Notes under the pieces: generated by a model
Seen by the model: the letters and a program-made list of their open reading frames with translations, nothing else
The model's database searches: none
What the model was told of the DNA's origin: nothing
Shown: one piece after another, positions 1 through 64,000 of the stretch
How the letters are laid out: each line of letters opens with the position of its first letter
How positions within the stretch are numbered: the stretch's first letter is position 1
Program-made: the position numbers and the translations under genes
From: an uncultured Acidobacteriota bacterium
Lineage (GTDB): Bacteria; Actinomycetota; Acidimicrobiia; Spongiisociales; ZC4RG35
Direction: 5' to 3'
DNA: 64,000 nucleotides
Assembly (NCBI GenBank): GCA_963746905.1
Contig: CAVVCY010000003.1
Span: forward strand, 1,031,296 to 1,095,295

Positions 1-336
1 CGATCGCGGTCGCCAACGACATCGCCGAGCAGGTTGTTGCCGGTGACTCCATTGAGACCGCCTTCCTCGGAGTGAGTGTCGGGAACGTCGAGTCCGGCCA
101 GGCCGGAGCCCTCATCGCTGAGGTCACGCCCCGGAAGCGCGGCTGACAAGGCCGGGATCAAGGTCAACGACCTCGTGACCTCGATCGACGGGGTCCAGGT
201 TCAGGGTGGCTCTGACCTCGCAGCTCAAGTGCAGACCCATCGTCCGGGGACCACGGTCGACGTGGTTGTGGTCCGCAATGGCGAGGAGCTCACTTTCAGT
301 GTGACCCTCGACCAGAGGCCCGACGACCTGGGCTAA
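1..336 (+). CDS. HtrA/DegP-family serine protease, C-terminal PDZ domain (5' end outside window; frameshift near 131)
   Basis: One frame reads ...IETAFLGVSVGNVESGQAGALIAEVTP and another continues PGSAADKAGIKVNDLVTSIDG...VVVVRNGEELTFSVTL, a typical PDZ domain; an extra C in acgccccgga joins them. Confidence 0.8.
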
Positions 337-363
337 GTCTTTCCTTCACTGCAATCAGGGAAT

Positions 364-400
364 GCGGGCCCGGCTACAGTTGCCGGGCCCGCTTCCTTTT
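364..400 (+). terminator. Intrinsic terminator downstream of the PDZ protease gene
   Basis: Perfect 11-bp stem GCGGGCCCGGC/GCCGGGCCCGC (364-374/382-392) followed by TTCCTTTT. Confidence 0.75.
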
Positions 401-409
401 GGGGCGGGC

Positions 410-580
410 GCTCGGAGGACAGCGAAGCCGGTTTGATCCCGGTGCTGTCCCGCAACTGTGAAGCCCCTGCATGGGGACGAGCCAGGTCGCCTGAACCTCC
501 GGGGCACGCAATAAGTCTCGGATGAAGACGATTCGTGGGCTCAGGGAAGCCACCGGCCTCTTCATCCTCCGAACGGAGGA
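410..580 (+). promoter_or_regulatory. Cobalamin riboswitch with SD-sequestering expression platform
   Basis: Motifs GAAGCCGGTTTGATCCCGGTGCTGTCCCGCAACTGTGA and GAGCCAGGTCGCCTG; GGAGG(414-418)/CCTCC(496-500) closing stem; hairpin TCCTCC-GAAC-GGAGGA (565-580) hides the RBS; lies upstream of a B12-type ABC operon and cobO. Confidence 0.85.
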
Positions 581-588
581 TGTTTCAT

Positions 589-1560
589 ATGCGAAGGACT
601 GCGCTGCTGATAGCGCTCGTATTGGCGGTGACCGCCTGCAGCACCGCCGGAAGTGGCGACACGACCACTAGCCAGGCATCTGCAACGACGGTGGTCGAAA
701 CCACAACCACCCTGAACACCACGACTACCGCGTCGGATGGTTTCCCGGTGTCGGTGACCGACGGGAACGGCGAGGTGACCATCGAGAGCCAGCCGCAGAG
801 CATCGTCTCGCTGTCCTCAACGGCGACCGAGATGCTCTTTGCGATCGATGCCGGGGACCAGGTGGTGGCGGTCGACGAGTTCTCGGTCTATCCCGAGGAA
901 GCTCCCATCACCGACTTGTCCGGATTCACACCCGACCTGGAGGCGATCCTCGACTACGAGCCGGACCTGGTCGTCATCTCCTTCGACCCGGGTGAGTTGG
1001 TGTCGGGCCTTTCGACTGTTGGGGTTCCCGTGCTGTACCTGCCGACCGCGGGGAGTCTCGACGACTCTTACGCCCAAATCGAGACCCTCGGAGCGGCCAC
1101 CGGACACATCGGTGAGGCTGCAGAGGTGGTGGGCCAGATGCAGGTCGACCTCGATGACATTCTGGCGGCGACCACTGTTCCTCCCGGAATCAGCTTCTAC
1201 CACGAGGTGGATAGCACCCTCTACTCGGCGTCGTCAGCCAGCTTTATAGGCCAGGTCTATGCGTTGCTGGGGATGGAGAACATCGCCGACGAGGCCGATC
1301 CCGACGGGCTCGGCTTTCCCCAACTCGCCTCGGAGTATGTGGTCTCGGCGGACCCCGATCTGATCTTCCTCGCCGATTCCAGCATGGGAGTCACCCCGGA
1401 GAGCCTTGCCGATCGTCCCGGATGGGCGGAGATGACGGCGGTGCAGGGTGGTGCGATCACGGTTCTCGACGAGTATCTGGCATCGAACTGGGGGCCCCGG
1501 GTCGTCGAATTGCTGCAATCGATTGCTGACGCGGTGACGGAGATGGTCCCCGCAGGGTGA
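589..1560 (+). CDS. btuF: Cobalamin/Fe-siderophore ABC transporter substrate-binding lipoprotein (BtuF-like)
   Basis: Lipobox AVTAC, Thr-rich linker, IVSLSSTATEMLFAI and EAILDYEPDLVV motifs; riboswitch context. Confidence 0.8.
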   Translation: MRRTALLIALVLAVTACSTAGSGDTTTSQASATTVVETTTTLNTTTTASDGFPVSVTDGNGEVTIESQPQSIVSLSSTATEMLFAIDAGDQVVAVDEFSVYPEEAPITDLSGFTPDLEAILDYEPDLVVISFDPGELVSGLSTVGVPVLYLPTAGSLDDSYAQIETLGAATGHIGEAAEVVGQMQVDLDDILAATTVPPGISFYHEVDSTLYSASSASFIGQVYALLGMENIADEADPDGLGFPQLASEYVVSADPDLIFLADSSMGVTPESLADRPGWAEMTAVQGGAITVLDEYLASNWGPRVVELLQSIADAVTEMVPAG

Positions 1561-2599
1561 GCCAAGACACGACAGGTTCCGCCACCCGCCCGCCCCGAAT
1601 CGGGCGTGCCCGATGGCTGGCGGCGATCGCGGTCCTTGTCGTTGTCGGAATGGCCGGGATCCTGGTGGGATCGGTAGCGCTCGATCCCACCAGTGTCCTC
1701 AAGGCGCTGGCGGACCGGCTCCCCTTTGTGAGCGTCGCCAGTGGCCTGACCGAAGTCCAGGAGCGGGTTCTCTTCGAGATCCGTCTGCCGAGGGTGGTGA
1801 TGGGAGGCATCGTCGGCTCGGTGCTGGCCCTGGCCGGGGCCGGCTATCAAGGGGTGTTCCGCAACCCACTGGCCGATCCCTACCTCCTTGGAGTGGCCGC
1901 AGGGGCCGGGCTCGGGGCAACATTCGTAATCGGTGCCGGCGGAGCATCGGCCCTGATACCACCGTTCGCCTTTGTCGGTGGACTTGTGGCCGTGTTGGCG
2001 ACCTACGCGGTTGGCCGCACTGCCGGCGGGCGAACGATCACCTCGCTGATCCTGGCCGGGGTTGCAGTGGCCGCCTTCGCAACTGCGATCCAGACTTTTC
2101 TGCTTCAGCGCAACTATGAGACCCTGCGGGAGGTGTACTCGTGGATCCTGGGCCGGCTGGTGACTGTCGGGTGGGGCGAGGTGCTGACCCTCCTCCCATA
2201 CGCCTGGTTGCCGGTGTGGTGCTCGTCCTCTATCGGCGTCTTCTCGACGTGCTCGCCCTCGGGGACGAAGAGGCGTCCGGGCTTGGAGTCGACGTGGTGA
2301 AAGTTCGGCGGGTCGTGGTGCTGGCCGCGACGTTGGCCACCGCGGCCGCGGTCTCCGTCAGCGGGCTGATCGGGTTCGTCGGGATCATCGTCCCCCACAC
2401 CGTGCGGTTGTTGACCGGTTGGAGCTATCGACTCATCATTCCTCTGTCGATTCTCTACGGAGCATCGTTCTTGATCCTCGCTGATCTCGTCGCCAGGACT
2501 GCTGCAGCTCCGGCTGAATTGCCGATCGGTGTCGTCACCGCATTTCTGGGGGCTCCGTTCTTCATCGTGGTCCTGCGCAGTGTTCGAGGCGGCCAATGA
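1557..2599 (+). CDS. btuC: FecCD/BtuC-family ABC permease (frameshift near 2210)
   Basis: IRLPRVVMG, RNPLADPYLLGVAAGA, then in the second frame GLIGFVGIIVPH and ELPIGVVTAFLGAPFF. Confidence 0.8.
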
Positions 2600-3351
2600 T
2601 CGCCTGGCACGAGGTCGCGGTCGCCTTTGGCGGGCCACCCGTGGTGGGCCCACTCTCGCTCACCGTCGTCGACGGGCAGTGGCTCGCCCTGGTCGGGCCG
2701 AACGGCGCCGGCAAGTCGACCTTGCTCAAGGCGGCCGTCGGGATCGTCGAGCACAGTGGTTCCGTCCAATTCGGTGGTCGAGCATCGAGGGCGGGCCTGG
2801 ACGTCGCCTGGATGCCACAACGGCCCTATCTGCCTGACGAGATCTCGGTGACCGACTATGTGCTCCTGGGCCGAACCCCCCATCTCGGCCGATTTGGCAG
2901 TGAGCGGCAGGCCGACCTCGACTCCGTGCAACGTTCGCTGCGACGCCTGGATCTGGACGGGTTCGCCGATCGCCCCTTGGCGACACTGTCCGGGGGCGAG
3001 GCGCAGCGGGCGGTCCTGGCCCGCGCGATCGCACAGGAAGCTCCGGTGCTGCTTCTCGACGAGCCGACTTCCAACCTCGACATCGGCCACTGTCTGGACG
3101 TCCTCGAAATCATCGACGACCTGCGGCTCACCGATGGGCTGACTGTTGTCACCGCACTGCATGATCTGACGCTCGCCGGCAGGTTCGCCGAACGGGCCGT
3201 GATGCTTGCGGCGGGCAAGATCGTTGCCGACGGTTCCCCGGATCAGGTGCTCACTGAAGAGCTGATCAGAGCTCACTACGGTGCCGGTATTCGGGTGGTC
3301 GACATTGGAGAAGGCCCGACTGTGATACCCACCAGGAACCGACGTGTCTGA
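2596..3351 (+). CDS. btuD: ABC transporter ATP-binding protein (BtuD/FecE-like)
   Basis: Walker A GPNGAGKST, signature LSGGE, Walker B LLLDEPT. Confidence 0.85.
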   Translation: MIAWHEVAVAFGGPPVVGPLSLTVVDGQWLALVGPNGAGKSTLLKAAVGIVEHSGSVQFGGRASRAGLDVAWMPQRPYLPDEISVTDYVLLGRTPHLGRFGSERQADLDSVQRSLRRLDLDGFADRPLATLSGGEAQRAVLARAIAQEAPVLLLDEPTSNLDIGHCLDVLEIIDDLRLTDGLTVVTALHDLTLAGRFAERAVMLAAGKIVADGSPDQVLTEELIRAHYGAGIRVVDIGEGPTVIPTRNRRV

Positions 3352-3913
3352 TCCGACGAAGCCTCCCAGCGAGCCACCCCCTGCCGCCACAATGCGCGAG
3401 CCTTCCCTGGTCCTGGTCAACACCGGTGAGGGCAAAGGGAAGTCCACTGCGGCTTTCGGCACCGCGATCCGGGCCGTGGCTCGCGGATGGAGAGTCGGAG
3501 TCATCCAATTCCTCAAATCGGGCGACTGGCACGTCGGCGAAGAAACGATCGGAAGGCAACTCGGAATCGACTGGTGGGCACTTGGCGACGGCTTCACTTG
3601 GGATTCGAAGGACATCGACGAGTCAGAGGCAATCGCCCGCGAGGCATGGTCAGTCGCCAAAGAGAAGATCGGCGACGGCGAATACGACCTCGTCGTGCTT
3701 GACGAAGTCACCTATCCGATCAATTGGGGCTGGATCGCGCTGGACGATGTCCTCGAGGTGATCGCGGCCCGGCCGGTGAACGTGAACCTGATCCTCACCG
3801 GACGCGACGCTCCCGGCGAGCTCGTCGAGGTGGCGGACACGGTGACCGACATGGTCAAGGTGAAGCACGCCTTCGACCGCGGGGTCATGGCGCGGCGCGG
3901 GATCGACTTCTAA
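3344..3913 (+). CDS. cobO: Cob(I)alamin adenosyltransferase CobO/BtuR
   Basis: VNTGEGKGKSTAAFG, QFLKSG, DLVVLDE, TGRDAP, KHAFDRG..ARRGIDF. Confidence 0.9.
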   Translation: MSDPTKPPSEPPPAATMREPSLVLVNTGEGKGKSTAAFGTAIRAVARGWRVGVIQFLKSGDWHVGEETIGRQLGIDWWALGDGFTWDSKDIDESEAIAREAWSVAKEKIGDGEYDLVVLDEVTYPINWGWIALDDVLEVIAARPVNVNLILTGRDAPGELVEVADTVTDMVKVKHAFDRGVMARRGIDF

Positions 3914-4307
3914 CTCAGCTCGGTCACACCCGAAGCCGGAAACGCAAGCTCCAGAGCCTGGTCCACGGTCAGAGCCTCGCCCTCCATGGTGGCGCGGGCG
4001 AATCCAGCAGCCAGCGCCTCCCGCACTGCTGCGACTCTCGAGGAATAGTCGGGCTCGTCCGGGGGCGGCCATGACCGGACCCCTCACCTTCGCTCGCGAT
4101 CCATTCGGCAAGCCCGAACAGGCGACCAGCGGTCTCGTTGTCACCGATGGTGTGCGCGCAGACCGCCAGCCCTGCGACCGCGATCGCGGCGCCCCGCTTG
4201 TCGCCGGCGGCGTCGGCCAGTCTCAGGCTTTCCGCGAGTGCGGTTTTCGACCTCTCGGGTCTCGGGAGGTCATGGTTGGCCCCAAAGTAACAAGCCTTCG
4301 GCCTTGC
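3910..4307 (-). pseudogene. Start-less C-terminal fragment of an ATPase/TPR (AfsR/LuxR-associated) regulator
   Basis: Reads ALAESLRLADAAGDKRG...TAGRLFGLAEWI, then after a G-run frameshift near 4078 PPDEPDYSSRVAAVREAL...MEGEALTVDQALELAF*; no canonical start codon. Confidence 0.5.
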
Positions 4308-5393
4308 TCAGCCGGGGACTGCCACCTCGATTTCGTGGAGTGAATCGGGGGCGACGGCCCGGAGAAGGCGGATCGCCTCATGCTGCACGTCATCTGCGGC
4401 CTTGATGGAGAGGCTCGAAAACGGGGTGATGGTGATCCTGGCCTCCTTCTTGGTGTACGCCAGTTTCCAACTGCCGCGGAGGAATCCGTCGTGCAACAGG
4501 TTGCCCGCCCAACCCGGCGGCTTTGCCCCGGGCCCGATCACCCTCGCCCGGTCGGCATGACCGAGGAGGACGTTGTCGTATTCGGGCAGGAACCGGGTCG
4601 GCGCAGGGGTGTCCGGGTCCGGGCGCGGCGCGTCGAGGAGATCGAAGAGCTCTCGACCATTTTCGTCGGTGAATACCCGGAGCCGGGGCCGAAGCTTCTC
4701 GACGACGGCCGAGAGCTTGGTCACCCCTGACCAGACCCTGATGTCGCTGACCGATGCCGGGCCAAAGGCAGCCAGATATCTGACCACCAGCGACGCGACG
4801 TCCGATTTCCGGTTGGGCTCGGATCCGAGCCAATGCTCCACGGTGGTCCAGGTTGCGGTGCCCTTCCCTTTCCAGAGGCCGCGAGGTGGCAGTTGCACGA
4901 GGGGGAGAAGATATGAGACAGCGTAGGCCATCGATGCTGCGTCCCGCCCGGGCCATTTCTCGGCGAGAAGGCGCCCCAGTTCGGCCCTCCCCATCGGCCT
5001 CCATTCGAGTAGGTGGCGGCCCTGCGCCAGGAGCTCCTCGCGGTCCATCCCGCCGATGGCCCGGGCGAAGGCGGTGGAGCCAAAGGTTCGTCGCGAGACC
5101 GGCCGCACGGTGGCGTCGAGCCCGATGCAGTCAGCGGCAGTGACGAGGTGCAGAGTGGCGCGGAGGAAGGCGGTGCGTACTGCCTTGCGCTCTTCGATCA
5201 GCTTGGAGAGGTCGGCAGGGTCGAATCGCTCGAGCCGGGCCCACAACGCGTAGTAGGGGTCGTGTGGGTTCTGGGCCTGCATCCCCACCAGATGTTCGAT
5301 CGTCTCCGCTACACCCGCTTCCACCCTCTCCAACAGGAACTGGCGTTGCAGTGTTGCCCGATTCAATGCTCGGTTGCTGAGGACATCGGCCAC
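4308..5393 (-). CDS. Winged-helix HTH_42 family protein (AlkZ/YcaQ-like DNA glycosylase)
   Basis: ALNRATLQRQ, LVGMQAQ (QxQ catalytic motif), RATLHLV, YLAAFGPASVSD, FLPEYDNVLLGH. Confidence 0.8.
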   Translation of the reverse strand: MADVLSNRALNRATLQRQFLLERVEAGVAETIEHLVGMQAQNPHDPYYALWARLERFDPADLSKLIEERKAVRTAFLRATLHLVTAADCIGLDATVRPVSRRTFGSTAFARAIGGMDREELLAQGRHLLEWRPMGRAELGRLLAEKWPGRDAASMAYAVSYLLPLVQLPPRGLWKGKGTATWTTVEHWLGSEPNRKSDVASLVVRYLAAFGPASVSDIRVWSGVTKLSAVVEKLRPRLRVFTDENGRELFDLLDAPRPDPDTPAPTRFLPEYDNVLLGHADRARVIGPGAKPPGWAGNLLHDGFLRGSWKLAYTKKEARITITPFSSLSIKAADDVQHEAIRLLRAVAPDSLHEIEVAVPG

Positions 5394-5492
5394 TCAGCGA
5401 TGTTCGCAGGCCGGCAGCCTTGCCGGCACCCCCCTCGCCCGACCTCCGGTCGGACGGCCTCCCCGCTCCGCAGGGGGACCACTGTCTTGAGC

Positions 5493-5786
5493 TCAGGGAG
5501 TGGGCACCAGACCGATGTCGCCTTCGAGGACCACCGCCACTTCACCCGGCTCTTCGTATATATCCCACTGCTCGAAGAAGGCGCTCGCTCCCTCACGGCT
5601 TTCCCAGTTGGCTACCGCGTAGAACGCCGATTCGTCGGAGGCATACCAGGCCCGATGGAATCGACACCCATGCCCGGCGGCACTGGCCCGCATCTCGTCG
5701 GTGATCCTGTCCACCCGCTTCTGATATAGGTCACGGGCGGTCTGGCCATCGGGTGTGGGGCAGGGGACGGAGAACAGGATCCACAT
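5493..5786 (-). CDS. Small hypothetical protein, possible dimeric alpha+beta barrel (ABM-like)
   Basis: 97 aa from ATG 5786 with AGGAG RBS; [12 protein letters not shown]...[15 protein letters not shown] pattern. Confidence 0.55.
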
Positions 5787-5844
5787 GTTGTCGCTCCTGG
5801 AGGTTGGTAGGCCGAGGTTATCCTCGCCGCCCCAGGAGGAATCA

Positions 5845-6995
5845 ATGCGTATTGGAATCTTGACCGGTGGGGGAGACGTCCCCGGCCTCAACGCCTGCAT
5901 CAAGGCGGTGGTGAATCGAGTCGTAAGCGAGGGCCATCAGGTAGTGGGTGTCCGTCGTGGCTGGGGCGGTCTTGCCGAGACCAATCCCGACGACCCAAAA
6001 ACCGGTGAGGCGAACCTCGTCCCGCTGGACCGGGTGGCGGTGAGGACCATCGACCGCAGCGGGGGCACCTTCCTACACAGCTCGCGGACCAATCCGGCCA
6101 AGGTACGGACCGCCGAGCTGCCTGACGTTTCTCGCGGGCGATTTCAGTGGCGACGGCCCGCACGACATCACACCGCATGTGCTCCGCGTCCTCGAGACCC
6201 ACAAGATCGATGTGCTGATCCCGATCGGTGGTGACGACACCCTCTCCTACGGTCTCCGTCTCCATGAGGAAGGGGTGCCGGTGATCGCCATCCCGAAGAC
6301 GATGGACAATGACGTCCACGGCACCGACTACTGCATCGGTTTCTCCACGTCGGTGACACGTGGCGTTCAGTTCATCCACAGTCTGCGCACGGCGGCCGGG
6401 TCACACGAGCGAATCGCGGTTGTGGAGTTGTTCGGTCGTTACAGCGGAGAGACATCTCTGGTCACGGCCTACCTGTCCGGCGTGGATCGGGCGATCATCT
6501 CCGAGGTCCCCTTCGAGATCGACAAGCTGGCGGCCTTTCTCCAGGAGGACCAGGCGGCCAACCCCTCCAACTACGCGATGGTGACGATCTCCGAAGGGGC
6601 GCGTCTGGTCGAGGGCGATATTCACCTGACCGGCGAGGAGGACGCCTACGGCCACCGCAAACTCGGCGGCATCGGCGCCACCACCGGCGAGCTGCTCAAG
6701 GAGCGGACCGGCGAGGGGATCCTCTATCAGCAGATCGGCTACCTGATGCGGTCGGGTGCGCCCGACTCCCTGGACCTGATGGTTGCCACCAACTACGCGG
6801 TGATGGCCTCCGACCTGGCAATGGAAGGGGCCCACGGGCGAATGGTCGCCCTCAGGGGCGGCACCTATACCGACGTGCCGATCAGGCGTCACCCGCGAGG
6901 GCGTGAAACGGGTCGACGTGGACGAGTTGTACGACGTCGACGCCTACCAGCCCAAGGTCCGCCACGTCCTGGGCAAGCCGATGTTCCTCTACTGA
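5845..6995 (+). CDS. pfkA: 6-phosphofructokinase (PfkA family, ATP/PPi-dependent); frameshifts near 6127 and 6885
   Basis: [47 protein letters not shown]; true end ...VLGKPMFLY* at 6995. Confidence 0.85.
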
Positions 6996-6999
6996 GGAA

Positions 7000-7508
7000 T
7001 CAGGAGGCCCGCCGCACAGCCTCTTCGATGTGGGTCCGAATCTCGATCGGATCGGCGCCCAAACCTGCGAAAACCCGGTTCACGGGGTCCGCTGGGGGCA
7101 AGGCGAGCAACGCGAGCAGGACGTGCTCGGTCCCAATCTGTCGCCCACCCTGCTTGATCGTTTCCCGCAGCGAACCGACGAGGACGGACTTTGCCCCATG
7201 AGTGAAGGGGCGGTGGCGTCGAGCACGAGTTGGGGCCGTGGCGCCCAGGGCCCGAATGCGGGATCGAGGAGCTCCGGGCCCACGCCGACCGCCGCCAGAG
7301 ACTCAGCGTCGACTCGATCCAGTTGGCGTCGGATCTCGTCGGATCCCACGTCCAGAGGCCCGAGCAGCGAGCGCTGGAACGGGAAGCCCACCCCCACGAC
7401 GGCAATCAGGAGGTGCTCGGTTCCGACCCGGCTGTCACCTCTCGCCTCAGCCTCGGCCACGGCGGTGGTAACGATCGCCCGAGCCTCTTTTCCGAATCTC
7501 TCGAACAT
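7000..7508 (-). CDS. Stand-alone Clp N-terminal (double Clp_N repeat) domain protein; one internal frameshift
   Basis: [28 protein letters not shown], second repeat [13 protein letters not shown], ending AVRRAS* at 7000. Confidence 0.7.
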
Positions 7509-7510
7509 CG

Positions 7511-7714
7511 CTATCTCCCTGACTTCTTGTGAATTGCTTGACGGGAGACACCGAGGGCGTCTCCGATCTGTTGCCACGTCCAGCCTTGACGGCGGGCGGA
7601 GGCGACGTGAATCTCCTCGAGTCGGTCTGCCAGGCGACGGAGGATGACCACTGCCCGCAGTCCCTGGGCCGGGTCGGCTCCTTCGGCGGCGACGAGGGTC
7701 TCGTTGAGATCCAT
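7511..7714 (-). CDS. Small HTH DNA-binding protein
   Basis: 67 aa, ARRQGWTWQQIGDALGVSRQAIHKK helix-turn-helix. Confidence 0.75.
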   Translation of the reverse strand: MDLNETLVAAEGADPAQGLRAVVILRRLADRLEEIHVASARRQGWTWQQIGDALGVSRQAIHKKSGR

Positions 7715-7716
7715 GT

Positions 7717-7762
7717 TGTCATCCTAGGTTGACAAGGTGCGGTCTGTCAACCTCGATTGACA
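7717..7762. promoter_or_regulatory. Two tandem 18-bp palindromic operator boxes
   Basis: TGTCATCCTAGGTTGACA (7717-7734) and TGTCAACCTCGATTGACA (7745-7762), directly upstream of the HTH gene ATG at 7714. Confidence 0.65.
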
Positions 7763-7766
7763 GCCG

Positions 7767-8813
7767 CTAACTCCGACGCGACGCCGCCACCCGAAACAGG
7801 GTGCGGGCGCCGTCCCCGAGGACCGAGAACCGGGGATCCTGGGTCTGGCCACGGACCCAACGGATGTAGATCTGCTGGAGCACCACTCCCAACTTCCAGG
7901 TGCCGAAGACGATGTACCACTCGACCGCGTCCATGGCCCGTCCCGACATCTCGGCATAGCGGGCGACCGCCGATTCCCGACTCATCCAACCTGGCGAGTC
8001 GGTCGGCATGGGGTTGAGCGCAGACCGCTCTTCACCAGGGTCATACCACGCAGCCATCAGGGTCCCAACGTCGGCGAGAGGGTCACCCCGGGTGGCCATG
8101 TCCCAGTCGTAGACAGCAACACAGATCCCGGGATCCTCCGCGGCGACCGCCATGTTGTCGAGTCGCCAGTCGTTGTGGAGCAATGTCACCTCCGTGGAAG
8201 AGGGGAGGTTGCTCATGAGCCACCGGGCCACTTCCTCGGCCACCGGGTTGTCATTGTCTTTCGCCTGGTTCCATCGCTCGGTCCACCCATCCACCTGCCG
8301 GATCAGAAAGTCCTCAGGGTGCCCCAGATCGCCCAGCCCGGCACGCTCGGGGTCTACGGCATGGAACTCCGCAAGGGTGTCGACTGCTACCTCCGAGAGT
8401 TTGCGATTGGACTCGGATCCGTTCCACCTCCGAACAGCGGAGGGACCGCGTCACGAACCACGACCCCGTCCCGGCGTTCCATCACGAAAAAGGGCGACCC
8501 GAGCACCGAGTCGTCGTCGCAGAAGGCGAGAGCGCGCGGTGCCTTGGGGAAGGCTCGCCAGAGCCGGGAGAGGACCCGATACTCCCTGGCCATGTCGTGG
8601 GCACCGGGCGCCACCCGGCCGAGGGGCGGTCTGCGCAGCACCAACTCGGATCCGTCGGGAAAGGTGAGGAGGTAGGTGAGGTTTGCCTTGCCACCGGCGA
8701 ACTGCTCGACGATCGGAGCCCCGGCAGGGAGGTCGGGAATAGTCGTTGAGCCACTCCATGAGACGATGGATATCGAATCCTTCGTCGTCTCGAACCGGGA
8801 TGATGTCGCCCAC
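7767..8813 (-). CDS. Aminoglycoside-phosphotransferase-like (APH/ACAD10-type) kinase; two frameshifts
   Basis: QFAGGKANLTY, VLRRPPLG..APGAHDMAREYRVL, LLHNDWRLDN, VYDWDMATRGDPLADVG; start approximate. Confidence 0.75.
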
Positions 8814-8858
8814 CAGACCGACAGTATCCAACCGGTGTAACCGGCCGTCTAGCCTCGG

Positions 8859-10532
8859 GTGCCCCTGGCTGAGGAGACCATGACCACACCCTTCGAGATC
8901 TCTGATCGATTCACGGAGCAATGGTCCGACCTGACCCCGATCGACGCCACGATTCAAGGTGTCGAAGGTCGTGACCACCTGTGGGACGATTTCACCCCCG
9001 ATGGCGAGGCGGCACGGGCCGACCTCGCCCGATCCACCAGGGAAGAGCTCATCGGGCATCTGAGCGATCCCGACCCCAAGCAGGCGTTCGCCGCCAAGGT
9101 CCTCGCCTCCTGGATGAAGAAGAAGGTGACGGTCTACGAGCGGGGCAAGTGGAAGAGCGACCTGAACCACATCTACAGCCCCTACCAACGCGCCAGGGAC
9201 ACCTTCGATGTGATGCCCAAGGAAGGCGAAGAGGCCTGGTCCAACATCGCTACCCGTCTTGAGACCTTCGGACAGGTGACCGACGGATATCGGGCGGCGC
9301 TCCAGGTCGGGCTCGATGACGGGGTGACCGCCGCTCAGCGTCAGGTGCGGACCCTGATCGAGCAAGCGCGCGCCGTTGCGGCCGAGGAGTCGCGATTTGC
9401 AGGTTTTCCGAATGAGGCATCGACCGGCGGTGGCGATCCGACGAGGGTCGCGGACGCGGTCAACAAGACACGCGCCGCCAGTGGTGAGTTTGCAGATTGG
9501 TTGGAGCAGACCTATCTGCCCGCGGCCACCCCCGAGGATGCCGTTGGTGAGGAGCGATATCTCCTCAATGTCGACGACTTCTTGGGGATGAGCATCGATC
9601 CTCGCGAGACCTATGAGTGGGGCTGGTCAGAGGTCCACCGCCTCCGCGAAGAGATGCGCGCTACCGCCGCCGAGATCGACGGGTCGATGAAAGTCGAGGA
9701 GGTGATCGAGTTGCTCGACACCGATCCGGCGCATGCCGCTCCCGATCACGAGACCTTTGCCCGTTTCGTCCAGGAAATCCAGGACACGGCGGTCCAGCAG
9801 CTCGATGGGACCCACTTCGATGTCCCGGGCCCCCTGAAGCGAGTGACGGTGAATCTTGCCCCACCCGGCGGCAGCCTCGGGGCCTGGTACATCTCGCCGT
9901 CCGAGGATCTGTCCCGGCCCGGGTCGATTTGGTACGCACCGGGCGAGCGGATCCGGATCCCGTACTGGTCGGAGGTCTCGACCGCCTATCACGAGGGTTT
10001 TCCGGGACACCATCTCCAGGTGGGGATGTCGGTGGTCAACGCAGATCAACAGTCCCGGTTCCACCGACTGTTCATCTGGTACTCGGGCGCAGGCGAGGGC
10101 TGGGCCCTCTACGCGGAGCGCCTCATGGATGAGCTGGGCTACTTCGAGAAGCCCGAGTATCGACTCGGGCTATTGGCGAGCCAATTGTTCCGGGCCACGC
10201 GTGTCGTGCTCGACATCGGAACCCAGCTGCAACTCGCTATCCCGGGCGATGCACCGCTCCATGCCGGGGCGACCTGGGACTACGAGATCGGGGTCGACTA
10301 CATCGAGAAGGTCGGGATCCAGGCTCGGGACGTGGCCGAATCGGAAGTGAAGCGCTATCTCGGCTGGTATGCACAGGCGATCTCCTACAAGGTGGGGGAG
10401 CGGGTCATCCTCGACATCCGCGACCAGGTGATGACTCGTGACGGCGCCGCCTTTGATCGGAAGGACTTTCACCGCAGGGTGCTCGACGCCGGCGCCATCC
10501 GACTCGATCACCTGCGTGAGGCGATGGTTTGA
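8859..10532 (+). CDS. DUF885 family protein (putative metallopeptidase)
   Basis: AYHEGFPGHHLQ, EGWALYAE, QLFRATRVVLD, GQA-like QAISYKVGER motifs. Confidence 0.8.
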   Translation: MPLAEETMTTPFEISDRFTEQWSDLTPIDATIQGVEGRDHLWDDFTPDGEAARADLARSTREELIGHLSDPDPKQAFAAKVLASWMKKKVTVYERGKWKSDLNHIYSPYQRARDTFDVMPKEGEEAWSNIATRLETFGQVTDGYRAALQVGLDDGVTAAQRQVRTLIEQARAVAAEESRFAGFPNEASTGGGDPTRVADAVNKTRAASGEFADWLEQTYLPAATPEDAVGEERYLLNVDDFLGMSIDPRETYEWGWSEVHRLREEMRATAAEIDGSMKVEEVIELLDTDPAHAAPDHETFARFVQEIQDTAVQQLDGTHFDVPGPLKRVTVNLAPPGGSLGAWYISPSEDLSRPGSIWYAPGERIRIPYWSEVSTAYHEGFPGHHLQVGMSVVNADQQSRFHRLFIWYSGAGEGWALYAERLMDELGYFEKPEYRLGLLASQLFRATRVVLDIGTQLQLAIPGDAPLHAGATWDYEIGVDYIEKVGIQARDVAESEVKRYLGWYAQAISYKVGERVILDIRDQVMTRDGAAFDRKDFHRRVLDAGAIRLDHLREAMV

Positions 10533-11131
10533 ACAAGAGATCCTTCGATCTGACGACCTCCGAGCCCAATGATCACTACAAGCTGCTGACCGGCCTGGTC
10601 ATCCCTAGACCGATTGGTTGGATCGGGACCATGGCAGGAGATGGGAAGCTCAACCTGGCGCCATTCTCGTTCTTCAACGCCGTGTCCAGTGAGCCGCCGA
10701 TCGTGCTGTTTTCGGCCGGGCGCCACAGCGACCGACCCAAGGACTCGGTGGCCTTCGCCGAGGAGTCGGGGGTGTTCACTGTGAACATCGTCTCAGAAGA
10801 ACTGGCGCCCGCGATGAATCTGTCCTCGGAGACGTTTGCCCCTGAACAGGACGAGTTCGTGATCGCCGGGCTGACACCGGTCATGGGAACCCTCGTCGCG
10901 GCCCCGATGGTGGGTGAGTCACCGGCAAACCTGGAATGTCGGGTGCTGGACGTGATCGACATCGGAACCGAGACCCGGATGGTTCTGGGCGAGGTGGTGA
11001 TGATCCACGTGCGCGACGATGCCCTCGACGGGACGAGGGTCGACTCCGAGGTGATACAAGCGATCGGGCGCCTCTCCGGAAGTTTCTACACGACTACCCG
11101 TGACCGTTTCGAACTGCGCCGACCCGGCTGA
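10529..11131 (+). CDS. Flavin reductase-like FMN-binding protein
   Basis: VIPRPIGWIGT, NLAPFSFFN, GVFTVNIVS, ESPANLECR. Confidence 0.85.
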   Translation: MNKRSFDLTTSEPNDHYKLLTGLVIPRPIGWIGTMAGDGKLNLAPFSFFNAVSSEPPIVLFSAGRHSDRPKDSVAFAEESGVFTVNIVSEELAPAMNLSSETFAPEQDEFVIAGLTPVMGTLVAAPMVGESPANLECRVLDVIDIGTETRMVLGEVVMIHVRDDALDGTRVDSEVIQAIGRLSGSFYTTTRDRFELRRPG

Positions 11132-11135
11132 GGCG

Positions 11136-12299
11136 CTACTTACAGCCGTTGGCGATGAGGGTCGGGTAGGGATTGACGGGCACACCAGCCATATACATCC
11201 CAAAGTGGAGATGGGGATGGGCGCCCTGGGCGTTCCCCGAAGTTCCGACATAACCGATGATGTCTCCGGCGTTGACTTTGCCGTCGGTTTCCTTGGCCGA
11301 GAGATGGCTGCCGATGTACTCGACGCCGTCGGCCCCTTTGAGGTTGAACTGGAGACCGCCGAGGACACCTGTCTTGAACTTCACTGTCCCGGACACCGAG
11401 GCCCGAATCGGGGCGGCGTACTCGGTGAACAAGTCGTTGCCTTCGTGGAACCTGAGCCCGCCGTCCCTGGGGAACCCCCAGTCGTTGTAGAAGCTGGCTT
11501 TTTCAACCGGGCACACCCAGGCTCCCGCTGCGGGAACCTTGAGAGACTGACCAGCCCGGACCAGATTGACATTCGAGATGCCGTTGCTCGAGGCGAGCTT
11601 CGACACTGACGTGCCGTAGTGATTGGCGATGTCGACGAGGCGATCGCCGCGCTGCACTGTGTATGTAGCTGATTCGCTCGTCCCCTGGGAAACGTGTCCT
11701 GGCCCGTCGAGGAAGAGTCGGGTGCCGGTGTAGATGGTGTGATTGGTTATCCCGTTGGCGGTGGCGATGGCCTCAACGGTCACACCTTCGGCTTTGGCGA
11801 TCTGCTCCAGCGTCTCACCCTTTTTCACGATGTGATATCGACGGGAACCAGCGGAGGCCCCGTCGGGCTTCTGAGTGGAGCCGTTGCTGTCGGAGCCACC
11901 TGTGGAGCTCCCCGGGCCACCACCGGACCCTGCTGCTGCACCCGGGATGATCAGCGTCTGATCGGGACGGATCAGGTTGGGGTTGTTGAGCTTGTTGGAC
12001 TTGATCAGCGCGGCAACCGTTGTCCCGTACTTCTTGGCGATGGTGTAGAGACTCTCACCGGGCGCCACTACGTGGGTTTGATCCTTGGTCGGCATTACCA
12101 GCACCTGGCCGACGCGGATCAGGTTGGGATTCGCGATGTGATTGGCGGCGACCAGGTCCGACACCGAGACGTTGTTGTCTCTGGCGATAATGCCAAGCGT
12201 GTCGCCAGGTTGCACGGTGTAGTCCACCGAGAACAGGGCGACGAGAAGAGTGAGCGCCGTGGCTACCGAAGCAGCCCGGACGCGACGATCGACCGGCAT
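11136..12299 (-). CDS. LysM x4 + M23 peptidase (peptidoglycan hydrolase)
   Basis: Four LysM repeats (YTVQPGDTL, HVVAPGESL, HIVKKGETL, YTVQRGDRL) and M23 motifs HEGND and HLH; N-terminal signal. Confidence 0.85.
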   Translation of the reverse strand: MPVDRRVRAASVATALTLLVALFSVDYTVQPGDTLGIIARDNNVSVSDLVAANHIANPNLIRVGQVLVMPTKDQTHVVAPGESLYTIAKKYGTTVAALIKSNKLNNPNLIRPDQTLIIPGAAAGSGGGPGSSTGGSDSNGSTQKPDGASAGSRRYHIVKKGETLEQIAKAEGVTVEAIATANGITNHTIYTGTRLFLDGPGHVSQGTSESATYTVQRGDRLVDIANHYGTSVSKLASSNGISNVNLVRAGQSLKVPAAGAWVCPVEKASFYNDWGFPRDGGLRFHEGNDLFTEYAAPIRASVSGTVKFKTGVLGGLQFNLKGADGVEYIGSHLSAKETDGKVNAGDIIGYVGTSGNAQGAHPHLHFGMYMAGVPVNPYPTLIANGCK

Positions 12300-12344
12300 G
12301 AAGGCACAGCTCCTTCAGCCCCTGAACCGCTCCGCCCGACCACC

Positions 12345-13385
12345 CTAACCCCCGAGACCGCGTTTTCCAGAAAAAACTCGGAGCTGGCCACAGGCGGCAT
12401 CGATGTCCCGTCCCCGGGTGTCCCGGATGGTGACATTGACCCCAAGATCTTCGAGCATCCTCGCAAAAGCCCTGATCACAGTGCCTTTTGAGGCCCTTTC
12501 CTGGGTCAATGGGGTGGGGTTGAGCGCGATGAGATTCACATGGGCGCGCAACCGCAGCGCGATCGGGGCCAATTTCTCGGCCTGGTCGGCTGTGTCGTTG
12601 ACGCCATCCATCATGGTCCACTCGATGGACAGTCGGCGGCGCTTCTTTTCGAGGTATTCGGCCGCTGCCGACTCCAGCTCGGCCAAGGGATACCTCTTGT
12701 TGATCGGCACCAGGCGACTTCTCAACTCGTCGTCGGCCGCGTGCAGGCTGATCGCCAGGTACACCGGCCACGGTTCGTCGGCCAGCATGCGGATCCCGGG
12801 GACCATCCCAACCGTGGAGACGGTGATCGACCGGGCGGAGAGGCCCATGAACTCGATCATCCGACGAATCGCCTCCCTGACCCGTTTGTAGTTGGCCAGA
12901 GGCTCGCCCATCCCCATGAAAACGATGTTGGTGAGATGATCGGGAACCCCGGGCATTCCGATCTGGCGGAGGAATGCTTGAGCGAAGGCGACCTGAGCCA
13001 CGATTTCCCCGGCCTCGAGGTTGCGCTCGAACCCGAACTGCCCCGTCGCACAAAAGGTGCAACCCAGGGCACAGCCCGCCTGACTCGAAATGCAGAGCGT
13101 CGCCCGGCGTGGATAACCCATGAGCACCGATTCGATAGCGGCGCCATCGGGAGCACGGAACAGCCACTTCCGGGTACGGCCCTTGTCTGCGAACTGCTCC
13201 AACTCGACTTCGAACGGCCACAGTTGCCCCTCGAGGCGTTGCCGAATGCTGCCCGGGAGGTTGGTCATGGATTCGGGGCGGAGGACCGGGGTCTTGTAGA
13301 GCCAGTCCCGCAATTGGTCGGCCCGATAACCGGGCTCGCCTTCGAATACATCTCCCAGGCTCTCGGGAGCTTCGAGGTAGGGCAC
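12345..13385 (-). CDS. rlmN: Radical SAM RNA methyltransferase RlmN
   Basis: CISSQAGCALGCTFCATG, MGMGEPLAN, SLHA, HVNLI, DIDAACGQL; probable GTG start at 13385. Confidence 0.92.
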   Translation of the reverse strand: MPYLEAPESLGDVFEGEPGYRADQLRDWLYKTPVLRPESMTNLPGSIRQRLEGQLWPFEVELEQFADKGRTRKWLFRAPDGAAIESVLMGYPRRATLCISSQAGCALGCTFCATGQFGFERNLEAGEIVAQVAFAQAFLRQIGMPGVPDHLTNIVFMGMGEPLANYKRVREAIRRMIEFMGLSARSITVSTVGMVPGIRMLADEPWPVYLAISLHAADDELRSRLVPINKRYPLAELESAAAEYLEKKRRRLSIEWTMMDGVNDTADQAEKLAPIALRLRAHVNLIALNPTPLTQERASKGTVIRAFARMLEDLGVNVTIRDTRGRDIDAACGQLRVFSGKRGLGG

Positions 13386-13389
13386 GTCG

Positions 13390-13710
13390 TCAGCGGATCG
13401 ACTTGGCTTGCTCGATCCAGGATCGAGCTCGTGCCGCGCTGACACTCGCCGCCTCGGCGACCCGGTCAGGTGACGCCGCGGCGAGCTTGGCGGCATTGTC
13501 GATACCGGCGGTCTTCAATCTCACTGCGAACACCGGCCCGATGCCATCGATGACGTCGATCTCGGGGGAAGCCGGTGCCGGCGCACCGGTTCGGAAAGTC
13601 GGCGGCTCGGGCTCGCGCGAGGTGGCAACCGAGATGAATCGGTCCCGCATGGCCCAGACGAGGGCGGCGGCCCCGGCGACGATCCCGACGATCTTGGCGA
13701 GTCGTTTCAT
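13390..13710 (-). CDS. Small membrane-anchored helix-hairpin-helix protein (DUF4332-like)
   Basis: N-terminal hydrophobic helix; IDGIGPVFAVRLKTAGI HhH motif. Confidence 0.6.
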   Translation of the reverse strand: MKRLAKIVGIVAGAAALVWAMRDRFISVATSREPEPPTFRTGAPAPASPEIDVIDGIGPVFAVRLKTAGIDNAAKLAAASPDRVAEAASVSAARARSWIEQAKSIR

Positions 13711-13757
13711 CAAGGAGCCAAGGCTACCCATTTCGGCCTGCCTCTACGCTGGTGGCG

Positions 13758-14777
13758 ATGAAGGTGGACTTCTACTTTCCACCCAGTCCTCCGGAGGGGG
13801 CCGGGGCGGCGGCCCGAGAGGCCGCCCTCCTCGGCTACTCGGGCTTCTTCACCGCCGAGACCCAGTACGACCCGTTCCTGCCACTGGTGCTGGCCGGCGC
13901 CGAGGCGCCGGGCCTCGAGCTCGGCACCGCCATCGCAGTTGCGTTCCCTCGTTCTCCGACGGTGGTGGCGATGACAGCGTGGGACCTCGCCAGGCTCTCC
14001 CGGGGAAAGTTCCTTCTGGGGCTGGGGACACAGGTCCGGGCCCATATCGTTCGCCGCTTCGCCTCGACATGGGACCAGCCGGGCCCGCGGTTGCGCGACT
14101 ACATCCTGGCGTTGAAAGCGATCTGGGAGGCGTGGCAAAACTCGACGCCACTCAAGTACGAGGGGGAGTTCTACAACCTCTCTTTGATGACGCCCTTCTT
14201 CGATCCGGGGCCGATCCCCAATCCGGACATCCCGGTATACATCGCCGGCGTCGGCCCCTATCTGTGCAGGCTGGCAGGCGAGTTATGCGACGGGTTTCAC
14301 GTCCATCCGTTTCACACAACCCGATATCTGGACCGGGTGGTGCTCCCTGGGATCACCGAGGGGGCGCGTCGAGCGGGCCGGGCGTTGGGCGATATCGAAC
14401 TGGCGACGACGGTCTTTGTGATGACCGGGGAGAACGACGCTCAAATCGAAGAGGCGATGAGCGGAGTTCGACAACAGATCTCCTTCTATGCCTCGACTCC
14501 CACGTACAAGCCGGTGTTGGAGTCGAATGACTGGGATTTCGGCGACCAGCTGACCGCCATGTCGAAGCGGGGCGAATGGGGGGAGATGGCGGCTGTGGTC
14601 CCTGACGAGGCTGTCCTCGAAGTGGGCGTTGCCGCGCCCATCGACCGGCTCGGGAATGCGATCAGAGAGCGCTATGGGGATCGGGTGCAGCGGATCGGCT
14701 TCTACGCCATCGGGTCGGGTCTGGACAGCGACCGGGAAGCCTTGACCGAGGTGATCAGGCAGATCCAGGGCAAGTAG
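13758..14777 (+). CDS. F420-dependent LLM-class oxidoreductase (TIGR03617-like)
   Basis: AETQYDPFLPL, GTAIAVAFPRSP, LGLGTQVRAHI, QISFYASTPTY. Confidence 0.8.
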   Translation: MKVDFYFPPSPPEGAGAAAREAALLGYSGFFTAETQYDPFLPLVLAGAEAPGLELGTAIAVAFPRSPTVVAMTAWDLARLSRGKFLLGLGTQVRAHIVRRFASTWDQPGPRLRDYILALKAIWEAWQNSTPLKYEGEFYNLSLMTPFFDPGPIPNPDIPVYIAGVGPYLCRLAGELCDGFHVHPFHTTRYLDRVVLPGITEGARRAGRALGDIELATTVFVMTGENDAQIEEAMSGVRQQISFYASTPTYKPVLESNDWDFGDQLTAMSKRGEWGEMAAVVPDEAVLEVGVAAPIDRLGNAIRERYGDRVQRIGFYAIGSGLDSDREALTEVIRQIQGK

Positions 14778-14901
14778 CCCCCCTCCCCGGCTGCGCCGGT
14801 ACTCCCCCCAACGCTCATTTCATTCGCTGGGGTGAGAAATGGTGTCCTCCCCCAGGAGCGAAGCGACGTTGGGGGAGGTGGCCCGGAGGGCCGGAGGGGG
14901 C
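14775..14901. repeat. Pair of REP-like palindromic elements in inverted arrangement
   Basis: 14775-14840 and 14845-14901 share a C-run/hairpin/G-run architecture; the reverse complement of 14775-14840 closely matches 39770-39835. Confidence 0.65.
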
Positions 14902-14918
14902 AACTCCGACGAGAGACG

Positions 14919-16469
14919 CTAGAAGACCATTGCCTTGGTGGTGTCCACCCGGGGGTCGGCTGCAGTCCTCAGACCGTCGGGGCTGACTTCGATGATCGAG
15001 ACCGGGCCCCAACCGGGCTGACGGTCCGGGAGCTCCTCGATCCGGTGGCCGCGACGTCGCAATTCGTCCAGGGTCGATGATGACACCCCTGGCTCGATCG
15101 CGGATCGCGGTGTCGAGTAGGGACCGTGATCCGAGATCGTCCAACGGGGCGCTGACTGGGCCACGTCCAGTTCCTGGCCGGCGATCACCGCCCTGGCGGC
15201 GATCTGGGCTACCACTTGGGGCTGGACCGAGCCGCCCCTGGTCCCGATGAGCCAGCGAGGCCGGACGCCATGAGTCCAGAGCGTGGGTGACAGCGTGTGC
15301 AACGGTCTCCTGTGTGGCAACAGCTCGTTGGGGTGCCCCAGGGTCAGGGTGAATCCCGCTCCTCGATTGTGGAGGAGAAAGCCCCCTCTAGGAACCCCGA
15401 AGGCTGAGCCGGTTCCCCAATAGTTGGAATGGATGATCGAGACCGCCATTTCATCGGCATCGACCACGCAGAGATATGCGGTGCTCGATTCGGAGCCCAT
15501 GCTCTGGGGCCAGATTCCGGTGCGGTCGCGTTGGACGGTTGCCGCGGCCCGCTGCAGTCGGCCATGGTCCAGCAGAAGACTCGCAGGCAACGGTGCGGTG
15601 TCCGGGTCGGCCACGACATCGTCTCGCTCCCAGGCCACCGATCGGAATGCCTCGATGAGGAGATGCAGCCAGTCCGGGTCGTCAGGATCATCTGGAGGGC
15701 CAACCATCTCGAAGACGGCAAGGGAGGCCGGGCCGAGATAGCCCTGGGAGTTCGGAGGGATGGTCCAGGCGGTGTTCCCGGCCACATCGCAAGAGATCGG
15801 TGTCACCCAATCGGCGTGGGATCGGGCGAGGTCTTCATGCGTGATCGTTCCGTTGAGCTCTGAGACGATCTCACGGGCGGGGTCTCCCCGATAGAAAGCG
15901 TCCCGCCCGTCACTCGCCACAGCTTGCAACGTGGTCGCCAACGGAAATCGGTGGACGACGTCACCTGCGGACACCACATCCCCATCGGGATAGAACTCGT
16001 GGACCGCCGGGTTCTTGGAATAGATGGATGCGGTCAAGCGAAAGGCCTTCGCCTGCTCGGTGGAGACTTCGAACCCTTCCTCGGCGAGCCCGATCGCCGG
16101 CTGGAGGCAGTCGGCGAGTCCCAACACTCCAAGCTCTGCGGAGAGGGTTGCCCACCCGTCCACGCAGCCGGGAACGGTCACGGTCAAAGGGTGATCACGC
16201 GGGATCTCGGCTAGGCCGAGCGAGCGCAGCGTCTCAGGATCTGCGTTGGACCCGGCCCGACCAGAGGCGTTTAGAGCTAGTGGGCGTTCCCATCCCGGGC
16301 GATGGATCAGGGCGAAGAGATCGCCGCCGATGCCGCAGGTCTCCGGAGCCACCACTCCTTGCGCTGCGGTAGCCGCGATCGCAGCATCCACTGCATTGCC
16401 TCCGGCAAGGAGAGCCTGTCGTGCAGCCTCAGCCGACAGGTAGTGGGGGGTGGCGACCGCGTGCGTCAG
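14919..16469 (-). CDS. ggt: Gamma-glutamyltransferase family protein
   Basis: AVATPH, GGNAVDAAIAA, CGIGGDLF, PPNSQG, SSTAYLCVVD, LHNRG, HTLSP, AADPR; only a CTG is available at the expected start. Confidence 0.85.
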   Translation of the reverse strand: MTHAVATPHYLSAEAARQALLAGGNAVDAAIAATAAQGVVAPETCGIGGDLFALIHRPGWERPLALNASGRAGSNADPETLRSLGLAEIPRDHPLTVTVPGCVDGWATLSAELGVLGLADCLQPAIGLAEEGFEVSTEQAKAFRLTASIYSKNPAVHEFYPDGDVVSAGDVVHRFPLATTLQAVASDGRDAFYRGDPAREIVSELNGTITHEDLARSHADWVTPISCDVAGNTAWTIPPNSQGYLGPASLAVFEMVGPPDDPDDPDWLHLLIEAFRSVAWERDDVVADPDTAPLPASLLLDHGRLQRAAATVQRDRTGIWPQSMGSESSTAYLCVVDADEMAVSIIHSNYWGTGSAFGVPRGGFLLHNRGAGFTLTLGHPNELLPHRRPLHTLSPTLWTHGVRPRWLIGTRGGSVQPQVVAQIAARAVIAGQELDVAQSAPRWTISDHGPYSTPRSAIEPGVSSSTLDELRRRGHRIEELPDRQPGWGPVSIIEVSPDGLRTAADPRVDTTKAMVF

Positions 16470-17086
16470 GACAGTTTGAGGTCGGGGAGGAAGCGGTTCA
16501 GGGCGTCGAGCACGGCTCTGACCACGGCCCGGCCCTCCTCGTCCTCCACATACGCACAACCGATCAGCATCCGCTCGCTGGCCTCGGTGACCACCACCAC
16601 CTGGGCGACGGCAACCTTCCGATTGCCGAGGAGCGGCACGTCCATGGAGTTGATGGCCAGTGCCGCCTCCTTGTGAATCCCCTGGCGGACCGCATCCAGA
16701 GTGGCATCTGCGATCTGGCGGGCCCGGGTCGAAGCGGCCGCGGCACCGTTGGCGGTGCCGGACAGGATCTCGTTCTCCCAACGAAGGCTCACGGTGACCT
16801 CGGCTCTCGAGCCTTCCAGGGTCTCCGCCACGTCGATCAGGGCCGGGCGGAACCCACCCTCCAGGTCGCCATCAGCTAGCTGCACGACGGAAACGACACG
16901 CCGATCGATCTCCTGGCCATAGAGGGCCTGGCTGAGGGATTGGACGTCGCGCACCAGTTGTTTGGGCGGCTTGTTACGTCGGGCGAGGACATGGATCTCG
17001 GAGATGTGCCCATTTCCGTAGACAACCCGCGCCGCCTCGACTCCATCAATCCGGCCGATCTTCTCTTGAAATGCGACTATGTCCAT
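16466..17086 (-). CDS. Conserved hypothetical protein; C-terminal half resembles the LeuA allosteric domain
   Basis: EIHVLA..KQLVRDVQS..IDRRVVSVVQL N-domain; C-domain AEVTVSL..SGTANG..ATLDAV..GRAVVRAVLDALNR. Confidence 0.6.
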   Translation of the reverse strand: MDIVAFQEKIGRIDGVEAARVVYGNGHISEIHVLARRNKPPKQLVRDVQSLSQALYGQEIDRRVVSVVQLADGDLEGGFRPALIDVAETLEGSRAEVTVSLRWENEILSGTANGAAAASTRARQIADATLDAVRQGIHKEAALAINSMDVPLLGNRKVAVAQVVVVTEASERMLIGCAYVEDEEGRAVVRAVLDALNRFLPDLKLS

Positions 17087-17424
17087 TACCCGGTCAGGGT
17101 ACATCCGGGTGTCATCCCCTGACGGGATAGTCGCTCGTCCCCTTGTCGCGGGAAGCCAACAGGTCTAGATTGCGTGGCGCTGGAGCTATTCATGGGAATG
17201 TGGGGCAACCGAGGTCTTTGACTCGCTTGCCTCGGTCCGTGGCGGGCGAAGTCAGGGGCCTCTTTGACATGTGAAGAGTTCCCGTGAAAGCGGGAACCGG
17301 GTGAGACCGGCGTCAGACGTCGGCCTTGTAAAGCAATTGGACGCCATCTACCCCAGCGGAGCGGAACGTCTGGTCGACAACACAACGTCGGCCAAATACG
17401 AGAACCGAAGGTGAGCGTCACAGC

Positions 17425-17506
17425 ATGAAGGCCCGTTTGGTCCGAATTTCCGCTGCTGCCGCCAGCCTCGCTGCCGTGTTGGCCGCGAACTCGCTGTATC
17501 GGCTGA
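17425..17506 (+). CDS. Candidate small peptide (MKARLVRISAAAASLAAVLAANSL...), read in frame into the HD-GYP gene in this assembly
   Basis: ATG with AAGGTGA SD; basic then Ala/Leu-rich; out-of-frame TGA at 17504-17506; atypical codons follow. Confidence 0.5.
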
Positions 17507-17544
17507 CGAACGACGCCGGCTCACCACACACATCAGGGTCTCCC

Positions 17545-18939
17545 ATGAAACTAAGAAGAAACAGAAAGCTTCGGGGCTGGTTCGGCCGTCTTCGCCCCTC
17601 GGTGCAGCGACGTCTAAGAATCGCTGTGCCCTATTCGGTGATGGGTGTCGTCACCCTGGTGGTCACCTACACCCTTGCCGACCCGCCCCAGTGGCTGATC
17701 TGGCTCCCCTTCACCGCCCTCTTCGTCCTTCTCGAGTTCTTCGCCGTCGAGGTCAACGACCGTCTCCTCCAGTCGTCGGCGGTGATGGTGGCGATGACCG
17801 CCGGGGTCATCTTCGCCATGACCCCCAACTCGGATGCAATGTTCGGCATGGCCCTACTGGGTGGGATGGCCATGTTCACCCCGCTCGATTTCAAAGAGAA
17901 GCGCTGGTTCCAACCCCTGACCAATTTCGGTCAGATGGTGGTGGCGGGGGCGGTGGCCGGGTTCCTCCTCGATGTCAACCTCAGTCATCTCGCCGATCCC
18001 ACTGCGGAGAACTTGCTTCGGGTGGCGGTGGCCTCGGCGTTGGCGGCCCTGGCCTACGCGACAGTCCAAACCGTCCTCATCAGACATGCAGTGAAGACCG
18101 TCTACGGCAAGGACAACCTTCAACCCTGGTCTCAGATGCATGTCCTCTTCCTCGGGCAGGTTGCGATGGGTCTGCTCGGTGGCTTGATCGGGGCCGCCTA
18201 TCTGATCGCCGGTCGAGAGGCCGTCCTGATCCTCACCGTCGGGGTCTATGCCATCGGGCACATGTCGCTCTACGCCTTCTCCCAACTCCGGGAATCTCAC
18301 ATCGGCTCGATCCGGGGCTTTGTGAAGACCCTCGAGGCCAAGGACATGTACACCCGGGGTCACACCGAACGTGTGGCAGTCTTCGCCCAGATGATCGGCG
18401 AGGAGCTCGGATTCACCGGGACCCAGCTGGAGAGGGTGCGATGGGCTGCCCTGATCCATGACCTGGGCAAGTTGGCGGTCCCCACCGAGCTGATCCGCAA
18501 GCGGGGGCGCCTCGATGATGAGGAGTATGCCGAGATGCAGACCCACGCCCATCTGGTCGAGGAGATCCTGGCGGAGGTCGATTTCCTGCAGCCCATGGTC
18601 GAGATCGCCTCGGGGCATCACAGCAACTTCGATGGTTCCGGCTACGGCGGTCGTGGTCACACCGAGGGTCAGACGCCGAGTCTGGAGGCCTGCATCGTCG
18701 GGGTCGCCGACGCCTTCGACGCCATGACTTCGGCACGTTCCTACCGGATGGCGCTGTCCCAGCAATATGCCTTGCGTGAGTTGCGACGTCACTCCGGCGG
18801 GCAGTTCCACCCCGATGTGGTCGATGCCTTCGAGAAGGGGCTCATCAAGACCGGTCGCAACTGGGGCGCCCCCCATGTGAACGACGAGGAGATGGCCCGT
18901 CGTCTCGCCGAAGAGCCGGAGTTGACCCTCCGTGGCTAA
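17545..18939 (+). CDS. Membrane-sensor (MASE9-like) HD-GYP phosphodiesterase
   Basis: About 7 TM segments, then EAKDMYTRGHTERV, LIHDLGK, HHSNFDGSGYG, VADAFDAMTSARSYR, GGQFHP. Confidence 0.85.
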   Translation: MKLRRNRKLRGWFGRLRPSVQRRLRIAVPYSVMGVVTLVVTYTLADPPQWLIWLPFTALFVLLEFFAVEVNDRLLQSSAVMVAMTAGVIFAMTPNSDAMFGMALLGGMAMFTPLDFKEKRWFQPLTNFGQMVVAGAVAGFLLDVNLSHLADPTAENLLRVAVASALAALAYATVQTVLIRHAVKTVYGKDNLQPWSQMHVLFLGQVAMGLLGGLIGAAYLIAGREAVLILTVGVYAIGHMSLYAFSQLRESHIGSIRGFVKTLEAKDMYTRGHTERVAVFAQMIGEELGFTGTQLERVRWAALIHDLGKLAVPTELIRKRGRLDDEEYAEMQTHAHLVEEILAEVDFLQPMVEIASGHHSNFDGSGYGGRGHTEGQTPSLEACIVGVADAFDAMTSARSYRMALSQQYALRELRRHSGGQFHPDVVDAFEKGLIKTGRNWGAPHVNDEEMARRLAEEPELTLRG

Positions 18940-20181
18940 CTGGCATCCCCGCGCCGTGGCCGTTGTCTCCTGGTTGTTCCCCTTTGGCGCGGGCGGAGTC
19001 GGGCTCTATGCGGCGAGTCAGGCGTCGACCGACCCCTACAGCATCGCGGTCGGGGTCACCGCCCTGGTGATCGGCTCTCTGGTCGGAGTGGCGACGTCCA
19101 GCTCGGGCAATCGGTTCACCACCGGGCTCGCCGTGGCCGCAGCGATCCCGTTCGTGTTCACCAACCAGGAGACCGGATGGGTCGATCTCGCGGGTCGATC
19201 GCTGTTTACGGCATCGGATTGGCGGTGGTCTGGGTCCTAAGCCTGGCTCGTGGCGAGAAGCACATCGACCTTCTTCCGACACTCATTCGTCGTTTTGCGG
19301 GTTATGTGACCTACGCCACTGTCTACACGGCGATGCGGGTTGGGGTATTTGCAGATGTCCTGGCGGCTGGCTGGACCTGGTCCCATTCGGGATCGCCCTC
19401 GTGGCCTGGATCGCCGTCGAGGTCTTGTTACGGGCGGCTCTAGTCCTCAAGCCAGGCGAGTTGTCACGGACCTACCTTGCGAGATCGGCCCTGTACGACC
19501 TGAACGTCTTCCTGGGGCTCACCTTGACCGGAGCGCTGTTCGGTGAGCTGTTTCCGGAGCTGCGGCTGGTGGGCGCTTCCCATCGCTCTGCTCCCGTACT
19601 CATTCGCTCACTCCGCCTTCAAGAGGTTCCAGAAGACCAAGACCACCTACAAGCAGACCATCCGGGCCCTGGCCCGGATCCCGGAGGTATCTGGTCTCGG
19701 AGTCGATGGGCACGCAGACCGCACTACCGAGCTGGCGTCGGCGGTCGCCAAGGAGATGGGAATGGGACCGGCCCAGGTCGAGGACGTCGAGTACGCCGGC
19801 CTGATGCACGATATCGGTCGGGTCAGCCTCAACGAGCCACAGATCATTCGGATGGGCTACACCAACGACGACATCGCTCGATGGAGCGCGGAGATCATTG
19901 CCGAGTCGCCCTATCTGGACCGGGTCGCCGAGCACGTGAGGCGACAGTACGAGTCCTATCGGAGGCCGGGCGAGCAGACCGACCCTGACGTGTCGGTTGT
20001 CTCCAGGATCATCAAGGTCACCGCCGCCTATGACTGGCAGGTGTACCAGCAGGGCCTCTCACCACTTCAGGCTCTGGAGAATCTCCACACCGGCGCCGCT
20101 TACGAATACGACCCTGAAGTGGTCGCCTCGGTACGCAGGATCCTCGAGGCCAGAGGGGTCCTCAGCCCGGCGAGAGTGTGA
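18932..20181 (+). CDS. Second membrane HD-GYP-like protein, catalytically degenerate; three frameshifts
   Basis: TM region split over ORFs 18932/19177/19401, then GHADRT, LMHDIG, with HHE/GYP replaced by RQYESY and VAD by TAAYD; EYDPEVV. Confidence 0.7.
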
Positions 20182-20199
20182 ACGAAGGCGCCCAACGCC

Positions 20200-20790
20200 T
20201 CAGGGCTTGGTGGCGGAGCCCGCCTGAGCATGCGCGCCGCGCTTGAACCAACGTCGTGGCCTCCGCAACTCGTGCTCCAGGAAGCGGCCGAGCCCAACGG
20301 CCAGGAAGACGTCACCGAGACTGATCACCTGACCGATGCTGGCGACTCGCAATGGGATCACGTCGGCGAAGAACGTCAGTCGCGACGACTCGTCGAGCAT
20401 CACGTGCTTGAAGGAGTCGCTGAGATCCGGTGACGAAACAGCGAAGCCGCTTGCCACCTCGGCTGCCCCGGCGAGTACTGGCATCCCGCCGTTGAGTGCA
20501 ATCACCGTGAAGTTCATGAGGACGCCAAGCCCGGCGAGCCACATTCCCGACTTCTGCCGGTTGAGGACGACCATGATCATCAAGAGGCCGAAAGAGACGA
20601 GCACCATGGCCAGGGCGACTCCGTGTGCCCAGTCGGTGTCGGGTAGCCATTCGGTGGCGAGCTGGAGAGCGAAGCCAAGCGGCAGCAGCCACCAGGCTTT
20701 CAGCTCGATGTCTCCCAGGTTGGTGAGACGGCCTCCCCGGAGGACGGCGATGGCGAGTGAAAGAAAGAGGACAATCGCCATCCATAACAT
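20200..20790 (-). CDS. DUF5317-like integral membrane protein
   Basis: LRGGRL..LG, G..MNFTVIALNGGMPV, KHV, LTFFADVIP, SLGDVFL motifs. Confidence 0.75.
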   Translation of the reverse strand: MLWMAIVLFLSLAIAVLRGGRLTNLGDIELKAWWLLPLGFALQLATEWLPDTDWAHGVALAMVLVSFGLLMIMVVLNRQKSGMWLAGLGVLMNFTVIALNGGMPVLAGAAEVASGFAVSSPDLSDSFKHVMLDESSRLTFFADVIPLRVASIGQVISLGDVFLAVGLGRFLEHELRRPRRWFKRGAHAQAGSATKP

Positions 20791-20839
20791 GTGAGCGACG
20801 GTAATACCCGGGCAGACATTGACAAGAAAGCGAAATTCG

Positions 20840-21607
20840 ATGGTGGACTACGAGGCGTCCCAGGGTCGAGCGACCATCACAATCAACGACCCGGAGCGTC
20901 GCAACCCGATCTCAGTGGAGACCATGGCCGGTCTTCTCGATGCGACAGGGCGCGCAGTCGACGACGGTTCGGTGAAGGTCATCGTCTTCACCGGCGCCGG
21001 CGACGAAGTGTTTAGCGCGGGTGGCGACCTGTCAGGTTCCTTTGTCGACGACGCAGTCGGCCTCCATCGGAAACGGGGTGTGTTTGCCGACCTGTTCCGC
21101 CTGATGTGGAGGTCAGGGAAGCCGACCGTTGCCCGGGTCAATGGGCATGCCTTCGGCGGTGGCTTCGGACTCGCCGTCGCCTGCGACATCACCGTCTGCG
21201 TCGAAGACGCCAGGTTGGGAACCACCGAGGTCACTGTTGGCCTATGGCCGATGATGATCACCGCGGTCCTGGCCCGCTCGATGCCGCGGAAGGCGCTTCT
21301 CGAGATGATGCTCACTGGACGCACGATCGACGCACTCGAGGCGCATCGTCTGGGGGCTGTCTCCAGGGTCGTCACACGCCCTGATCTCGACTCCGCCGTC
21401 GATGACATCGTGAGCCGACTGCAGTCGCTGAGCCCGGCCACCTTGCTGTTGGGGCGTGACATCTTCCACGGAGTCTCAGACCTTGGTGTCGATGCGGCGT
21501 TGGACCGTCTTCAGCTCGGCCTTACCGAGGTGGCCATGACCGAGGACGCCAGGGAGGGCATCACGGCGTTCCTCGAGAAGCGCGACCCACACTGGCCCGG
21601 GGGCTGA
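20840..21607 (+). CDS. Enoyl-CoA hydratase/isomerase family protein
   Basis: FSAGGDL, ARVNGHAFGGGFGLAVACD, EDAREGITAFLEKRDP. Confidence 0.88.
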   Translation: MVDYEASQGRATITINDPERRNPISVETMAGLLDATGRAVDDGSVKVIVFTGAGDEVFSAGGDLSGSFVDDAVGLHRKRGVFADLFRLMWRSGKPTVARVNGHAFGGGFGLAVACDITVCVEDARLGTTEVTVGLWPMMITAVLARSMPRKALLEMMLTGRTIDALEAHRLGAVSRVVTRPDLDSAVDDIVSRLQSLSPATLLLGRDIFHGVSDLGVDAALDRLQLGLTEVAMTEDAREGITAFLEKRDPHWPGG

Positions 21608-21652
21608 GACCGCGACATCTGGTTGGAACCACCGCCATTTAGCCTCTCCGGC

Positions 21653-22336
21653 ATGCGCCGCAACATCCAGATCCTCGGATGGGCCCTGATCTGGACCGGG
21701 CTCTTCATCTTTGGCTATCTGGGATGGCAGCTGGTCGTCACCGACATCGTCAACGAGCGGGTGCAGGCCGAGGCCACTGATGATCTGCACGACTTTTTCG
21801 AAGTCGAACGTGTGCACCTTCCCCCGGTGCAGGCGGTGGAGAGTGAGGAGGGTGCCCCGCTCCAATTCCATCCCGAACAGGAACCCGATGAGAACACCAG
21901 TTTCGCCCGACTCCGGGTCCCCAAGTTCGGTCTCGATGTCGTGGTGTTCGAAGGGGTGAGCCGCGATGCCCTGGCTCAGGGCCCGGGCCATATGCCGGGC
22001 ACGCCGTTGCCCGGTCAGCCGGGAAATGCGGTGATCTCCGGGCATCGAACCACGCACGGTCGGCCCTTCTTCAACTTCGACCGGCTTCAGCCAGGAGACC
22101 GCATCGAGGTGGAGACGTCGATCGGCACCCATGTCTATCAAGTCAGGGAGAGCCTCATCGTGGCTCCGACCGATGTCTGGGTTGCCGACAACAAGGCCGG
22201 CGCCTGGCTGACGCTCACGACTTGCAACCCCAAGTTCTCGGCCCGGGAGCGTCTGGTCGTATTTGCCGAAATGGTGGAGGGGCCGAATCTGGCGTTTATC
22301 AAGGACCTCGAGGATCGTCCGGTCGGGGTCTCCTAG
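21653..22336 (+). CDS. Sortase (class E-like)
   Basis: N-terminal TM, GPGHMPGT, ISGHRTTHG, LTLTTCNPKFSARERLVV. Confidence 0.88.
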   Translation: MRRNIQILGWALIWTGLFIFGYLGWQLVVTDIVNERVQAEATDDLHDFFEVERVHLPPVQAVESEEGAPLQFHPEQEPDENTSFARLRVPKFGLDVVVFEGVSRDALAQGPGHMPGTPLPGQPGNAVISGHRTTHGRPFFNFDRLQPGDRIEVETSIGTHVYQVRESLIVAPTDVWVADNKAGAWLTLTTCNPKFSARERLVVFAEMVEGPNLAFIKDLEDRPVGVS

Positions 22337-22866
22337 CCGGTCATTTCTTCGAGTGCCTGTTGGTCCACGAGCCCGTTGACGATGCTCGAGACCGTTCCGT
22401 CCGGCTCGATGATGAATGTCGCCGGCAGCCCCACGGTCTGGTAGGCGTCACGAAACTCCTTGTTCCCGAATGCGAGCGGGTATGAAGGCGACATCTCCTC
22501 GGCGAACGCTTCCGAGTCGGCCCGGGCGTCCTCGACGGCGACCCCGAGCACGGCAACGTCAGGGTGATTCGATGCGAAGTTGGATATGTCGGGGATCTCG
22601 GTGCGACAAGGGAGGCACCATGACGCCCAGAGGTTGAGCACCAGGGTCCGCCCATCCTCGTCGAGGTGGTTTTCAAGTGTGAAGGTCCCACCGTCCAGAA
22701 GTTCCAATGTGAAATCCGGTGCCTGAGCCCCGACGGAGGCCACGGCCGTGTCATCGCTCAGCAGCCATGCAATGCCGAGCCCGGCAATCACGACGCCGAC
22801 GAATACTCCAGTGAGCAGGAGAGAGCGCCTGGGGAGCGGGTCAGGGACATCCGCGGGATCAGTCAG
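22333..22866 (-). CDS. TlpA/ResA-like membrane thioredoxin
   Basis: TM helix, [24 protein letters not shown]; start uncertain (CTG 22866 after GGAGG, or ATG 22887). Confidence 0.82.
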
Positions 22867-25573
22867 AGGCCATCCTCCGCAAGACATAGTGCAGGATCCC
22901 GCCGTTGCGCAAGTACTCGACCTCGATGTCGGTGTCCACTCTGGCGATCATCGGGAAACTCCTGACCGATCCATCAGCTGCGGTCGCACTCACGATGATT
23001 TCCTGCCGCGGGTGCAGGTCGTCGGTGAGCGGGATGTCGTAGGTCTCGGAGCCATCGAGACCCAGGCTGGCGGCGTCTCCTCCATCGGCAAAGACCAGAG
23101 GGAGCACCCCCATCATCACCAGGTTGGACCGATGAATCCGCTCAAACGACCTGGCGAGGACCGCGTTGACTCCGAGCAAGAACGGGCCCTTGGCTGCCCA
23201 ATCTCGCGACGATCCCATTCCGTAGTCAGACCCGCCGATGACAATCAGGGGGATCCCGCTCTCCTGGTAATGCATCGAAGCGTCGTAGATCGATTTCACC
23301 ACACCATCGAGGAAGTCGGTGGTCCAGCCGCCCTCGGTCCCCGGCGCCAGTTGGTTCTTGACCCGGATATTGGCAAAGGTGCCTCTGGTCATGACCCGGT
23401 CGTTCCCACGCCTGGACCCGTAGGAGTTGAACATCGGGGGCTGTACCCCTTGAGAGATCAAGTACTTCCCGGCGGGGGAGTCGATGGCGATCGATCCCGC
23501 CGGGCTGATGTGGTCGGTGGTGACGGAGTCGCCGAGCAAGGCCAGTGCCCGGGCCCCGTTGATCGGGGCAAGTGGCGTGAGGTGGGGGGTCAGCGTGGTG
23601 AAGAAGGGGGGCTCCTGAACGTATGTCGATTCACCATCCCAGGGATAGAGGTCGGACTCCGGAGTCGTGATCGCACGCCATTCGTCCGAGCCTGCGAACA
23701 CGTCGGAGTACTTGTCGAGAAACTGGCTTTGGTGGACGTGCGCCGAGACGATCTCGGCGATCTCCTCCTGGCTCGGCCAGATGTCGCGGAGGAACACGTC
23801 GTTGCCTTCCTGATCGACTCCGAGAGGCTCGGTGATCGGGTCCCACGCCACGGTCCCCGCCAGGGCATAGGCCACCACCAGGGGAGGGGAAGCCAGGTAA
23901 TTGGCTCGCACATCCGGGGAGATGCGACCTTCGAAGTTCCTGTTGCCCGAGAGCACGGATGCCGTGACCAGATCGCCGGCATGGATCGCCTCGGAGATCG
24001 GTCCCGATAGTGGGCCCGAGTTGCCGATGCAGGTGGTGCACCCGTAACCCACCACATAGAACCCGAGCGCCTCGAGGTCAGGGAGCAATCCGGAGCTGGT
24101 GAGGTACTCGGTGACCACCTTGGACCCCGGGGCCAGCGAAGTCTTGACCCAGGGCATGCGGGTCAACCCACGCTCCCGGGCCTTGCGGGCGACCAGGCCC
24201 GCTCCCACCATGACATCGGGGTTCGAGGTATTCGTGCACGACGTGATCGCGGCGATCACCACGTCCCCGTCACTCAGATTGAAATGCTCGCCATCCATGT
24301 GGACATCGACGCTGGCCTGGGCCTCCAGAGACCTGCCCTGGGACGACTGACCGCCTTCGTCTTCCCAACTGACAACGGTGGCTGTCTTGGCCCCGCCATT
24401 CTTCCCAAAGAGGGTGGTGAGATCGGCAGTCCATTGCGCCCTCATCGCAGAGAGGGCCACCCGATCCTGTGGTCGCTTGGGCCCGGCCAAAGACGGCTCC
24501 ACCGTGGACATGTCGAGGGCGAGGTCCGCCGAGTAGTTGATCTGGTGACTGTCGTCCCGCCACATGCCCTGGGCCTTGTGGTACTGCTCGACGGTGTCGA
24601 TCAGCTTGTCATCGCGACCGGTCAGCCTGAGGTACTTCAGGGTCTGCTCGTCGACCGGGAAGAAGCCGACCGTGGCGCCATATTCCGGCGCCATATTGGC
24701 GATCGTTGCCCTGTTGGCTACCGGCATGTCCGCAAGCCCCGGGCCGTGGAATTCGACGAACTTGTCCACCACCCCGTGTTCGCGGAGCATCTCGGTCACC
24801 CGGAGAACCAGGTCGGTGGCGGTCGATCCCTCGGGGAGTCTTCCGGTCAGCCGGAACCCGACAACCTCGGGCAGGAGCATGTAGATCGGCTGGCCAACCA
24901 TGGCAGCCTCGGCCTCGATGCCGCCTACTCCCCAGCCGACCACCCCGAGCCCGTTGATCATCGTGGTGTGGCTGTCCGTTCCGACGAGGCTGTCCGGATA
25001 GAGCTGATCCCCGTCGTCCCAGACCACTTTGGCCAGGTATTCGAGGTTGACCTGATGGACGATGCCCGTGGCGGGTGGGACCACGCGGAAGTTGGCGAAT
25101 GCCGACTGGCCCCACTTGAGGAACTCATATCGCTCCTGGTTTCGCTCGAACTCCTTGCGAGAGTTGATGGTGAGGGCGTCCGATCGAGCGAAGGCGTCGA
25201 CCTGGACCGAGTGATCCACCACGAGGTCGGCGGGGATGAGGGGGTTGACCTTCTGCGCGGCGCCCTCATCGCCGGTCAGACGCACTATCGCCGAGCGCAT
25301 CGCGGCGAGATCGACCACCGCCGGCACCCCGGTGAAATCCTGGAGTATCACCCGACCCGGTACGAACGGGATCTCTTGCTCGCCCACTTTCCGGGCGTCA
25401 TAAGAGGCGATCCTGCGGACATCCGCTTCGGTCACACTCTTGCCGTCGAGGTTCCGCAGGGCGGACTCGAGAAGGACCTTGATCGAATAGGGGAGCCGGT
25501 TGGCGCCTTCGATGTCGTCGATTCGGGCTATCTGGCGGGGCCCGAGCGCCGTTTCGAGGGTGAACCCGTTCAT
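22859..25573 (-). CDS. acnA: Aconitate hydratase A
   Basis: [67 protein letters not shown]. Confidence 0.97.
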
Positions 25574-25615
25574 GGGGCCAAGGTTACTGGTATGGGCCTG
25601 GTGTTCCTTGGGCCT

Positions 25616-25692
25616 GTTATCGGTTTTCGGTTATCGGTTATCCGTTTTGGAAAGTCACGTGGTATTGCGTATTGCGTAATGCGGGGATTGCC
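25616..25692. repeat. Two short heptamer tandem arrays
   Basis: GTTATCG-like x5 (25616-25650) and GTATTGC-like x3 (25672-25692) in the acnA upstream gap. Confidence 0.7.
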
Positions 25693-26409
25693 TCAGGCGC
25701 TTCCAATCGTCACCGGCACCCGGGTCACGCAATCGTCCTCCAGGGCCTTGTGTGGGATGACCACGGGGTTGCAGGCGTAGGACAGGGCTCCGAACATCCC
25801 GGCGACGATTCCCCGGTCGAGCGAGCAGATCACCTCGGGATGACTGGTGGCAGCCTCCCCGAAAGGGCAATGCGAGGTGAGAAGCCGCTGCCCGGGCACG
25901 TCGGGGTCGATGGAGAAGCCAAGCCCGGTCATCGCACTGGCGACTGCCTGGATTGCGCCGTCATAGCCGGGCTGCTCGGGTTGGCCGATCTCGGCGGCCA
26001 ACTCACGGCCGTAGGCCCTGCCGACGTTTTCTGCGATCTGGGCGACGTTCTCGGGGGCTATCTCGTCGAGAACCCGGATCAGCATCTCCACCAGCATCTC
26101 GAATCGCCTCGGGGCGAAATGGACCGAGACCTCCTTGGTCGTTGCCTCGTAGCACTTGGCCGGGCGACCTGCTCCCGGTCCGTTCTTACCCTCGGAGCGG
26201 CGGTGGCTCACCTTCAGATAGCCGTCATCGGCCAGCCGGTCGAGGTGATGTCGGGCCACGTTGGGGTGAAGGTCGAAGAGGCCGGCCACGTGAGACGTGG
26301 TGAGCGGTTCGGCGGACTCACGAACCGCGATGTAGATCGCTCGACGGGTTGGATCACCCAGAGAAGAGGTGAGGTCGGAGATCCGGCTATCGAGGGTTTC
26401 GGTGTCCAT
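25693..26409 (-). CDS. ArsR/SufR-like HTH regulator with C-terminal Cys cluster
   Basis: LGDPTRRAIY, HPNVARHHLDRL, GAGRPAK, HCPF-x-C with two more Cys (C-x13-C-x17-C-x13-C). Confidence 0.72.
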   Translation of the reverse strand: MDTETLDSRISDLTSSLGDPTRRAIYIAVRESAEPLTTSHVAGLFDLHPNVARHHLDRLADDGYLKVSHRRSEGKNGPGAGRPAKCYEATTKEVSVHFAPRRFEMLVEMLIRVLDEIAPENVAQIAENVGRAYGRELAAEIGQPEQPGYDGAIQAVASAMTGLGFSIDPDVPGQRLLTSHCPFGEAATSHPEVICSLDRGIVAGMFGALSYACNPVVIPHKALEDDCVTRVPVTIGSA

Positions 26410-26478
26410 GAGGGGTACCAACAGGTCAAAACTATAGTTTCGGGGGCCTTCTATCCACTCTTGTCGTAGGGAAAATCA

Positions 26479-27561
26479 ATGACCGCGGACAATCAGATCT
26501 TCGACGCGGTCGCATCAATCGAGTCCCCTCTGTTCGTCGGACGAACCCTTGGGGAGTTGGGTGCTGTCAAGAAGGTCGACCGATCTCTGACCGGGAAACT
26601 GAGTGTCGAACTGCTGCTCCCGACGTCTCATACCTCCGAATTGCTGGATCAGCGCCTCAAGGACGCCCTCCACGATCATGGCCGCGGCGTCGATGTTGAC
26701 ATCGAGGTGATGAGCGAGGAGGCGGCCGTCGAGTTGATCGCCCGTCTCCGCGAACTGGCCGGGCCACCGGTCGGCGAGGCAGGCTCGTCGACCCGGGTAG
26801 TGGCGGTGGCTTCCGGCAAAGGCGGTGTTGGCAAGTCTTCGGTGAGCTGCAACCTGGCAGTAGCCCTGGTTCGGGCTGGGAAGAAGGTCGGGATCGTCGA
26901 TGGGGACATATGGGGCTTCTCGGTGCCCCGGATGCTCGGAGTCTCGCAGCCACCCCTGCTGGTGGCTGAAGCGATCATCCCACCGGTCTCCTACGGGGTG
27001 AAGGTGATGTCCATGGATTACTTCGTCGGCGACGACAAGGCCGTGATCTGGCGGGGCCCGATGCTGCACAAGGCGATCGAGCAATTCCTGAAAGATGTGT
27101 TCTGGGACAACCTCGATTTCCTGATCGTGGACATGCCGCCCGGCACCGGTGACATCGCCATCTCGATGGCGCAGTTCCTTCCCAGGGCTCAGGTATTGCT
27201 GGTCACGACCCCACAACCCACCGCGCAAAGGGTGGCCCGCCGAGCCGCGCTCATGGCAGCCGAGGTCGACCAGCAGGTGATCGGCATCGTCGAGAACATG
27301 TCGTGGTTCACGGGGGATGATGGAAAGCAATACGAGCTCTTCGGGTCGGGCGGTGGGTCCGCACTCGCCGAGGAAGTCGGGGTCGATCTCATGGCGCGGA
27401 TCCCGCTTCTGCCGGCCATGGGACGTGGCGCCGACGAAGGCCACCCGGTCGCAGTCGTGGCCCCGGGCTCTGAGGCAGAGCGGGCCTTCGAGGCGCTGGC
27501 GGGCGCCGTAATTGAGAAGAGGCCCCGGATCCGGACCAACCCGGCATTGGTGATCAACTGA
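26479..27561 (+). CDS. mrp: Mrp/NBP35 (ApbC) family P-loop ATPase
   Basis: ASGKGGVGKSS, VIWRGPML, DMPPGTGD, VTTPQ, VENMS. Confidence 0.9.
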   Translation: MTADNQIFDAVASIESPLFVGRTLGELGAVKKVDRSLTGKLSVELLLPTSHTSELLDQRLKDALHDHGRGVDVDIEVMSEEAAVELIARLRELAGPPVGEAGSSTRVVAVASGKGGVGKSSVSCNLAVALVRAGKKVGIVDGDIWGFSVPRMLGVSQPPLLVAEAIIPPVSYGVKVMSMDYFVGDDKAVIWRGPMLHKAIEQFLKDVFWDNLDFLIVDMPPGTGDIAISMAQFLPRAQVLLVTTPQPTAQRVARRAALMAAEVDQQVIGIVENMSWFTGDDGKQYELFGSGGGSALAEEVGVDLMARIPLLPAMGRGADEGHPVAVVAPGSEAERAFEALAGAVIEKRPRIRTNPALVIN

Positions 27562-28433
27562 TGGCCGATCGGCGCAAGGCAACCGGCGGCGGCGCGGCCT
27601 GGCTCTTCGGTTTGGCCTCCTCGGTTCTCTTGGTGGCGATATGGGGTCGGGCAGTCGTCGTCGACACTGAGCAGTTGGCGGAATCTCTCGCCCCCATGGC
27701 GGCAAGCGATGTCGTGGTCAGCCGCTTTACCTCCTGGCTGGTCGACGAACTGACCAAGGAGGGCGTGGACCCGATCACTGCGGAAGGGGCGGCCCAGAAT
27801 GTTCTGGACGACCCTTCGGTGTCGGAGACTTTGGAAGGCTTACTCGGCCAGATCGTCGATGCCGCAGCCTCCCCGGATCCGGGCGGGTCAACGGTCGATG
27901 CCAGATCAGCGATTTCCCCCGCCGTGCCAGTCATCGCCGTTCGTCTTCGGGATCTCGGGATTCCAGTCTCCGAAGAGCAACTCGCCGCGGCGGTCACCGA
28001 CCTCGACCCTTTGGTGGTTCGACAGCCGTCGACTGCTCCCTATGTGGGGCCGGCGTCCGAGGCCGCTTCGAAACTTGGCATCGCGGTCGTGCTGTCCTTG
28101 ACGGTCATGGTGATCACAACCTGGGTCTACGTCGCGGCCTCCGATGACCGGCGCAAGGCATTCCGGAGTCTTCTCACCAGGTTCGCACTGGGGGCTCTCT
28201 CGTTTGCCATCTTCCTCCGGATCGGCGGATGGCTCCTCGATCCTGGCGGGGGTCGGGCTCCGGTGGCCGACACCCTCGGGTTGCTGGCGACTTCCAAATG
28301 GCTGATCCCGCTCGGGATGGGCTTCGTGGCCGCATGGGGAGCCGTTGCCTTCTGGCTCTTCAGGCGGCGCCAGGTCAAACCGGTGGCAACGTCCCCGCAG
28401 CGAACCGAACTATCCACACTGCCACCAGGCTGA
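27561..28433 (+). CDS. Hypothetical membrane protein
   Basis: One N-terminal and three C-terminal hydrophobic segments; coupled to mrp. Confidence 0.6.
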   Translation: MADRRKATGGGAAWLFGLASSVLLVAIWGRAVVVDTEQLAESLAPMAASDVVVSRFTSWLVDELTKEGVDPITAEGAAQNVLDDPSVSETLEGLLGQIVDAAASPDPGGSTVDARSAISPAVPVIAVRLRDLGIPVSEEQLAAAVTDLDPLVVRQPSTAPYVGPASEAASKLGIAVVLSLTVMVITTWVYVAASDDRRKAFRSLLTRFALGALSFAIFLRIGGWLLDPGGGRAPVADTLGLLATSKWLIPLGMGFVAAWGAVAFWLFRRRQVKPVATSPQRTELSTLPPG

Positions 28434-28764
28434 CACCGGTCCCGATCAGCACAATGTTCACGACGCGGGTGGGTATCGGCCCTGTCTTGCCGGCCCTGTG
28501 CAGCGTCGACCAAGCCCATCCGGCGACGGTGAGCACGGTTATGAGCGGGATGAGTGGGTGGTAGCTGAGGGCAAGTGGGAGGTCGCCCTTGATCAGCGCT
28601 GACGCCGCCCTGGTCATGCCACACCCGGGACAGGCAACCCCGGTCAACAGGGCGATCGGGCAGATGGTGGGGCCGTTGTCTGTTGGGTTCATGGCCAGAA
28701 GGGCAGCGACCCCCAGAAACGGAGCCATCGCGAAGGATCGGTCGCGCCACCCGGTGAGAGTCAT
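28375..28764 (-). CDS. DUF2752-like membrane protein
   Basis: CPIALLTGVACPGCGMTRA, ALSYHPL. Confidence 0.75.
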   Translation of the reverse strand: MTLTGWRDRSFAMAPFLGVAALLAMNPTDNGPTICPIALLTGVACPGCGMTRAASALIKGDLPLALSYHPLIPLITVLTVAGWAWSTLHRAGKTGPIPTRVVNIVLIGTGVSLVAVWIVRFAAGTLPPV

Positions 28765-28843
28765 GGGCTCAAGAATGGCATCGTCGGCGATTTGTCGCTG
28801 AAAGCGATGATGGCCGGGAGGGCAATCGGCGTCATGGTCGGAC

Positions 28844-30112
28844 CTAACGCCCCAGCCGGTCGAGGGTCCTGTAGAGGATGGAGGCTGGAGTGAGAAACCA
28901 CGGCTTTCCCCTGTAGTAGAAACGGGTGGGGTGGGGGACCTTGGTGAACGAGCTCGGGGGGTCCTCGCCGAGAATCATCCCGGCGAGCTCGTGGCCCATC
29001 AGCGTGGACAAGCCGACCCCGTGACCCGCGTAGCCGAGGGCATACCAGACGCCGTCGATCTGACCGACATGTGGGATGAGATCGAAGGGAACACCGAGTT
29101 TGCCACCCCAGGCATGGGTTATCTCCACGTCGGCGAGCTCTGGAAAGTAGCCAAGCAATTGGCGTCGGAGATCGGCGCCCGACTCCTGGAAATCGAGCCC
29201 GGTGTGGAGGTTGCGCCTTCCGCCGATCAGGATTCGGTCGTCCGGTGTCCTTCGCATGTAATTGAGGAGCCGTTGCTTGGTGTAGGTCATCGAGCCCTTG
29301 GGGAAGATTCGGGCCGCCCGCTCTCCGAGCGGCTCGGTGACGATGATGTATGAGCCGATCGGAACCACCCGTCTCGACATTTCGGGGACCGGCTCCGATG
29401 TGGTGTAGCCGTTGGTGGCCAGGATCACATCGCCTGCTCGCACCGATCCCTTGTCGGTGCCGACCTTGAAGCCCGGCCCATCCCGGGAGACGTCGTGGAC
29501 TGCGCACTCCTCGACGAGCAGCGCTCCGGCCGACGCAGCCGCCGAGGCCATCCCGAACACAAAACGCGCCGGCTGGATACCGAGCCCTTCTGGCTCGAAG
29601 AGGGCTGCGGTGAATCGATCACCGGCAACCACCTCCGACAGGCGGTCTGGCCCGAGAACGTCCCAGTCGACGCCGACCATCTTGTCGTACCAGGCAACGG
29701 ACGACTCGAAGGCCGCGCGCGACTTGGCGTGGATCCCGAACGCGGCCATTCCGCCACGAACGATCCGGGCGTCGATGTTCTCCACCTTTGCGATCTCGGG
29801 GACGATCTCGACCGAGCGGACTGTGGCCTGCCACATCTCACGACCCAACTCCGGCCCGAAGCGGTCGAAGATGACCTTGATCCCGGCCTTGATGTCGGGA
29901 GAGACCATGCCCCCGTTGATCGAAGAGGCACCTGAGGCGATCGGCCCTCGATCGACTACGGCCACGGTCTTCCCGCTCCGGGCAAGTCGAAGAGCTGCTG
30001 AGAGCCCGGTCAGCCCGGATCCCACGATGAGGACATCGGCTTCAGAAGGCAGTTCGGACGTGATGCCCTCGGGGCGCGGAAACTCCTCGACCCAGAAAGG
30101 GCTGGGCTTCAC
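28844..30112 (-). CDS. FAD-dependent oxidoreductase, PuuB/DAO-like
   Basis: GSGLTGLS, ASGASSINGG, VILATNGYT, GYAGHGVG. Confidence 0.82.
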   Translation of the reverse strand: MKPSPFWVEEFPRPEGITSELPSEADVLIVGSGLTGLSAALRLARSGKTVAVVDRGPIASGASSINGGMVSPDIKAGIKVIFDRFGPELGREMWQATVRSVEIVPEIAKVENIDARIVRGGMAAFGIHAKSRAAFESSVAWYDKMVGVDWDVLGPDRLSEVVAGDRFTAALFEPEGLGIQPARFVFGMASAAASAGALLVEECAVHDVSRDGPGFKVGTDKGSVRAGDVILATNGYTTSEPVPEMSRRVVPIGSYIIVTEPLGERAARIFPKGSMTYTKQRLLNYMRRTPDDRILIGGRRNLHTGLDFQESGADLRRQLLGYFPELADVEITHAWGGKLGVPFDLIPHVGQIDGVWYALGYAGHGVGLSTLMGHELAGMILGEDPPSSFTKVPHPTRFYYRGKPWFLTPASILYRTLDRLGR

Positions 30113-31347
30113 AATCCGGCTAGGCCAGCCCGGAAGAGGGAGGCCATCTCTGTGACCTGATCAGGGGTCATGATCAGCGGAGGGGAGACCTGGAGCCCGC
30201 CGCCCGCGACCGCCCGGGTGAGGACGCCCGCCTCACGGCAGGCCGCTGCCGCCCGGTAGGGAAGTGTCTCGTCGTCGCCGAGCTCCAGCTGCACTGCGGC
30301 CAATGCCCCAACTCCTCGTCTGATCGTCGACACGACGGGCAGCTCCTCGAGCGGCAGCAGGGCCTGGTACAGCTCGTCTTCGAGGGCGGCGCCTCGGGCG
30401 AGGAGGCCATCGCGCTCGATGATGTCCATGACCACCAGCCCGGCGACACAGGCCGTGCTGTGCCCCGAATAGGTGTAGCCGTGGCGGAACATGAGCCCCG
30501 GAGTCTCGAAGAAGGGAGCCGCCACCCGGGGGCTGGCGATGACGCCGCCGAGAGGGGCGTAGCCACAAGTCACCCCCTTGGCGAAGGTGATGATGTCCGG
30601 CTCCAGATCGAAGATATTGGCCGCAAACCAATCGCCACAGCGACCGAAGCCGGTGATCACCTCATCGGAGATGTAGAGGCCACCTGCGGCGCGGACCGCA
30701 TCTCTCACCCGCGTCAGATATTCGGCGGGGACGGGACGGATCCCGCCGGCGCCGATCACGGGCTCCACGAAGATCCCGGCGATCCGTTCTGCGCCGACAT
30801 GGTCGATCGCCTTCTCGACCGCCTCGGCATCGTCATAGGGCACGAGGACCACATCGGACACGAGGTCGCCTCCGTATCCGGTGCGGTTGGGCTCCATCCC
30901 GCCCAGCGTGGTGCCATAGGTGTGCATGCCGTGATACGCCCATTCCCGCGAGATGAAAACGGTGCGGTCCGGCTCACCCACTGCGGAGAAGTAGCGACGA
31001 GCGAGCTTGGCTGCGGTGTCCACCGCGTCGGAGCCGCCGGAGCCGAAGAAGACCTTGGAATCGGGATCGGGGGACACAGCGGCGATCCGGCCTGCCAATT
31101 CGATCGGTGGTCGGGTGGCGTAGTCGATGAAGGCATGGAATGCCGGGAGCTTGCGGGCCTGCTCCGACATCGCCTCGACGATTTCGTTGCGGCCATAACC
31201 CACATTCATGTACCAGAGGGAGGCGGCAGCGTCGAGGTAGCGGTTGCCATCCTCGTCGTATACGTAGATCCCCTCGCCGCGATCGACGATGAACGGCGCG
31301 TGCTGCACCTTGTTCATTTCCCCAAACGGATGCCAAAAGGAAGACAT
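30109..31347 (-). CDS. Class III aminotransferase (polyamine/omega-amine:pyruvate type)
   Basis: YLDAAASLW, SGGSDAVD, AYHG, EPVIGAGG, DEVITGFGR, FAKGVTCGY. Confidence 0.88.
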   Translation of the reverse strand: MSSFWHPFGEMNKVQHAPFIVDRGEGIYVYDEDGNRYLDAAASLWYMNVGYGRNEIVEAMSEQARKLPAFHAFIDYATRPPIELAGRIAAVSPDPDSKVFFGSGGSDAVDTAAKLARRYFSAVGEPDRTVFISREWAYHGMHTYGTTLGGMEPNRTGYGGDLVSDVVLVPYDDAEAVEKAIDHVGAERIAGIFVEPVIGAGGIRPVPAEYLTRVRDAVRAAGGLYISDEVITGFGRCGDWFAANIFDLEPDIITFAKGVTCGYAPLGGVIASPRVAAPFFETPGLMFRHGYTYSGHSTACVAGLVVMDIIERDGLLARGAALEDELYQALLPLEELPVVSTIRRGVGALAAVQLELGDDETLPYRAAAACREAGVLTRAVAGGGLQVSPPLIMTPDQVTEMASLFRAGLAGL

Positions 31348-31393
31348 ATTGCGGAGGCTAGCCGGGGTGATGCCTGGCTACCCTCGCCGCCCC

Positions 31394-33010
31394 ATGCCCG
31401 CCGATCTCGCCTTCGTCAACGGTCCGGTGTTCACTGCAAACGCGTCAAGATCATTCGTCCGTGGAGTAGCCGTGATCGGGGATCGGATCGTGGCGGTTGG
31501 CTCCGAGAGCGAGATCTCGGAGCACATCGGCCCCGGGACCGAGGTCGTCGATCTCGACGGCCGCCTCCTCACCCCGGGTTTCCAGGATTCGCACGTCCAT
31601 GTATGGAGCAGTGGTCTCGATCTCCTGAGGTGTTCGTTTGCCGGATGTGAAGATGCCGATGGGGCGATCGCCTATGTCGCCAGGTACGCCCGGGCCAACC
31701 CCAACGTGGAATGGATCATGGGCGGAGGATGGCATCAGACCTGGTTCCCGCGAGCCTGCCCTTCCAAGGAATTGCTGGACCAGATAGTCCCCGACCGCCC
31801 GGTCTTCGTTTACAACGCCGACGGTCACGGGGCGTGGGTCAACAGCCGCGCCCTGGAGTTGGCCGGTATCGACGCATCGACCCCGGACCCCTTCGATGGC
31901 CGGATCGAGCGGAACCCCGATGGGACGCCCCAGGGCACGCTTCACGATGGCGCCGCCAACCTGGTTGAGGCCGCTTCACCCAAAGACTCGCTGGAAGACG
32001 TGCTTCGGGGCATCCTCGCCGGCCAGGAGTACATGCTGTCCAAGGGGATCACCGGGTGGCAGGACGCCCACGTCGATGACCTGGCCCATGCCGCCTACCG
32101 GGCGCTCGCCCAGCGTGACCAGTTGCGGGGAACAGCGTTTGGAGCTCTGTGGTGGGATCGACGCAAGGGGCTGGAGCAGCTCGAGGAGCTGGAGAGGATG
32201 AGAGGCGAGGGGGTCGGTCGATACCGGCCGGTTGCGGTGAAGTTGATGACGGACGGAGTGGTCGAAACCCAGACCGCCGCCATGCTCGAGCCCTACTTCG
32301 ATGAGTCCGGTGCCAGCACATCGAATCGCGGCATCGACTTCATCGACCCCGAGGAGCTGAAGGAGATCGTCGTGGCCTTCGACGCACGGGGTTTCTCATG
32401 TCATTTCCACGCCATCGGCGACGCCGCGGTTCGCAACTCGCTCGATGCGGTCGAGGCGGCGCGAAATGCCAACGGCTGGTCATCGGCGAGACACACGATC
32501 TGCCACGTTCAGGTGGTCCATCCCGATGACCTCCATCGTTTCAAGCAACTGGGCGTTGCGGTCAGCGCTCAGGCTCTCTGGGCGGGCAACGGCCAGGACC
32601 AGCTCGAATTGACACAGCCCTTCCTCGGCTCGGTGCGAACGATGTGGCAATACCCGTTCGGAAGCCTCCTGCGCGCCGGCGCCACGCTGGCGATGGGCTC
32701 GGACTGGGCGGTTTCGACCGCCAATGTCCTGGCTCAGAGCGACGTTGCCGTCAATCGGCTGAATTGGGCCGAGCCGGGCCATCCGCCGCTGAACCCTGAG
32801 GAGCGCATAACACTGCTCGACGCCCTCGCCGCGTTCACCTCAGGCTCGGCTTGGGTAAACCACCGTGAGGCCGACTCGGGGACGGTGGCCGTGGGTATGC
32901 TCGCCGATCTGGTAGTTCTCGATCGAGATCCGTTTCAGACCGGGCCGATTCGAGATGCAAAGGTCGCGATGACCGTTGTGGGCGGGCAGGTGGTTTACGA
33001 GGAGGAGTGA
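31394..33010 (+). CDS. Amidohydrolase 3 family (YtcJ-like)
   Basis: PGFQDSHVH, HFHAIGDAAV, HTICHVQ, GSDWAV, GMLADLVVL. Confidence 0.85.
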   Translation: MPADLAFVNGPVFTANASRSFVRGVAVIGDRIVAVGSESEISEHIGPGTEVVDLDGRLLTPGFQDSHVHVWSSGLDLLRCSFAGCEDADGAIAYVARYARANPNVEWIMGGGWHQTWFPRACPSKELLDQIVPDRPVFVYNADGHGAWVNSRALELAGIDASTPDPFDGRIERNPDGTPQGTLHDGAANLVEAASPKDSLEDVLRGILAGQEYMLSKGITGWQDAHVDDLAHAAYRALAQRDQLRGTAFGALWWDRRKGLEQLEELERMRGEGVGRYRPVAVKLMTDGVVETQTAAMLEPYFDESGASTSNRGIDFIDPEELKEIVVAFDARGFSCHFHAIGDAAVRNSLDAVEAARNANGWSSARHTICHVQVVHPDDLHRFKQLGVAVSAQALWAGNGQDQLELTQPFLGSVRTMWQYPFGSLLRAGATLAMGSDWAVSTANVLAQSDVAVNRLNWAEPGHPPLNPEERITLLDALAAFTSGSAWVNHREADSGTVAVGMLADLVVLDRDPFQTGPIRDAKVAMTVVGGQVVYEEE

Positions 33011-34086
33011 TGGTCAACGCGGCCGTTGAGTTGAGCGGTGTCACCAAGCGCTTCGGCGATGACTTCGTGGCGGTCGATGGCTTGGACCTGAGCATCAACG
33101 ACGGCGAATTCTTCTCTTTGCTCGGCCCATCGGGGTGTGGCAAAACCACCACATTGCGCATGATCGCCGGGTTCGAATTTCCCACTGAGGGCAGCATTCG
33201 GGTCCATGGCGCCGAGATGGCGCTGAAGCCGGCGAATGAGCGGCCGATCAACACCGTCTTCCAGTCCTACGCCCTGTTCCCTCATATGACAGTGGCCGAG
33301 AACGTGGCCTTCGGCCTCCAGATGAAGAAGGTGGAGAAGTCTGAAGTCACCGGCAGGGTGAAGCGGGTGCTCGATCAGGTCCAACTCGGGAAGCGAGCCG
33401 ATGCAAGGCCGAACCAGCTCTCCGGAGGCATGCAACAGCGGGTGGCCCTGGCTCGGGCTCTGGTCAACGAGCCCGAGGTGCTGTTGTTGGATGAGCCCCT
33501 TGGTGCGCTCGACCTCAAGTTGCGCCAGGCGATGCAGGTCGAGCTGAAAGACCTGCAGACCAGGGTTGGAATCACCTTCATCTATGTCACCCACGACCAG
33601 GAAGAGGCCCTCACCATGTCCGACAGGATCGGGGTCATGAGTGAGGGAAAGCTCCTCCAGGTCGGGCGCCCCGAGGAGATCTACGAGACGCCGACTTCAC
33701 GGTTTGTCGCCGACTTCATCGGTGAGATCAACCTCCTGTCTGTGACGGTCCTAGGACCGGACAGCGCACGTCTTGGCAACGGACAGGAAGTTGGGGTTCC
33801 CTGCGGTGACGCCTCGCCAGGCAGCGAGGTGACACTCGCCTTGCGGCCGGAGCGCTTGGCGCTATTCGACATCGACGAGGACCTGCCCGCCGGGCAGAAC
33901 CAACTCCGGGTGCGCGTGACACGACGCATGTACTTCGGGGACGTGTACTTCTACGACGTCGATGCCGGGCTTGGCACTCAAATCGAAGTCAAGGAGGAGA
34001 ACCGGCCCGGAGTGGAGTTGTACGACATAGGAGATGAGGCGTACCTGGTGTGGAGCCCGGAGGCGGCAAACCTTGTGACCGCCTGA
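33010..34086 (+). CDS. potA: Polyamine ABC transporter ATP-binding protein
   Basis: [36 protein letters not shown]. Confidence 0.9.
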
Positions 34087-34964
34087 TGACGACCACCGAG
34101 GTCACGCCAGAGTTGGAGCAGTCGGCGAGTCGGGCCGAGTCGCGTCGGGGGTTTCTCTTCTCGTTACCCGGTGCCTTCTATCTCGTCCTCTTCTTTGCGA
34201 TTCCCCTGGTCCTCGTCTTCGTCTACTCGTTCGCCACCAGGTCATCGACTGGCCAGACAGTCCTCGCCGACTGGAATCTCGACTCCTACAAGCGTCTGTT
34301 CACCGCTGACGTCCTGGCGATCTTCATTCGGTCATTCGTGCTCGCCGCGGTCACCACTGCGATCTGTCTGCTGTTCTCGTATCCGTTGGCTTTCTACATC
34401 GCCACCCGGGCACCCCGCGCCCGAAACATCCTGCTGATCCTGGTGATGATCCCGTTCTGGTCGAACTTCCTGGTTCGAACCTACGCCTGGAGGATCCTGC
34501 TCGGTTCGGACGGTCCGCTGTCGCAGTTGAGCCAGAGTTTGGGTGGTGAGCCGATCCGATTGTTGTTCACCAACACAGCGGTGCTCATTGGCCTGGTCTA
34601 TGGCTTCATGCCCTTCATGGTCCTCCCCCTGTACGCCTCGCTCGAGAGGATGGACTGGAGGCTGGTGGAGGCTGCCCGCGATCTCTACGCGGATGGGTGG
34701 ACCGCCTTTCGCAAGGTGACCCTGCCACTGTCGCTGCCCGGGGTGATAGCTGGATCGATCCTGGTGTTCATCCCGTCGCTGGGCACCTACGTGACCCCTG
34801 CCCTCCTTGGAGGGGCGAGGACAGTTGGCATTGGCGACTACATCGTCAGCCAGTTCCTCGCCGCCCGCAACTGGCCATTTGGGTCGGCGCTCTCATTCGG
34901 CGTGATGTTCGTGATGCTGCTGGCAACCATCTTCTACTTCAGAGCGGGGGCGAAAACCCTGTGA
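34086..34964 (+). CDS. potB: Polyamine ABC permease
   Basis: IPFWSNFLVRTYAW, EAARDL..TLPLSLPG. Confidence 0.88.
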   Translation: MTTTEVTPELEQSASRAESRRGFLFSLPGAFYLVLFFAIPLVLVFVYSFATRSSTGQTVLADWNLDSYKRLFTADVLAIFIRSFVLAAVTTAICLLFSYPLAFYIATRAPRARNILLILVMIPFWSNFLVRTYAWRILLGSDGPLSQLSQSLGGEPIRLLFTNTAVLIGLVYGFMPFMVLPLYASLERMDWRLVEAARDLYADGWTAFRKVTLPLSLPGVIAGSILVFIPSLGTYVTPALLGGARTVGIGDYIVSQFLAARNWPFGSALSFGVMFVMLLATIFYFRAGAKTL

Positions 34965-35842
34965 GCAACGGTGCGGCCCCCAAGGGAGTGGTTGACCGCC
35001 TTCTGGCAGTCAACGCCTGGGTGCTTTACATCTTCTTCTACGCCCCGATTCTGGTGCTGATCGTCTTCTCGTTCAACGACAACAACAACGTGGCGATCTG
35101 GACCGAGGCCTCGTTGCGATGGTACGGGGAGATGTTCCAGACCGAGAGTGTGATGTCGGCCCTCCGGATCTCGTTGATCGTCGCTTTCTTCTCCACCATC
35201 ATCTCGACGGTCATCGGCACCTTGCTGGCGATCGGCCTCGAGCGATACCGGTTCAGGGGACGGGGGACATTGGACGGTCTCGCCTATCTCCCGATCATCA
35301 TCCCTGACGTCACCATGGCTGTGATGCTCCTCATCTTCTTCTTCCAGGCGTTCGGCATCGTCGATGACCTCTTCGGGATCCAGCTGAACACCGGGATCCT
35401 CACCATCACCCTGGCTCACATAGCTTTCAGCATCTCTTTCGTGGCAGTGGTGGTTCGCGCCAGGCTTGCCCAGCTCGACTCTTCACTCGAGGAGGCCGCG
35501 GCCGACCTCTATGCCGGAAGATGGCAAACCTTTCGCCGGGTCACATTGCCTTTGATCGCGCCGGGAGTGGCCGGTGGCGCTCTGCTCGCGTTGACCCTCT
35601 CGCTTGACGATGTCGTCGTCACCTCGTTCGTCTCGGGCCCCGGCTCTACCACCCTCCCGGTATACGTTTTCGGACTGGTCAGGGTGGGGGTAACCCCCCT
35701 GATAAACGCAGTGAGCACGGTGATGCTCGTGGCCTCGATGATCCTGGTTGGGATCTCATTGGGGTTCCAACGAGGGGCAGTGGCTCGTGGCCAGAAGCTG
35801 GCCGATCCCGATGCCTTGGCCCTGGAGTTGACAGGAGACTGA
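34961..35842 (+). CDS. potC: Polyamine ABC permease
   Basis: FFYAPILVLIVFSFN, LEEAAADLYA, LSLDDVVVT. Confidence 0.88.
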   Translation: MSNGAAPKGVVDRLLAVNAWVLYIFFYAPILVLIVFSFNDNNNVAIWTEASLRWYGEMFQTESVMSALRISLIVAFFSTIISTVIGTLLAIGLERYRFRGRGTLDGLAYLPIIIPDVTMAVMLLIFFFQAFGIVDDLFGIQLNTGILTITLAHIAFSISFVAVVVRARLAQLDSSLEEAAADLYAGRWQTFRRVTLPLIAPGVAGGALLALTLSLDDVVVTSFVSGPGSTTLPVYVFGLVRVGVTPLINAVSTVMLVASMILVGISLGFQRGAVARGQKLADPDALALELTGD

Positions 35843-35898
35843 GTGCGATGGGCGGGATCGAGGACTTTCGAAAGGATGAAGTGTCGGTTTAGCCTCGG

Positions 35899-37050
35899 AT
35901 GAATCAGACCAGGGAGGATCGAAAGATGGGACGAATGGCGAGGTTCGTGGTCACGCTCGGCGTGCTCGCCCTGCTAGTGACTGCCTGTGGCGGAGACGAT
36001 GGCACAGCTGGTGTCGACGGCACTGCTGTCGATGGAGGTGAGGGCGCCGCCGCCGCTGATTGCACCGTTGGTCAGGTGGACGGTGATCTGAACTTCTACA
36101 ACTGGACCGAATACATGGACCCGGCGCTGATCACAGCATTCGAGACCGAGTACGGCATAGACGTTGTCGAGTCCTTCTACGAATCCAATGAAGCGATGCT
36201 GGCCCAGCTCCAAGCGGGTGTGAACTACGACCTGATAGTTCCCTCCGACTACATGGTCGGGATCATGATCGAAGAGAACCTGTTGTCCCCGATCGACCCC
36301 GCCGTTGTGCCCAACATCGTCAATCTCGGTGAGCGCTTCACTAGCCTCCCGTACGATCCCGGCAACGAGTACTCGGCCCCCTACCAATATGGGACTACTG
36401 GCATCGGGGTGAACACGGCTCTGGTGGGCGAGGACTTCCCGCACAGCTGGGCATTGCTGTTCGATCCCGAAGTCACCGCCGACTTCCCGGGCGGGGTCTC
36501 GGTCCTCAACGACCCTCGAGAGGCGATGGGGGCGGCTCTGGAATATCTGGGCTACTCACTCAATGACACCGACCTCGGTCACCTTCAGGAGGCGGCCGAC
36601 GTGATCTCTGCCGCCAAGGGAACGATCGCCGCGTTCGACTCGGATCAGAACGACGAGGCCCTGGCCAACGGCGAGGTCTCGGTGGCACACGGATACTCCG
36701 GCGCAATGATCGTCGGGTTCGGCGATGCCACCAACCCTGACGACTTCGTCTACATCCTCCCCGAGGAAGGCGCGACCCTCTGGATAGACAATATGACGGT
36801 CCCCACAACGGCCGACCATCCGTGTTCGGCATTTACTTTCATGAACTATCTGCTGGACGCCCAGAACGGGGCAACCCTCACCAATTTCAACTACTACGGC
36901 AGCCCCAATGCGGCGGCTCTCGAGTTCGTAGAGCCGGAAGTGGTCGAGTTCTATTCGTCCGCCGAGGAGGGGGCGAAACTCGAGGTCATCCAGGACACGG
37001 GTGACTACGAGATCAACTTCACCGACTATCTGGCCATCGCCAAGGGTTAG
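35899..37050 (+). CDS. potD: Polyamine ABC substrate-binding lipoprotein
   Basis: Lipobox LVTAC, NWTEYMDP, YDLIVPSDY, WIDNMTVP. Confidence 0.88.
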   Translation: MNQTREDRKMGRMARFVVTLGVLALLVTACGGDDGTAGVDGTAVDGGEGAAAADCTVGQVDGDLNFYNWTEYMDPALITAFETEYGIDVVESFYESNEAMLAQLQAGVNYDLIVPSDYMVGIMIEENLLSPIDPAVVPNIVNLGERFTSLPYDPGNEYSAPYQYGTTGIGVNTALVGEDFPHSWALLFDPEVTADFPGGVSVLNDPREAMGAALEYLGYSLNDTDLGHLQEAADVISAAKGTIAAFDSDQNDEALANGEVSVAHGYSGAMIVGFGDATNPDDFVYILPEEGATLWIDNMTVPTTADHPCSAFTFMNYLLDAQNGATLTNFNYYGSPNAAALEFVEPEVVEFYSSAEEGAKLEVIQDTGDYEINFTDYLAIAKG

Positions 37051-37051
37051 A

Positions 37052-37079
37052 GAACAGGGCTCCATGAGGAGCCCTGTTC
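37052..37079. terminator. Hairpin between convergent potD and DUF4349 genes
   Basis: Perfect 12-bp stem GAACAGGGCTCC-ATGA-GGAGCCCTGTTC. Confidence 0.7.
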
Positions 37080-37080
37080 A

Positions 37081-38046
37081 TCATCCAGCTTGGGGGTTTG
37101 CGGGGAGGACCGGTGGGATCGGCTCGGGCGCCGGGGGCGCCGGGCGACGGCGCTTCCTCCACCAGCGGTAGAGGAGATAGAGGGCCAGCAGCGGGATCCC
37201 CAGGGTGAGAATCAGCAGGGGAAGGGTGTAGAGGACGAAGTTGATGCCCCACTCCCCGACATCCTGCAGCCCGCTCACCAGGTTGCGCAACGACTCGCGG
37301 GCGACCTCGAGAGGCGCCCAGGTGTCTTCGACAATCGGCACCGCGGCCGGCGTCGGGGCCAGGTAGACCGACACGGTCGCCAAAGTCACCACATCGTTGA
37401 GGTAGTTCAGCTGCCCTTGCATCTGCTCGATCTCGCCACGGACGCGGGAGACCTCGTTGTAAACCTCGAGAAGCTTGGCGGGGTCGGCGTCCGGCTGCTT
37501 GCGGACTTCCGAGAGCAGCGCCACCAACTCTGTCTCCAGAGCCTGAGAGTTGTGGAGCCGTGCCTCCAGGTCGACGAATTGGGCGGTGACGTCCTCAGCG
37601 TTCTGGGACTCGGTCAGCACCACCTCGACCGAGCCCTTGATCGCGTCGAGGACGTCGGGCAACTGGTCGGCCGGTACCCGGAGAACCATGTTCACGACTG
37701 GCTGGTCGGTCTCGCTGTCGGTCGGCTCGACCGTGGCGCTGGCGACAAAGCCGCCGACCTCCTTGACCAGGTCGACGATGTGATCGAAGGCCGTCCTGGT
37801 GTTGTCGGCCTGCAATTCGAGGCTGGCATTGCGGATCACCTGGCGGTCGGTGGCCACTACGTCGTCGTAGGACAGCTCATCAGGCGACGCGCTTGAGGCG
37901 GCCACCGTGGTCATCGATTCGGGGACCGCACCGCTCCCGCCTTCGAGACCGTCGCTGACCTCGCTGAAGGTTGTGGCGGCTTCGTCGCCGCCGCAAGCGG
38001 CGAGCGCCAGTCCGAGTGCCAGGATCAATGTGAGTTTCTTCATCAT
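37081..38046 (-). CDS. DUF4349-like lipoprotein
   Basis: Lipobox LAAC, QVIRNASL, LRVP, EDVT.QFVDLEARL, coiled coil, C-terminal TM. Confidence 0.8.
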   Translation of the reverse strand: MMKKLTLILALGLALAACGGDEAATTFSEVSDGLEGGSGAVPESMTTVAASSASPDELSYDDVVATDRQVIRNASLELQADNTRTAFDHIVDLVKEVGGFVASATVEPTDSETDQPVVNMVLRVPADQLPDVLDAIKGSVEVVLTESQNAEDVTAQFVDLEARLHNSQALETELVALLSEVRKQPDADPAKLLEVYNEVSRVRGEIEQMQGQLNYLNDVVTLATVSVYLAPTPAAVPIVEDTWAPLEVARESLRNLVSGLQDVGEWGINFVLYTLPLLILTLGIPLLALYLLYRWWRKRRRPAPPAPEPIPPVLPANPQAG

Positions 38047-38126
38047 TCTTCCTCTCGTGTCACCCAGGAGGGGTTTGGCCGTTGGACGCAAACCGTGTGT
38101 CAGCGGTTCCCGGGTACCGTGTGCCT

Positions 38127-39160
38127 ATGAGTGGCGGCCCACTACGCGTCCTCGAGATCTACGGTGCTCCCGGGGATTTCGGGCGCTTCCACGGCACCGA
38201 GTGCGCCGACCTGATCCGGGCGTATGCGAGTGATCGGCTTGGGTTGTCAGGCGACTCGACGTGGGCCGGCCGGACTGCTGATGCTGATGTCATCCTCTCC
38301 CTGGCAGAAGCCACGCTGCCTTTCCATCGCTCGTACTCGGCCGATCTGTATGAAGAGATGGATGCCCTCTCGGCAGCAGCTGGCATCACTCCGGCCCAAG
38401 CGGTGGTGGTCGGGGGCTTCACCGATCTCGTCGACGTGGTCAGGGCTCACCTCGGGGATGCGCCGACCGAAGACAACTGCACTGCAGTGATCAACCCGGT
38501 GGAAAAGGTCCTCGCCCAGACCTGGGACATGCACGCTTCGGCCGGTGACTATGTCGTGTTCCTGAAACTCGATCCCATCGCCGGCCCAGCACTGGTCGTG
38601 CAGACGACCGCCGGGTGTCTGGGTCAAATAGGGATGAACGAGGCGGGCATCGCCATCGGCATCAACAATCTCACCGCATTCGGGAAACCCGGTGTGACCT
38701 GGCCTTTCGTGGTGCGCAAGGTCCTCCAACAGACCGACCTGGATCGACGCGATCGATGCGGTTCTCGAAGCCGACCTGGCCGGTGGGCACAACTTCTTGC
38801 TGATGGGGCCCGATGGCGTCGGGGTCAATATCGAGGCGATGCCCGGCTCGACCCATGTCCAGCGCGTCGAACGACGAGCCTTTCGTGCACACCAACCACT
38901 GCCTCGAACCGACAACCAGGGGTGAGGAGTCGGTGCGGGCCCCGGAAAGCGTTGCCAGCAGCCTGACCCGTCTCGAGAGGGGGACGACTCTGGCCACCGA
39001 TCTCGACGCCTTCTTCGCCGAGCCCTCGATTTCTCGACGGGCCGGCGCCCCCCACGAGACGGCAACCTGTGGCGCGGTGATCATGCACCCGGCGGAGCGT
39101 CGGATGGAGTCGGTGTGGGGCGTGCCAGGCGACCACCCATGGGAGACCTTCCAACTGTGA
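38127..39160 (+). CDS. C45 family Ntn-hydrolase (acyl-CoA:6-APA acyltransferase-like); frameshifts near 38745 and 38865
   Basis: DNCT (N-terminal nucleophile Cys), AQTWD, GMNEAGIAIGINNL, HNF, HTNH. Confidence 0.78.
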
Positions 39161-39795
39161 GCGAGGTGTCGATCGTCAATCTCGATGCGGCGCTGGCGCC
39201 CGAGCTCGAAAGGATCGAGCTCACCTGCTTTCCGATGGCCAATCCCGATGACCTGCTCTCCGAAGAGGACATCCGCGCCTATGCCGGCGTTTTTCCCGAG
39301 GGCTATTTCGTGGCGATGGTCGATGGGCGCCCGGTGGGGATGGGGGCGGGGATCTATCTCGACTTCGACTTCAACCGGCCTCAGCACACCATCGCCGAGA
39401 TCACAGGGGACCATCAATGCGCCAACCACGATCCGCATGGCGAGTGGTACTACGGCACCGACATGACCGTCCTTCCCGAGTACCGGGGCCGTGGCATTGG
39501 GAAGATGCTCTATGAGGTGCGCAAGGCTCTGGTGATCCGGGACGAGAAGCGGGGGATCATCGCCGGTGGCGCCCTCCCCGGGTATTACGGGCACAAGGCC
39601 GAGATGACGATTCACCAGTACGTGGCCAAAGTCATCGCCGGTGATCTCACCGACCCGACGCTGAGCTTTCAGATGTCTCAGGGCTTTGAGGTGCGGGGGA
39701 TGCTGGAGAACTACATCGAGGACGAGTCCGACGATGGCTGGGCGGCACTGATCGTCTGGCAGAACCCGTATTTCTCCCCCCAGCGAACGGAGTGA
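39157..39795 (+). CDS. GNAT N-acetyltransferase (YkwB-like)
   Basis: YYGTDMTVLPEYRGRGIG, GGALPGY, DPTLSFQMSQGF. Confidence 0.8.
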   Translation: MSEVSIVNLDAALAPELERIELTCFPMANPDDLLSEEDIRAYAGVFPEGYFVAMVDGRPVGMGAGIYLDFDFNRPQHTIAEITGDHQCANHDPHGEWYYGTDMTVLPEYRGRGIGKMLYEVRKALVIRDEKRGIIAGGALPGYYGHKAEMTIHQYVAKVIAGDLTDPTLSFQMSQGFEVRGMLENYIEDESDDGWAALIVWQNPYFSPQRTE

Positions 39796-39835
39796 GCGTT
39801 GGGGGGAGTCCCCGGCAGGGGGGAGGGGGGCGCTA
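39770..39835 (+). repeat. REP-like element, copy of 14775-14840 in opposite orientation
   Basis: ATTTCTCCCCCAGCGAACGGAGTGAGCGTTGGGGGGAGT...GGGGAGGGGGGCGCTA versus the reverse complement at 14775-14840. Confidence 0.7.
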
Positions 39836-39841
39836 CTGGCG

Positions 39842-40852
39842 TCAGACCTTGCCTGAGGACTTCCTCTCGGCCATCCCGTTGAGCACCTCCAGCACCACCC
39901 GATTCGCAAGATAGGCCGTTTGCTCCCCGGGCCCGTCGTACGGAGGCGAGACCTCGACTATGTCGGCACCGAGCACCACCAGGTCCTTGGAGAGACGTCG
40001 CACCGTGTCGAGCAGCTCCCGTGAATTGAGCCCGCCCGGCTCGGGGGTGCCGGTGCCCGGAGCCAGGCCAGGGTCGACGACGTCGATGTCGACGGAGATG
40101 AAGACTCCCTTGGCCCCACCTTCAAGTGAATAGGCCACAGCCTCGTCGACGACATCGGTGAGGCCGCGGTCCACGATCTCGTTCATCAGGAACGAGCGCA
40201 TCTTTTGCTCTTTCATCCACTGCATCACCTCGGGCTCGGGCCAGTAGCCACGGAGGCCGATCTGGACGAATCGATGACCGGGGACCGCCCCCGACTCGAT
40301 GAGCCTGCGCATCGGGGTCCCGTGGCCGTAGAGGGAGCCGTTCTGGATGAAGCCGGCGTCGGCGTGGGCGTCGAAATGGATTAGCGCTATCTCTCCGAAG
40401 CCATGGACCCGGGCCACGCCGAGAGCATCGGGCCAGGTGATGGTGTGGTCACCGCCAAGGATCACCGGGACCTTGCCGGAGGCGGCGACATGCTCGACGG
40501 TATCGGCGATCCGGTCGATCGAGAGCCCTAGGTCCCCTGGCCGAACATAGACATCGCCGATATCGACCACTCCGAGCACCTCGAACGGGTCCAGACCTGT
40601 GGGCAGATGCGGCCGATAGCCATCCATGGCTCCGTAGTCCGCATTCCTTATGGCCCGGGGACCGAATCGCGCCCCGGGTCGGAACGTGGTCCCCCAGTCG
40701 AAAGGGGCGCCAAGGATGACGACGTCGCCGTCGCCCATCTCGTCGGCCGTTACGGCGGGCACGCCAAGGAACGAGCTGCGCGATGCAAAGGCGAGATACT
40801 CGGCCGAGGCGAAGGGGATCTCGCTCTGGCGTTGCTCGTAGGGCGTGTACAT
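39842..40852 (-). CDS. speB: Agmatinase (ureohydrolase family)
   Basis: GARFGPRAIR, GGDHTIT, HFDAHAD, ISVDIDVVDP..APGTGTPEPGG. Confidence 0.88.
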   Translation of the reverse strand: MYTPYEQRQSEIPFASAEYLAFASRSSFLGVPAVTADEMGDGDVVILGAPFDWGTTFRPGARFGPRAIRNADYGAMDGYRPHLPTGLDPFEVLGVVDIGDVYVRPGDLGLSIDRIADTVEHVAASGKVPVILGGDHTITWPDALGVARVHGFGEIALIHFDAHADAGFIQNGSLYGHGTPMRRLIESGAVPGHRFVQIGLRGYWPEPEVMQWMKEQKMRSFLMNEIVDRGLTDVVDEAVAYSLEGGAKGVFISVDIDVVDPGLAPGTGTPEPGGLNSRELLDTVRRLSKDLVVLGADIVEVSPPYDGPGEQTAYLANRVVLEVLNGMAERKSSGKV

Positions 40853-40896
40853 CGCCCTCGGTACGCTAACTGGACTCGACGCCAGGTTGGTGAGAC

Positions 40897-42165
40897 ATGA
40901 CGCCCGAAGTCGTACAACGCACATACGTCACCCTGGTCCTCCTCCAAACGCTGGCCGCCTCGCTGATCTGGGGGGTCAACACCCTCTTCCTTCTCGATGC
41001 CGGGCTTTCGCTGACCCAGGCATTCATCGCCAACGCGGCCTACACGGCCGGCATGATGATCTTCGAGATCCCAACCGGTGTCATCGCCGATGCCTTCGGT
41101 AGACGGCTGTCCTTCATGCTGGGTGCGGGCACGCTCCTCGTCACCACACTCGCCTACCTCGGGCTCTGGTACGTGGAGGCGGGCATCTGGTGGTGGATCC
41201 TGGTTTCCGCTTTGATCGGGCTCGGATTCACCTTCTTCTCGGGAGCGACCGAGGCCTGGCTCGTCGATGCGCTGAGGGCTACAGGCTATGAGGGCTCAGT
41301 CGAGACGGTTTTCGGAAAGGGTCAGGTGGCGGGTGGGGCGGCCACTCTGGTGGGGACCATCGCCGGTGGCTTTCTGGGCCAGATCAGTCTCGCCATTCCC
41401 TATCTGGTCAGGTCGGCTCTGCTGCTGGCAGTGGTGGTGGCGGCTTGGCTGTGGATGCGCGATCTCGGCTTCGAACCCAGGCGCGGGGTGGCGATCAGAC
41501 CCCAGGTCGCAGGAATTTTGCGTAGCTCGGTGAAACATGGCTTCGGGAATCCACCTGTTCGGATGTTCCTGCTGGCGGCGCCTTTCACCAGCGGAGTCGG
41601 GATCTGGGCTTTCTACGCATTCCAGCCCTATCTGCTCCAACTGGCCGGTGACCCCAACGCGACCTACCTGTCGGGCATCGCCGCCGCCGTTTTTGCTCTC
41701 GCCCAAATAGTTGGGGGATCCTCGGTCCGCTGGGTTCGCCAGGCCTTCGCCACCAGGACGAGTGTCCTGGTCAGTCAGATCTCTATTGCCTCTTTGGCCC
41801 TCGTCGGTGCCGGTTTCGCCGAGTGGTTGGACATCCCGACCGGGTTCTGGGTCGCCATCGTCCTCCTCACTGTCATGTCGCTGGTCGGTGCACTGGCCAA
41901 CCCGATGCAACAGGCCTTGCTCAACGACTGCATCCCGTCGGAGCAACGAGCGACGGTGCTCTCATTTGTCTCTTTGACGGGGAGTGCTGGGGGTGTGGTC
42001 GCACAACCCGTCCTGGGCAAGGTCGCCGACGTCTACTCGCTGGGAGTCGGGTACATCGTGGCGGGTGTGATCTATGTCCTCAGCTTGCCGTTCGTGATTG
42101 CGGTGCGGAGGATGAGTCTGGCTGCCGACAAGGTGGTCAGGGCCGAGCCAACAATCGTTGCTTGA
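40897..42165 (+). CDS. MFS transporter
   Basis: About 12 TM segments, EIPTGVIADAFGRR, SGATEAW. Confidence 0.85.
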   Translation: MTPEVVQRTYVTLVLLQTLAASLIWGVNTLFLLDAGLSLTQAFIANAAYTAGMMIFEIPTGVIADAFGRRLSFMLGAGTLLVTTLAYLGLWYVEAGIWWWILVSALIGLGFTFFSGATEAWLVDALRATGYEGSVETVFGKGQVAGGAATLVGTIAGGFLGQISLAIPYLVRSALLLAVVVAAWLWMRDLGFEPRRGVAIRPQVAGILRSSVKHGFGNPPVRMFLLAAPFTSGVGIWAFYAFQPYLLQLAGDPNATYLSGIAAAVFALAQIVGGSSVRWVRQAFATRTSVLVSQISIASLALVGAGFAEWLDIPTGFWVAIVLLTVMSLVGALANPMQQALLNDCIPSEQRATVLSFVSLTGSAGGVVAQPVLGKVADVYSLGVGYIVAGVIYVLSLPFVIAVRRMSLAADKVVRAEPTIVA

Positions 42166-42184
42166 GTTCTGGCAAGATTCGGTG

Positions 42185-42403
42185 ATGGACGAACACGACA
42201 CCTCGTCGGAGCCGACCGGCCACGCCATCGCCCGGGGGGCGATGATCGGGGTACCGGTGGGGATCGTCGGTTTGACTATTGGTGTTTGGCTGATCACCGG
42301 CCTTGCCCTGTTGGAATGTTTCGCCACGGCGATCATGCCCGGCGTCCTGCTCGGTGCCTTCGCCGGGGGCTTTGTGGGGATGACGATGAGCATGGGGGAG
42401 TAG
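42185..42403 (+). CDS. Small two-TM hypothetical protein
   Basis: 72 aa, two Gly-rich hydrophobic helices. Confidence 0.5.
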   Translation: MDEHDTSSEPTGHAIARGAMIGVPVGIVGLTIGVWLITGLALLECFATAIMPGVLLGAFAGGFVGMTMSMGE

Positions 42404-42418
42404 GGGACATTCTGTGTT

Positions 42419-42474
42419 GTCCCCCCTTTCAAGGGGGGACCGACCGAACGCAGTGAGGTCGACGGGGGGTTGTC
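42419..42474. repeat. REP-like double hairpin
   Basis: GTCCCCCC-TTTCAA-GGGGGGAC then CGACC-GAACGCAGTGA-GGTCG and a G-run. Confidence 0.6.
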
Positions 42475-43911
42475 CTATTCCTCCTTCAAGACGAACACCA
42501 CCGTTTGCAGATCGGTGAACTCGTCGATCCGCTGCCGGCCCCAGCCGGTGTCGGTCCCTGCGGCGCCTCCGAACGGCTGGAAGGTCTCCCAGAAGTCGGT
42601 TGAGTCGTTGATGATCACGGTGCCGGAGCGGATCCGATCGGCATACCAGAACGCCTTGCTCAGATCATTGGTGAACACGGCGGCCTGAAGCCCGAGGTGG
42701 GTCCGGTTGGCGACGCCAACGGCATCCTCATCGTTCTTCGCACTGAGGATCGGGAGTACCGGCCCGAAGGACTCCTCCTGTGATACCTCCGATTCCTCAC
42801 GGACCCGGTCCAACATCGTGAACTGGTAGAAGAGATCGGTGGGGAAGCCGGATGCCCGACCGCCCCCCATCAGCAACTCGGCGCCATGATCGATCGCGTC
42901 GGCGATATGACGGTCCATCTTGGCCGCTGTCGGCTCGTTGTTGAGTGGGCCCATGTTGGTCGACGCGTCGAAGGGGTCTCCGAGGCTCACCACTAGTGCG
43001 GCTTTGAGCGCTTCTTCGACGAACTCGTCGTGAACCTCGTCCACCACGATGACCCGCTCCGTGGCCACGCAGACCTGCCCCGCGTTGTAGTAGGCACCGT
43101 AAACCGCGGCCTCAGCAGCCTTGGCGACATCTGCGTCAGCGGTGACCACGGTCGGGCCGTTGCCCGACATCTCCATGATGGAGCGCTTCAGCCCCATGGC
43201 GGCCACGATCTTCTTGCCGGTGGCAGAGGATCCGGTGAACCCAACCGCATCGACGCCGTCGTGGGTGACCAATGCGGTTCCGATGTCTCCGGCGCCGGGG
43301 ATCACCGAGACTGCCCCTTTGGGGACACCGGCCTCCTCGAATACCTTTGCCATCTCCAGCAACGCCCATGAGGTGAACTCTGGGGGCTTCACGATCACTG
43401 CATTGCCCGTGGCCAGCCCGGGGCCCACGTACTCCATTGGGATCATCACCGGGAAGTTCCACGGGGTTATCGCCACCCAGACTCCGACCGGCCGGCGCAT
43501 CGTGAACATCCGCCGGTGGCGGCTGGTGGTCGGGATGAGCTCACCTTTCAGTCGCTTCACGTCTTCGGCGGCGATCTGGAAGTAGTCGCCCGACTCGCCG
43601 ATGTCGTCGAGCGCCTCCGCCTCGTAGGGCTTTCCTTGCTCGGTTGAGAGGATGCGGGCCACCTCTTCGACACGGGTTTTCCAAAGGTCGTAGATACGGA
43701 GACATAGATCAGCCCGCTCGAAGGCGGTCCAGCGCCGCATCTCCTCTGTTGCTTCGCGGGCCGCCTTGACCGCACGGTCGATGTCGGCTTGCGACGCCTT
43801 GGGGACGTTGTAGATGTGCTCGCCGGTGGACGGCGACTTCACCTCGTAGTGGTCATCACCTGTGCCCTCGGTCCACTCGCCAGCGATGAACAGCTTGAGA
43901 TCGGTCGCCAT
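42475..43911 (-). CDS. Aldehyde dehydrogenase family protein
   Basis: ITPWNFP, GFTGS, EMSGNGP, GQVCVA, EESFGP; start MATDLKLFIAG at 43911. Confidence 0.9.
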   Translation of the reverse strand: MATDLKLFIAGEWTEGTGDDHYEVKSPSTGEHIYNVPKASQADIDRAVKAAREATEEMRRWTAFERADLCLRIYDLWKTRVEEVARILSTEQGKPYEAEALDDIGESGDYFQIAAEDVKRLKGELIPTTSRHRRMFTMRRPVGVWVAITPWNFPVMIPMEYVGPGLATGNAVIVKPPEFTSWALLEMAKVFEEAGVPKGAVSVIPGAGDIGTALVTHDGVDAVGFTGSSATGKKIVAAMGLKRSIMEMSGNGPTVVTADADVAKAAEAAVYGAYYNAGQVCVATERVIVVDEVHDEFVEEALKAALVVSLGDPFDASTNMGPLNNEPTAAKMDRHIADAIDHGAELLMGGGRASGFPTDLFYQFTMLDRVREESEVSQEESFGPVLPILSAKNDEDAVGVANRTHLGLQAAVFTNDLSKAFWYADRIRSGTVIINDSTDFWETFQPFGGAAGTDTGWGRQRIDEFTDLQTVVFVLKEE

Positions 43912-43984
43912 GGGCCAAGCGTAGTTTCCAGTCATCCCCCGGGTTAAACGACGGTTCAGTACGATGCCCGGAGAGGAGTGAGAT

Positions 43985-45301
43985 ATGAGTCTCCAGGGAG
44001 ACAAGACCAGGCAGTGGTACCAGCGAGCTTCGAAGGTCCTCGTGAACGGCGTCTCGAGCCAATTCCGATATTGGGGCGACGAAGACACCATGGTCATCGA
44101 CCACGGGAAGGCCGGCCATGTGTTCGATATGGACGGCAAGCGCTACATCGACTACCAGTGTGGTTTCGGGCCGATCATCCTCGGCCACGGTGAGCCATCA
44201 GTTTCGGCCGCCGTCGCCGAGGCGGCCGGAGAGGCAACCAGCTTCGCCATGACCCAACGCCGCGAGATCGAAGCGGCGGAAAAAGTGGTCGACACCCTCG
44301 GCTGGCCTGACTTCATGAGGTTCACCAACACCGGCACCGAGGCGACGATGCATGCGATCCGGTTGGCCCGGGGCGTGACAGGTCGCGACACGATCATCAA
44401 GTTCGAGGGTCAATATCACGGGATGCACGACTACGTGTTGTTCTCCACTGCCGGGGTCGCGGTGGGTGGGCTCGGCTCCCGGTTGAAGCCGATTCCGATG
44501 CAGTCGAGCTCGGGGATCCCGGAGTCGATTCGCTCCTACATTCGGACCCTTCCATTCAACGACCTCCAGCTCGTGGAGCGGGCTTTTCGCGATGAGGGCG
44601 GCCGAATCGCGGCCGTGATCGTCGAGCCGATGCTCGGCAACGCCTTCGGGATACTCCCGCAGCCCGGCTTTCTCGAAGGTTTGCGCAGGCTTTGCGACGA
44701 GTACAGGACGGTGCTCATCTTCGACGAAGTGAAGACCGGGTTCCGGGTTGCCTTGGGGGGTGCCAACGAGCGTTTCGGGGTCACCCCGGACATGGGCACC
44801 TATGCCAAGGCCCTGGGCAACGGGTTCCCGGTGGCGGCGATCGCTTTCAAGGATTGGGTCGCCGAGGGCTGGAGACGGGGCGGTATCGCCCAGGCCGGGA
44901 CCTACTCCGGCGGAGGGATTGCCTCGGCGGCCGCCGGCGCGACCCTCGACCTGCTTCGCACCGGTGAGCCCCTTGCTCGGGTGCAGAAGACCGGCCAGGC
45001 CCTGATGGAGGGGCTGGAGAAGATCCTCGCCGATCAGGGGGTGGAGGGGAAGACCATCGGTGATCCCGCGATGTTCTCGGTTTTCATCGGTGAGGGCGAT
45101 CTCACCGAGTTCCGAGACACGGGCAAGCACGACGATGAGCGATATGACGATGTCATGTTCCGCATGATTCGAAAGGGCGTCATGCCCTGCCCCGACGGAC
45201 TGGAACCGTGGTTTGTCTGCGCCGCCCATACCGAGGAGGACGTGGCAACCACTCTCCAGGTGTTCGAGGAATCGCTCTCGGAGTCGCTGGCAGGCGCTTG
45301 A
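43985..45301 (+). CDS. Class III aminotransferase, glutamate-1-semialdehyde aminomutase (HemL)-like
   Basis: GVSSQFR, YIDYQCGFGP, TNTGTEATM, YHG, IFDEVKTGFR, YAKALGNG. Confidence 0.82.
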   Translation: MSLQGDKTRQWYQRASKVLVNGVSSQFRYWGDEDTMVIDHGKAGHVFDMDGKRYIDYQCGFGPIILGHGEPSVSAAVAEAAGEATSFAMTQRREIEAAEKVVDTLGWPDFMRFTNTGTEATMHAIRLARGVTGRDTIIKFEGQYHGMHDYVLFSTAGVAVGGLGSRLKPIPMQSSSGIPESIRSYIRTLPFNDLQLVERAFRDEGGRIAAVIVEPMLGNAFGILPQPGFLEGLRRLCDEYRTVLIFDEVKTGFRVALGGANERFGVTPDMGTYAKALGNGFPVAAIAFKDWVAEGWRRGGIAQAGTYSGGGIASAAAGATLDLLRTGEPLARVQKTGQALMEGLEKILADQGVEGKTIGDPAMFSVFIGEGDLTEFRDTGKHDDERYDDVMFRMIRKGVMPCPDGLEPWFVCAAHTEEDVATTLQVFEESLSESLAGA

Positions 45302-45732
45302 TACGTCGGGCTGTCCCTGGCGATCTGGGCGTCGTCCTGGAGCTTTCCAAAGAGTTCTGCGTTCTCGATGGGCATGTCTTCGAGGCCGACCGGGTCAAAC
45401 CGGCCCTCGTCCCGTTGCTTGCCTCCGATGAGCACGGTGTCGTCCACCTGGTGGAGGAGGAGGGCTGGGCTCTCGGCTACGCCATAGTCACCTGGGGCTA
45501 CAGCCTCGAGTCCGGTGGGCGTGATGCGCTCATCGACGAGATCTACATCCGCGACCGCGGCTCAGGGGTCGGAACCTCTCTGTTGGCTGCGATTCTCGAC
45601 GACCTGAAGGCACGGGATGTGCCCCGCCTCACCCTGGAGACCGAGAAGGCCAACGAGGCCGCCCGCCGCTTTTACGCTCGCCATGGCTTCGTGGCTGAGG
45701 ACTCGGTGTGGATGAGCCTCGACCTATCGTGA
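45298..45732 (+). CDS. GNAT N-acetyltransferase
   Basis: IDEIYIRDRGSGVG, NEAARRFYARHGF; TTG start overlapping the upstream stop. Confidence 0.8.
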   Translation: MIRRAVPGDLGVVLELSKEFCVLDGHVFEADRVKPALVPLLASDEHGVVHLVEEEGWALGYAIVTWGYSLESGGRDALIDEIYIRDRGSGVGTSLLAAILDDLKARDVPRLTLETEKANEAARRFYARHGFVAEDSVWMSLDLS

Positions 45733-45736
45733 TCCC

Positions 45737-46486
45737 ATGATCCAAGTCGTGATATCGGGCGCGGGAGGAAAGCTGGCCGGCGCCATCGCCGATGCCGTCC
45801 TCGCCGCGGAGGATCTCGAGTTGAGCGGCCTATTCAATCCAAAGCGGGCCGGTCAGACGCTGCACGGCGTGACTGTGGGCGGCGACCCCGACGCCATGAC
45901 CGGAGACGTCGTGGTCGAGACGGCTCACAACGACGTAGTGCTCGACAACCTGAGGCATTGGCGATCCAACGGGCTCGCTGCCGTGGTCGGGACCTCTGGG
46001 TTCACCCCCGAGCGCCTCGCTCAACTGCGGGGGCTGTGGGGGACCGATGGTCCGGCCTGCCTGGTCGTTCCCAACTTTGCGATCGGCGCCGTCCTGATGA
46101 TGAGGTTCGCTGCCCAGGCCGCTCCCCACTTCGAGGCGATCGAGATCGTGGAGACGCATCACTCCACCAAACCGGATGCCCCGTCGGGTACATCTCTGGC
46201 TTCGGCGATGGGTGTCTCATCAGCGGGCGGCCGTTCCGCAGAAGGCTCAGAGGAACTCGTCGCCGGCGCCCGCGGCGCAATGGTGGAAGGGGTTCGCGTC
46301 CATTCATTGCGACTGCCTGGAGTGATCTCGAAACAGGAGGTGGCGTTGTCCAACTCGGGTGAGGTGCTCTCCATCGAGCATCTGTCGACCGACTACGGGG
46401 CGTTCGCCTCCGGTGCATTGCTCGCCATCCGCACGGTCCGCGGGCTCGAGCCGGGGGTTCACCTCGGGTTGGATGCTGTTCTCTGA
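45737..46486 (+). CDS. dapB: 4-hydroxy-tetrahydrodipicolinate reductase
   Basis: VGTSG, PNFAIGAVLM, ETHHSTKPDAPSGT, HSLRLPG. Confidence 0.9.
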   Translation: MIQVVISGAGGKLAGAIADAVLAAEDLELSGLFNPKRAGQTLHGVTVGGDPDAMTGDVVVETAHNDVVLDNLRHWRSNGLAAVVGTSGFTPERLAQLRGLWGTDGPACLVVPNFAIGAVLMMRFAAQAAPHFEAIEIVETHHSTKPDAPSGTSLASAMGVSSAGGRSAEGSEELVAGARGAMVEGVRVHSLRLPGVISKQEVALSNSGEVLSIEHLSTDYGAFASGALLAIRTVRGLEPGVHLGLDAVL

Positions 46487-46606
46487 TTCTTGCCGGCCGA
46501 CTTCGACCTCGGCCAACCATCAGCCCATCGCAAGGCTCACTGGTCTTGATCTCACGGCCTCGGGCGAACAGACGCCGGTCGGCCGGGGCTGCCGCTCCAC
46601 GGTTGG

Positions 46607-47413
46607 CTAAAACACGATCACCGTAAGGGCACCCAGGGCCACGCAGTAGATCGCAAAGGGAAGCAGCCCCACCCGCTTGAGGGACGTCATCAGCCAGCCA
46701 ATCGCCAGGTACCCGGTGACCCCGGCCACGATCACGCCCACTATCAAGACCGGGTCGAAAGACGCCGAGCCCGACACTCGGTAGAGCTCGAGTAGCCCGG
46801 CGCCGGCAACTGCAGGGATCCCGAGCAGAAACGAGTAACGGGCGGCCTCGGTCGGCTCGATATGACGGGCGCTGCCGACCGAGATCGTGGTGCCCGACCT
46901 CGAAATCCCAGGCACCAGGGCCAGTGCCTGGGCTAGCCCGATGAGGATCGAATCGGGGATCTTCATGTCCATGATTCGGCGGGCGCCGAATGCCATCCGG
47001 GAGCCGAGGTAGAGGATCACGCCATTTGCTATCAGCGCCCACCCTACGTTGGAGATGGTGGTCGAGAAGGCATTCATCTCAGCTTCAAGCGTTAGCCCGA
47101 AGATCACTGCCGGAATGGTCCCGATCGCCACCAGCAGGGCGATTTTTCGCCCTTCTGGGTCGGTCCGGAAATGGATGACCCGTGCCAGGTCTCGACGGAA
47201 GTAGATGAGCATCGCCGCCAGGGTCCCCAGATGCAGGATTGCGGTCGAGGCCAATGGTGGGGGCTGGACATCGAGCCCCAACTCGTTGAGGAGTGCAGGT
47301 ATCACTACCAGATGACCATCCGAGGAGACCGGAATGAACTCGGTTATGCCCTGGATGATCCCCCAGATGACGACGGCAAGCACGGCGGCACGGTAACTCT
47401 CATCGGGTCGCAA
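46607..47413 (-). CDS. uppP: Undecaprenyl-diphosphate phosphatase
   Basis: QGITEFIPVSSDGH, QALALVPGISRSGTT, ARYSFLL. Confidence 0.92.
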   Translation of the reverse strand: MRPDESYRAAVLAVVIWGIIQGITEFIPVSSDGHLVVIPALLNELGLDVQPPPLASTAILHLGTLAAMLIYFRRDLARVIHFRTDPEGRKIALLVAIGTIPAVIFGLTLEAEMNAFSTTISNVGWALIANGVILYLGSRMAFGARRIMDMKIPDSILIGLAQALALVPGISRSGTTISVGSARHIEPTEAARYSFLLGIPAVAGAGLLELYRVSGSASFDPVLIVGVIVAGVTGYLAIGWLMTSLKRVGLLPFAIYCVALGALTVIVF

Positions 47414-47921
47414 TCATGATTGCGACCCTTCCCTCCACCGCAGCAGCGGCAACGTCGGCGGCATGGTCTCCCGGGACGGCGACTATGCCGAGGCCGGAGC
47501 CCAACGGGTCGTCGGTTGAGCCGGCAACGACTACTGCAGGCACCGTCGACCCGGCCTCGAGGAGGACAACCTGGGCCTCATCGCCGGGACGGGCCGAGAT
47601 CGGGAGGGCCATTTCTACGCTCCACCATCCGGCCGGAGTCTCCCCGCTTTGGTCACCAACCGACGAAGCTAGGACCGGCTCACCAGGAGCGATGTCGGTC
47701 AAAGCCACACCGTCGGGAGGTACCGATTCCAACAATCCCGCCGGCACCAGCCGCAGGACGGTGTTCCAATCGCCAATCTCGGCTCCAGCGAGGATCTCCT
47801 GTGATGCGAATGGATGTTCAACGGATGGCTGGGGCCTCAGTTCGACCCACAAGGATCCGAGGACGATGAGACCGGCCGCCAGCCAGCGTCCCCACGGCGG
47901 TGTCTGCAACCAGAGCACCAT
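47400..47921 (-). CDS. SAF-domain-like membrane-anchored protein
   Basis: N-terminal TM, ALTDIAPGEPVL, PGDEAQV; position next to FmdB as in the actinobacterial locus. Confidence 0.55.
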   Translation of the reverse strand: MVLWLQTPPWGRWLAAGLIVLGSLWVELRPQPSVEHPFASQEILAGAEIGDWNTVLRLVPAGLLESVPPDGVALTDIAPGEPVLASSVGDQSGETPAGWWSVEMALPISARPGDEAQVVLLEAGSTVPAVVVAGSTDDPLGSGLGIVAVPGDHAADVAAAAVEGRVAIMIATR

Positions 47922-47966
47922 TCGAGGGTACGGGTGCCGACTGGCCGCCGGAAGGGGGCCGGCGGT

Positions 47967-48275
47967 TCAGTCGCTGGAAGCGGAGGGGGAGGGCACGGTT
48001 GACTTCGACGGCTCTTTTACCGAGGTTCCGGAGCCATCCTTGGACTTGGATGTGTCCTTGGACTTGGAGCCTTCACTGTTCTTCGAGGTGCTGGAAGCGG
48101 CGCGAGCATCGGTGCTGTAGAAGCCGGGGCCTTTGAAGACGATCCCCCGTGCATGGAAGACCTTTTGGAGGTCGCCGCCACATGTGTCATGGCGACGCAG
48201 AGGCTTGTCCGAGAAGGACTGGAACTTTTCGACCGTGGCGCCGCACGACTTGCAGACGTATTCGTAGGTAGGCAT
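47967..48275 (-). CDS. FmdB family zinc-ribbon protein
   Basis: MPTYEYVCKSCG, CGG, GIVFKGPGFYSTD, Ser/Lys-rich tail. Confidence 0.9.
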   Translation of the reverse strand: MPTYEYVCKSCGATVEKFQSFSDKPLRRHDTCGGDLQKVFHARGIVFKGPGFYSTDARAASSTSKNSEGSKSKDTSKSKDGSGTSVKEPSKSTVPSPSASSD

Positions 48276-48366
48276 CGAAATCTGACCGCTGGGAAAGGGT
48301 GAGACGCGATCGTACAACCGGCGACCGCGCACTTCCATTCCGACCCCGGGCAATATGATCGCCTAG

Positions 48367-48975
48367 ATGACACCCGCTCTGGCGATCCCTGTGGCCCTGA
48401 TAGCGGCCTATGTCGTCGGAAGCATCGACTTCGCAGTGATCGTTGCCCGGATGCATGGCGTCGACATCCACGAGGCCGGGAGCGGCAACCCGGGAACTAC
48501 GAATGTGCTCCGTACCCTGGGTCGCCTTCCAGCCGCGATGGTGTTCATCGGGGACATGCTCAAGGGCACGGTGGGGGCGGCGATGGGGATGATCGCGTCG
48601 GGCGTATCCAACCCCATGGGACCGTGGGCGTTTGCCGCCGGCTTCGCGGCTGTCGTCGGCCACTGCTATCCGATCTTTCACAAGTTCAAGGGCGGCAAAG
48701 GGGTGGCCACGGGTGCTGGCGTGCTTCTGTTCACCGTGCCCATTGCTGCTGTGATCGAGGTGGCCGTTTGGGGGATCATCGTGAAGCTGACGAAGACGGC
48801 GTCGATAGCTTCCCTCGTGATCATGGTCGTGACCGTCCCGATTCTGATCTGGCAGGGTGTCCCCGGGGCTTCTCTGATCTGGGTCGCCCTGACCATCGCC
48901 CTCATCGTCTGGCGGCATCGAGGAAACATCCAACGCATGGTTTCTGGCAGAGAGCACAAGGTGACCAGCACATGA
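48367..48975 (+). CDS. plsY: Glycerol-3-phosphate acyltransferase PlsY
   Basis: GSGNPGTTNVLR, GHCYPIF..KGGKGVATG, RHRGNIQR. Confidence 0.93.
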   Translation: MTPALAIPVALIAAYVVGSIDFAVIVARMHGVDIHEAGSGNPGTTNVLRTLGRLPAAMVFIGDMLKGTVGAAMGMIASGVSNPMGPWAFAAGFAAVVGHCYPIFHKFKGGKGVATGAGVLLFTVPIAAVIEVAVWGIIVKLTKTASIASLVIMVVTVPILIWQGVPGASLIWVALTIALIVWRHRGNIQRMVSGREHKVTST

Positions 48976-49787
48976 CCATCGATGTCGCAGTGATCCCGGC
49001 GGCGGGGCGGGGAACCCGGATGCGCCCGGCGACCAGGGTGGTGCCCAAGGCGCTCCTCACGGTGGTCGACCGCCCGGCGATCCAATACGCAGTGGAGGAG
49101 GCGGCGCGGGCCGGTGCCAAGGAGGCGGTGGTGATCGTCGACCTCGACGTCGGCCATCTGGTGGCCCAGCATTTCAGCCTCGAGGGACCACTCCCCGGCT
49201 TGGAGGAGATCCACCTTCGCCCGGTCGTCCAGGAGGAGCCGCTGGGCCTCGGCCACGCGGTGAATGAGGCGGCCGATGTTGTTGGGGATCGACCCTTCTA
49301 CGTCCTCCTCGCGGACAACATTGTTCGTCCCGGCGTGGACGTCCTTGCCGCGTTGTCGGCGGGTAGCAACGAAGGATCGGTGTCCGTGGTCTGCCTCCGC
49401 GAGCTCGCCGATGAGTTCCTGTCGAAGTACGGGGTAGTGGTGCCCTCGTCGCCGGTGGAGGAGAGCTATCTCATGCTCGGCGGGGCGGTGGAGAAGCCCG
49501 GGATCGAGGAGGCACCGTCCCGGCTCGGGATGGTTGGCCGATACCTGTTCACGCCGGAGGTCTTCGGCCTCCTCGACAAGACGGCCCCCGGTACCGGGGG
49601 CGAGATCCAACTGACCGATGCGATCGACGGATTGGGAAAGGCGGGCCGCCTGCGAGGCTACGTAGCGGGGCTGGACCTCCTCGATGTGGGCACCCCGCTC
49701 GGCCTTCTCGAGGCCTCGGTGGTCCTGGGGAAGGACCAATTCGGGGAGGAGTTCATCACCTGGCTGGAGGATCGGCCGGGAACGTGA
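48972..49787 (+). CDS. galU: UTP-glucose-1-phosphate uridylyltransferase
   Basis: IPAAGRGTRMRPAT..PKALL, QEEPLGLGHAV, GEIQLTDA. Confidence 0.9.
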   Translation: MTIDVAVIPAAGRGTRMRPATRVVPKALLTVVDRPAIQYAVEEAARAGAKEAVVIVDLDVGHLVAQHFSLEGPLPGLEEIHLRPVVQEEPLGLGHAVNEAADVVGDRPFYVLLADNIVRPGVDVLAALSAGSNEGSVSVVCLRELADEFLSKYGVVVPSSPVEESYLMLGGAVEKPGIEEAPSRLGMVGRYLFTPEVFGLLDKTAPGTGGEIQLTDAIDGLGKAGRLRGYVAGLDLLDVGTPLGLLEASVVLGKDQFGEEFITWLEDRPGT

Positions 49788-51014
49788 GACCTCTCGAAGA
49801 GGCCCGCGCCGAGGTCTTGCACTCGGTCCAGGTGCTGGATACCGAGCCGGTCTCGATATGGGATGCCTCTGGCAGGGTCCTTGCCGCCGATGTGATTGCC
49901 GCCGAGAACGTTCCTCCCTTCCACAACTCGGCGATGGACGGTTACGCGGTGCTCGGCGTCGACGTGGCTCGGCCCGGAGCCGTGCTCGATGTCATCGGTG
50001 ATCTCGCCGCGGGCTTTGTGACAGAAAGACGGGTCGGTCCCGGCCAGGCACTGAAGATCATGACCGGCGCCCCCATGCCAGAAGGCGCCGACACGATTGT
50101 GAAGATCGAGGACACCGACGGTGGCACCGATCGGGTGACCATTGCCCCCGCGGTGGACGTCGGGACCTCGGTGCGGGCTGCCGGGGGCGACGTCCCCCTC
50201 GGGAGCCTGGTGTTCGAAGCCGGGACCAGGCTCACTCCGATGCATGTCGGAGTGCTGGCGACGATTGGTGTCGCCACCCCCACAGTCCGGCGACGTCCTC
50301 GGGTCGCTTTCATGTCAACCGGTGACGAGCTCGTTCCCCCCGGAGGGGGCCCACTCGCCCCCGGGTTGATCCGTGATTCGAACCGGCCGATGTTGAAGGC
50401 CCTTCTCGAGGATGCCGGGGCCGATCTGATCGACCTCGGGATCATTCCCGACAACGACGACGCCTTGCGGGAGGCACTGGAGACCGGTTCCTCCTCAGAC
50501 GTGATCGTGTCCACGGGCGGCGTCTCGATGGGGGACTACGACGTGACCAAGAAGGTGCTCCAGGGCAGCTCATCGGTCGGGTTCTGGCAGGTGGCGATCC
50601 AGCCAGCCAAGCCATTTGCATTCGGAAGGGTCGGCGACGCGCTCGTTCTTCGGCCTACCCGGCAATCCGGTGTCGGTCCTGGTGTCATTCGAGCAGTTCC
50701 TGCGCCCTGCTCTCCTCAGGATGCAAGGTGCGGGCAGAGTTCTCCGGGATCAGACTGCAGCTATCGCCGGCGAGCGATTCGACACCGATCCCGAAAAGAC
50801 TGTCTTCGTGAGGGTGCGAATCGCCGATCAGGGCCCAACCGCCCCGGTTGTCGTGTCGTCGGGAGGCCAGTTGTCCAACATCCTTTCGGCAGCTGCGGCC
50901 GCTGACGCTTTTGCGGTGGTTCCCCGTGGAGTCGCTGTGGTAGCCGAAGGAGAGGCCGTGGTCATCGAGCGGTTCAAATCACCAGAGACGAGGGAGTGGA
51001 CGGATGGGATCTGA
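49784..51014 (+). CDS. moeA: Molybdopterin molybdenumtransferase MoeA (frameshift near 50645)
   Basis: SAMDGYA, IMTGAPMP, STGDEL, TGGVSMGDYD, then FGLPGNPVS and GQLSNILS. Confidence 0.88.
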
Positions 51015-51492
51015 GGGCGATCTGACGCACCTGAACGAATCGGGTGAAGTCCACATGGTCGATGTCGGGGACAAAGACGAGACCCATCGCGAGGCGGTCG
51101 CCGAAGCCCACGTCGTCATGTCAGAGGGGTTGGTTTCGCGGTTCTTCGCCGGTGACCTGCCCAAAGGGGAGGCGGCGGCCGTCGCCCGGATTGCGGGGAT
51201 CGCGGCTGCCAAGAAGACTCCTGATCTCATCCCGTTGTGCCATCCCATCCCCCTCGGTGGGGTCGAAATCGACTTGAAGCCGAGTGGGCATGGAATTCAG
51301 GTGGTTGCTACCGTTTCCACTTGGGGGCGCACTGGTGTCGAGATGGAGGCGATGACGGCGGCGTCGGTCGCAGCCCTCACCATCTACGACATGGTCAAGG
51401 GCGTGGAGCGCGGAGTGACCGTGGATTCGGTGAGACTGATGAAGAAGTCCGGAGGAAGGTCCGGTCTGTGGGAGAGGGATTTGAGTCGTTGA
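51004..51492 (+). CDS. moaC: Cyclic pyranopterin monophosphate synthase MoaC
   Basis: HMVDVGDK, LIPLCHP, TGVEMEAMT, IYDMVK, KSGG. Confidence 0.93.
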   Translation: MGSEGDLTHLNESGEVHMVDVGDKDETHREAVAEAHVVMSEGLVSRFFAGDLPKGEAAAVARIAGIAAAKKTPDLIPLCHPIPLGGVEIDLKPSGHGIQVVATVSTWGRTGVEMEAMTAASVAALTIYDMVKGVERGVTVDSVRLMKKSGGRSGLWERDLSR

Positions 51493-51545
51493 TTGGGACA
51501 AGGTCTCCCCACTACGCTCACCCTTGGACGGAGTGAACGCGGGGT

Positions 51546-51983
51546 ATGCAAACAAGCGTCATCATTGGCCTGCTGGTAATAGCCGCAATATGGAGCGTCT
51601 ACCTTCTCCCATCGGTATTTGGCAACCGCCAAAACACCCCCCTCAACTCCACTGAAGAGTTCGATCGCTGGACCCATCTCATTGCCGACGTCCAAAAACG
51701 GCCATACGGCAAGGGGGACGTCGGGCACCGCGACATCATCAGGCTTCGTCAGCGACGGACCATGGCGCTCCTCATCACACTCGCCCTGGGGACAGCAGCC
51801 CTTGCTTGGTGGCAGAACTCGTTGCCGCTCTTGTTGGTCCACCTTTTCGTCGACTCGTTGATAGCCCTGTACGTGGCCGCACTGGCGCAAATGAAGCAGC
51901 GTCGACAGTGGCGTCTCAAGGTGAGTCATGTTTCCGAGCGGCCCGAGTGGGAGGAACCGCAGGTTCGGGTCATCGCCAACTGA
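51546..51983 (+). CDS. Membrane protein, SepX/GlpR-like by synteny
   Basis: N-terminal TM (IWSVYLLP), RQRRT followed by two TMs; same position as Rv0996-type genes. Confidence 0.5.
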   Translation: MQTSVIIGLLVIAAIWSVYLLPSVFGNRQNTPLNSTEEFDRWTHLIADVQKRPYGKGDVGHRDIIRLRQRRTMALLITLALGTAALAWWQNSLPLLLVHLFVDSLIALYVAALAQMKQRRQWRLKVSHVSERPEWEEPQVRVIAN

Positions 51984-51987
51984 CGCG

Positions 51988-52599
51988 ATGGGATTGAACT
52001 TCGCAGACGATGCTCGGTCGGTTCTCGACGAGCGGTTCACAGCTCGAGAGAAGGGCTATTCCGGCTCCCGTCAGGTGATCAGGGCTTGTGCCAATGCGAT
52101 CCGGGCCCTGCACCGCGGGGAATGGGAGTCGGCCCGTGAGCTGATCGAACAGGCGGGTTCGCAGCTGGCCGAGATCATGGCGACACTCGCTGGCCACCCC
52201 GACGTCCTCCACGCCGGCTTTGTCTGGGATGCGGCGAAGGAATACGCCGAGGCGAGGATCACGGAGGCGCTTTTCAAAGACGAGCCGGTTCCGAGCTTCG
52301 TCGAACTCGGCATCGATCCGGTGCCCTACCTCAATGGTCTGGGCGAAGCCGTCGGTGAGATGCGCCGTCGGATGTTGGATCTGTTGCGGGACGGCGATGT
52401 CGACGGTGCGGACAAGGCGCTCCAGGCGATGGACGAGATCGTCGATCTGCTGGCATCGATGGACTACCCCGACGGGATGACCTCGGGCCTGCGCCGCACC
52501 ACGGACGTGGCCCGCGCCCTGGTCGAACGCTCCCGTTCCGACCTCACGGCGACCGTCGTCCAGGAACGCCTCCGCCAGGACTTGTCCCGGCTTACCTGA
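51988..52599 (+). CDS. Translin/Trax family protein
   Basis: All-helical; RE..YSGSRQVIR, KEYAEA, YLNGLGEAVGEMRR, LRRTTDVARALVE. Confidence 0.8.
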   Translation: MGLNFADDARSVLDERFTAREKGYSGSRQVIRACANAIRALHRGEWESARELIEQAGSQLAEIMATLAGHPDVLHAGFVWDAAKEYAEARITEALFKDEPVPSFVELGIDPVPYLNGLGEAVGEMRRRMLDLLRDGDVDGADKALQAMDEIVDLLASMDYPDGMTSGLRRTTDVARALVERSRSDLTATVVQERLRQDLSRLT

Positions 52600-52688
52600 G
52601 GTACGTTGCGCCATATGTGGCGCGGAGCCGACAGAGAATGGCGCTCTGGCCCACCAACCACCCGCCGGTACAATCCGGTCTCCCACAA

Positions 52689-52762
52689 GGGGCTGTAGCT
52701 CAGCCTGGCAGAGCACCTCGTTCGCAACGAGGGGGTCACGGGTTCAAATCCCGTCAGCTCCA
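52689..52762 (+). tRNA. tRNA-Ala (anticodon CGC); CCA not encoded
   Basis: GGGGCTG/CAGCTCC acceptor with G3:U70, anticodon arm CCTCG-TTCGCAA-CGAGG, T-loop GGTTCAAATCC; TACAAT -10 box at 52669-52674. Confidence 0.95.
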
Positions 52763-52955
52763 CAATTTCACTCTGTATCAGTTGGGGAAACCCAGATCCT
52801 TGTCCGGCTCCAGCCGTGGGTTTCCGTACCGTGATGACCCTGTAGTTCAGATCAGGTCGCTCTCTCGAGTTCACGCTCTTGCCTTTGCGGCAACCCCGCC
52901 AATCCTCCCGATGTTCCGTGTCACCCGTATTCGGGGTCTGTGGCTACTTATGGTG

Positions 52956-53420
52956 ATGACTGTGATCGACGAGAGGTCGGTTGATGCCTACGCGGCGCAT
53001 GCTGATGGCCTGGTTCGATTCGCCGCCGGGCTTGTGGGTCCATCGGATGCTCAGGACGTCGTGTCGGACGCGATGGCTCGTCTGATGGGTTCTCGTGTGT
53101 GGCCAGAAGCAGAGAATCCGAGGGCGTTGATGTACCGGGCGGTGTTCTACGAGGCCCGCATGTTCGTCCGATCGCAGCGTCGCCGGCTCAGGCGGGAAGC
53201 TCGGGCAGCGGTCGAGGAAGCCTACGACATGCCGAATATTGCTCCTGAGGTTTCCCGGGCAGTGGCGGGTTTGAGTCCCCAACAACGAGCTGTGGTCTTC
53301 TTGACCTATTGGGATGACCTGGATGCGGGTTCGGTAGCCGGCTTGTTGGGGGTGAGCGAAGGGACTGTGCGCAAGCAACTGGCGCGGGCTCGTGATCGTC
53401 TTCGAGAGGTGTTGGGATGA
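52956..53420 (+). CDS. ECF (SigE-like) RNA polymerase sigma factor
   Basis: AQDVVSDAM region 2; LSPQQRAVVFLTYW..VAGLLGVSEGTVRKQLARARDRL region 4. Confidence 0.85.
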   Translation: MTVIDERSVDAYAAHADGLVRFAAGLVGPSDAQDVVSDAMARLMGSRVWPEAENPRALMYRAVFYEARMFVRSQRRRLRREARAAVEEAYDMPNIAPEVSRAVAGLSPQQRAVVFLTYWDDLDAGSVAGLLGVSEGTVRKQLARARDRLREVLG

Positions 53421-54691
53421 GTGTTCTCGACGACCGGATAAGAGATGTGGTTCGTACGATCGGAGAGTCGGCGCCGAACCCGCCCGCTCTTCGCCAGGAT
53501 ACGATCCGCACACCGCTCGCGGGGCGTCGGATACGTGGACCACTACTGGCGGTTGTCTCTTTCGTGGTTGTTATCGGTGTGTTTGTCGGAGCCGGCTTCT
53601 TGTTCGGCGGCCAGAATCAGACTCCGGCTACGAATGCGACCCAGCCTTCAACGCCGGACGTGACCCAGCCTGCAACGACCAACCCTTCCGGGCCGACAAC
53701 GTCGCCGCCTTCCGAGGCGAAGATCGCTGAGCTTCTGAACGGATTCCTCGAGGCCCGAGTCGCCGGTGAGGGGGCACAGCAGTACCTGTACGTCCCCGAG
53801 GAGGACATTCCGCTCCTCTACGCGACTACGTCGGGAGCACCGTACGAGCAGGCCGAGTTCGAGCCAGTGCCTGACATCGAGTGGCCCTACGGTTTCATGG
53901 CGTTCAAGGTTCGGATGTTCGCCGGGGACACGGTGGTCGAACAGCTCTTCTTCATGCCCCACGACGACCCCATACAATTTCCAGCGGACGGCCGCCTTGG
54001 GCTCGAGTATGAGCAGGACGGTTTTGGAACCGACATCGCGCCAACTACCGAGGACGGTCAACCCGTGGCCGTGCCCGTCGACTTCTTCGACGGCGAGATG
54101 ACCATGCAGGCCGCCCACCCTTGGATCTTCGTCGACTACCCATTCGGCCCTCTCGGCCGCATGGTCCCGGAGGGCCCGGATGTGCTGCCGACAACCGACG
54201 GCGGGGAGCGCATCGACTGGGATGAGTTCAGGGTCATGGCCGACCCGACGGCGGGCGGGACGGGTTGTCAAACAGCGAGTCCAGCCGACGCCGAGGCCCT
54301 GGCCGAGAGCATCCGGTCCAACCCCGACCTCGAGGCGACTGCTCCGGTAGCGGTGAGTGTCGGAGGGGCCGAAGCCCTGATGATGGACGTGGTGATCGCC
54401 GCCGGAGCGACTATCAGAGTGGCTGTCGACGAGCAGTTCAACCTCTGCGCCAATGAGCTCCTGAACCCCATCCTCGACCAAGGCGTCGGGTCTTCTATGA
54501 CGGTCGTGAACGATGGCGTCATGAGTGGCCAGGCAACGGGGGAACGGATGCGGCTCTACTTGTTCGACATGCCCGAGGAGTCCTCCATGCGGACCATGGC
54601 CATAGCGATCATCGCGCCGGAGTCACGTTTCGAGAGGGCAGTGAACACAGCGGCACCGATCGTCGACTCCTTCGAGTTCCACGCTCCGTGA
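53417..54691 (+). CDS. Single-pass membrane protein, putative anti-sigma factor
   Basis: Short cytoplasmic N-terminus (LDDRIRD), one TM, Pro/Thr linker, large extracytoplasmic domain; ATGA-coupled to the sigma gene. Confidence 0.6.
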   Translation: MSVLDDRIRDVVRTIGESAPNPPALRQDTIRTPLAGRRIRGPLLAVVSFVVVIGVFVGAGFLFGGQNQTPATNATQPSTPDVTQPATTNPSGPTTSPPSEAKIAELLNGFLEARVAGEGAQQYLYVPEEDIPLLYATTSGAPYEQAEFEPVPDIEWPYGFMAFKVRMFAGDTVVEQLFFMPHDDPIQFPADGRLGLEYEQDGFGTDIAPTTEDGQPVAVPVDFFDGEMTMQAAHPWIFVDYPFGPLGRMVPEGPDVLPTTDGGERIDWDEFRVMADPTAGGTGCQTASPADAEALAESIRSNPDLEATAPVAVSVGGAEALMMDVVIAAGATIRVAVDEQFNLCANELLNPILDQGVGSSMTVVNDGVMSGQATGERMRLYLFDMPEESSMRTMAIAIIAPESRFERAVNTAAPIVDSFEFHAP

Positions 54692-54731
54692 TGGAGACGG
54701 AATCGGGGGAGGAGATCCCGGAGGACGTCGA

Positions 54732-56102
54732 ATGACGATGAGATTGAGACCGGCGGGACCCGTGGTGGCTCTGCTCGTCATGACAGCGTGCACGAGCGGG
54801 GGAGCTGTAGCAACGACAGAATCGACAATGAGCAGTGCGCCTACGACCATTGCACCCAGCACGACGCAAGACCCGAACGTTGTGCCCACTGTCGGGCCGG
54901 ACTCGAGCGTTGTGCCCACCATCGAACCGGACCCGACCGGTCTGCCGACCAACGGGTGGATTGCGGTTGGCGAGGGAGGCGACATCTGGCTGGTCTCCCT
55001 CGACCAAGAGCCGCGTCGGGTCATTGGCACCGACACGGACTCGGTCGACGAGCTCTGTCCCGCCTTTTCGCCGGATGGGCGCAGACTGGCCTATGGGCGC
55101 TGGGAGGGCGAGAGTGTCGCGCTCGCGGTCGTTGATGTGGACGCCGATGGACGGGTCTCCGACCCGGTCACCATCGAGGTGGGCGACGGGCTGCCGGCAC
55201 CATGTCCACTCTGGTCCGCAGACGGCAGTCAGATCGCGTTCGAAGTCGCACTCACCGACCCCGGCAACACCACCACATCAGCTGCCGGCAGCGAAGTCCG
55301 GATCGTCACCTTGTCCGACAACAGTGTCACCGTTCTCCCGGACCTGCTGGCCACGGACCTCGAGTGGTCGCCCGATGGCAACCTGTTGGCCATCGTCAGC
55401 GGTTTCGACGGTGTCGACCCCGACGGCAACAGTCTCCGCGACGGCCGGATCTACCTGTACTCCCCGGCGTCGGGGACGATCCGGTCCATCGACGCCACCC
55501 TCGGGGCCACGAATCTGACTTGGTCGCCCGACGGCGGGCACATCGCCTACCACACCGGAGACTCGGCTCACGAGCTACGGGTCATCGACATCGACACCGA
55601 GCAGCAGGAGACGCTTGCCTCATACGATGACTTCTACGGGATTGGACCGGTGTGGTCACCCGATGGCGAGTGGATCCTCTACCAACGATGCTTGGGTTCC
55701 TGCGGTTTTTCGACACATGAATTGGTCCTGCTTTCGGTGGGTGATTCAGAAGACGGTGCTGAGAAATCCGGGGAAGTCGTCATCCGCCCCTTCATCGAAA
55801 CACTCTATGGCACATGTCGCTTGATCCCACGCGGGGTGACGTGGTCACCCGACGGCCGGTATCTGCTCCACAACGGTGAATTTTTCAGAGGGGGGTGCGG
55901 AAGCAACCTGACGTTCTTGGCAACTGTTCCTATCGACCTCGAGATGATCCACTCGGCGTTGATGAAGTCCGATGGTGAGCTCGAGGTGGATTTGGCGGCG
56001 GCGAAGCTGACCGAGCCGGACCTGGGCGACTCCGACGGCCGCTATGACGCGAGATCGCTGGTCGTCCCAATCCAAAACTGGGGAATCCGACCACAAGAAT
56101 GA
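54732..56102 (+). CDS. Lipoprotein with TolB/PD40-like beta-propeller repeats
   Basis: Lipobox MTAC; FSPDG, WSADG and four WSPDG repeats. Confidence 0.75.
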   Translation: MTMRLRPAGPVVALLVMTACTSGGAVATTESTMSSAPTTIAPSTTQDPNVVPTVGPDSSVVPTIEPDPTGLPTNGWIAVGEGGDIWLVSLDQEPRRVIGTDTDSVDELCPAFSPDGRRLAYGRWEGESVALAVVDVDADGRVSDPVTIEVGDGLPAPCPLWSADGSQIAFEVALTDPGNTTTSAAGSEVRIVTLSDNSVTVLPDLLATDLEWSPDGNLLAIVSGFDGVDPDGNSLRDGRIYLYSPASGTIRSIDATLGATNLTWSPDGGHIAYHTGDSAHELRVIDIDTEQQETLASYDDFYGIGPVWSPDGEWILYQRCLGSCGFSTHELVLLSVGDSEDGAEKSGEVVIRPFIETLYGTCRLIPRGVTWSPDGRYLLHNGEFFRGGCGSNLTFLATVPIDLEMIHSALMKSDGELEVDLAAAKLTEPDLGDSDGRYDARSLVVPIQNWGIRPQE

Positions 56103-56143
56103 CGCAACGAGGGGGTCACGGGTTCAAATCCCGTCAGCTCCAC
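56103..56143 (+). repeat. attR-like copy of the tRNA-Ala 3' end
   Basis: CGCAACGAGGGGGTCACGGGTTCAAATCCCGTCAGCTCCAC, identical to 52723-52763. Confidence 0.9.
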
Positions 56144-56180
56144 GGTCTTTGTCTTTGGTGGAGAGGATCAGGAGGACAAC

Positions 56181-56828
56181 ATGATCAAGGTTTTCGTCAA
56201 CGTCGGTATGACCCTCGACGGCTACATGGTGCCGGAGGGGATGGATATCGCCCATGCCGACGATCCCGAGTATCTGGGTTGGATGGCAAGGTGGTCCCAG
56301 CTTCATGACTGGATTCTTCATCAGGAGTTTTTCAGGCAGAACTTGGAGCTGGGCGGGGGTGGCGAGACCGGCGTGGACAACGACATCGTGCGCAGGACCT
56401 TCGAGCGCACCGGTGTGAGCATCATGGGCAAGCGGATGTTCGAATTAGGTGAGCGGATGTGGCCCGAGGAGGCACCCTTCCACACGCCGGTGTTCGTGCT
56501 CACCCACGAGGTTCGTGAGCCATGGGTCCGTCCAGGCGGCACCACCTTCTACTTCGTCAACGATGGGATAGAAAGTGCCCTCGAGCAGGCACGTGAGGTG
56601 TCGGGCGAACGCGACATCCGGATCTCCGGAGGTTCCAACACCATCGTCCAGTATCTCAACGCCGGTCTCATCGACGAGCTGGCCATCGATGTGGCGCCAG
56701 TGGTGTTCGGCGGCGGCACACTGCTGTTTGACGGCCTCGACAGCGACCGAATCGAAATCGAGATCGCGGAGGCAATTCACTCGCCACTCGTCACCCATCT
56801 TCTCTACCACGTCCATGGCAAGAATTGA
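56181..56828 (+). CDS. Dihydrofolate reductase/RibD C-terminal domain family protein
   Basis: MTLDGY, IMGKRMF, PVFVLTH, ISGGS, IDEL..DVAPVVFGGG. Confidence 0.85.
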   Translation: MIKVFVNVGMTLDGYMVPEGMDIAHADDPEYLGWMARWSQLHDWILHQEFFRQNLELGGGGETGVDNDIVRRTFERTGVSIMGKRMFELGERMWPEEAPFHTPVFVLTHEVREPWVRPGGTTFYFVNDGIESALEQAREVSGERDIRISGGSNTIVQYLNAGLIDELAIDVAPVVFGGGTLLFDGLDSDRIEIEIAEAIHSPLVTHLLYHVHGKN

Positions 56829-56920
56829 GGAAGCGGGCGACCCGGCGACAATTGACCATGGTGAAATGACATAGGGCTGCTGAGTACGCTGCACGAATTC
56901 CCGATCACCCAGGTGGCTCC

Positions 56921-58633
56921 ATGGAGGTTGACGGCACTGAGCGTTTGACCGCTGTCGAGCGATTTGTGCCCGGGGTCGCGTCTCTTCGCAATTACCAGCG
57001 GCAGTGGTTGCGCTCTGACCTCGTCGCAGGGATCGTCCTGGCGGCGATCCTGGTCCCACAGGGAATGGCATACGCCGAGCTCGCCGGGCTGCCCCCGGTG
57101 AACGGTCTCTACACCACGATCGCCTGCCTCGTCGGATACGCCCTCATGGGGCCGTCGAAGATCCTCGTACTTGGCCCCGACTCTTCCCTTGGGCCGTTGA
57201 TCTTCGCCGCCATCACCCCGCTCGTCGTAGCCGGTGACGACCCGGTGACCGCTATCGCCCTGGCCGGAATGCTTGCCATCCTGGTCGGCCTCATCGAGGT
57301 CGGGCTGGGTGTCGGCAAGCTCGGTTTCGTCGCAGACCTGCTCTCGAGCGAGGTCCAGGTCGGCTACATGAACGGGCTGGCCGTCACCATCATCGTCGGG
57401 CAGCTGCCCAAGCTCAGCGGGTTCTCGACAGACGCCGACACCTTCATCGAGGAGGTGCGCGAGTTTGTGACGAACTTCGACCAGCGTGACGCCACGACCC
57501 TCGCCCTGGGTCTCGCCACGCTCGCGGTAATGCTTGTGCTCCCACGTGTGACCCGCGCGATCCCCGCCGTCCTCGTCGCAGTGGTTGGCACCACAGTCGT
57601 CACTGCCGTGTTCGGCCTCGACATTGCCACGGTTGGCAACCTACCGAAAGGGTTGCCCACCCCCGAAGTCCCGTGGACCGGCATCGGGGACGTGGTGCCG
57701 TTGTTCGTCGCGGCGCTTGGCATAACGCTCGTGTCATTGACAGACACCATTGCCCTGTCCACCTCGTTCAACGCGCGGCGTGGCGAGCAGGTCAATGCGA
57801 ACCAGGAGATGATTGGCATGGGGGCGGCCAACATCGCAGCCGGGTTCTTCCAAGGGTTCGCCGTCTCATCCAGCAGCTCACGCACGGCTGTCGCCGAGCA
57901 GTCTGGCGCCAAAAGCCAGCTCACCGGCGTTGTCGGCGCCGCTGTCGTGGTGCTCTTGCTCTTGTTCTTCAACGGACTTCTCGCAGACCTGCCGAACTCC
58001 GCGCTTGCCGCAGTGGTCATCGCTGCGGGCCTCTCCCTCACCAACTTCTCCATCCTCCGCCGGGTGTGGAAGATCCGACGGTCGGCGGTGGTGCTCTCGT
58101 TGGTTGCCAGCGCAGGTGTCATCTTGCTCGGGGTCCTCGAGGGCATCGTCGTCGCCATCGTGCTCTCGATCCTGCTCTTCTTCGCCCGAAACTGGTGGCC
58201 GCACGGAGAAGTACTCGGACGTGTACCCGGCCGCGAGGGCTGGCACAGCGACCCCGACGGTGACGGTCTTCATGAGCACCCGCAAGTGGTGGTGTTCCGT
58301 TGGGAGGCGCCCCTGTTCTTCGCCAACTCTGGCTTGTTCGCCGAAGAGCTCCGCCGCCTGGTGCACGAGCGCCGTCCGACTTGGGTGTTGTTGCAATGCG
58401 AGGCCATCACCGACATCGACGTCACTGCGGCGGGGATGCTCGAGCGTCTCGACAACGAGTTCAACGCCAAGGGCGTACACCTCGCCTTCGTCGAACTCCG
58501 AACCCGCCTCCGTGACCTGGTGCACGACTACGGGCTTCTCAAGACCCTGGACCGCGACCATTTCTACGCCTCGATCGAGGAAGCCCTCACCGACATCGAT
58601 TCGACCCTCGGCGAAGGGAAGCCCGGGCAATGA
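56921..58633 (+). CDS. SulP family anion transporter with STAS domain
   Basis: DLVAG, VPQGMAYA.LAGLPP..GLY, NQEMIGMG, SSSRTAV, DIDVTA. Confidence 0.92.
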   Translation: MEVDGTERLTAVERFVPGVASLRNYQRQWLRSDLVAGIVLAAILVPQGMAYAELAGLPPVNGLYTTIACLVGYALMGPSKILVLGPDSSLGPLIFAAITPLVVAGDDPVTAIALAGMLAILVGLIEVGLGVGKLGFVADLLSSEVQVGYMNGLAVTIIVGQLPKLSGFSTDADTFIEEVREFVTNFDQRDATTLALGLATLAVMLVLPRVTRAIPAVLVAVVGTTVVTAVFGLDIATVGNLPKGLPTPEVPWTGIGDVVPLFVAALGITLVSLTDTIALSTSFNARRGEQVNANQEMIGMGAANIAAGFFQGFAVSSSSSRTAVAEQSGAKSQLTGVVGAAVVVLLLLFFNGLLADLPNSALAAVVIAAGLSLTNFSILRRVWKIRRSAVVLSLVASAGVILLGVLEGIVVAIVLSILLFFARNWWPHGEVLGRVPGREGWHSDPDGDGLHEHPQVVVFRWEAPLFFANSGLFAEELRRLVHERRPTWVLLQCEAITDIDVTAAGMLERLDNEFNAKGVHLAFVELRTRLRDLVHDYGLLKTLDRDHFYASIEEALTDIDSTLGEGKPGQ

Positions 58634-58735
58634 GACGGCATGTTCGAAGCTGGTTCGGGGCGAGAGCAACGGTCCTGCATTGCCCGACAGGCTCGATGCC
58701 ACCATCCCTGATCACGGCCTGTAGATTTCGGCCCG

Positions 58736-59185
58736 ATGGTTGACACTGCGGGTATCGAAGCCATGGGCCCGGTCGAGTTCACACTTCTCGAATTCCCCAA
58801 GAGGTCATTCGATGGCGAGATCGCCAAGGAGCTGGCGGACCTGACTGACCGTGAGATCGTGTCGATCTTCGACCTTCTCTTGGTGAGCAAAGACGAGGAG
58901 GGCAGTCTCGAGGTGGTCGAGCTGGTCGACGCCGAGCCGGCGATCGCTGAGCAGTTCGCTGAGGTGAACGGAGAGGTGATGTGGCTGCTTAGTAACGCAG
59001 ATATCGCAGAGGCGGCTAAGACCCTCAAACCCGACACCATTGGGATCCTCGTTGTGTGGGAGAACGCCTGGGCACGGAACCTGCGCAGCGCCGTCGCCCA
59101 CGCCGGTGGGCGGGTGGTGATCCATGATCGGCTCGACTCCGACGCGGTGGCAGCCTCCATCACCTCATCATCTGGAGGTCAATGA
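58736..59185 (+). CDS. DUF6325/DUF1269-like protein
   Basis: MGPVEFTLLEFP, IFDLLLVSKD, LVVWENAWA, GGRVV. Confidence 0.75.
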   Translation: MVDTAGIEAMGPVEFTLLEFPKRSFDGEIAKELADLTDREIVSIFDLLLVSKDEEGSLEVVELVDAEPAIAEQFAEVNGEVMWLLSNADIAEAAKTLKPDTIGILVVWENAWARNLRSAVAHAGGRVVIHDRLDSDAVAASITSSSGGQ

Positions 59186-59406
59186 TGCTGATCCGACCAC
59201 CCGTCGTCCGCGAGATGCGTCAAGATCTCTGGGTCAAAATGACGGCAACCCCTGGAAGGCATCAGGCCCAGCCGATCGCCGCCGCCCAAGAGAAGCCGGC
59301 GACCGATCTTCGGCTGGAGCGTCTCAAGACCTTGGGTGAGCTCAGGTCTACCGGCGTCCTCAGCGACGATGAGTTCGAGCGCGAGAAGGCGAAAATCCTC
59401 GGTTGA
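59182..59406 (+). CDS. SHOCT domain protein
   Basis: LERLKTLGELRSTGVLSDDEFEREKAKIL. Confidence 0.8.
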   Translation: MMLIRPPVVREMRQDLWVKMTATPGRHQAQPIAAAQEKPATDLRLERLKTLGELRSTGVLSDDEFEREKAKILG

Positions 59407-59488
59407 GTGCCTGAGATTTCTGCACCCGGGCGAGATTGTTCGCAAGGGAGGGTGTGTTGGTTCATATCTCAGGGGACGGGTGCATCGC

Positions 59489-60595
59489 CTAGATGATTGG
59501 CGCGCCTAACTCCAGTGTCGGCGCGCGTTCGTCCACCGCGAACTGGGACTCGACGGACTCATCCAGACGACCTGAGCGAAGGTCGTTCCAGAAGCCAACG
59601 AGATCCTTCCGGTCGACGGTTAGAAAGGCAGTCCCCTTCACGTGACTGAATTTGAAAGTGACGACATCCCATGTCGCCACCGCTGCTTCGACCCGGAAGC
59701 GGTCCCGAACTACCTCGTCCAGGATCAGCCCGTCGATTGGGCGCCTCGGCGTCGGTCGACGGTCCAGGTCGACCGGAGGAACTACCGCCCGAGGCCCCTT
59801 GGCCTCCATGAGGACTCGATCGGCGATGACCAGTTCCGATTTGTCAACCATCCCCTCCAAGGCCTCTCGCGCGCTGAGCCAAGATCTCGCTACATGGGTT
59901 TCGGCAGCAACGCGGCCGCGCCACGTCATCAGATATGGGTTCGTCGCCGTATAGAGGTCAAAGCCGAAGGCCCGCCGATCGAGGTACCAGCCGTATCGAT
60001 CTATCGCGGGATCGACAGTCGACCTGATCGCCGGCGGGAGGGTTCGTTTCGAAGTTCGACGCTCCGCTACCTCAACACAAGCGAGGGCGGCTCCTGAACA
60101 TAGGAGGATCGCTGCCACGAGATGCTGATCGTCGGCGTATTCCCCGCCCACTTCGACGCGACCACGCCGGGGACGGACGAAGACCCCGGGAGATGAGACC
60201 GCGTCTAAGGCCAACATGATCGCCACCCCGAACCGGCACAGCATCATCCACGAAACCTGCACCACGAGGTGATCGGGCACTGAGACGTTGACGTGGGTCG
60301 AGTAGCCCTCGATCTCGTAGCTCTCCCCGAGTGACTCCATGAGAACCGATCGGCCAATCGCCGCGTGATCCAGAAGTCGCCCTGTGAAGCCAGAGGTCAC
60401 TTGTTCGGGCGGGGTAGCGATCTCTGCCTCCCTTCCATCGGAGGTGATGACCAAGCCCCAAGGTGTGCGAACCGCTCGACCATCACCGGGGTCGATCCGC
60501 CTGCCCCCGAAGTCACATGACTCCAACAGGACACGTGCATCGCACAGACCAGTAGGGCCGCCAACCTGATACTCGTGTTCGACTCCGACGATCAC
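59489..60595 (-). CDS. Divergent PafA/Dop (Pup ligase/deamidase)-like carboxylate-amine ligase
   Basis: [54 protein letters not shown] align in order with PafA motifs. Confidence 0.6.
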   Translation of the reverse strand: [368 protein letters not shown]

Positions 60596-60638
60596 ATCAT
60601 CACAATGTCGTCAAAGGCAAGCACCACACTCGGCCCGA

Positions 60639-61526
60639 TCACGGAACACGGGTGCCAATGAGAGTCAGCGATATCTCGACCGCATCCTCACACCCGTCGC
60701 CCCCAGAGCCCGATCCGAAGGATGTGACGTACCGGAACGACTCGACCGTGATCCCGTCCGATCCGTAGGTGGGCTCGACCATGCCCTCTTCAACTCGAAC
60801 AGGAAATCCGCAGAATTCTCCTCGCTGTTCCATGGTCATGAAATCGACGACATACAGGAGACCGGCCGGTGTCAGACTTATAGCGCGGGGAAATCGGTCG
60901 GCAGAGAGGGTGAGCACGCATGAGTCGGAGCTACAGGCCTCCACTTCAGCGGGCCCATCCACGGCGAACGAGAAAGACCCGTTGCGCAATGCCTCGGTAT
61001 TCACATAGCTGACTGTGTCCTCGGCTATCTCGATTTCGGTGCCGGGGGCGGCCCACACGCCTGCGGTGTTGAGGACTACCAAGTCTTGGCTCACGAACTC
61101 GTAGGCACCTTCGAAGCCCAAGAGAGAAGCAACTGGCAACTGCCCTTCAGCGGTGCTTTCCGTCACGGCCGGGCCGCCAGCTTGCAGGGTCGAGGTCGGA
61201 GACCCCACCGTCGAAGGCGTGCCGCCGGCCAACTGCGTCGTCTCGGTGGATCCGTTGCCACCTCCAAGGGCGATCGCTGCGACGGTGCCGACGGCAACGA
61301 TCACGACGACCGCAACCGGAATCAACCATTTCGGCCGGGACCGAGGGGGACCGGTTGAGGAGGAGCTAAACCGAACCTCGCGAACCTCGGACTTGTCGGA
61401 TCTGAGAGAAGATGCGTCGGTCAGCGCTCCGGTGAGAGGATCCCGCTCGAGCTTCAGGAGGGACTTGGGATCGCCGAGCTCTGTCGTGAACCGAAGACCA
61501 GGGCCGTCAGGTTCCCGGCTTGACAT
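60639..61526 (-). CDS. Single-pass membrane protein with Ser/Thr linker and Cys-containing extracytoplasmic domain
   Basis: RPKWLIPVAVVVIVAVGTVAAIAL TM; four Cys in the C-terminal domain. Confidence 0.65.
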   Translation of the reverse strand: MSSREPDGPGLRFTTELGDPKSLLKLERDPLTGALTDASSLRSDKSEVREVRFSSSSTGPPRSRPKWLIPVAVVVIVAVGTVAAIALGGGNGSTETTQLAGGTPSTVGSPTSTLQAGGPAVTESTAEGQLPVASLLGFEGAYEFVSQDLVVLNTAGVWAAPGTEIEIAEDTVSYVNTEALRNGSFSFAVDGPAEVEACSSDSCVLTLSADRFPRAISLTPAGLLYVVDFMTMEQRGEFCGFPVRVEEGMVEPTYGSDGITVESFRYVTSFGSGSGGDGCEDAVEISLTLIGTRVP

Positions 61527-61725
61527 CGTCGCCGCCGGTCAGCTTCTGCTCGGCATGGTCGACCGTGCGCTCGACCGCACGGTCCTGAGCTTTCTCCACT
61601 AACCGATCGGCCATATCCTGAGCCGCGTCGCCCGCCGAACCGACAATGGTCGTCGACGATTCGATAGTCGCCGTCACAGACTCCACGGCGCCGGCAGCCG
61701 CTCCTAGGTTTCCCTTCTCACCCAT
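61507..61725 (-). CDS. 72-aa small protein, Pup-sized
   Basis: AGGAGG RBS 5 nt before ATG 61725; overlaps the next gene's start by 20 nt. Confidence 0.65.
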   Translation of the reverse strand: MGEKGNLGAAAGAVESVTATIESSTTIVGSAGDAAQDMADRLVEKAQDRAVERTVDHAEQKLTGGDDVKPGT

Positions 61726-61908
61726 CCCCACCTCCTATTTAAGAGAACACGCAACGTAATACCCCCGTCGGTGCTAGTCACAATGCTCAGCCTGCACCGG
61801 GTCTTACCCGATGTGGCCACGGGAAATCATCTTTGGGGGGCGGGGAAGTCACACGCCGGTCGCGCACGCCGCGGCACGCGGGATTCGTCTATTAAGGCCC
61901 TGATTGGA

Positions 61909-62934
61909 CTACCGACCGACAGTGCTCTCGCGGATCACCAGCTCGGCGCGGAGTGGGATGACCACAGGCGCGGTCTCGCTGCCGTCGAACTCAGACGACA
62001 GCCTTCGCACCGCCTGTCGCCCCATTTCCGTGAGTGGTTGCTCTACAGAGGTGAGGGGCGGTGCAAACCAGGCGGCTTCATCGATGTCGTCAAAGCCGGT
62101 GACCGCCACATCTTGGGGAATGCGAAGTCCTCTGTTGCGGAGAACATGCATGGCGCCAAGCGCCATCCGGTCGTTGCCGGCCACCACGGCATCGAGATCC
62201 GGGACGCGGTCGAGGAGGGCCTCCATTGCGGCGGCTCCGCTGGCGGGAGACCAGTCGCCCTCTTCGCAGAGGCCGGGCTCGGCCTCGAGATGGTGCCGCT
62301 TCAGGCCGCGCTCCCACCCCTCCCGGCGGTACTCGGCCTCTTGCCAGTTGACCGGGCCGGAGATATGGCCGATCCGGGATCGGCCAATCGACACCACGTG
62401 GTCAATGACATCCTCGATAGCGGCGAGGTTGTCGACGAGCACGCTCGAGTGTCTGTCCGACACGCCGGCCTTGACGAATACCACCGGGTCATGGTGGTCG
62501 GAAAGCACCGCCTTGATGCGGTCCACCGCCTGCCCAATGGCAGGGACTGACATGATTATTCCGTCGACGTGATGCTCGACCAGGGCGGAGATGGCAGGAC
62601 GCGGATCGTCGAGGCTGTCGCCTTCGGGCAGCTCGGCGATGAGCACCGTTAGCCCGAGACTCGCCGCCTCATCGATGATGCCTTGCAAGGTGGATGCTGT
62701 GCCGGTGTATCGCATGCCGGCGAGGAGCACGCCGATCGAATGGCTGCGCCGGGCCACGAGAGTTCGAGCGACGGCACTCGGCGTGTATCCGAGGGTGGCA
62801 ATAACGCCTTCGACCCGCTCCCTTGTGTCGGCCGCCACATCAGGGCGGTTGTTGATGACGCGGGACACGGTCTGTGTTGACACGCCACTCCGCGCAGCAA
62901 CATCCTTGATCGTGACCCTGCCCGACCCCAACAT
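61909..62934 (-). CDS. LacI family transcriptional regulator
   Basis: VTIKDVAARSGVSTQTVSRVIN, VTGFDD, PPLTSV, LVIREST. Confidence 0.93.
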   Translation of the reverse strand: MLGSGRVTIKDVAARSGVSTQTVSRVINNRPDVAADTRERVEGVIATLGYTPSAVARTLVARRSHSIGVLLAGMRYTGTASTLQGIIDEAASLGLTVLIAELPEGDSLDDPRPAISALVEHHVDGIIMSVPAIGQAVDRIKAVLSDHHDPVVFVKAGVSDRHSSVLVDNLAAIEDVIDHVVSIGRSRIGHISGPVNWQEAEYRREGWERGLKRHHLEAEPGLCEEGDWSPASGAAAMEALLDRVPDLDAVVAGNDRMALGAMHVLRNRGLRIPQDVAVTGFDDIDEAAWFAPPLTSVEQPLTEMGRQAVRRLSSEFDGSETAPVVIPLRAELVIRESTVGR

Positions 62935-63006
62935 TGCCTAGCTCCCTCTTCGAATTGAGCGATTGGAGATTGAATCGGCTCCTGAGATCACGGCACTATA
63001 GCCGTA

Positions 63007-63032
63007 TGTTATCGTTAACGGGAGCGTTAACA
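63007..63032. promoter_or_regulatory. Overlapping LacI-type operators
   Basis: TGTTATCGTTAACG and CGGGAGCGTTAACA (CG-centred) between the divergent lacI-like and araB genes. Confidence 0.6.
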
Positions 63033-63066
63033 TTGGAACCCGTTGCAGAGGGAAGGCTCGTCGGCG

Positions 63067-64000
63067 ATGGAAGCAGCAAACCAGGTGATCATCGGTGTCG
63101 ACTATGGGACGGCAAGTGTAAGGGCCGTGGTCGTCGACCCTGGGAATGGTCGTGAGCTGGGCGAGGGAGAGTACGCCTACGCCCACGGCACTGACGGCGT
63201 GATCACAATTTCGGGACAGGCCCATCTCGCCCGCCAATCGGCGCAGGACTACGTCGAAGGGCTTCGCGTCTCTATCCAGCGGGCCATGGCAGCAGCGGAG
63301 GCCAATGGCTTCGAGCGTCGCCGGGTGGTTGGTATCGGGGTCGATACGACTGGCTCGAGCCCAATCCCGGTCGATTCTCAAGGAATGCCGCTGGCCCTCG
63401 ATGGGCGCTTTGCCGATGATGCCGACGCCATGACCTGGCTGTGGAAGGACCACACCTCCTATGTCGAGACGGCCGAGATCAACCAGCGTGTGTCCACCGA
63501 CCGGCTTCCCTACTTGGGCCCGTGTGGCGATACCTATTCCAGCGAGTGGTACTGGGCGAAGCTCGCCCACTTCCTGCGGACTGCCGACCCGACGGTGCGC
63601 GAGGCGACCGGAGGATGGGTCGAGCTTGCCGACTTCGTCCCCGGCTATCTGGCGGGTCGGCTCGATCCCGCCACCATGGCACGCGGAATCTGCCCCGCCG
63701 GTCACAAGGCGATGTACGACACGGAATGGGGTGGGCTGCCATCGGCCGAGTTCCTCAACGGCATCGAGCCCGGCATGGGTGATTTCCGATACGCCACAGT
63801 CGCTCAGTCCGCCGTGATCCCGGTCGGGGGATTGACCGACGAGCTGGCCGACCAACTCGGCCTCCAACCCGGGATCAAGATCGCTTCCGGGGCGTTCGAC
63901 GCACATACCGGAGCGGTGGGAGCAGGGGTTGCCGAGGGCACCTTGGTGAAGATCATTGGCACCAGCACCTGCGACACGACTGTGGTTCGCGGGGACCGAC
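63067..64000 (+). CDS. araB: Ribulokinase (FGGY family), 3' end outside window
   Basis: IIGVDYGTASVRA, IGVDTTGSSP, LWKDHT, YSSEWYWAK, CPAGHKAMY, AFDAHTGAVG, LVKIIGTSTCD; absent from the ORF track because no stop lies in the window. Confidence 0.88.
   Translation, partial: MEAANQVIIGVDYGTASVRAVVVDPGNGRELGEGEYAYAHGTDGVITISGQAHLARQSAQDYVEGLRVSIQRAMAAAEANGFERRRVVGIGVDTTGSSPIPVDSQGMPLALDGRFADDADAMTWLWKDHTSYVETAEINQRVSTDRLPYLGPCGDTYSSEWYWAKLAHFLRTADPTVREATGGWVELADFVPGYLAGRLDPATMARGICPAGHKAMYDTEWGGLPSAEFLNGIEPGMGDFRYATVAQSAVIPVGGLTDELADQLGLQPGIKIASGAFDAHTGAVGAGVAEGTLVKIIGTSTCDTTVVRGDR

What the first reader, a model, noticed from the sequence alone, without database searches (positions are those of the whole stretch)
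16466..20790. Candidate peptide-signalling system wired to c-di-GMP: tiny peptide + two membrane HD-GYPs + DUF5317
Seen: structured leader, tiny basic/hydrophobic ORF, near-canonical membrane HD-GYP, degenerate membrane HD-GYP, convergent DUF5317-like multi-TM protein and a divergent conserved protein. Established: HD-GYP domains hydrolyse c-di-GMP; Agr-type systems combine a small propeptide, a membrane processing enzyme and a membrane receptor; DUF5317 has no assigned function. Inference: an Agr-analogous quorum-sensing system where DUF5317 matures or exports the peptide and the receptor output is second-messenger hydrolysis rather than phosphorylation. My recollection that DUF5317 recurs beside HD-GYP genes and tiny ORFs needs a formal check.
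Basis: partly seen in the sequence, partly recalled or inferred. Interest (0 to 1): 0.8.

Follow-up and report, generated by a model that had tools for sequence, protein, structure and literature searches.

The report
Tiny peptide beside membrane c-di-GMP sensors
This locus is one copy (damaged in this assembly) of a widespread but undescribed bacterial gene set: a 24-30-residue membrane peptide behind a structured RNA leader, membrane sensor enzymes that degrade c-di-GMP, and an unknown membrane protein, which makes the unknown input of these sensors testable.

Summary
All listed parts exist at 16466-20790 in this Acidimicrobiia MAG. The "tiny ORF" (ATG 17425) is not free-standing here. An 8-nt gap, absent from every relative, runs it in frame into HD-GYP1. 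HD-GYP2 is cut by three 1-nt indels.

Relatives carry a 29-codon ORF, MKARLVRILAAAASLAAVIAAGSASSRIG, under protein-level selection. It follows a 155-nt leader RNA that covaries and is absent from Rfam.

Across Actinomycetota, 47 of 60 DUF5317 loci lie within 5 kb of a MASE9-type membrane sensor fused to HD-GYP, histidine kinase or GGDEF-EAL, and at least 31 of 60 carry the peptide. Peptide tails fall into classes that match the output type. In genomes without DUF5317 the peptide still precedes MASE9-HD-GYP, often as identical tandem copies. So peptide plus MASE9 is the core and DUF5317 is accessory.

The active plus degenerate HD-GYP pair matches Streptomyces HdgA/HdgB.

The Agr-like mechanism is not shown, and no Agr defining feature is met. 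I favour a membrane-resident peptide partner or ligand of MASE9. The module is undescribed in the searched literature.

The parts
16466..17104 (-). P212: conserved cytoplasmic 212-aa protein with no family assignment. It travels with the HD-GYP class of the module.
   Evidence: No Pfam or NCBIfam hit. Syntenic in 16 of 20 order-level loci and in 19 of 60 phylum-level DUF5317 loci, always with HD-GYP. AF2 pLDDT 89 with three beta-beta-beta-alpha repeats; best PDB match is the LeuA regulatory domain, E=8e-6, TMq 0.39.
17262..17417 (+). Structured leader RNA 5' of the peptide ORF. Elements: TTGACA block 17264-17269; hairpin 17278-17297; AGCGGAGCGGA 17355-17365; hairpin 17372-17393 with loop AACACAAC; GGTGA Shine-Dalgarno 17410-17414.
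   Evidence: Model R1 scores 134 bits here and has no other hit in the window. There are 70 hits in Acidimicrobiia and weaker hits just 5' of the peptide in other families. Covariation: 89.5% of cells paired against 77.2% in shuffles, and 148 double-change cells against 48.6, with 0 of 500 shuffles reaching the observed values. No Rfam match.
17425..17544 (+). Remnant or variant of the micropeptide gene 'pep': MKARLVRISAAAASLAAVLAANS..., without its own stop. The family stop, TGA 17504-17506, is one base out of frame.
   Evidence: It is the only peptide-HMM hit in the genome. There is an 8-nt gap after 17493 relative to L034, L040, L111 and seven other relatives, which encode MKARLVRILAAAASLAAVIAAGSASSRIG*.
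17545..18939 (+). HD-GYP1: divergent MASE9-type membrane domain (about 250 aa) plus a near-canonical HD-GYP domain (HHSNFDGSGYG).
   Evidence: HD_5 E=3.3e-31. Aligns to V-cGAP3 (5z7c, E=4e-31) and PmGH (4mcw, E=6.5e-25) with the metal-ligand His and Asp residues present. The start at M41 is shared with relatives. A membrane-domain HMM links it to Pfam MASE9-positive proteins.
18932..20181 (+). HD-GYP2: same membrane domain plus a degenerate HD-GYP (H and HD kept; HxH, HHE and GYP lost). In this assembly it is split by 1-nt indels near 19197, 19361 and 19564.
   Evidence: It is intact at 414-422 aa in relatives, and the pair 'one full plus one degenerate' occurs in 71 of 83 two-paralogue loci.
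20200..20790 (-). DUF5317: membrane protein with five predicted helices. The conserved N93, N100-G-G-M-P104, D143 and S157-x-G-D160 cluster is inferred to face the outer side of the membrane.
   Evidence: PF17248 E=2.8e-31. Invariant columns from 28 sequences. AF2 pLDDT 86.7, pTM 0.79. No PDB fold match at E<=0.001 and no PDB sequence match.

Best explanation
The locus is the Acidimicrobiia version of a conserved, undescribed signalling module. Its core is a 24-30-residue, signal-peptide-like single-helix peptide (pep) plus a MASE9-type membrane sensor domain.

In this window the sensor domain is carried by two tandem HD-GYP proteins. One is catalytically equipped and one is degenerate, and they probably act as a heterodimer like Streptomyces HdgA/HdgB.

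Proposed mechanism (inferred):
- pep inserts with its N-terminus in the cytoplasm and its C-terminus outside.
- Its helix and its short, class-specific C-terminal tail contact the MASE9 domain in the outer leaflet, as a resident subunit or tethered ligand.
- This sets c-di-GMP phosphodiesterase activity.
- DUF5317, whose conserved Asn/Asp cluster is placed on the same side of the membrane, is an accessory factor. It may be a partner, or it may trim or turn over pep.
- P212 is a cytoplasmic accessory of the HD-GYP class.
- A conserved structured leader RNA controls expression of pep and probably of the operon.

Shown: the gene linkage, protein-level selection on pep, the three tail classes that match output type, covariation in the leader, and the motif status of the two HD-GYPs.

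Inferred: topology, physical contact, and the direction of regulation.

In this assembly pep and HD-GYP2 are disrupted, most likely by long-read indel errors.
For: - The block GGT/P212/leader/pep/HD-GYP1/HD-GYP2/DUF5317 is syntenic in 20 of 20 order-level loci.
- pep is present in 15 of 16 order-level leaders as an exact 29-codon ORF. Synonymous to non-synonymous codon differences are 499/549 in frame, against 100/934 and 75/934 in the shifted frames.
- Phylum-level loci: 47 of 60 DUF5317 loci have a MASE9-like sensor within 5 kb, and 29 (plus 2) of 60 have pep. The genome background is one pep hit in 2.09 Mb, at this site.
- Partners carry Pfam MASE9 fused to HD-GYP, HisKA_3 kinase, GAF-HisKA kinase or GGDEF-EAL. 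pep tails sort with partner class..AGA.ARW or AGSASSRIG with HD-GYP..GGAH[FW][KR]x with HisKA_3..GA..KWG with GAF kinase or GGDEF-EAL.
- pep persists before MASE9-HD-GYP in DUF5317-less genomes, in 1-3 identical copies.
- The sequence of the peptide's hydrophobic core is itself conserved (S/T-L-x-A motif) and the tails end in basic plus aromatic residues. This suits a stable membrane helix.
- Galperin and Chou inferred that MASE9 binds its ligand within the membrane and reported no known ligand.
- The full plus degenerate pairing occurs in 71 of 83 loci, as in HdgA/HdgB, which are membrane-bound.
- Leader covariation.
- A PFK gene is also frameshifted in the window.
Against: - There is no direct evidence for any physical interaction, for insertion of pep, or for PDE regulation.
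- One Acidimicrobiia clade (18 of 51 loci that hold the P212-to-HD-GYP region) has a 25-aa non-hydrophobic ORF or a broken ORF at the pep site, yet keeps the leader, both HD-GYPs and DUF5317. So a membrane-helix pep is not indispensable.
- The conserved small-residue motif (A-G-S/G-A) before the tail also fits a signal-peptidase site, and tandem identical copies fit a secreted product.
- The window's own MASE9-like domain does not reach Pfam's MASE9 threshold.
- The window's pep is disrupted as assembled.
Confidence: 0.5

Rival explanations
1. Agr-like secreted signal. pep is exported and cleaved after the A-G-S/G-A motif by signal peptidase or DUF5317. The released 3-6-residue tail (SSRIG, QARW, HFRW, NNKWG ...) acts as an autoinducer sensed by MASE9, and the output is c-di-GMP hydrolysis.
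For: - pep has a signal-peptide layout: a basic N-region, a hydrophobic core of 14-18 residues, then small residues at -3 and -1.
- The tails are class-specific and conserved.
- Identical tandem copies occur.
- DUF5317 is fused to MFS exporters in L056 and L063.
- DUF5317's invariant Asp and Asn residues are placed on the outer side.
- There is a weak AgrD-model hit, E=0.1.
Against: - pep occurs without DUF5317 in many genomes.
- The AgrD hit is below cut-off (12.8 bits against 19). There is no AgrB and no conserved Cys.
- DUF5317 matches no peptidase or transporter fold in the PDB.
- The peptide is nearly invariant within the genus (8 of 9 SSRIG), so there is no pherotype-like variation.
- The sequence of the hydrophobic core is conserved, which is unusual for a disposable signal peptide.
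- MASE9 has only short, poorly conserved outer loops.
Confidence: 0.2
2. Regulatory upstream ORF. What matters is translation of the short ORF inside a riboswitch-like or protein-bound leader, which controls expression of the downstream HD-GYP genes. The peptide product has no function of its own.
For: - The leader RNA is more conserved than the flanking genes and covaries.
- It is retained in the clade where the ORF has lost its hydrophobic core or is broken, while the start region and the ..RIG-TGA end are kept.
- A sequence after the stop (GCTCACC) is complementary to the Shine-Dalgarno region GGTGAGC in the genus.
Against: - Amino-acid-level conservation of a membrane-helix peptide holds across many families with different DNA.
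- pep lies on the opposite strand from its kinase partner in several loci (L054, L055, L088).
- There are tandem identical copies and tail classes that track the sensor class.
- No terminator-like site was found between pep and HD-GYP1.
Confidence: 0.15
3. The genes are neighbours only by shared descent in a conserved core-genome block and have no functional link.
For: The block also includes unrelated housekeeping genes (GGT, enoyl-CoA hydratase, sortase, thioredoxin-like, aconitase) that are equally syntenic within the order.
Against: Outside the order the flanking housekeeping genes change. pep, the MASE9 sensor, DUF5317 and P212 stay together in rearranged orders and orientations, including single-strand operons (L052, L053, L057, L061, L110). 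Across genomes, 67 of 93 with MASE9 also have DUF5317, against 54 of 208 without MASE9.
Confidence: 0.03

Closest known systems
Streptomyces venezuelae HdgA (vnz24090) / HdgB (vnz24095)
   Same: Adjacent genes in an actinobacterium, probably one operon. Each encodes a multi-helix membrane domain plus HD-GYP, and the second is degenerate and lacks GYP. Both were shown to be membrane-bound (PMC6205966). HdgA is cited as the only studied MASE9 protein. The window has the same full plus degenerate pairing, as do 71 of 83 related loci.
   Different: Neither paper mentions a peptide, DUF5317, P212 or a leader RNA. The mutants had no phenotype and the input is unknown. I could not inspect the Streptomyces locus. 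No genome above 6.6 Mb in my sample of 301 had a DUF5317 or Pfam MASE9 hit, so Streptomyces may lack DUF5317.
MASE9-HD-GYP proteins (Thermotoga maritima TM1467 type; Pfam PF20972)
   Same: An N-terminal polytopic membrane sensor domain is fused to HD-GYP. The domain is promiscuous with GGDEF-EAL, and its ligand is unknown and predicted to bind within the membrane. Module partners in other actinobacterial families score above the MASE9 gathering threshold.
   Different: The window's own domain is too divergent for the Pfam model (no hit at E<=10) and is linked only through intermediate profiles. I also find MASE9 on HisKA_3 and GAF-HisKA kinases. The peptide, DUF5317 and the leader are not part of the published description.
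Staphylococcal Agr system (AgrD, AgrB, AgrC)
   Same: A small hydrophobic precursor gene sits next to a polytopic membrane protein of uncertain enzymology and a polytopic membrane receptor. Peptide variants match receptor variants.
   Different: There is no AgrB (PF04647) and no AgrD signature. There is no Cys for a thiolactone and no C-terminal recognition tail. The receptor output here is HD-GYP. The membrane protein (DUF5317) is dispensable in many genomes.
MgrB-PhoQ, SafA-PhoQ and similar small membrane-protein regulators of sensors
   Same: A very small single-pass membrane protein is genetically coupled to a membrane sensor and would act on it within or at the membrane.
   Different: There is no sequence relationship. 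pep is shorter (24-30 aa) and its extracytoplasmic part is only 3-6 residues. It is encoded directly upstream of the sensor behind a structured leader. It is conserved across a phylum and occurs with three output classes.

Membership tests
Agr-type quorum sensing | AgrD-family propeptide (TIGR04223) | tested here: not met
   The genus consensus peptide scores 12.8 bits against a cut-off of 19 (E=0.1). A second variant gives no hit.
Agr-type quorum sensing | AgrB membrane peptidase | tested here: not met
   The only membrane partner is PF17248 DUF5317. It has no sequence or fold match to any PDB peptidase.
Agr-type quorum sensing | Conserved Cys (or Ser) in the peptide for a thiolactone or lactone ring | tested here: not met
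   No Cys is conserved in the peptide family. Most members have none.
Agr-type quorum sensing | Secreted, density-dependent signal sensed by the receptor | not testable with these tools
   Needs LC-MS and reporter assays.
HD-GYP c-di-GMP phosphodiesterase (PF13487) | HD_5 domain with H, HD, HxH, HH(E) and D metal ligands and the GYP motif | tested here: met
   HD-GYP1 scores E=3.3e-31. It aligns to 5z7c and 4mcw with H, HD, HxH, HH and D present, but HHE is HHS and GYP is GYG. Activity was not tested.
HD-GYP c-di-GMP phosphodiesterase (PF13487) | The same motifs in HD-GYP2 | tested here: not met
   Only the first His and the HD motif are kept. HxH, HHE and GYP are absent. This is a degenerate, probably non-catalytic paralogue, as in HdgB.
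MASE9 (PF20972) | Match to the Pfam model above the gathering score | tested here: inconclusive
   The window's domain gives no hit at E<=10. Its family HMM hits proteins that score 29-35 bits against MASE9, where the cut-off is 24.3.
DUF5317 (PF17248) | Match above the gathering score | tested here: met
   109 bits against a cut-off of 25.
Small membrane-protein regulators of sensors (MgrB/SafA kind) | Single-pass small membrane protein genetically coupled to a membrane sensor | tested here: met
   The peptide has a basic N-terminus, a hydrophobic core of 14-18 residues and a short tail. It lies directly upstream of the MASE9 gene in dozens of loci. In the window itself the ORF is disrupted.
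Small membrane-protein regulators of sensors (MgrB/SafA kind) | Physical binding to the sensor and modulation of it | not testable with these tools
   No multimer prediction or experiment was available.
Any Rfam family (for the leader) | Covariance-model match | tested here: not met
   No match at E<=1 in window 14000-24000, and none over the leaders of six other loci at E<=0.1.

The most novel reading that the evidence does not exclude
pep is the self-made cognate ligand or subunit of the MASE9 sensor domain, which would be the first natural input known for any MASE9 protein. DUF5317 is a new outer-leaflet peptidase or chaperone that tunes pep. The 155-nt leader is a new riboswitch or protein-bound RNA (possibly bound by P212, or sensing c-di-GMP or pGpG) that closes a feedback loop. 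Together these would form a new peptide-based input layer for c-di-GMP and two-component signalling across several phyla.
Probability: 0.2. Interest if true: 0.9.

Novelty: new variant of a known kind. Interest (0 to 1): 0.7.

Why it matters
MASE-type membrane domains are among the most common inputs of c-di-GMP enzymes and histidine kinases, and almost none has a known signal. A conserved, mostly unannotated micropeptide encoded directly in front of MASE9 proteins of three output classes gives a concrete hypothesis for that input. The peptide tails sort with the output class.

The work also gives DUF5317 and the P212 family a functional context. It adds a covarying leader RNA that is not in Rfam. 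It offers an explanation for why hdgA/hdgB mutants in Streptomyces showed no phenotype: the activating signal may be missing.

For this genome specifically, the apparent fusion and pseudogene are probably assembly artefacts and should not be over-read.

Tried and rejected
- Reading 17425-17544 as a separate ORF: rejected, because there is no stop in frame.
- Real pseudogenisation of HD-GYP2: considered at first because the neighbouring genes are intact. Downgraded after PFK (5845-6992) and an AAT-like gene (38016-39157) turned out to be frameshifted too, and after the close relatives proved to be long-read 'MFD' MAGs.
- A functional natural fusion of pep to HD-GYP1: unlikely. It would place the very basic stretch KLRRNRKLRGWFGRLR outside the membrane, and no relative has the fusion.
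- Known riboswitches, including c-di-GMP classes, for the leader: none found.
- DUF5317 as a known peptidase or transporter fold: no PDB match.
- P212 by sequence against the PDB: nothing significant.
- The search for related loci with the 28-sequence DUF5317 alignment: no usable conserved stretch. The 8-sequence alignment returned only Acidimicrobiia, so other phyla were not examined here.
- The look-up of encoding contigs for the 504-aa and 464-aa HD-GYP1: not on record.
- A global MAFFT plus RNAalifold run on 62 leaders was too gappy to be useful. It was replaced by a covariance model.
- A sigma-70 promoter or intrinsic terminator in 16900-17700: none.

Full report
**What is in the window**

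The region 16466-20790 of this 63% G+C window holds five features on the two strands.

| Feature | Coordinates | Evidence |
|---|---|---|
| P212, a 212-aa protein with no Pfam or NCBIfam family | 16466-17104 (-) | |
| Non-coding stretch of about 320 nt | 17105-17424 | |
| ORF 17425-18939, whose C-terminal half is an HD-GYP domain | (+) | HD_5 E=3.3e-31 |
| Second HD-GYP region, of which only 19543-20181 is an open HD_5-positive piece | 18932-20181 (+) | E=3.6e-12 |
| DUF5317 | 20200-20790 (-) | PF17248, 109 bits |

Flanking genes are gamma-glutamyltranspeptidase, enoyl-CoA hydratase, sortase, a thioredoxin-like protein and aconitase. The genome is a 2.09-Mb, 7-contig MAG. Named homologues place it in Acidimicrobiia.

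**The tiny ORF and the state of this assembly**

The ORF that starts at ATG 17425 (MKARLVRISAAAASLAAVLAANS...) has no stop. It runs in frame into HD-GYP1, whose conserved start is ATG 17545.

In 15 of 16 order-level relatives the same position holds an exact 29-codon ORF. In the genus it reads MKARLVRILAAAASLAAVIAAGSASSRIG*. The window differs by an 8-nt gap after 17493, plus several substitutions, from all ten close relatives examined. This puts the family stop (TGA 17504-17506) out of frame.

HD-GYP2 is read in one frame in all 20 relatives. In the window it is split into four pieces by 1-nt indels near 19197, 19361 and 19564.

I first took this as decay confined to the module. However, comparison with short-read relatives over about 43 kb shows other conserved genes are split too:
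- A phosphofructokinase gene (5845-6992) is split into three frames.
- An AAT-like gene (38016-39157) is split as well.

The closest genomes are few-contig 'MFD' MAGs. Several few-contig relatives show similar frameshifts in other genes. Assembly indel error is therefore the most likely cause for HD-GYP2. The pep gap may be a real 9-nt in-frame deletion plus one error, or a real disruption.

**The peptide is a real, selected gene family**

Among 11 distinct order-level ORF sequences, pairwise codon differences are 499 synonymous to 549 non-synonymous in frame. In the two shifted frames the figures are 100/934 and 75/934. A GGTGA Shine-Dalgarno sequence precedes the start.

A peptide HMM finds one hit in all 30,088 six-frame ORFs of the 2.09-Mb genome, at 17425. 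The many hits near DUF5317 and MASE9 genes elsewhere are therefore far above background.

The family is 24-30 aa long and has:
- one to three basic residues at the N-terminus;
- a hydrophobic core of 14-18 residues with a recurrent S/T-L-x-A motif;
- a small-residue motif (A-G-S/G-A);
- a tail of 3-6 residues, usually ending in a basic plus an aromatic or aliphatic residue.

It is almost never annotated. Two of eight exact sequences are on record, as JGI 'hypothetical protein'. Pfam has no model for it. NCBIfam gives only a sub-threshold AgrD hit.

**The module across Actinomycetota**

- DUF5317 occurs in 37 of 41 relatives and in 121 of 301 genomes sampled across the phylum.
- In 60 phylum-level DUF5317 loci with about 5 kb on each side, 47 have a protein with the same membrane domain as HD-GYP1. 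Twenty have an HD-GYP domain, 19 have P212 and 29 have pep, plus two more found by pattern.
- The iterated membrane-domain HMM is specific: in the window's genome it hits only the two HD-GYPs.
- Pfam names this domain MASE9 in the partners. It is fused to HD-GYP, to HisKA_3 kinases, to GAF-HisKA kinases and to GGDEF-EAL.
- The window's own copy is too divergent for the Pfam model.
- Gene order and strand vary. There are single-strand operons P212-pep-HDGYP-HDGYP-DUF5317 in L052, L053 and L110. In other loci pep is divergent from a kinase, as in L054. This argues for functional linkage rather than inherited synteny.
- At genome level, 67 of 93 MASE9-positive genomes also have DUF5317, against 54 of 208 others. 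By hand the odds ratio is about 7.

Peptide tails fall into classes that follow the partner.

| Partner class | Tail pattern |
|---|---|
| HD-GYP | ...AGA.ARW or AGSASSRIG |
| HisKA_3 kinase | ...GGAH[FW][KR]x |
| GAF-HisKA kinase or GGDEF-EAL | ...GA..KWG |

**DUF5317 is accessory, not obligatory**

Twenty-six MASE9-positive genomes lack DUF5317. In 20 such loci, 12 still have pep directly before MASE9-HD-GYP. It is often present as two or three identical tandem copies, MKKLMRVLIALGSLVGICSTVRW. This contradicts DUF5317 as the required maturation or export enzyme.

DUF5317 itself:
- It is predicted with confidence (pLDDT 86.7) as five helices plus a small beta region, and has no PDB fold match.
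- Its invariant residues are N77, G89, N93, N100-G-G-M-P104, D143, S157, G159 and D160.
- By the positive-inside rule, most of the polar ones sit toward the outer leaflet. This is the same side as pep's small-residue motif and tail. This placement is inference.
- It is fused to MFS transporters in L056 and L063.

**The HD-GYP pair**

HD-GYP1 aligns to V-cGAP3 (5z7c) and PmGH (4mcw) with the His and Asp metal ligands present, but HHE is HHS and GYP is GYG. HD-GYP2 keeps only the first His and the HD motif.

One full plus one degenerate paralogue is the rule, in 71 of 83 two-paralogue loci. It matches S. venezuelae hdgA/hdgB. Those genes are adjacent, their products are membrane-bound, the second is degenerate and the mutants have no phenotype (PMC6205966).

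Galperin and Chou defined MASE9 from TM1467. They noted its promiscuity and proposed ligand binding within the membrane, with no ligand known (bioRxiv 10.1101/2021.11.05.467447). No paper in the library mentions DUF5317.

**The leader RNA**

The 5' region is more conserved than the neighbouring genes. A covariance model built from 24 Acidimicrobiia leaders (153 positions, 22 pairs) behaves as follows:
- It hits the window only at 17262-17417 (134 bits).
- It hits 70 sites in 100 Acidimicrobiia loci.
- It hits, more weakly, sites just 5' of pep in other families: L101 (E=2e-6), L086, L212 and L081.

On 58 distinct sequences:

| Measure | Observed | Shuffled |
|---|---|---|
| Cells forming a standard pair | 89.5% | 77.2% |
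| Cells changed on both sides | 148 | 48.6 |
| Covariation score | 0.402 | 0.183 |

None of 500 shuffles reached the observed values. Controls with the partner slid by 1-3 columns scored 0.03-0.12. Two hairpins (window 17278-17297 and 17372-17393) are 95% paired with many compensatory types.

The alignment was fitted to the model, which favours the structure. An independent RNAalifold run on 14 sequences already showed the first hairpin, with 6 of 8 pairs compensated.

An AGCGGAGCGGA block about 70 nt before the start codon is shared by the HD-GYP/P212 class across families. Rfam has no match.

**A complication**

In one Acidimicrobiia clade (18 of 51 loci that contain the P212-to-HD-GYP interval) the ORF at the pep site behaves differently:
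- In most it encodes a 25-aa non-hydrophobic peptide, M[KQ]A.LAR..VASL..VL[AG]G.RIG.
- In three loci it is broken.
- The leader, both HD-GYPs and DUF5317 are all kept.

This keeps alive a reading in which translation of the short ORF within the leader matters more than its product. It also shows that pep is evolutionarily labile in this family.

**Verdict**

The proposed gene linkage is strongly supported. The Agr-like mechanism is neither shown nor favoured.

My preferred reading (about 0.5) is a membrane-resident micropeptide partner or ligand of MASE9 that sets the activity of an HdgA/HdgB-like HD-GYP pair. DUF5317 and P212 would be accessories, and a new structured leader would be the expression control.

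Rivals:
- secreted tail peptide, about 0.2;
- regulatory upstream ORF, about 0.15;
- chance synteny, about 0.03.

Earlier AI notes from this scan describe the same module in at least nine other genomes. I treated them as leads only.

Noticed in passing
window 5845-6992 and 38016-39157: A phosphofructokinase gene (PF00365 in relatives) is split into three reading frames, and an AAT-like gene (PF03417) into two or three, relative to short-read relatives. This points to residual indel errors in this long-read-like assembly.
   Followed up: partly
L126, L132, L137, L139, L148, L153, L161 (intact); L165, L167, L182 (broken): A sister Acidimicrobiia clade has, at the pep site, a 25-aa non-hydrophobic ORF (for example MKAFLARNRRCVASLKTVLAGVRIG) that keeps only the MKA.., ..ASL.. 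and ..G.RIG* parts. The leader RNA, both HD-GYPs and DUF5317 are retained.
   Followed up: partly
L197 3644-3829, L198 4925-5222, L200, L204, L061 3192-3480, L058 5731-6203: Two or three identical tandem copies of the micropeptide gene lie before a single MASE9 gene, mostly in small genomes that lack DUF5317. This suggests a need for high peptide dosage.
   Followed up: no
L056 2986-5580 (-), L063 4920-6722 (+): DUF5317 is fused N-terminally to an MFS transporter (MFS_1/MFS_3). In L056 HEAT repeats are fused as well. L056 sits next to a pep-like ORF and a MASE9-HisKA kinase.
   Followed up: partly
window 16466-17104 (-): P212 is predicted as three beta-beta-beta-alpha repeats. The best PDB match is the LeuA regulatory domain, with weaker matches to dsRBD and PUR-repeat proteins. 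It co-occurs only with the HD-GYP class and with the AGCGGAGCGGA leader motif, so it may bind a small ligand or the leader RNA.
   Followed up: partly
genome contig C2 364051-364629 (+), outside the window: A stand-alone 192-aa HD-GYP-like protein is the only other strong HD-GYP hit in this genome.
   Followed up: no
L054, L055, L088, L090, L092, L098, L100, L103 (upstream of pep): The peptides of the HisKA_3-kinase class have their own conserved upstream element: CCCCCGATAGT, followed by a GTCCCCC...GGGGG hairpin. It differs from the HD-GYP-class leader.
   Followed up: no
window 13752-25573: The whole block (luciferase-like oxidoreductase ORF, GGT, P212, the module, enoyl-CoA hydratase, sortase, thioredoxin-like protein, aconitase) is collinear in all 20 order-level relatives.
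   Followed up: partly

What the first reader, a model, noticed from the sequence alone, without database searches (positions are those of the whole stretch)
17425..17545. Hidden ~26-aa peptide ORF masked as the N-terminus of the HD-GYP gene
Seen: MKARLVRISAAAASLAAVLAANSL has its own SD and typical codons. A TGA lies one base out of frame at 17504-17506, and the next codons (tca cca cac aca tca) are atypical for this genome. A true fusion would place a signal-like helix before a very basic stretch (MKLRRNRKLRGWFGRLR) and another TM, against the positive-inside rule. The neighbouring gene has three indels. Inference: a separate peptide gene whose stop was lost to a 1-nt indel; the exact C-terminus cannot be read.
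Basis: partly seen in the sequence, partly recalled or inferred. Interest (0 to 1): 0.7.

Follow-up and report, generated by a model that had tools for sequence, protein, structure and literature searches.

The report
Small gene inside structured leader RNA
The apparent N-terminus of this c-di-GMP-type phosphodiesterase gene is a separate, conserved 26-29-codon gene that one spurious base in the assembly fused to its neighbour. It lies inside a previously undescribed, highly expressed structured RNA found upstream of this enzyme across an order of soil Acidimicrobiia.

Summary
In 12 relatives the ORF starting MKARLVR... is a separate 29-codon gene ending ...[KR][IV]G-stop, in frame +1 or +2 relative to the HD-GYP gene. 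Near-identical Illumina contigs from two soil runs lack one base at 17495. Without it the window reads ...AANSRIG-TGA, a 26-aa peptide that uses the 'out-of-frame' TGA at 17504-06. The assembly has many such single-base indels, so the fusion is an artefact. The HD-GYP gene starts at 17545 (464 aa).

The small ORF shows a strong coding signature, is single-copy, and sits immediately upstream of the polytopic HD-GYP orthologue across the order. It matches no Pfam or NCBIfam family and is almost never called as a gene.

It lies inside a conserved ~235-nt structured RNA (about 17291-17530). A long-range helix with covariation pairs the 5' leader to the last codon, the stop codon and the sequence just after it. 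Metatranscriptome contigs cover this RNA 20-60 times deeper than the HD-GYP body. In some sister genera the RNA persists while the hydrophobic peptide core is replaced by an RNA hairpin.

Best reading: a translated, dual-function leader RNA of the HD-GYP operon. The mechanism is inferred, not shown.

The parts
17264..17269 (+). Conserved TTGACA box upstream of the RNA (possible -35 element; function not shown)
   Evidence: Conserved in the alignment of 40 leaders. No matching -10 consensus was found.
17278..17297 (+). P0 hairpin, GTTCCCG-TGAAAG-CGGGAAC
   Evidence: Present with compensatory sequence changes in all aligned leaders. Recovered in the MFE folds of 8 diverse leaders.
17300..17325 (+). 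5' strand of the composite long-range helix P1: outer 17300-05, bulge A17306, inner 17307-14, P1c 17318-25
   Evidence: Helices are 84-96% paired, 13 of 22 pairs change on both sides, and 0 of 500 shuffles reach the observed values.
17355..17365 (+). Invariant motif AGCGGAGCGGA (AGCG[GA]AGCG in all lineages)
   Evidence: Invariant columns in alignments A2, A3 and A4. Present in all 28 'no-peptide' loci inspected.
17372..17393 (+). P3 hairpin; the sequence varies but the stem is kept
   Evidence: Per-sequence folds and alignment A3. MAFFT mis-registers it, so the count is uninformative for this helix.
17410..17414 (+). Shine-Dalgarno GGTGA of the small ORF
   Evidence: Invariant AGGTG in A3 and A4, 10 nt before the ATG.
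17425..17506 (+). Small ORF. As assembled it contains one spurious base. Without T17495 it reads MKARLVRISAAAASLAAVLAANSRIG-TGA (26 aa); most relatives have 29 aa.
17495..17495 (+). Extra base that puts the TGA at 17504-06 out of frame and fuses the ORFs
   Evidence: 'Left out 1' in near-identical contigs of runs X1 and X3. The same kind of single-base indel marks four other frame breaks in the window.
17501..17525 (+). 3' strand of P1. It covers the last Gly codon, the stop codon and GACGCCGGCTCACC.
17291..17530 (+). Approximate extent of the abundant short RNA
   Evidence: Metatranscriptome contigs start at 17291/17292 (X27, X26) and end at about 17527-17551. Their depth is 65-138, against 2-4 for neighbouring genes in X37.
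17545..18939 (+). Polytopic membrane HD-GYP-type phosphodiesterase, 464 aa (motif HHSNFDGSGYG)
   Evidence: Pfam HD_5 at 3e-31. Homologue lengths. PDB relatives 5Z7C, 4MCW and 4R8Z.
18926..20181 (+). Paralogous membrane HD-domain gene, broken by three frame changes in this assembly (about 19195, 19358, 19563)
   Evidence: Short-read contigs carry one more base at 19357-59. Pfam HD_5 on the last segment.

Best explanation
SHOWN. 17425-17506 is a separate small gene. In this lineage it encodes the 26-aa peptide MKARLVRISAAAASLAAVLAANSRIG; in most of the order it encodes a 29-aa peptide, consensus MKxKLxRILAAAxSLAALIVAGSAxF[KR][IV]G. A spurious extra base at 17495 in an indel-prone assembly shifts its TGA (17504-06) out of frame and fuses it to the HD-GYP ORF, which really begins at 17545.

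The small ORF lies inside a conserved ~235-nt structured RNA made of:
- the P0 hairpin;
- the invariant motif AGCGGAGCGGA;
- the P3 hairpin;
- the SD sequence;
- the ORF itself;
- a ~22-bp composite long-range helix, P1, that pairs the 5' leader with the ORF's last codon, its stop codon and the 14 nt after it.

This RNA accumulates as a discrete, abundant species. It is single-copy and sits immediately upstream of a polytopic HD-GYP gene.

INFERRED. It is a dual-function leader RNA.
1. The RNA part is the universal, primary element, most likely a cis-acting control region for the HD-GYP operon. A ribosome reading to the stop codon must open P1, so translation and RNA folding are coupled. The short RNA would then be the terminated or processed leader.
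2. In most lineages the translated product is also a selected hydrophobic mini-protein, probably membrane-inserted, that may act on or with the membrane HD-GYP.

Which signal is sensed is unknown.
For: Separate gene
- In 12 relatives the ORF ends at ...ATCGGCTGA in frame +1 or +2 relative to HD-GYP, and the spacer indels are not multiples of 3.
- Codon-position divergence among 33 distinct ORFs is 0.36/0.23/0.60. In codons 15-24, position 2 is almost invariant (entropy 0 in seven of the ten) and position 3 is near saturation.
- Stops vary (TGA/TAA/TAG) at a fixed position, and Arg is encoded by CGA, AGG, CGG and AGA.

Artefact
- X1 and X3 contigs lack one base at 17495.
- Frame breaks predicted from G002's continuous ORFs coincide with single-base indels against Illumina contigs at 129, 2204, 6884 and 8413, four of four covered sites, and at 19357-59.
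- Several close relatives are MFD-series MAGs with megabase-scale contigs, which suggests long-read assembly.

Linkage
- The peptide is single-copy in G000.
- It is found next to the orthologue in 25 of 27 genomes that have the orthologue and in 0 of 4 that lack it.
- 28 of 30 further loci have HD-GYP directly downstream.

RNA
- P1 cognate duplexes average -38.0 kcal/mol against -27.4 for swapped partners, permutation p<1e-4.
- P1 helices are 84-96% paired, 13 of 22 pairs change on both sides, 0 of 500 shuffles reach the observed values, and slid controls are 27-48% paired.
- MFE folds of 8 diverse leaders all give P0 plus P1.
- Covariance model R1 finds one copy per genome in 34 of 36 family genomes.

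Expression
- Metatranscriptome contig depth is 65 (X27) and 138 (X37) over 17291-17486, against 2-4 for flanking genes including HD-GYP in X37.

RNA is primary
- 28 inspected loci without the canonical peptide keep every RNA element.
- Their 25-codon ORF shows no 3-periodicity, 0.19/0.19/0.15.
- Their HD-GYP membrane domain is no more diverged than in peptide-bearing lineages.
Against: - No read from the window's own sample was available. The X1 and X3 contigs differ from the window by 2-4 SNPs, so a real strain-specific frameshift is not formally excluded.
- The regulatory role is inferred from anatomy only.
- No intrinsic terminator or sigma-70 consensus was found.
- There is no extended C-rich, G-poor rut-like tract.
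- Predicted accessibility of the SD does not change with or without the 3' strand.
- The distance from the sORF stop to the HD-GYP start varies from about 35 to 200 nt, which argues against tight translational coupling.
- Strong purifying selection on a hydrophobic helix is not needed for a pure leader peptide.
- Contig depth is a poor measure of expression, and contigs carry no strand information.
Confidence: 0.55

Rival explanations
1. The small ORF is simply the gene for a small single-pass membrane protein that binds and regulates the neighbouring polytopic HD-GYP, in the way MgrB or SafA act on PhoQ. On this reading the RNA structure only stabilises its mRNA.
For: The peptide has a basic N-terminus followed by an Ala/Leu/Gly/Ser-rich stretch of about 17 residues under strong purifying selection. 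It is strictly adjacent to, and co-occurs with, the membrane HD-GYP. Its mRNA is abundant.
Against: Sister genera keep the RNA and an intact, normally diverging HD-GYP membrane domain, yet replace the hydrophobic core with polar sequence or break the frame. The window lineage itself has lost 3 residues, including the otherwise invariant G22 and A24.
Confidence: 0.2
2. The extra T at 17495 is real in this strain, so this strain makes a 504-aa fusion protein or has an inactivated small gene.
For: No contig identical to the window spans 17495. The contigs that lack the base differ from the window by 2-4 SNPs nearby.
Against: The window carries single-base indels at every covered predicted frame break. 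No relative has a fusion. A fusion would put a hydrophobic helix in front of a very basic cytoplasmic segment.
Confidence: 0.08
3. The peptide is an exported pro-peptide. A Sec-type signal sequence is cleaved after G22-x-A24, releasing a C-terminal pentapeptide (x-x-[KR]-[IV]-G) that acts as an extracellular signal sensed by the membrane HD-GYP, in the manner of Phr peptides.
For: G22, A24 and G29 are invariant in the 12-sequence peptide alignment and sit at the -3, -1 and C-terminal positions. The peptide has an n-region and an h-region. Residues 25-26 are the most variable. The mRNA is abundant.
Against: The 26-aa and 25-aa variants lack the G-x-A site. At 29 aa the peptide would be unusually short for Sec export. 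No processing or transport genes are linked. The conservation of ATCGGCTGA is at least partly an RNA constraint, because it pairs in P1c and persists where the frame is broken.
Confidence: 0.07
4. It is a type I toxin-like module: a small hydrophobic peptide whose stable mRNA is locked by 5'-3' pairing, as in hok or aapA1 mRNAs, and is controlled by an unseen antisense RNA.
For: A small hydrophobic peptide, a long-range 5'-3' helix enclosing the ORF, an SD predicted to be mostly paired, and an abundant short RNA.
Against: The element is single-copy, vertically inherited and fixed next to one gene across an order. The RNA is kept where the peptide core is lost. No antisense RNA could be examined, and removing the 3' strand does not change predicted SD access.
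Confidence: 0.06
5. The ORF is not translated at all. The whole region is a non-coding structured RNA (a riboswitch or an sRNA), and the open frame is incidental.
For: In the 25-codon clade the region evolves as RNA, and several lineages have broken frames. The conserved ends of the ORF take part in P1.
Against: The 29-codon lineages show strong 3-periodicity. The stop codon varies in type but not in position. Arg codons are exchanged synonymously. An SD is conserved at the correct spacing.
Confidence: 0.04

Closest known systems
Leader-peptide (uORF) attenuator leaders, e.g. trpL, tnaC, and the ilvB-II uORF of Corynebacterium (PMC10272879); peTrpL as a leader peptide that also acts in trans (PMC7298713)
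   Same: A short translated ORF with its own SD lies inside a structured 5' leader of the regulated gene. RNA pairing overlaps the end of the ORF, so ribosome position must affect folding. The short leader RNA is more abundant than the downstream mRNA.
   Different: There are no runs of regulatory codons, no recognisable intrinsic terminator and no rut-like tract. The peptide is a strongly conserved hydrophobic helix. The regulated gene is a cyclic-dinucleotide phosphodiesterase, not a biosynthetic operon. No sequence or Rfam relationship was found.
Dual-function small RNAs that encode small proteins (RNAIII/delta-haemolysin, SR1/SR1P, SgrS/SgrT); comparison from my own knowledge
   Same: An abundant structured RNA of a few hundred nt carries a small ORF of about 26-40 codons. 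The RNA and the peptide are under separate constraints, and some lineages keep the RNA and lose the peptide.
   Different: No trans target is known. The position is fixed immediately upstream of one gene, which points to cis action.
Type I toxin mRNAs with 5'-3' fold-back (hok/Sok, aapA1/IsoA1, tisB); comparison from my own knowledge
   Same: A small hydrophobic peptide, a long-distance helix between the mRNA ends that encloses the ORF, and an SD predicted to be paired.
   Different: The element is single-copy, syntenic and vertically inherited. No antitoxin RNA was seen. The RNA is retained where the peptide core is lost.
Small membrane proteins that modulate sensors (MgrB and SafA on PhoQ); comparison from my own knowledge
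   Same: A peptide of about 30 aa with one hydrophobic helix, encoded beside or linked to a membrane signalling protein.
   Different: The partner here would be an HD-GYP phosphodiesterase. The peptide is dispensable in sister genera, with no visible change in the partner's membrane domain.

Membership tests
Any curated protein family (Pfam-A, NCBIfam) | Score above the family's curated cut-off | tested here: not met
   The best hits are AgrD (TIGR04223) at 12.8 bits against a cut-off of 19, and DUF4148 at 10.9 against 27. Two of the four peptides tested gave no hit at all.
Any Rfam family | Covariance-model match at or near the gathering score | tested here: not met
   Window 16900-17800 was searched on both strands at E<=1. 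Only two chance-level hits appeared, both on the minus strand, at 17-21 bits against gathering scores of 60-70.
Leader-peptide transcription attenuator | A short translated ORF with its own SD in the 5' leader of the regulated gene | tested here: met
   The SD, start codon, fixed stop position and coding periodicity are all present. HD-GYP lies directly downstream.
Leader-peptide transcription attenuator | Mutually exclusive terminator and antiterminator structures, with an intrinsic terminator or Rho site after the ORF | tested here: not met
   No terminator-like site was found. C>G skew is confined to +15 to +30 after the stop. Folding predicts no switch. The short-RNA 3' ends at about 17527-17551 are compatible with termination or processing by another route.
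Type I toxin-antitoxin | A small hydrophobic peptide on an mRNA with long-range 5'-3' pairing | tested here: met
Type I toxin-antitoxin | A cognate antisense or overlapping antitoxin RNA, and toxicity on expression | not testable with these tools
   The contigs carry no strand information, and there is no experiment.
Sec signal peptide / Phr-like exported pro-peptide | An n-region, an h-region and small residues at -3 and -1 of a cleavage site, conserved in all members | tested here: inconclusive
   G22 and A24 are invariant in the 12-sequence alignment of 29-aa forms, although a wider set includes a few exceptions. The site is absent from the 26-aa form of this lineage and from the 25-aa forms.
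HD-GYP phosphodiesterase (downstream gene, context) | An HD_5/HD domain with the HD...HHxxxDGxGYP signature | tested here: met
   Pfam HD_5 at 108.8 bits against a cut-off of 27.2. The sequence has HDLGK and HHSNFDGSGYG, with Gly in place of Pro. The closest solved structures are 5Z7C (a cGAMP phosphodiesterase), 4MCW and 4R8Z.

The most novel reading that the evidence does not exclude
The RNA-plus-peptide unit is a new kind of sensor upstream of a cyclic-dinucleotide phosphodiesterase, in one of two forms.

(a) A ligand-binding or nascent-peptide-dependent riboregulator. The invariant AGCGGAGCGGA junction, or the conserved ...[KR][IV]G-stop end while it is inside the ribosome, would sense a small molecule such as c-di-GMP, cGAMP or pGpG. 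It would then set HD-GYP expression by holding P1 open or closed.

(b) A minimal peptide-signalling circuit. The 29-mer would be cleaved after G-x-A, and the released pentapeptide would be read by the polytopic HD-GYP, linking cell density to cyclic-dinucleotide turnover in Actinomycetota.
Probability: 0.12. Interest if true: 0.85.

Novelty: new variant of a known kind. Interest (0 to 1): 0.55.

Why it matters
- It rescues a real, conserved micro-gene that gene callers miss. Only 1 of 10 variants is present among about 15 billion predicted proteins.
- It shows how one assembly indel can hide such a gene inside a neighbour's ORF.
- It defines an undescribed structured RNA motif, with covariation and strong environmental expression, tied to HD-GYP phosphodiesterases in widespread uncultured soil Acidimicrobiia.
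- It is a concrete candidate for a new cis-regulatory or dual-function RNA controlling cyclic-dinucleotide signalling.
- It offers a natural comparison in which the RNA is kept with and without its hydrophobic peptide.

Tried and rejected
- An Rfam scan of 16900-17800 found nothing credible.
- Pfam and NCBIfam scans of four peptide variants gave only sub-threshold chance hits.
- The search for homologous proteins refuses queries under 40 aa.
- The sigma-70 promoter and intrinsic-terminator scan of 17100-17700 found none.
- A Rho/rut model like tnaC was considered. The C-rich, G-poor composition is confined to the 15 nt of the P1 3' strand, so it is not supported.
- A hok-like switch was considered. 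Predicted SD accessibility is low (about 0.25) whether or not the 3' strand is present, so it is not supported.
- RNAalifold on the raw MAFFT alignment recovers only the P1 core. P3 is mis-registered by MAFFT, so its pair count is meaningless. Per-sequence folds were used instead.
- A co-evolution test of peptide type against HD-GYP membrane-domain divergence found no difference.
- No run holding the window's own reads was found. The best share of words was 0.41.
- A literature search for HD-GYP together with leader peptide or uORF found nothing specific.
- I considered structure prediction of the fused ORF and dropped it, because the tool returns no contact information that could test peptide-receptor packing.
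Full report
**1. The observation**

The window has an ORF from ATG 17425 to 18939 (504 aa). GGTGA lies 10 nt upstream of the ATG. In-frame GC3 is 0.70-0.85 over the first 90 nt and drops to 0.45 over 17515-17574, before the typical 0.9 of the gene body begins near 17635. TGA at 17504-06 is one base out of frame. Only residues 301-464 match a protein family, HD_5/HD.

**2. Where the HD-GYP gene really starts**

The best 120 homologues are 431-469 aa long and cover at most 93% of the 504-aa query, and most are 455-469 aa. The protein called on this very contig (P0001) is 464 aa, which means it starts at ATG 17545 with MKLRRNRK....

**3. The upstream ORF is a separate gene in relatives**

I extracted the region upstream of the orthologue from 12 genomes of the same genus and a sister genus. 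Every one has the ORF MKARLVRILAAAASLAAVIAAGSAS[ST]RIG-TGA, 29 codons long. It lies in frame +1 or +2 relative to HD-GYP, because the spacers differ by lengths that are not multiples of three.

More distant families of the order carry the same 29-codon ORF, for example MKAKLVRILATAGSLAALIVAGSANFKIG and MKAKVARFIAIASSLSALIVAGAASFKVG.

A profile of the peptide gives the following picture.
- It finds one copy in the window's own genome.
- It finds a copy next to the orthologue in 25 of the 27 related genomes that have the orthologue, and in none of the 4 that lack it.
- In a sample of 301 genomes of the class it hits 54, of which 48 belong to the same order.
- In 28 of 30 fetched loci the HD-GYP orthologue begins 35-200 nt downstream. 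The other two loci are at contig ends.

**4. It is coding**

Among 33 distinct 29-codon ORFs, mean pairwise differences per site are 0.36, 0.23 and 0.60 for codon positions 1, 2 and 3. In codons 15-24, position 2 is almost invariant (entropy 0 in seven of the ten), while position 3 carries 1.4-1.95 bits. The stop is TGA, TAA or TAG, always at the same position. Starts are ATG, GTG, TTG or CTG. Arg is written CGA, AGG, CGG or AGA.

No Pfam or NCBIfam family matches. Only 1 of 10 variants exists as a called protein among about 15 billion, where it is labelled 'hypothetical protein'.

**5. Why the window shows a fusion**

Two soil metagenome runs from one study (X1, X3) hold contigs with only 4 and 2 mismatches to 17369-17541. 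Both lack one base at 17495. Nextera adapter remnants in runs of the same study show these are short-read data.

Without T17495 the window reads GCG AAC TCG CGT ATC GGC TGA, which is ...AANSRIG-stop. Relative to the rest of the genus it carries an in-frame loss of three codons.

The assembly is indel-prone.
- Continuous ORFs of relative G002 break into two or three frames on the window in at least seven genes.
- At all four of those breaks that are covered (129, 2204, 6884, 8413), short-read contigs differ from the window by exactly one inserted or deleted base.
- The neighbouring paralogue has three frame changes. At the one that is covered, two contigs carry an extra base.
- Several close relatives are MFD-series MAGs with megabase-scale contigs, which suggests long-read assembly.

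I put about 0.9 on the fusion being an assembly artefact. Reads from the window's own sample were not available.

**6. The ORF sits inside a structured RNA**

Aligning 40 leaders revealed the following conserved elements.
- A conserved TTGACA box at 17264-69.
- A hairpin, P0, at 17278-97.
- An invariant motif, AGCG[GA]AGCG(GA), at 17355-65.
- A variable-sequence hairpin, P3, at 17372-93.
- The SD and the start codon.
- Just after the stop codon, a segment complementary to the 5' leader.

In the window, 17300-05, 17307-14 and 17318-25 pair with 17520-25, 17512-19 and 17501-08. This composite helix, P1, therefore includes the last Gly codon and the stop codon.

The support for P1 is as follows.
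- Cognate 5'/3' strands give -38.0 kcal/mol against -27.4 for swapped partners across 22 lineages. The cognate partner ranks 1-4 in 20 of the 22, and the permutation p is below 1e-4.
- On a 35-sequence alignment the three P1 helices are 84%, 96% and 89% paired, and 13 of 22 pairs change on both sides.
- For the whole tested structure, no shuffle out of 500 reaches any observed measure, and sliding the partner drops pairing from 78% to 27-48%.
- MFE folds of eight diverse leaders all return P0 and P1.
- Rfam has no match.

**7. It is an abundant, discrete RNA**

Metatranscriptomes from soil, sediment and ice hold contigs of close relatives that start at 17291/17292 and end between about 17527 and 17551, just outside the two P1 strands. 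On a 20-kb stretch, X37 covers 17331-17470 at depth 138 and X27 covers 17291-17486 at depth 65. Contigs of the same genus in X37 on neighbouring genes, including the HD-GYP body, have depth 2-4. Contig depth is a crude measure and carries no strand information, but the contrast is 20-60-fold.

**8. The RNA outlives the hydrophobic peptide**

Of 80 further loci found through the HD-GYP protein, all from Acidimicrobiia MAGs, 34 have the canonical peptide. All 28 of the remainder that I inspected keep P0, P1, the invariant motif, P3, the SD and the ...ATCGGCTGA end. In these the middle of the ORF is replaced by a hairpin, GTCGCGAGCCTG...GTGCTCGC.

Most of these still have an open 25-26-codon frame ending RIG-stop, for example MKAFLARNRKYVASLQIVLAGVRIG. 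Others are out of frame or lack a start codon, and one of those comes from a short-read assembly.

The 25-codon clade shows no 3-periodicity, at 0.19/0.19/0.15, so there the region evolves as RNA. A covariance model of the 5' half finds one copy per genome in 34 of 36 sampled genomes of the family, including genera without the canonical peptide. The HD-GYP membrane domain is no more diverged in those lineages than in peptide-bearing ones.

**9. Interpretation**

Shown:
- a separate, translated-looking, conserved small gene;
- an assembly-made fusion;
- a conserved long-range RNA structure that encloses the ORF;
- strong expression as a short RNA;
- strict linkage to a polytopic HD-GYP, whose closest solved relatives are the cGAMP and c-di-GMP phosphodiesterases 5Z7C, 4MCW and 4R8Z. 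The HD-GYP is followed by a degenerate paralogue and a convergent DUF5317 gene.

Inferred:
- The unit is a dual-function leader.
- The RNA is the universal part and most likely acts in cis on the operon. A ribosome reaching the stop codon has to melt P1.
- In most lineages the peptide is an additionally selected hydrophobic mini-protein.

I could not find the expression platform. There is no terminator or promoter consensus, no rut-like tract, and no predicted change in SD accessibility. The mechanism therefore stays at roughly even odds.

Four rivals are not excluded and are scored separately:
- a small membrane partner of the HD-GYP;
- an exported pro-peptide;
- a type I toxin-like module;
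- a purely non-coding RNA.

**10. Novelty**

Leader ORFs, dual-function RNAs and small membrane proteins are known kinds. This RNA motif, its peptide and their tie to HD-GYP genes match no curated family and no paper I could find. Other first-stage notes on related genomes had seen 'long leaders' before tandem HD-GYP genes, but none had seen the ORF or the structure.

Noticed in passing
window 129, 2204, 5843, 6884, 7256, 7743, 7765, 8413; also about 4071-4086, 6128-6147, 38700-38880, 50520-50650: Single-base indels relative to near-identical short-read contigs, and frame breaks relative to continuous ORFs of relative G002. The assembly carries frequent indel errors, so other 'pseudogenes' and odd ORF boundaries in this genome should be distrusted.
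   Followed up: partly
window 18926-20181: The paralogous membrane HD-domain gene overlaps the end of the HD-GYP gene. It is split into frames 1, 3, 2 and 3 at about 19195, 19358 and 19563. Orthologues are intact at 416-417 aa. Short-read contigs add a base at 19357-59.
   Followed up: partly
loci L073-L106, L131, L140, L141 (sister genera): The centre of the small ORF is replaced by a conserved hairpin, GTCGCGAGCCTG-loop-GTGCTCGC, giving a 25-codon ORF without coding periodicity. This looks like a natural 'RNA-only' version of the element.
   Followed up: partly
window 23342-25342 and 26677-27343: Very high metatranscriptome depth from many organisms (up to about 2770 at 24926). This is probably a strongly conserved, highly expressed gene. 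I did not identify it.
   Followed up: no
metatranscriptome run X27, contig over window 17291-17486: The contig continues ...GGCTCGGCTTCAACCCGAACCGGCAGATC, where relatives have ...CGAATCGGCTGA. That would be a variant without the usual stop codon.
   Followed up: no
G004 (C47:91-177 and C48:1558-1644), G263, G150, G015: Two peptide hits in one genome, mostly at contig ends. They may be assembly duplicates or strain mixtures rather than true paralogues.
   Followed up: no
window 16466-17104 (-): A divergently oriented 212-aa ORF with no Pfam family shares the 320-nt intergenic region with the leader RNA.
   Followed up: no
window 17339-17344: A second GACGCC lies 25 nt downstream of the P1 5' strand GGCGTC. 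It could form a local alternative hairpin that competes with P1. It is conserved in most but not all lineages: L081 and L099 keep the distal pairing only.
   Followed up: partly
G000 contig C1:42074-42166 (-): The only other weak hit of the peptide profile in the genome, at E=0.22. It is probably chance.
   Followed up: no

Follow-up and report, generated by a model that had tools for sequence, protein, structure and literature searches.

A compact PafA/Dop-like enzyme encoded with a small MGEKGN protein and a membrane partner: a candidate proteasome-independent ligation module

Introduction

To our knowledge, pupylation is the sole protein-tagging system built on the glutamine-synthetase (GS) fold, and PafA is regarded as the only ligase type. 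PafA and Dop (PF03136; structures 4BJR, 4B0R, 5LRT and 7OY3) share a GS-type curved beta-sheet cradle. The motifs that define the wider carboxylate-amine ligase superfamily are a GhExE sequence, acidic residues on strands 2 and 3, an HxN-type motif and arginines (Iyer et al. 2008, PMC2588565), and a conserved Asp in a loop between cradle strands is a feature of PafA/Dop (PMC3511204). The 2008 survey in which the fold was recognized searched for other ligase families that have a small Pup-like ORF beside them, without finding any (PMC2588565). It did describe membrane-inserted PafA-type ligases of Plesiocystis and Rhodopirellula, which lie next to a membrane-protein gene and have no proteasome linkage (PMC2588565). 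GCS2/YbdK enzymes (PF04107; 1TT4, 1R8G) lack both the PafA/Dop C-terminal domain and an associated small ORF (PMC2588565).

The enzyme described here combines traits of these systems. With PafA and Dop it shares the cradle, for which they are the best structural match of two family members, the GhExE motif, the loop Asp between strands 2 and 3, the HxN motif and the arginines. In both groups a further small domain, with a W-D-x-x-V-F strand, sits at the C-terminus and, as with PafA and Pup, the enzyme gene adjoins a gene for a small, largely disordered protein. The differences are equally distinct. The N-domain measures approximately 280 residues, whereas that of PafA/Dop has approximately 400; the enzyme is tethered to the membrane through a C-terminal transmembrane (TM) helix with an ectodomain, either fused to it or split off; it has no Mpa/proteasome linkage and occurs also in Chloroflexota that have no PafA or Dop; and in one short subfamily a circular permutation puts the C-terminal domain at the N-terminus. 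The Pup-sized partner is conserved at its N-terminus (MGEKGN), whereas Pup is conserved at a C-terminal G[EQ]. Like the Plesiocystis and Rhodopirellula ligases, the enzyme is predicted to work at the cytoplasmic membrane face, beside a membrane-protein gene and away from proteasome genes. Those ligases, however, truly belong to the PafA family, have a four-TM insertion following strand 4 and come with an ordinary Pup gene, whereas the new enzyme has one C-terminal TM helix, another tag and no PF03136 match. GCS2/YbdK proteins resemble it in size, six-strand core and motifs and are the second-best structural match, but it has the C-terminal domain and the small ORF that they lack; the genome's own GCS2 is located elsewhere. 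Our reading, which we put at a probability of about one half, is that the enzyme is a compact ligase of the PafA/Dop branch, catalytically intact as judged by its residues, that acts within a self-contained module in isopeptide ligation with the MGEKGN protein.

A three-gene module

The window, the whole 64,000-nucleotide stretch that was analysed, lies on contig C3 of the genome of an uncultured bacterium (GTDB lineage Actinomycetota; Acidimicrobiia). The enzyme is the last gene of a three-gene module, preceded by the small protein and the membrane protein:

59407..61916, no strand: 2.5-kb present/absent segment with exactly three genes, delimited with the same-genus genome G327
61507..61725, minus strand: small protein, 72 aa, N-terminal M-G-E-K-G-N (ORF; homologous small ORFs in related loci)
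60639..61526, minus strand: single-pass membrane protein, 295 aa, with cytosolic tail, TM helix and extracytoplasmic Cys-containing domain (alignment to a fused homologue)
59489..60595, minus strand: PafA/Dop-like carboxylate-amine ligase-fold enzyme, 368 aa, GTG start, TAG stop inside the coordinates (ORF and translation)

At the empty site in G327, the end of a LacI gene is followed by about 44 bp and then by the homologue of window positions 59407-59140. The module is dispensable in the present genome, and 40 relatives lack the enzyme family. The gene order recurs in a 76%-identical relative. Nothing was found in promoter and terminator scans of the module. Across 83 enzyme loci, no other gene family near the enzyme is common to more than eight, and no protease, exporter, ATPase or proteasome gene is conserved. 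The link to the partner genes was not drawn in the original prediction, which had proposed an undescribed branch of protein or peptide ligases, and is added here; the partner genes make that proposal much stronger.

The enzyme family comprises 661 clusters at 50% identity. It is patchily spread through Actinomycetota and Chloroflexota, probably by horizontal transfer. Literature searches on GEKGN and on PafA-like, Pup-like and pupylation-like systems returned nothing on it. None of the three module proteins had a hit above threshold in Pfam, NCBIfam and PADLOC scans; sub-threshold matches to PAC4 (E 0.006) and DUF3558 (7e-4) were treated as noise.

The family and the Pup-proteasome system are independent of each other. 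As originally stated, the window contains no pup, prcAB, arc or dop gene. The canonical machinery lies elsewhere: Dop, PafA and Mpa/ARC are encoded on contig C2 at approximately 147-153 kb, where Dop and PafA are the genome's sole Pup_ligase matches. The pup gene, whose product ends GGE (…QKGGE), sits with prcB and prcA between the other genes of this locus, giving the canonical order arc-dop-pup-prcBA-pafA. PF03136 is missing from all ten Chloroflexota/Dormibacterota carriers tested, and the 83 enzyme loci have no conserved proteasome genes. At a single locus, L004, an Mpa gene lies about 3 kb from the enzyme.

The enzyme: reading frame and conserved residues

The predicted 368-aa reading frame is present on the minus strand and intact, with zero internal stops. 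Every peptide quoted from it in the original prediction was found in the translation, and the numbering of E6, E8, D53, E58 and H101 proved correct. The source's own gene call (P0002) is a 283-aa protein starting at Met86, which drops the D53/E58 motif together with the GhExE strand. Because homologues span residues 2-350, it is the long form that is real. Its GTG opens right at strand 1 and has no clear Shine-Dalgarno sequence. The motifs are as follows:

60572..60586, minus strand: strand-1 GhExE motif, G4-V-E6-H-E8, predicted Mg/ATP ligands (sequence; alignment; motif as defined in PMC2588565)
60422..60445, minus strand: T51-x-D53-G-x-E56-A-E58 hairpin of strands 2 and 3, with D53 as candidate catalytic base or nucleophile (alignment; AF2; hhalign)
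60287..60307, minus strand: strand-4 G-Y-S-T-H101-V-N103, an [HQ]x[NH] motif (alignment; hhalign to H-E-N of Dop)
60140..60175, minus strand: strands 5 and 6, R141-P-R143-x-x-R146-x-E148-x-G-G-E152, putative arginine fingers and acidic ligands (alignment; AF2)
59531..59713, minus strand: small C-terminal domain, residues ~295-355, of three strands including A-T-W-D-V-V-T-F, then two helices (AF2; hhalign)

In an alignment of 26 sequences at 30-45% identity, T51, D53, E58, S99, H101, R141, R143, R146, E148 and R200 are invariant, as are G97 and P142, and E6, E8, E56 and E152 are kept in at least 90%. Judged by this alignment, conservation of the candidate catalytic residues is well above chance. 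All residue classes required for ATP/Mg binding and acyl-phosphate chemistry are invariant across phyla.

The predicted structure places these residues much as in the superfamily at large. AF2 strands span residues 2-13, 49-53, 56-60, 137-143 and 146-152. GhExE falls on the first of these, and strands 2 and 3 bear the acidic residues D53, E56 and E58; D53, in the 53-56 hairpin, is positioned as the PafA/Dop-type catalytic Asp. The strand-4 [HQD]x[NH] motif is present in the window, and across the family the His is invariant and position 103 is N or S. R141 and R143 lie on strand 137-143, and the second nearby Arg, R146, is at the turn rather than in the preceding loop. On strand 146-152, E148-x-G-G-E152 is acidic but spaced unlike Ex[RK]x2D or [QH]x4D.

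The enzyme: fold and kinship

Two AF2 models were compared with the PDB by Foldseek, one of the window enzyme (pLDDT 88.8) and one of a 33%-identical homologue, P0009 (pLDDT 80.7). The top matches of both were PafA and Dop, with best E values of 2.4e-8 and 1.7e-6, respectively. PafA (4bjr) was matched at 2.4e-8 by the window model and at 1.9e-6 by P0009, and Dop (5lrt/4b0r/7oy3) at 1e-7 to 4e-6 across the two. YbdK/GCS2 followed (3.8e-6 for the window model, 2.3e-3 for P0009), then GS (6e-3 and 3e-3). Matches at E <=1e-3 all came from the carboxylate-amine ligase superfamily (PafA, Dop, YbdK and GmaS), and the six-stranded curved sheet is present. TM-scores were moderate (0.45-0.56), and the N-domain of the AF2 model, at ~280 residues, has ~120 fewer than that of PafA. 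Because of these two features, the enzyme may lack a Pup-type binding groove.

The C-terminal domain strengthens the kinship. AF2 builds it from three strands and two helices (residues 300-353), and the roughly 70-residue C-terminal domain that packs on the ligase domain in PafA/Dop is represented. In hhalign comparisons the family profile of the last ~75 residues aligned to this PafA/Dop-specific domain, pairing 'aTWDxxVF' with 'aNWDSlvFdvG', at E 1.5e-4 when the target was just the C-terminal part and 1.7e-3 when it was the complete PafA/Dop alignment, over a short stretch of 19-22 columns. The same profile had no match to GCS2. At whole length, compared with small PafA/Dop and GCS2 alignments, the family gave a weak local alignment to PafA/Dop (E 0.023) that paired D53 with the catalytic Asp of Dop, E58 with the HPE Glu, and H101-x-N103 with H-E-N, the pairing that had been proposed by eye for D53, E58 and H101. 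The whole-length test has little power, because a PafA-versus-GCS2 control was equally blind.

Sequence searches alone do not place the protein. The window enzyme matched nothing in Pfam or NCBIfam at E <=1, the PADLOC scan was also blank, and the N-domains of ten homologues had no Pfam or NCBIfam match. PDB sequence searches with the single enzyme and with the family profile returned nothing relevant. The HMMs for PF03136 Pup_ligase and PF04107 did not match the window enzyme; the former picks up the true Dop and PafA of the same genome at 1e-167 to 1e-169. Absent from the enzyme and its surroundings, then, are several marks of PafA/Dop proper: the HMM match, the ~400-residue N-domain, an adjacent pup gene, and linkage to Mpa/ARC and the 20S proteasome. 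Membership of GCS2/YbdK is not supported either, given the missing PF04107 match, the extra C-terminal domain and a structural rank second to PafA/Dop. Checks for a best match to GCS2 or another small-molecule ligase with no PafA-type C-terminal domain, and for a fold other than that of GS, both came out negative: PafA and Dop came first and the C-terminal domain aligned. The identity originally proposed, a divergent PafA/Dop-like enzyme, is thus borne out by Foldseek on two models and by the C-domain profile.

The small MGEKGN protein

The 72-aa protein has no Cys and no aromatic residues, and its C-terminal half is charged and helical. The 3' end of its gene overlaps the next gene by 20 nt. 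Its translation start is well marked:

61731..61736, minus strand: Shine-Dalgarno AGGAGG of the small gene, 5 nt before the ATG at 61725 (sequence)

Purine-rich boxes precede the motif in other loci too. Just one MGEKGN-coding site occurs in the 2.09-Mb genome. Among 80 related loci, the exact motif is found in 51 and, with variants, in about 69. An ORF starting M(G)EKGN lies within 1.5 kb upstream of the enzyme in 41 of the 80 (in 34 loci at 237-434 nt, on the same strand) and elsewhere in the locus in 10 more. With a relaxed motif, upstream matches rise to 60/80, against 9-10 in reverse-complement and shuffled controls. Within the DNA examined per locus, 11-20 of the 80 showed no recognizable small ORF. 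Synonymous variation occurs at all four motif codons, and a start codon stands immediately before the motif in 55 of 56 cases. It is very probable that the enzyme is PafA/Dop-like and functionally coupled to the MGEKGN protein.

The N-terminal motif alone is universally conserved; the remainder of the protein differs from clade to clade. Homologues measure 50-100 aa and contain clade-specific conserved helices. Motif variants include GEKGN, EKGN, ERGN, GEVGN, EKTN and GEKE, in which Glu is the one residue kept in all; many variants have D, E, Q, T or I in place of the Asn. One locus carries three tandem EKGN genes. The C-termini vary (…KPGT, …PQQE, …PDSD), and a Pup-like C-terminal GG[EQ] was rejected because the 'QKLTGGD' of the window protein is not conserved in homologues. 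Natural fusions of tag and enzyme were absent among 179 proteins.

The membrane partner

In most homologues the enzyme and a membrane segment form one polypeptide. A hydropathy scan found one TM helix after the enzyme in 91 of 100 long homologues, and residues 8-209 of the window membrane protein align to P0058, a fused homologue, at its residues 364-554 (E 9e-9). By this alignment, the window membrane protein corresponds to the C-terminal half of the fused homologues, split off as a separate protein. Two of its parts can be placed:

61392..61496, minus strand: cytosolic tail motif L11-RFTTELGDPKSLLKL-E27-RDPLTG...LRSD-K45, putative docking segment with conserved Glu and Lys (94 linker segments aligned)
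61263..61331, minus strand: TM helix, K66-WLIPVAVVVIVAVGTVAAIALG-G88 (sequence; hydropathy scan of homologues)

Across the 94 linker segments, the Glu and the Arg of 'ER' are each conserved in ~90% and the Lys of 'R-x-G-K' in ~80%, the last figure coming from alignment of a disordered region. In the P0009 model the equivalent segment is ordered (block-mean pLDDT of 93-95 over residues 361-400 and of 84 over 401-410), and the tail, a putative docking segment, is modelled as ordered on the enzyme.

Proposed function and alternatives

A scheme for the module can be drawn by analogy with described members of the fold. (i) The small protein would be mostly disordered, and the cytosolic tail of the membrane partner would dock on the enzyme. 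(ii) The membrane-tethered enzyme would bind ATP and Mg via E6, E8, E58, H101 and the R141/R143/R146 cluster, as in PafA, GS and GCS. (iii) A substrate Glu, most likely the one in MGEKGN, would be phosphorylated on its gamma-carboxylate. (iv) With D53 as base, the acyl group would be handed to a lysine amine. (v) The accepting amine would most likely belong to the conserved tail Lys of the membrane partner, or else to lysines of other near-membrane proteins. (vi) The product would be an isopeptide-linked adduct of the small protein on the cytoplasmic membrane face, and the variable extracytoplasmic domain possibly controls the reaction. From the same analogy we infer ATP use, the identity of the reacting Glu and amine, and ligation rather than hydrolysis. 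Isopeptide ligation in just this form has, in our estimate, slightly less than an even chance. Tentatively, the module may represent a second bacterial small-protein conjugation system on the PafA/Dop fold: independent of the proteasome, membrane-tethered, attaching an N-terminal Glu tag, opposite in polarity to Pup, to a Lys of its own tail or of nearby proteins, controlled by a sensor, and patchy in Actinomycetota and Chloroflexota.

The best of the alternatives, although rather unlikely, is that the amine is small: in place of a protein lysine, the tag Glu, or free glutamate, would be joined to ammonia, to an amino acid or polyamine, or to the head-group amine of a lipid. Were phosphatidylethanolamine the amine, the small protein would become lipid-anchored, and the membrane tether does bring the enzyme beside lipid head groups. 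Every other superfamily branch, GS, GCS1/2 and GmaS among them, acts on small amines (PMC2588565); GmaS, YbdK and GS are the next-best structural matches, and the compact N-domain is GCS2-like in size. Against this, PafA/Dop outscore the small-molecule ligases by 2-3 orders in both models, and GS by up to 5, and the C-terminal domain is specific to PafA/Dop. The conserved adjacent small ORF is lacking in metabolite-type families (Iyer et al., PMC2588565), and the tail carries a conserved Lys.

Relative to isopeptide ligation, a Dop-like amidase activity is unlikely. Such an enzyme would deamidate or cleave the N-terminal motif (for instance at Asn6 or a modified Glu3) or reverse another enzyme's linkage, with ADP and phosphate used as in Dop. 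Dop structures are as near as PafA in both Foldseek searches, the C-domain motif is nearer to that of Dop (NWDSLVF) than to that of PafA (VDWVHLKL), few changes can interconvert the chemistry of PafA and Dop (PMC7947786), and Asn belongs to the consensus motif. Yet that Asn is often replaced (D, E, Q, T, I), whereas the Glu is always retained; each module has one enzyme, with no conserved partner ligase nearby; and the 368-aa protein contains no insertion of the size of the Dop loop.

An intramolecular, RiPP-like modification is more doubtful still. Here, the N-terminal motif would be cyclized, for instance through a Glu3-Lys4 or Gly2-amine lactam, with the rest of the protein as follower or recognition peptide. 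Glu and Lys are both in the motif, the conserved short N-terminal 'core' with its variable remainder recalls leader/follower peptides, and the three tandem EKGN genes resemble a precursor array; but no protease, exporter or tailoring gene is conserved nearby, proteins of 50-100 aa with clade-specific conserved helices fit poorly, and the conserved tail Glu and Lys would be left unexplained. It is very improbable that the enzyme-like domain is a non-catalytic binding module of a transmembrane sensor, with the MGEKGN protein as pseudo-substrate regulator: a cytosolic domain, TM helix and variable ectodomain do make up a one-component sensor layout, and the module is dispensable, but pseudo-enzymes usually lose the ATP/Mg-binding and acyl-phosphate residues that are invariant here across phyla.

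Significance

The family fills the gap left by the 2008 survey, being large, cross-phylum, unannotated, nearest to PafA/Dop, membrane-tethered and paired with a small protein whose conserved motif looks reactive. Should isopeptide conjugation be its function, it would constitute a new post-translational modification, tagging through an N-terminal motif, in major phyla of soil and water, proteasome-free Chloroflexota among them, and would inform the evolution of PafA/Dop from GCS2-like ancestors. Pup ligases are already in use for proximity tagging, and a compact ligase whose peptide tag is short could be developed into a new tool. Direct tests are feasible, since the module has three genes and cultured carriers exist, namely Tenggerimyces flavus, whose copy is frameshifted, and Knoellia locipacati NBRC 109775.

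The enzyme gene and its family

The window enzyme is encoded with two partner genes immediately upstream on the same strand, and these three form the module discussed here.

Genes of the module and one neighbour
61725-61507 (-): small-protein gene; 72 aa beginning M-G-E-K-G-N; AGGAGG lies 5 nt before the ATG
61526-60639 (-): membrane-protein gene; 295 aa
59489-60595 (-): enzyme gene; 368 codons, GTG start, zero internal stops
58736-59185 (+): DUF6325 protein (E 1.4e-9); just past the module and outside the 2.5-kb indel described below

The enzyme ORF is borne out as originally drawn. All six peptides that had been aligned by eye to PafA occur in its translation, and the numbering of E6, E8, D53, E58 and H101 is correct. 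Only 15 nt of open frame precede the GTG, which lacks a clear Shine-Dalgarno sequence. Homologue alignments span residues 2 to ~350, so the long ORF is the real protein. The public gene call (P0002, 59489-60340) starts at Met86 and yields 283 aa, with loss of the first three catalytic strands, including the GhExE strand and the D53/E58 hairpin. Public annotation would therefore conceal the ligase motifs.

Neither the enzyme nor its profile matches Pfam, NCBIfam or PADLOC models or PDB sequences, and no Pfam domain was found over the enzyme region of ten long homologues. The family is large: at 50% identity it numbers 661 clusters when cut at E <= 1e-3 and 354 at E <= 1e-30; source names, where given, read 'hypothetical protein'. 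No description of the family turned up in full-text searches on the motif and on systems resembling PafA, Pup or pupylation. According to a 2008 superfamily survey, the other new ligase families have no Pup-like small ORFs (PMC2588565).

In an alignment of 26 sequences of 30-45% identity, T51, D53, A57, E58, G97, S99, H101, R141, P142, R143, R146, E148, R200 and R207 are invariant, and G4, E6, E8, D38, E56, T100 and E152 are at least 90% kept. In Tenggerimyces flavus GCA_016907715.1 (L005 7642-8004 / 7956-9662), a frameshift near 7950 splits the enzyme gene and leaves the GIEQEF strand out of frame with the remainder, which points to a pseudogene or to an error in assembly.

Fold and kinship to PafA and Dop

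An AF2 model of the window enzyme, built on the family alignment, has a mean pLDDT of 88.8 and a pTM of 0.88. Its element order agrees with the six-strand core of carboxylate-amine ligases described in PMC2588565. (i) Strand 1 carries G-V-E-H-E. (ii) The following hairpin carries D53 and E58. (iii) A helix, the H101-x-N103 strand and another helix come next. (iv) The last core strands carry R141 and R143 on one, and E148 and E152 on the other. The model thus shows a GS-fold cradle, and all its ATP/Mg and acyl-phosphate residues are invariant or at least 90% conserved.

Foldseek against the PDB placed the PafA-Pup complex 4bjr_B first (E 2.4e-8), ahead of seven Dop entries (1.2e-7 to 3.8e-6), YbdK 1tt4 (3.8e-6) and glutamine synthetase (6e-3). 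A separately modelled 606-aa homologue, P0009, 33% identical to the window enzyme, gave Dop 1.7e-6, PafA 1.9e-6, GmaS 1e-3, YbdK 2.3e-3 and GS 3e-3, the same ranking with a wider gap between PafA/Dop and the other ligases. At 0.45-0.56 on the query, TM-scores are moderate, in keeping with a domain ~120 residues shorter than that of PafA.

Profile comparisons used a PafA/Dop alignment built from genes of the window genome and six carrier genomes, with a GCS2 alignment alongside. Whole-length hhalign gave only a local match in register (E 0.023), pairing D53 and E58 with the Asp and Glu of Dop 'YVDHAHPEY' and H101-V-N103 with H-E-N; its PafA-versus-GCS2 control was blank, so the test is weak. 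The C-terminal domain, unique to PafA/Dop, is more telling at the sequence level. The family's last ~75 residues align there, 'v-aTWDxxVF-v' with 'vAANWDSlvFdvG', at E 1.5e-4 when compared with the PafA/Dop C-terminal part alone and 1.7e-3 with the full 561 columns; the same profile found nothing in the GCS2 alignment (E 0.85). In a short subfamily from Knoellia, Humibacillus and Dermatophilaceae (L077 4722-8056 of Knoellia locipacati NBRC 109775; L026, L031, L041, L050, L076), the PafA-type small domain is N-terminal, a circular permutation, and the domain is therefore an integral unit. At these loci the enzyme gene converges on an MGEKGN gene, a lipoprotein-like gene and a TM partner, all encoded on the other strand.

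PafA and Dop are the nearest relatives of the family enzyme. With PafA/Dop ahead of YbdK and GS on both models and a PafA/Dop-type C-terminal domain, the original reading as a PafA/Dop-like ligase is supported, and it is extended by partner genes that lay outside that finding. The family is of the PafA/Dop kind but sits outside PF03136 (Pup_ligase), because it departs from that family in four tested respects: HMM match, domain size, tag type and proteasome linkage.

The small MGEKGN protein

Association was counted over 80 loci from species-representative genomes. At 41 of them, the 1.5 kb upstream contains a same-strand ORF starting M(G)EKGN (34 at 237-434 nt), and 10 more have one elsewhere in the locus. 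With MERGN, MEKTN, MGEKGD, MGEKE. and MGEVGN allowed, the upstream count rises to 60/80, against 9-10 in reverse-complement and shuffled controls. A start codon directly precedes EKGN in 55 of 56 occurrences. Synonymous variation occurs at each of the four codons (GAA/GAG, AAA/AAG, GGC/GGA/GGG, AAC/AAT), so EKGN is conserved at the protein level. Glu is the sole residue kept in all variants; past the hexapeptide, small proteins of different clades are unrelated. The 2.09-Mb genome holds one MGEKGN-coding site, that in the window.

A Pup-like tail in the window small protein ('QKLTGGD', compare Pup QKGGE) was rejected, as it is not conserved in homologues. Some tags (L055 ~4764, L059 ~4800, L074 ~4850), starting VGEKGNE..., MERGNE... 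and MERGNV..., end in a zinc-ribbon-like CxxC-x9-12-CxxC (…CVVCGEPRGAARPCPHCGMD) that replaces the helical acidic tail. In Chloroflexi bacterium GWC2_73_18 (L034 3283, 4034, 4453), three tandem (M/V)EKGN small ORFs upstream of one enzyme gene resemble a series of precursors or interchangeable tags.

The final 20 nt of the small gene (61507-61526) overlap the membrane-protein gene start in a different frame, which suggests translational coupling. The 43-nt gap before the enzyme gene holds a tiny overlapping GTG-ATG-ATG-TGA.

The membrane partner

From its cytosolic tail, the membrane protein runs through a single TM helix and a linker rich in Ser, Thr and Pro to an outer domain that contains Cys. 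Of 100 family members 520 aa or longer, 91 have exactly one TM helix ~60-130 residues past the enzyme domain, with variable and in part Ig-like regions beyond it. The window membrane protein aligns to this TM-containing, post-enzyme part of fused homologues (E 9e-9), so the usual single polypeptide is split in the window. The order small-membrane-enzyme recurs in a 76%-identical relative; another relative has small-enzyme-membrane.

The tail that tethers the enzyme to the membrane itself retains Glu and Lys. In the segment '...Q...PGLxD....LLPxER.P..G', Glu (E27 in the window protein) is kept at ~90%; in the R-x-G-K that follows, Arg is kept at ~90% and Lys (K45) at ~80%. Modelling of P0009 gives an ordered first segment on the enzyme (block-mean pLDDT 93-95 for 361-400, 84 for 401-410), with disorder in the R-x-G-K region. 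The P0009 extracytoplasmic domain (477-604) is modelled as all-beta. Its only Foldseek matches, weak ones at E 0.04-0.17, are lipocalin-like or small beta-barrel proteins, which faintly hints at a ligand-binding sensor. The homologue P0101 has He_PIG/Ig-like repeats instead.

Proposed reaction

Between them, PafA and Dop form and cleave Glu-Lys isopeptide bonds on a small protein. The family enzyme is likewise paired with a small protein whose conserved motif holds Glu and Lys. (i) Since all characterised superfamily members, to our knowledge, activate a glutamyl gamma-carboxylate, the enzyme would phosphorylate that of the motif Glu. (ii) D53 would then act as the base while the acyl group moves onto the amine of a lysine. 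(iii) The tail Lys would be the obvious candidate acceptor. In the converse pairing, the tail Glu may be joined to the tag Lys. Alternatively, the acceptor may be the amine of a small molecule or lipid, or the enzyme may instead carry out hydrolysis as Dop does or an intramolecular cyclisation.

Independence from pupylation

The canonical pafA and dop lie outside the window, in a complete locus on another contig of the same genome (C2) that encodes Mpa/ARC, Dop, a 68-aa Pup ending QKGGE, PrcB, PrcA and PafA. Pup_ligase genes were sought in 18 carrier genomes. None was found in 10 of 10 Chloroflexota/Dormibacterota carriers or in one Lysobacterales MAG; carriers from Actinomycetota encode PafA as well as Dop. 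A metagenomic actinobacterial contig (L004 11588-13684) has TrmI and an Mpa/ARC gene, the latter annotated as two pieces, ~3 kb from the module. No other locus was found to have a neighbour from the proteasome system, and the proximity is judged coincidental.

An accessory unit

Among other neighbours, no gene family is common to more than 8 of 83 loci; the DUF6325 gene is not conserved beside the family elsewhere. None of 13 genomes from the same genus, 11 from the same family and 16 from the same order has the enzyme family, which is present in 4 of 301 genomes sampled across the phylum. In the same-genus genome G327, the homologue of window 59407-59140 begins ~44 bp after a LacI-type regulator gene. 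The same two points are 2.5 kb apart in the window, and the interval holds exactly the three module genes. The module is an accessory unit. Its flanks are unrelated to it, with a LacI regulator and an FGGY kinase at one end and DUF6325 and SulP at the other.

A 41-53-bp repeat noted earlier as a tRNA 3' end duplication (window 56103-56143 and 52711-52763) was recovered as duplicated matches. It is also doubled in a second same-genus genome, G328 (L119 5133-5184 and 9027-9067), so this islet boundary is common within the genus.
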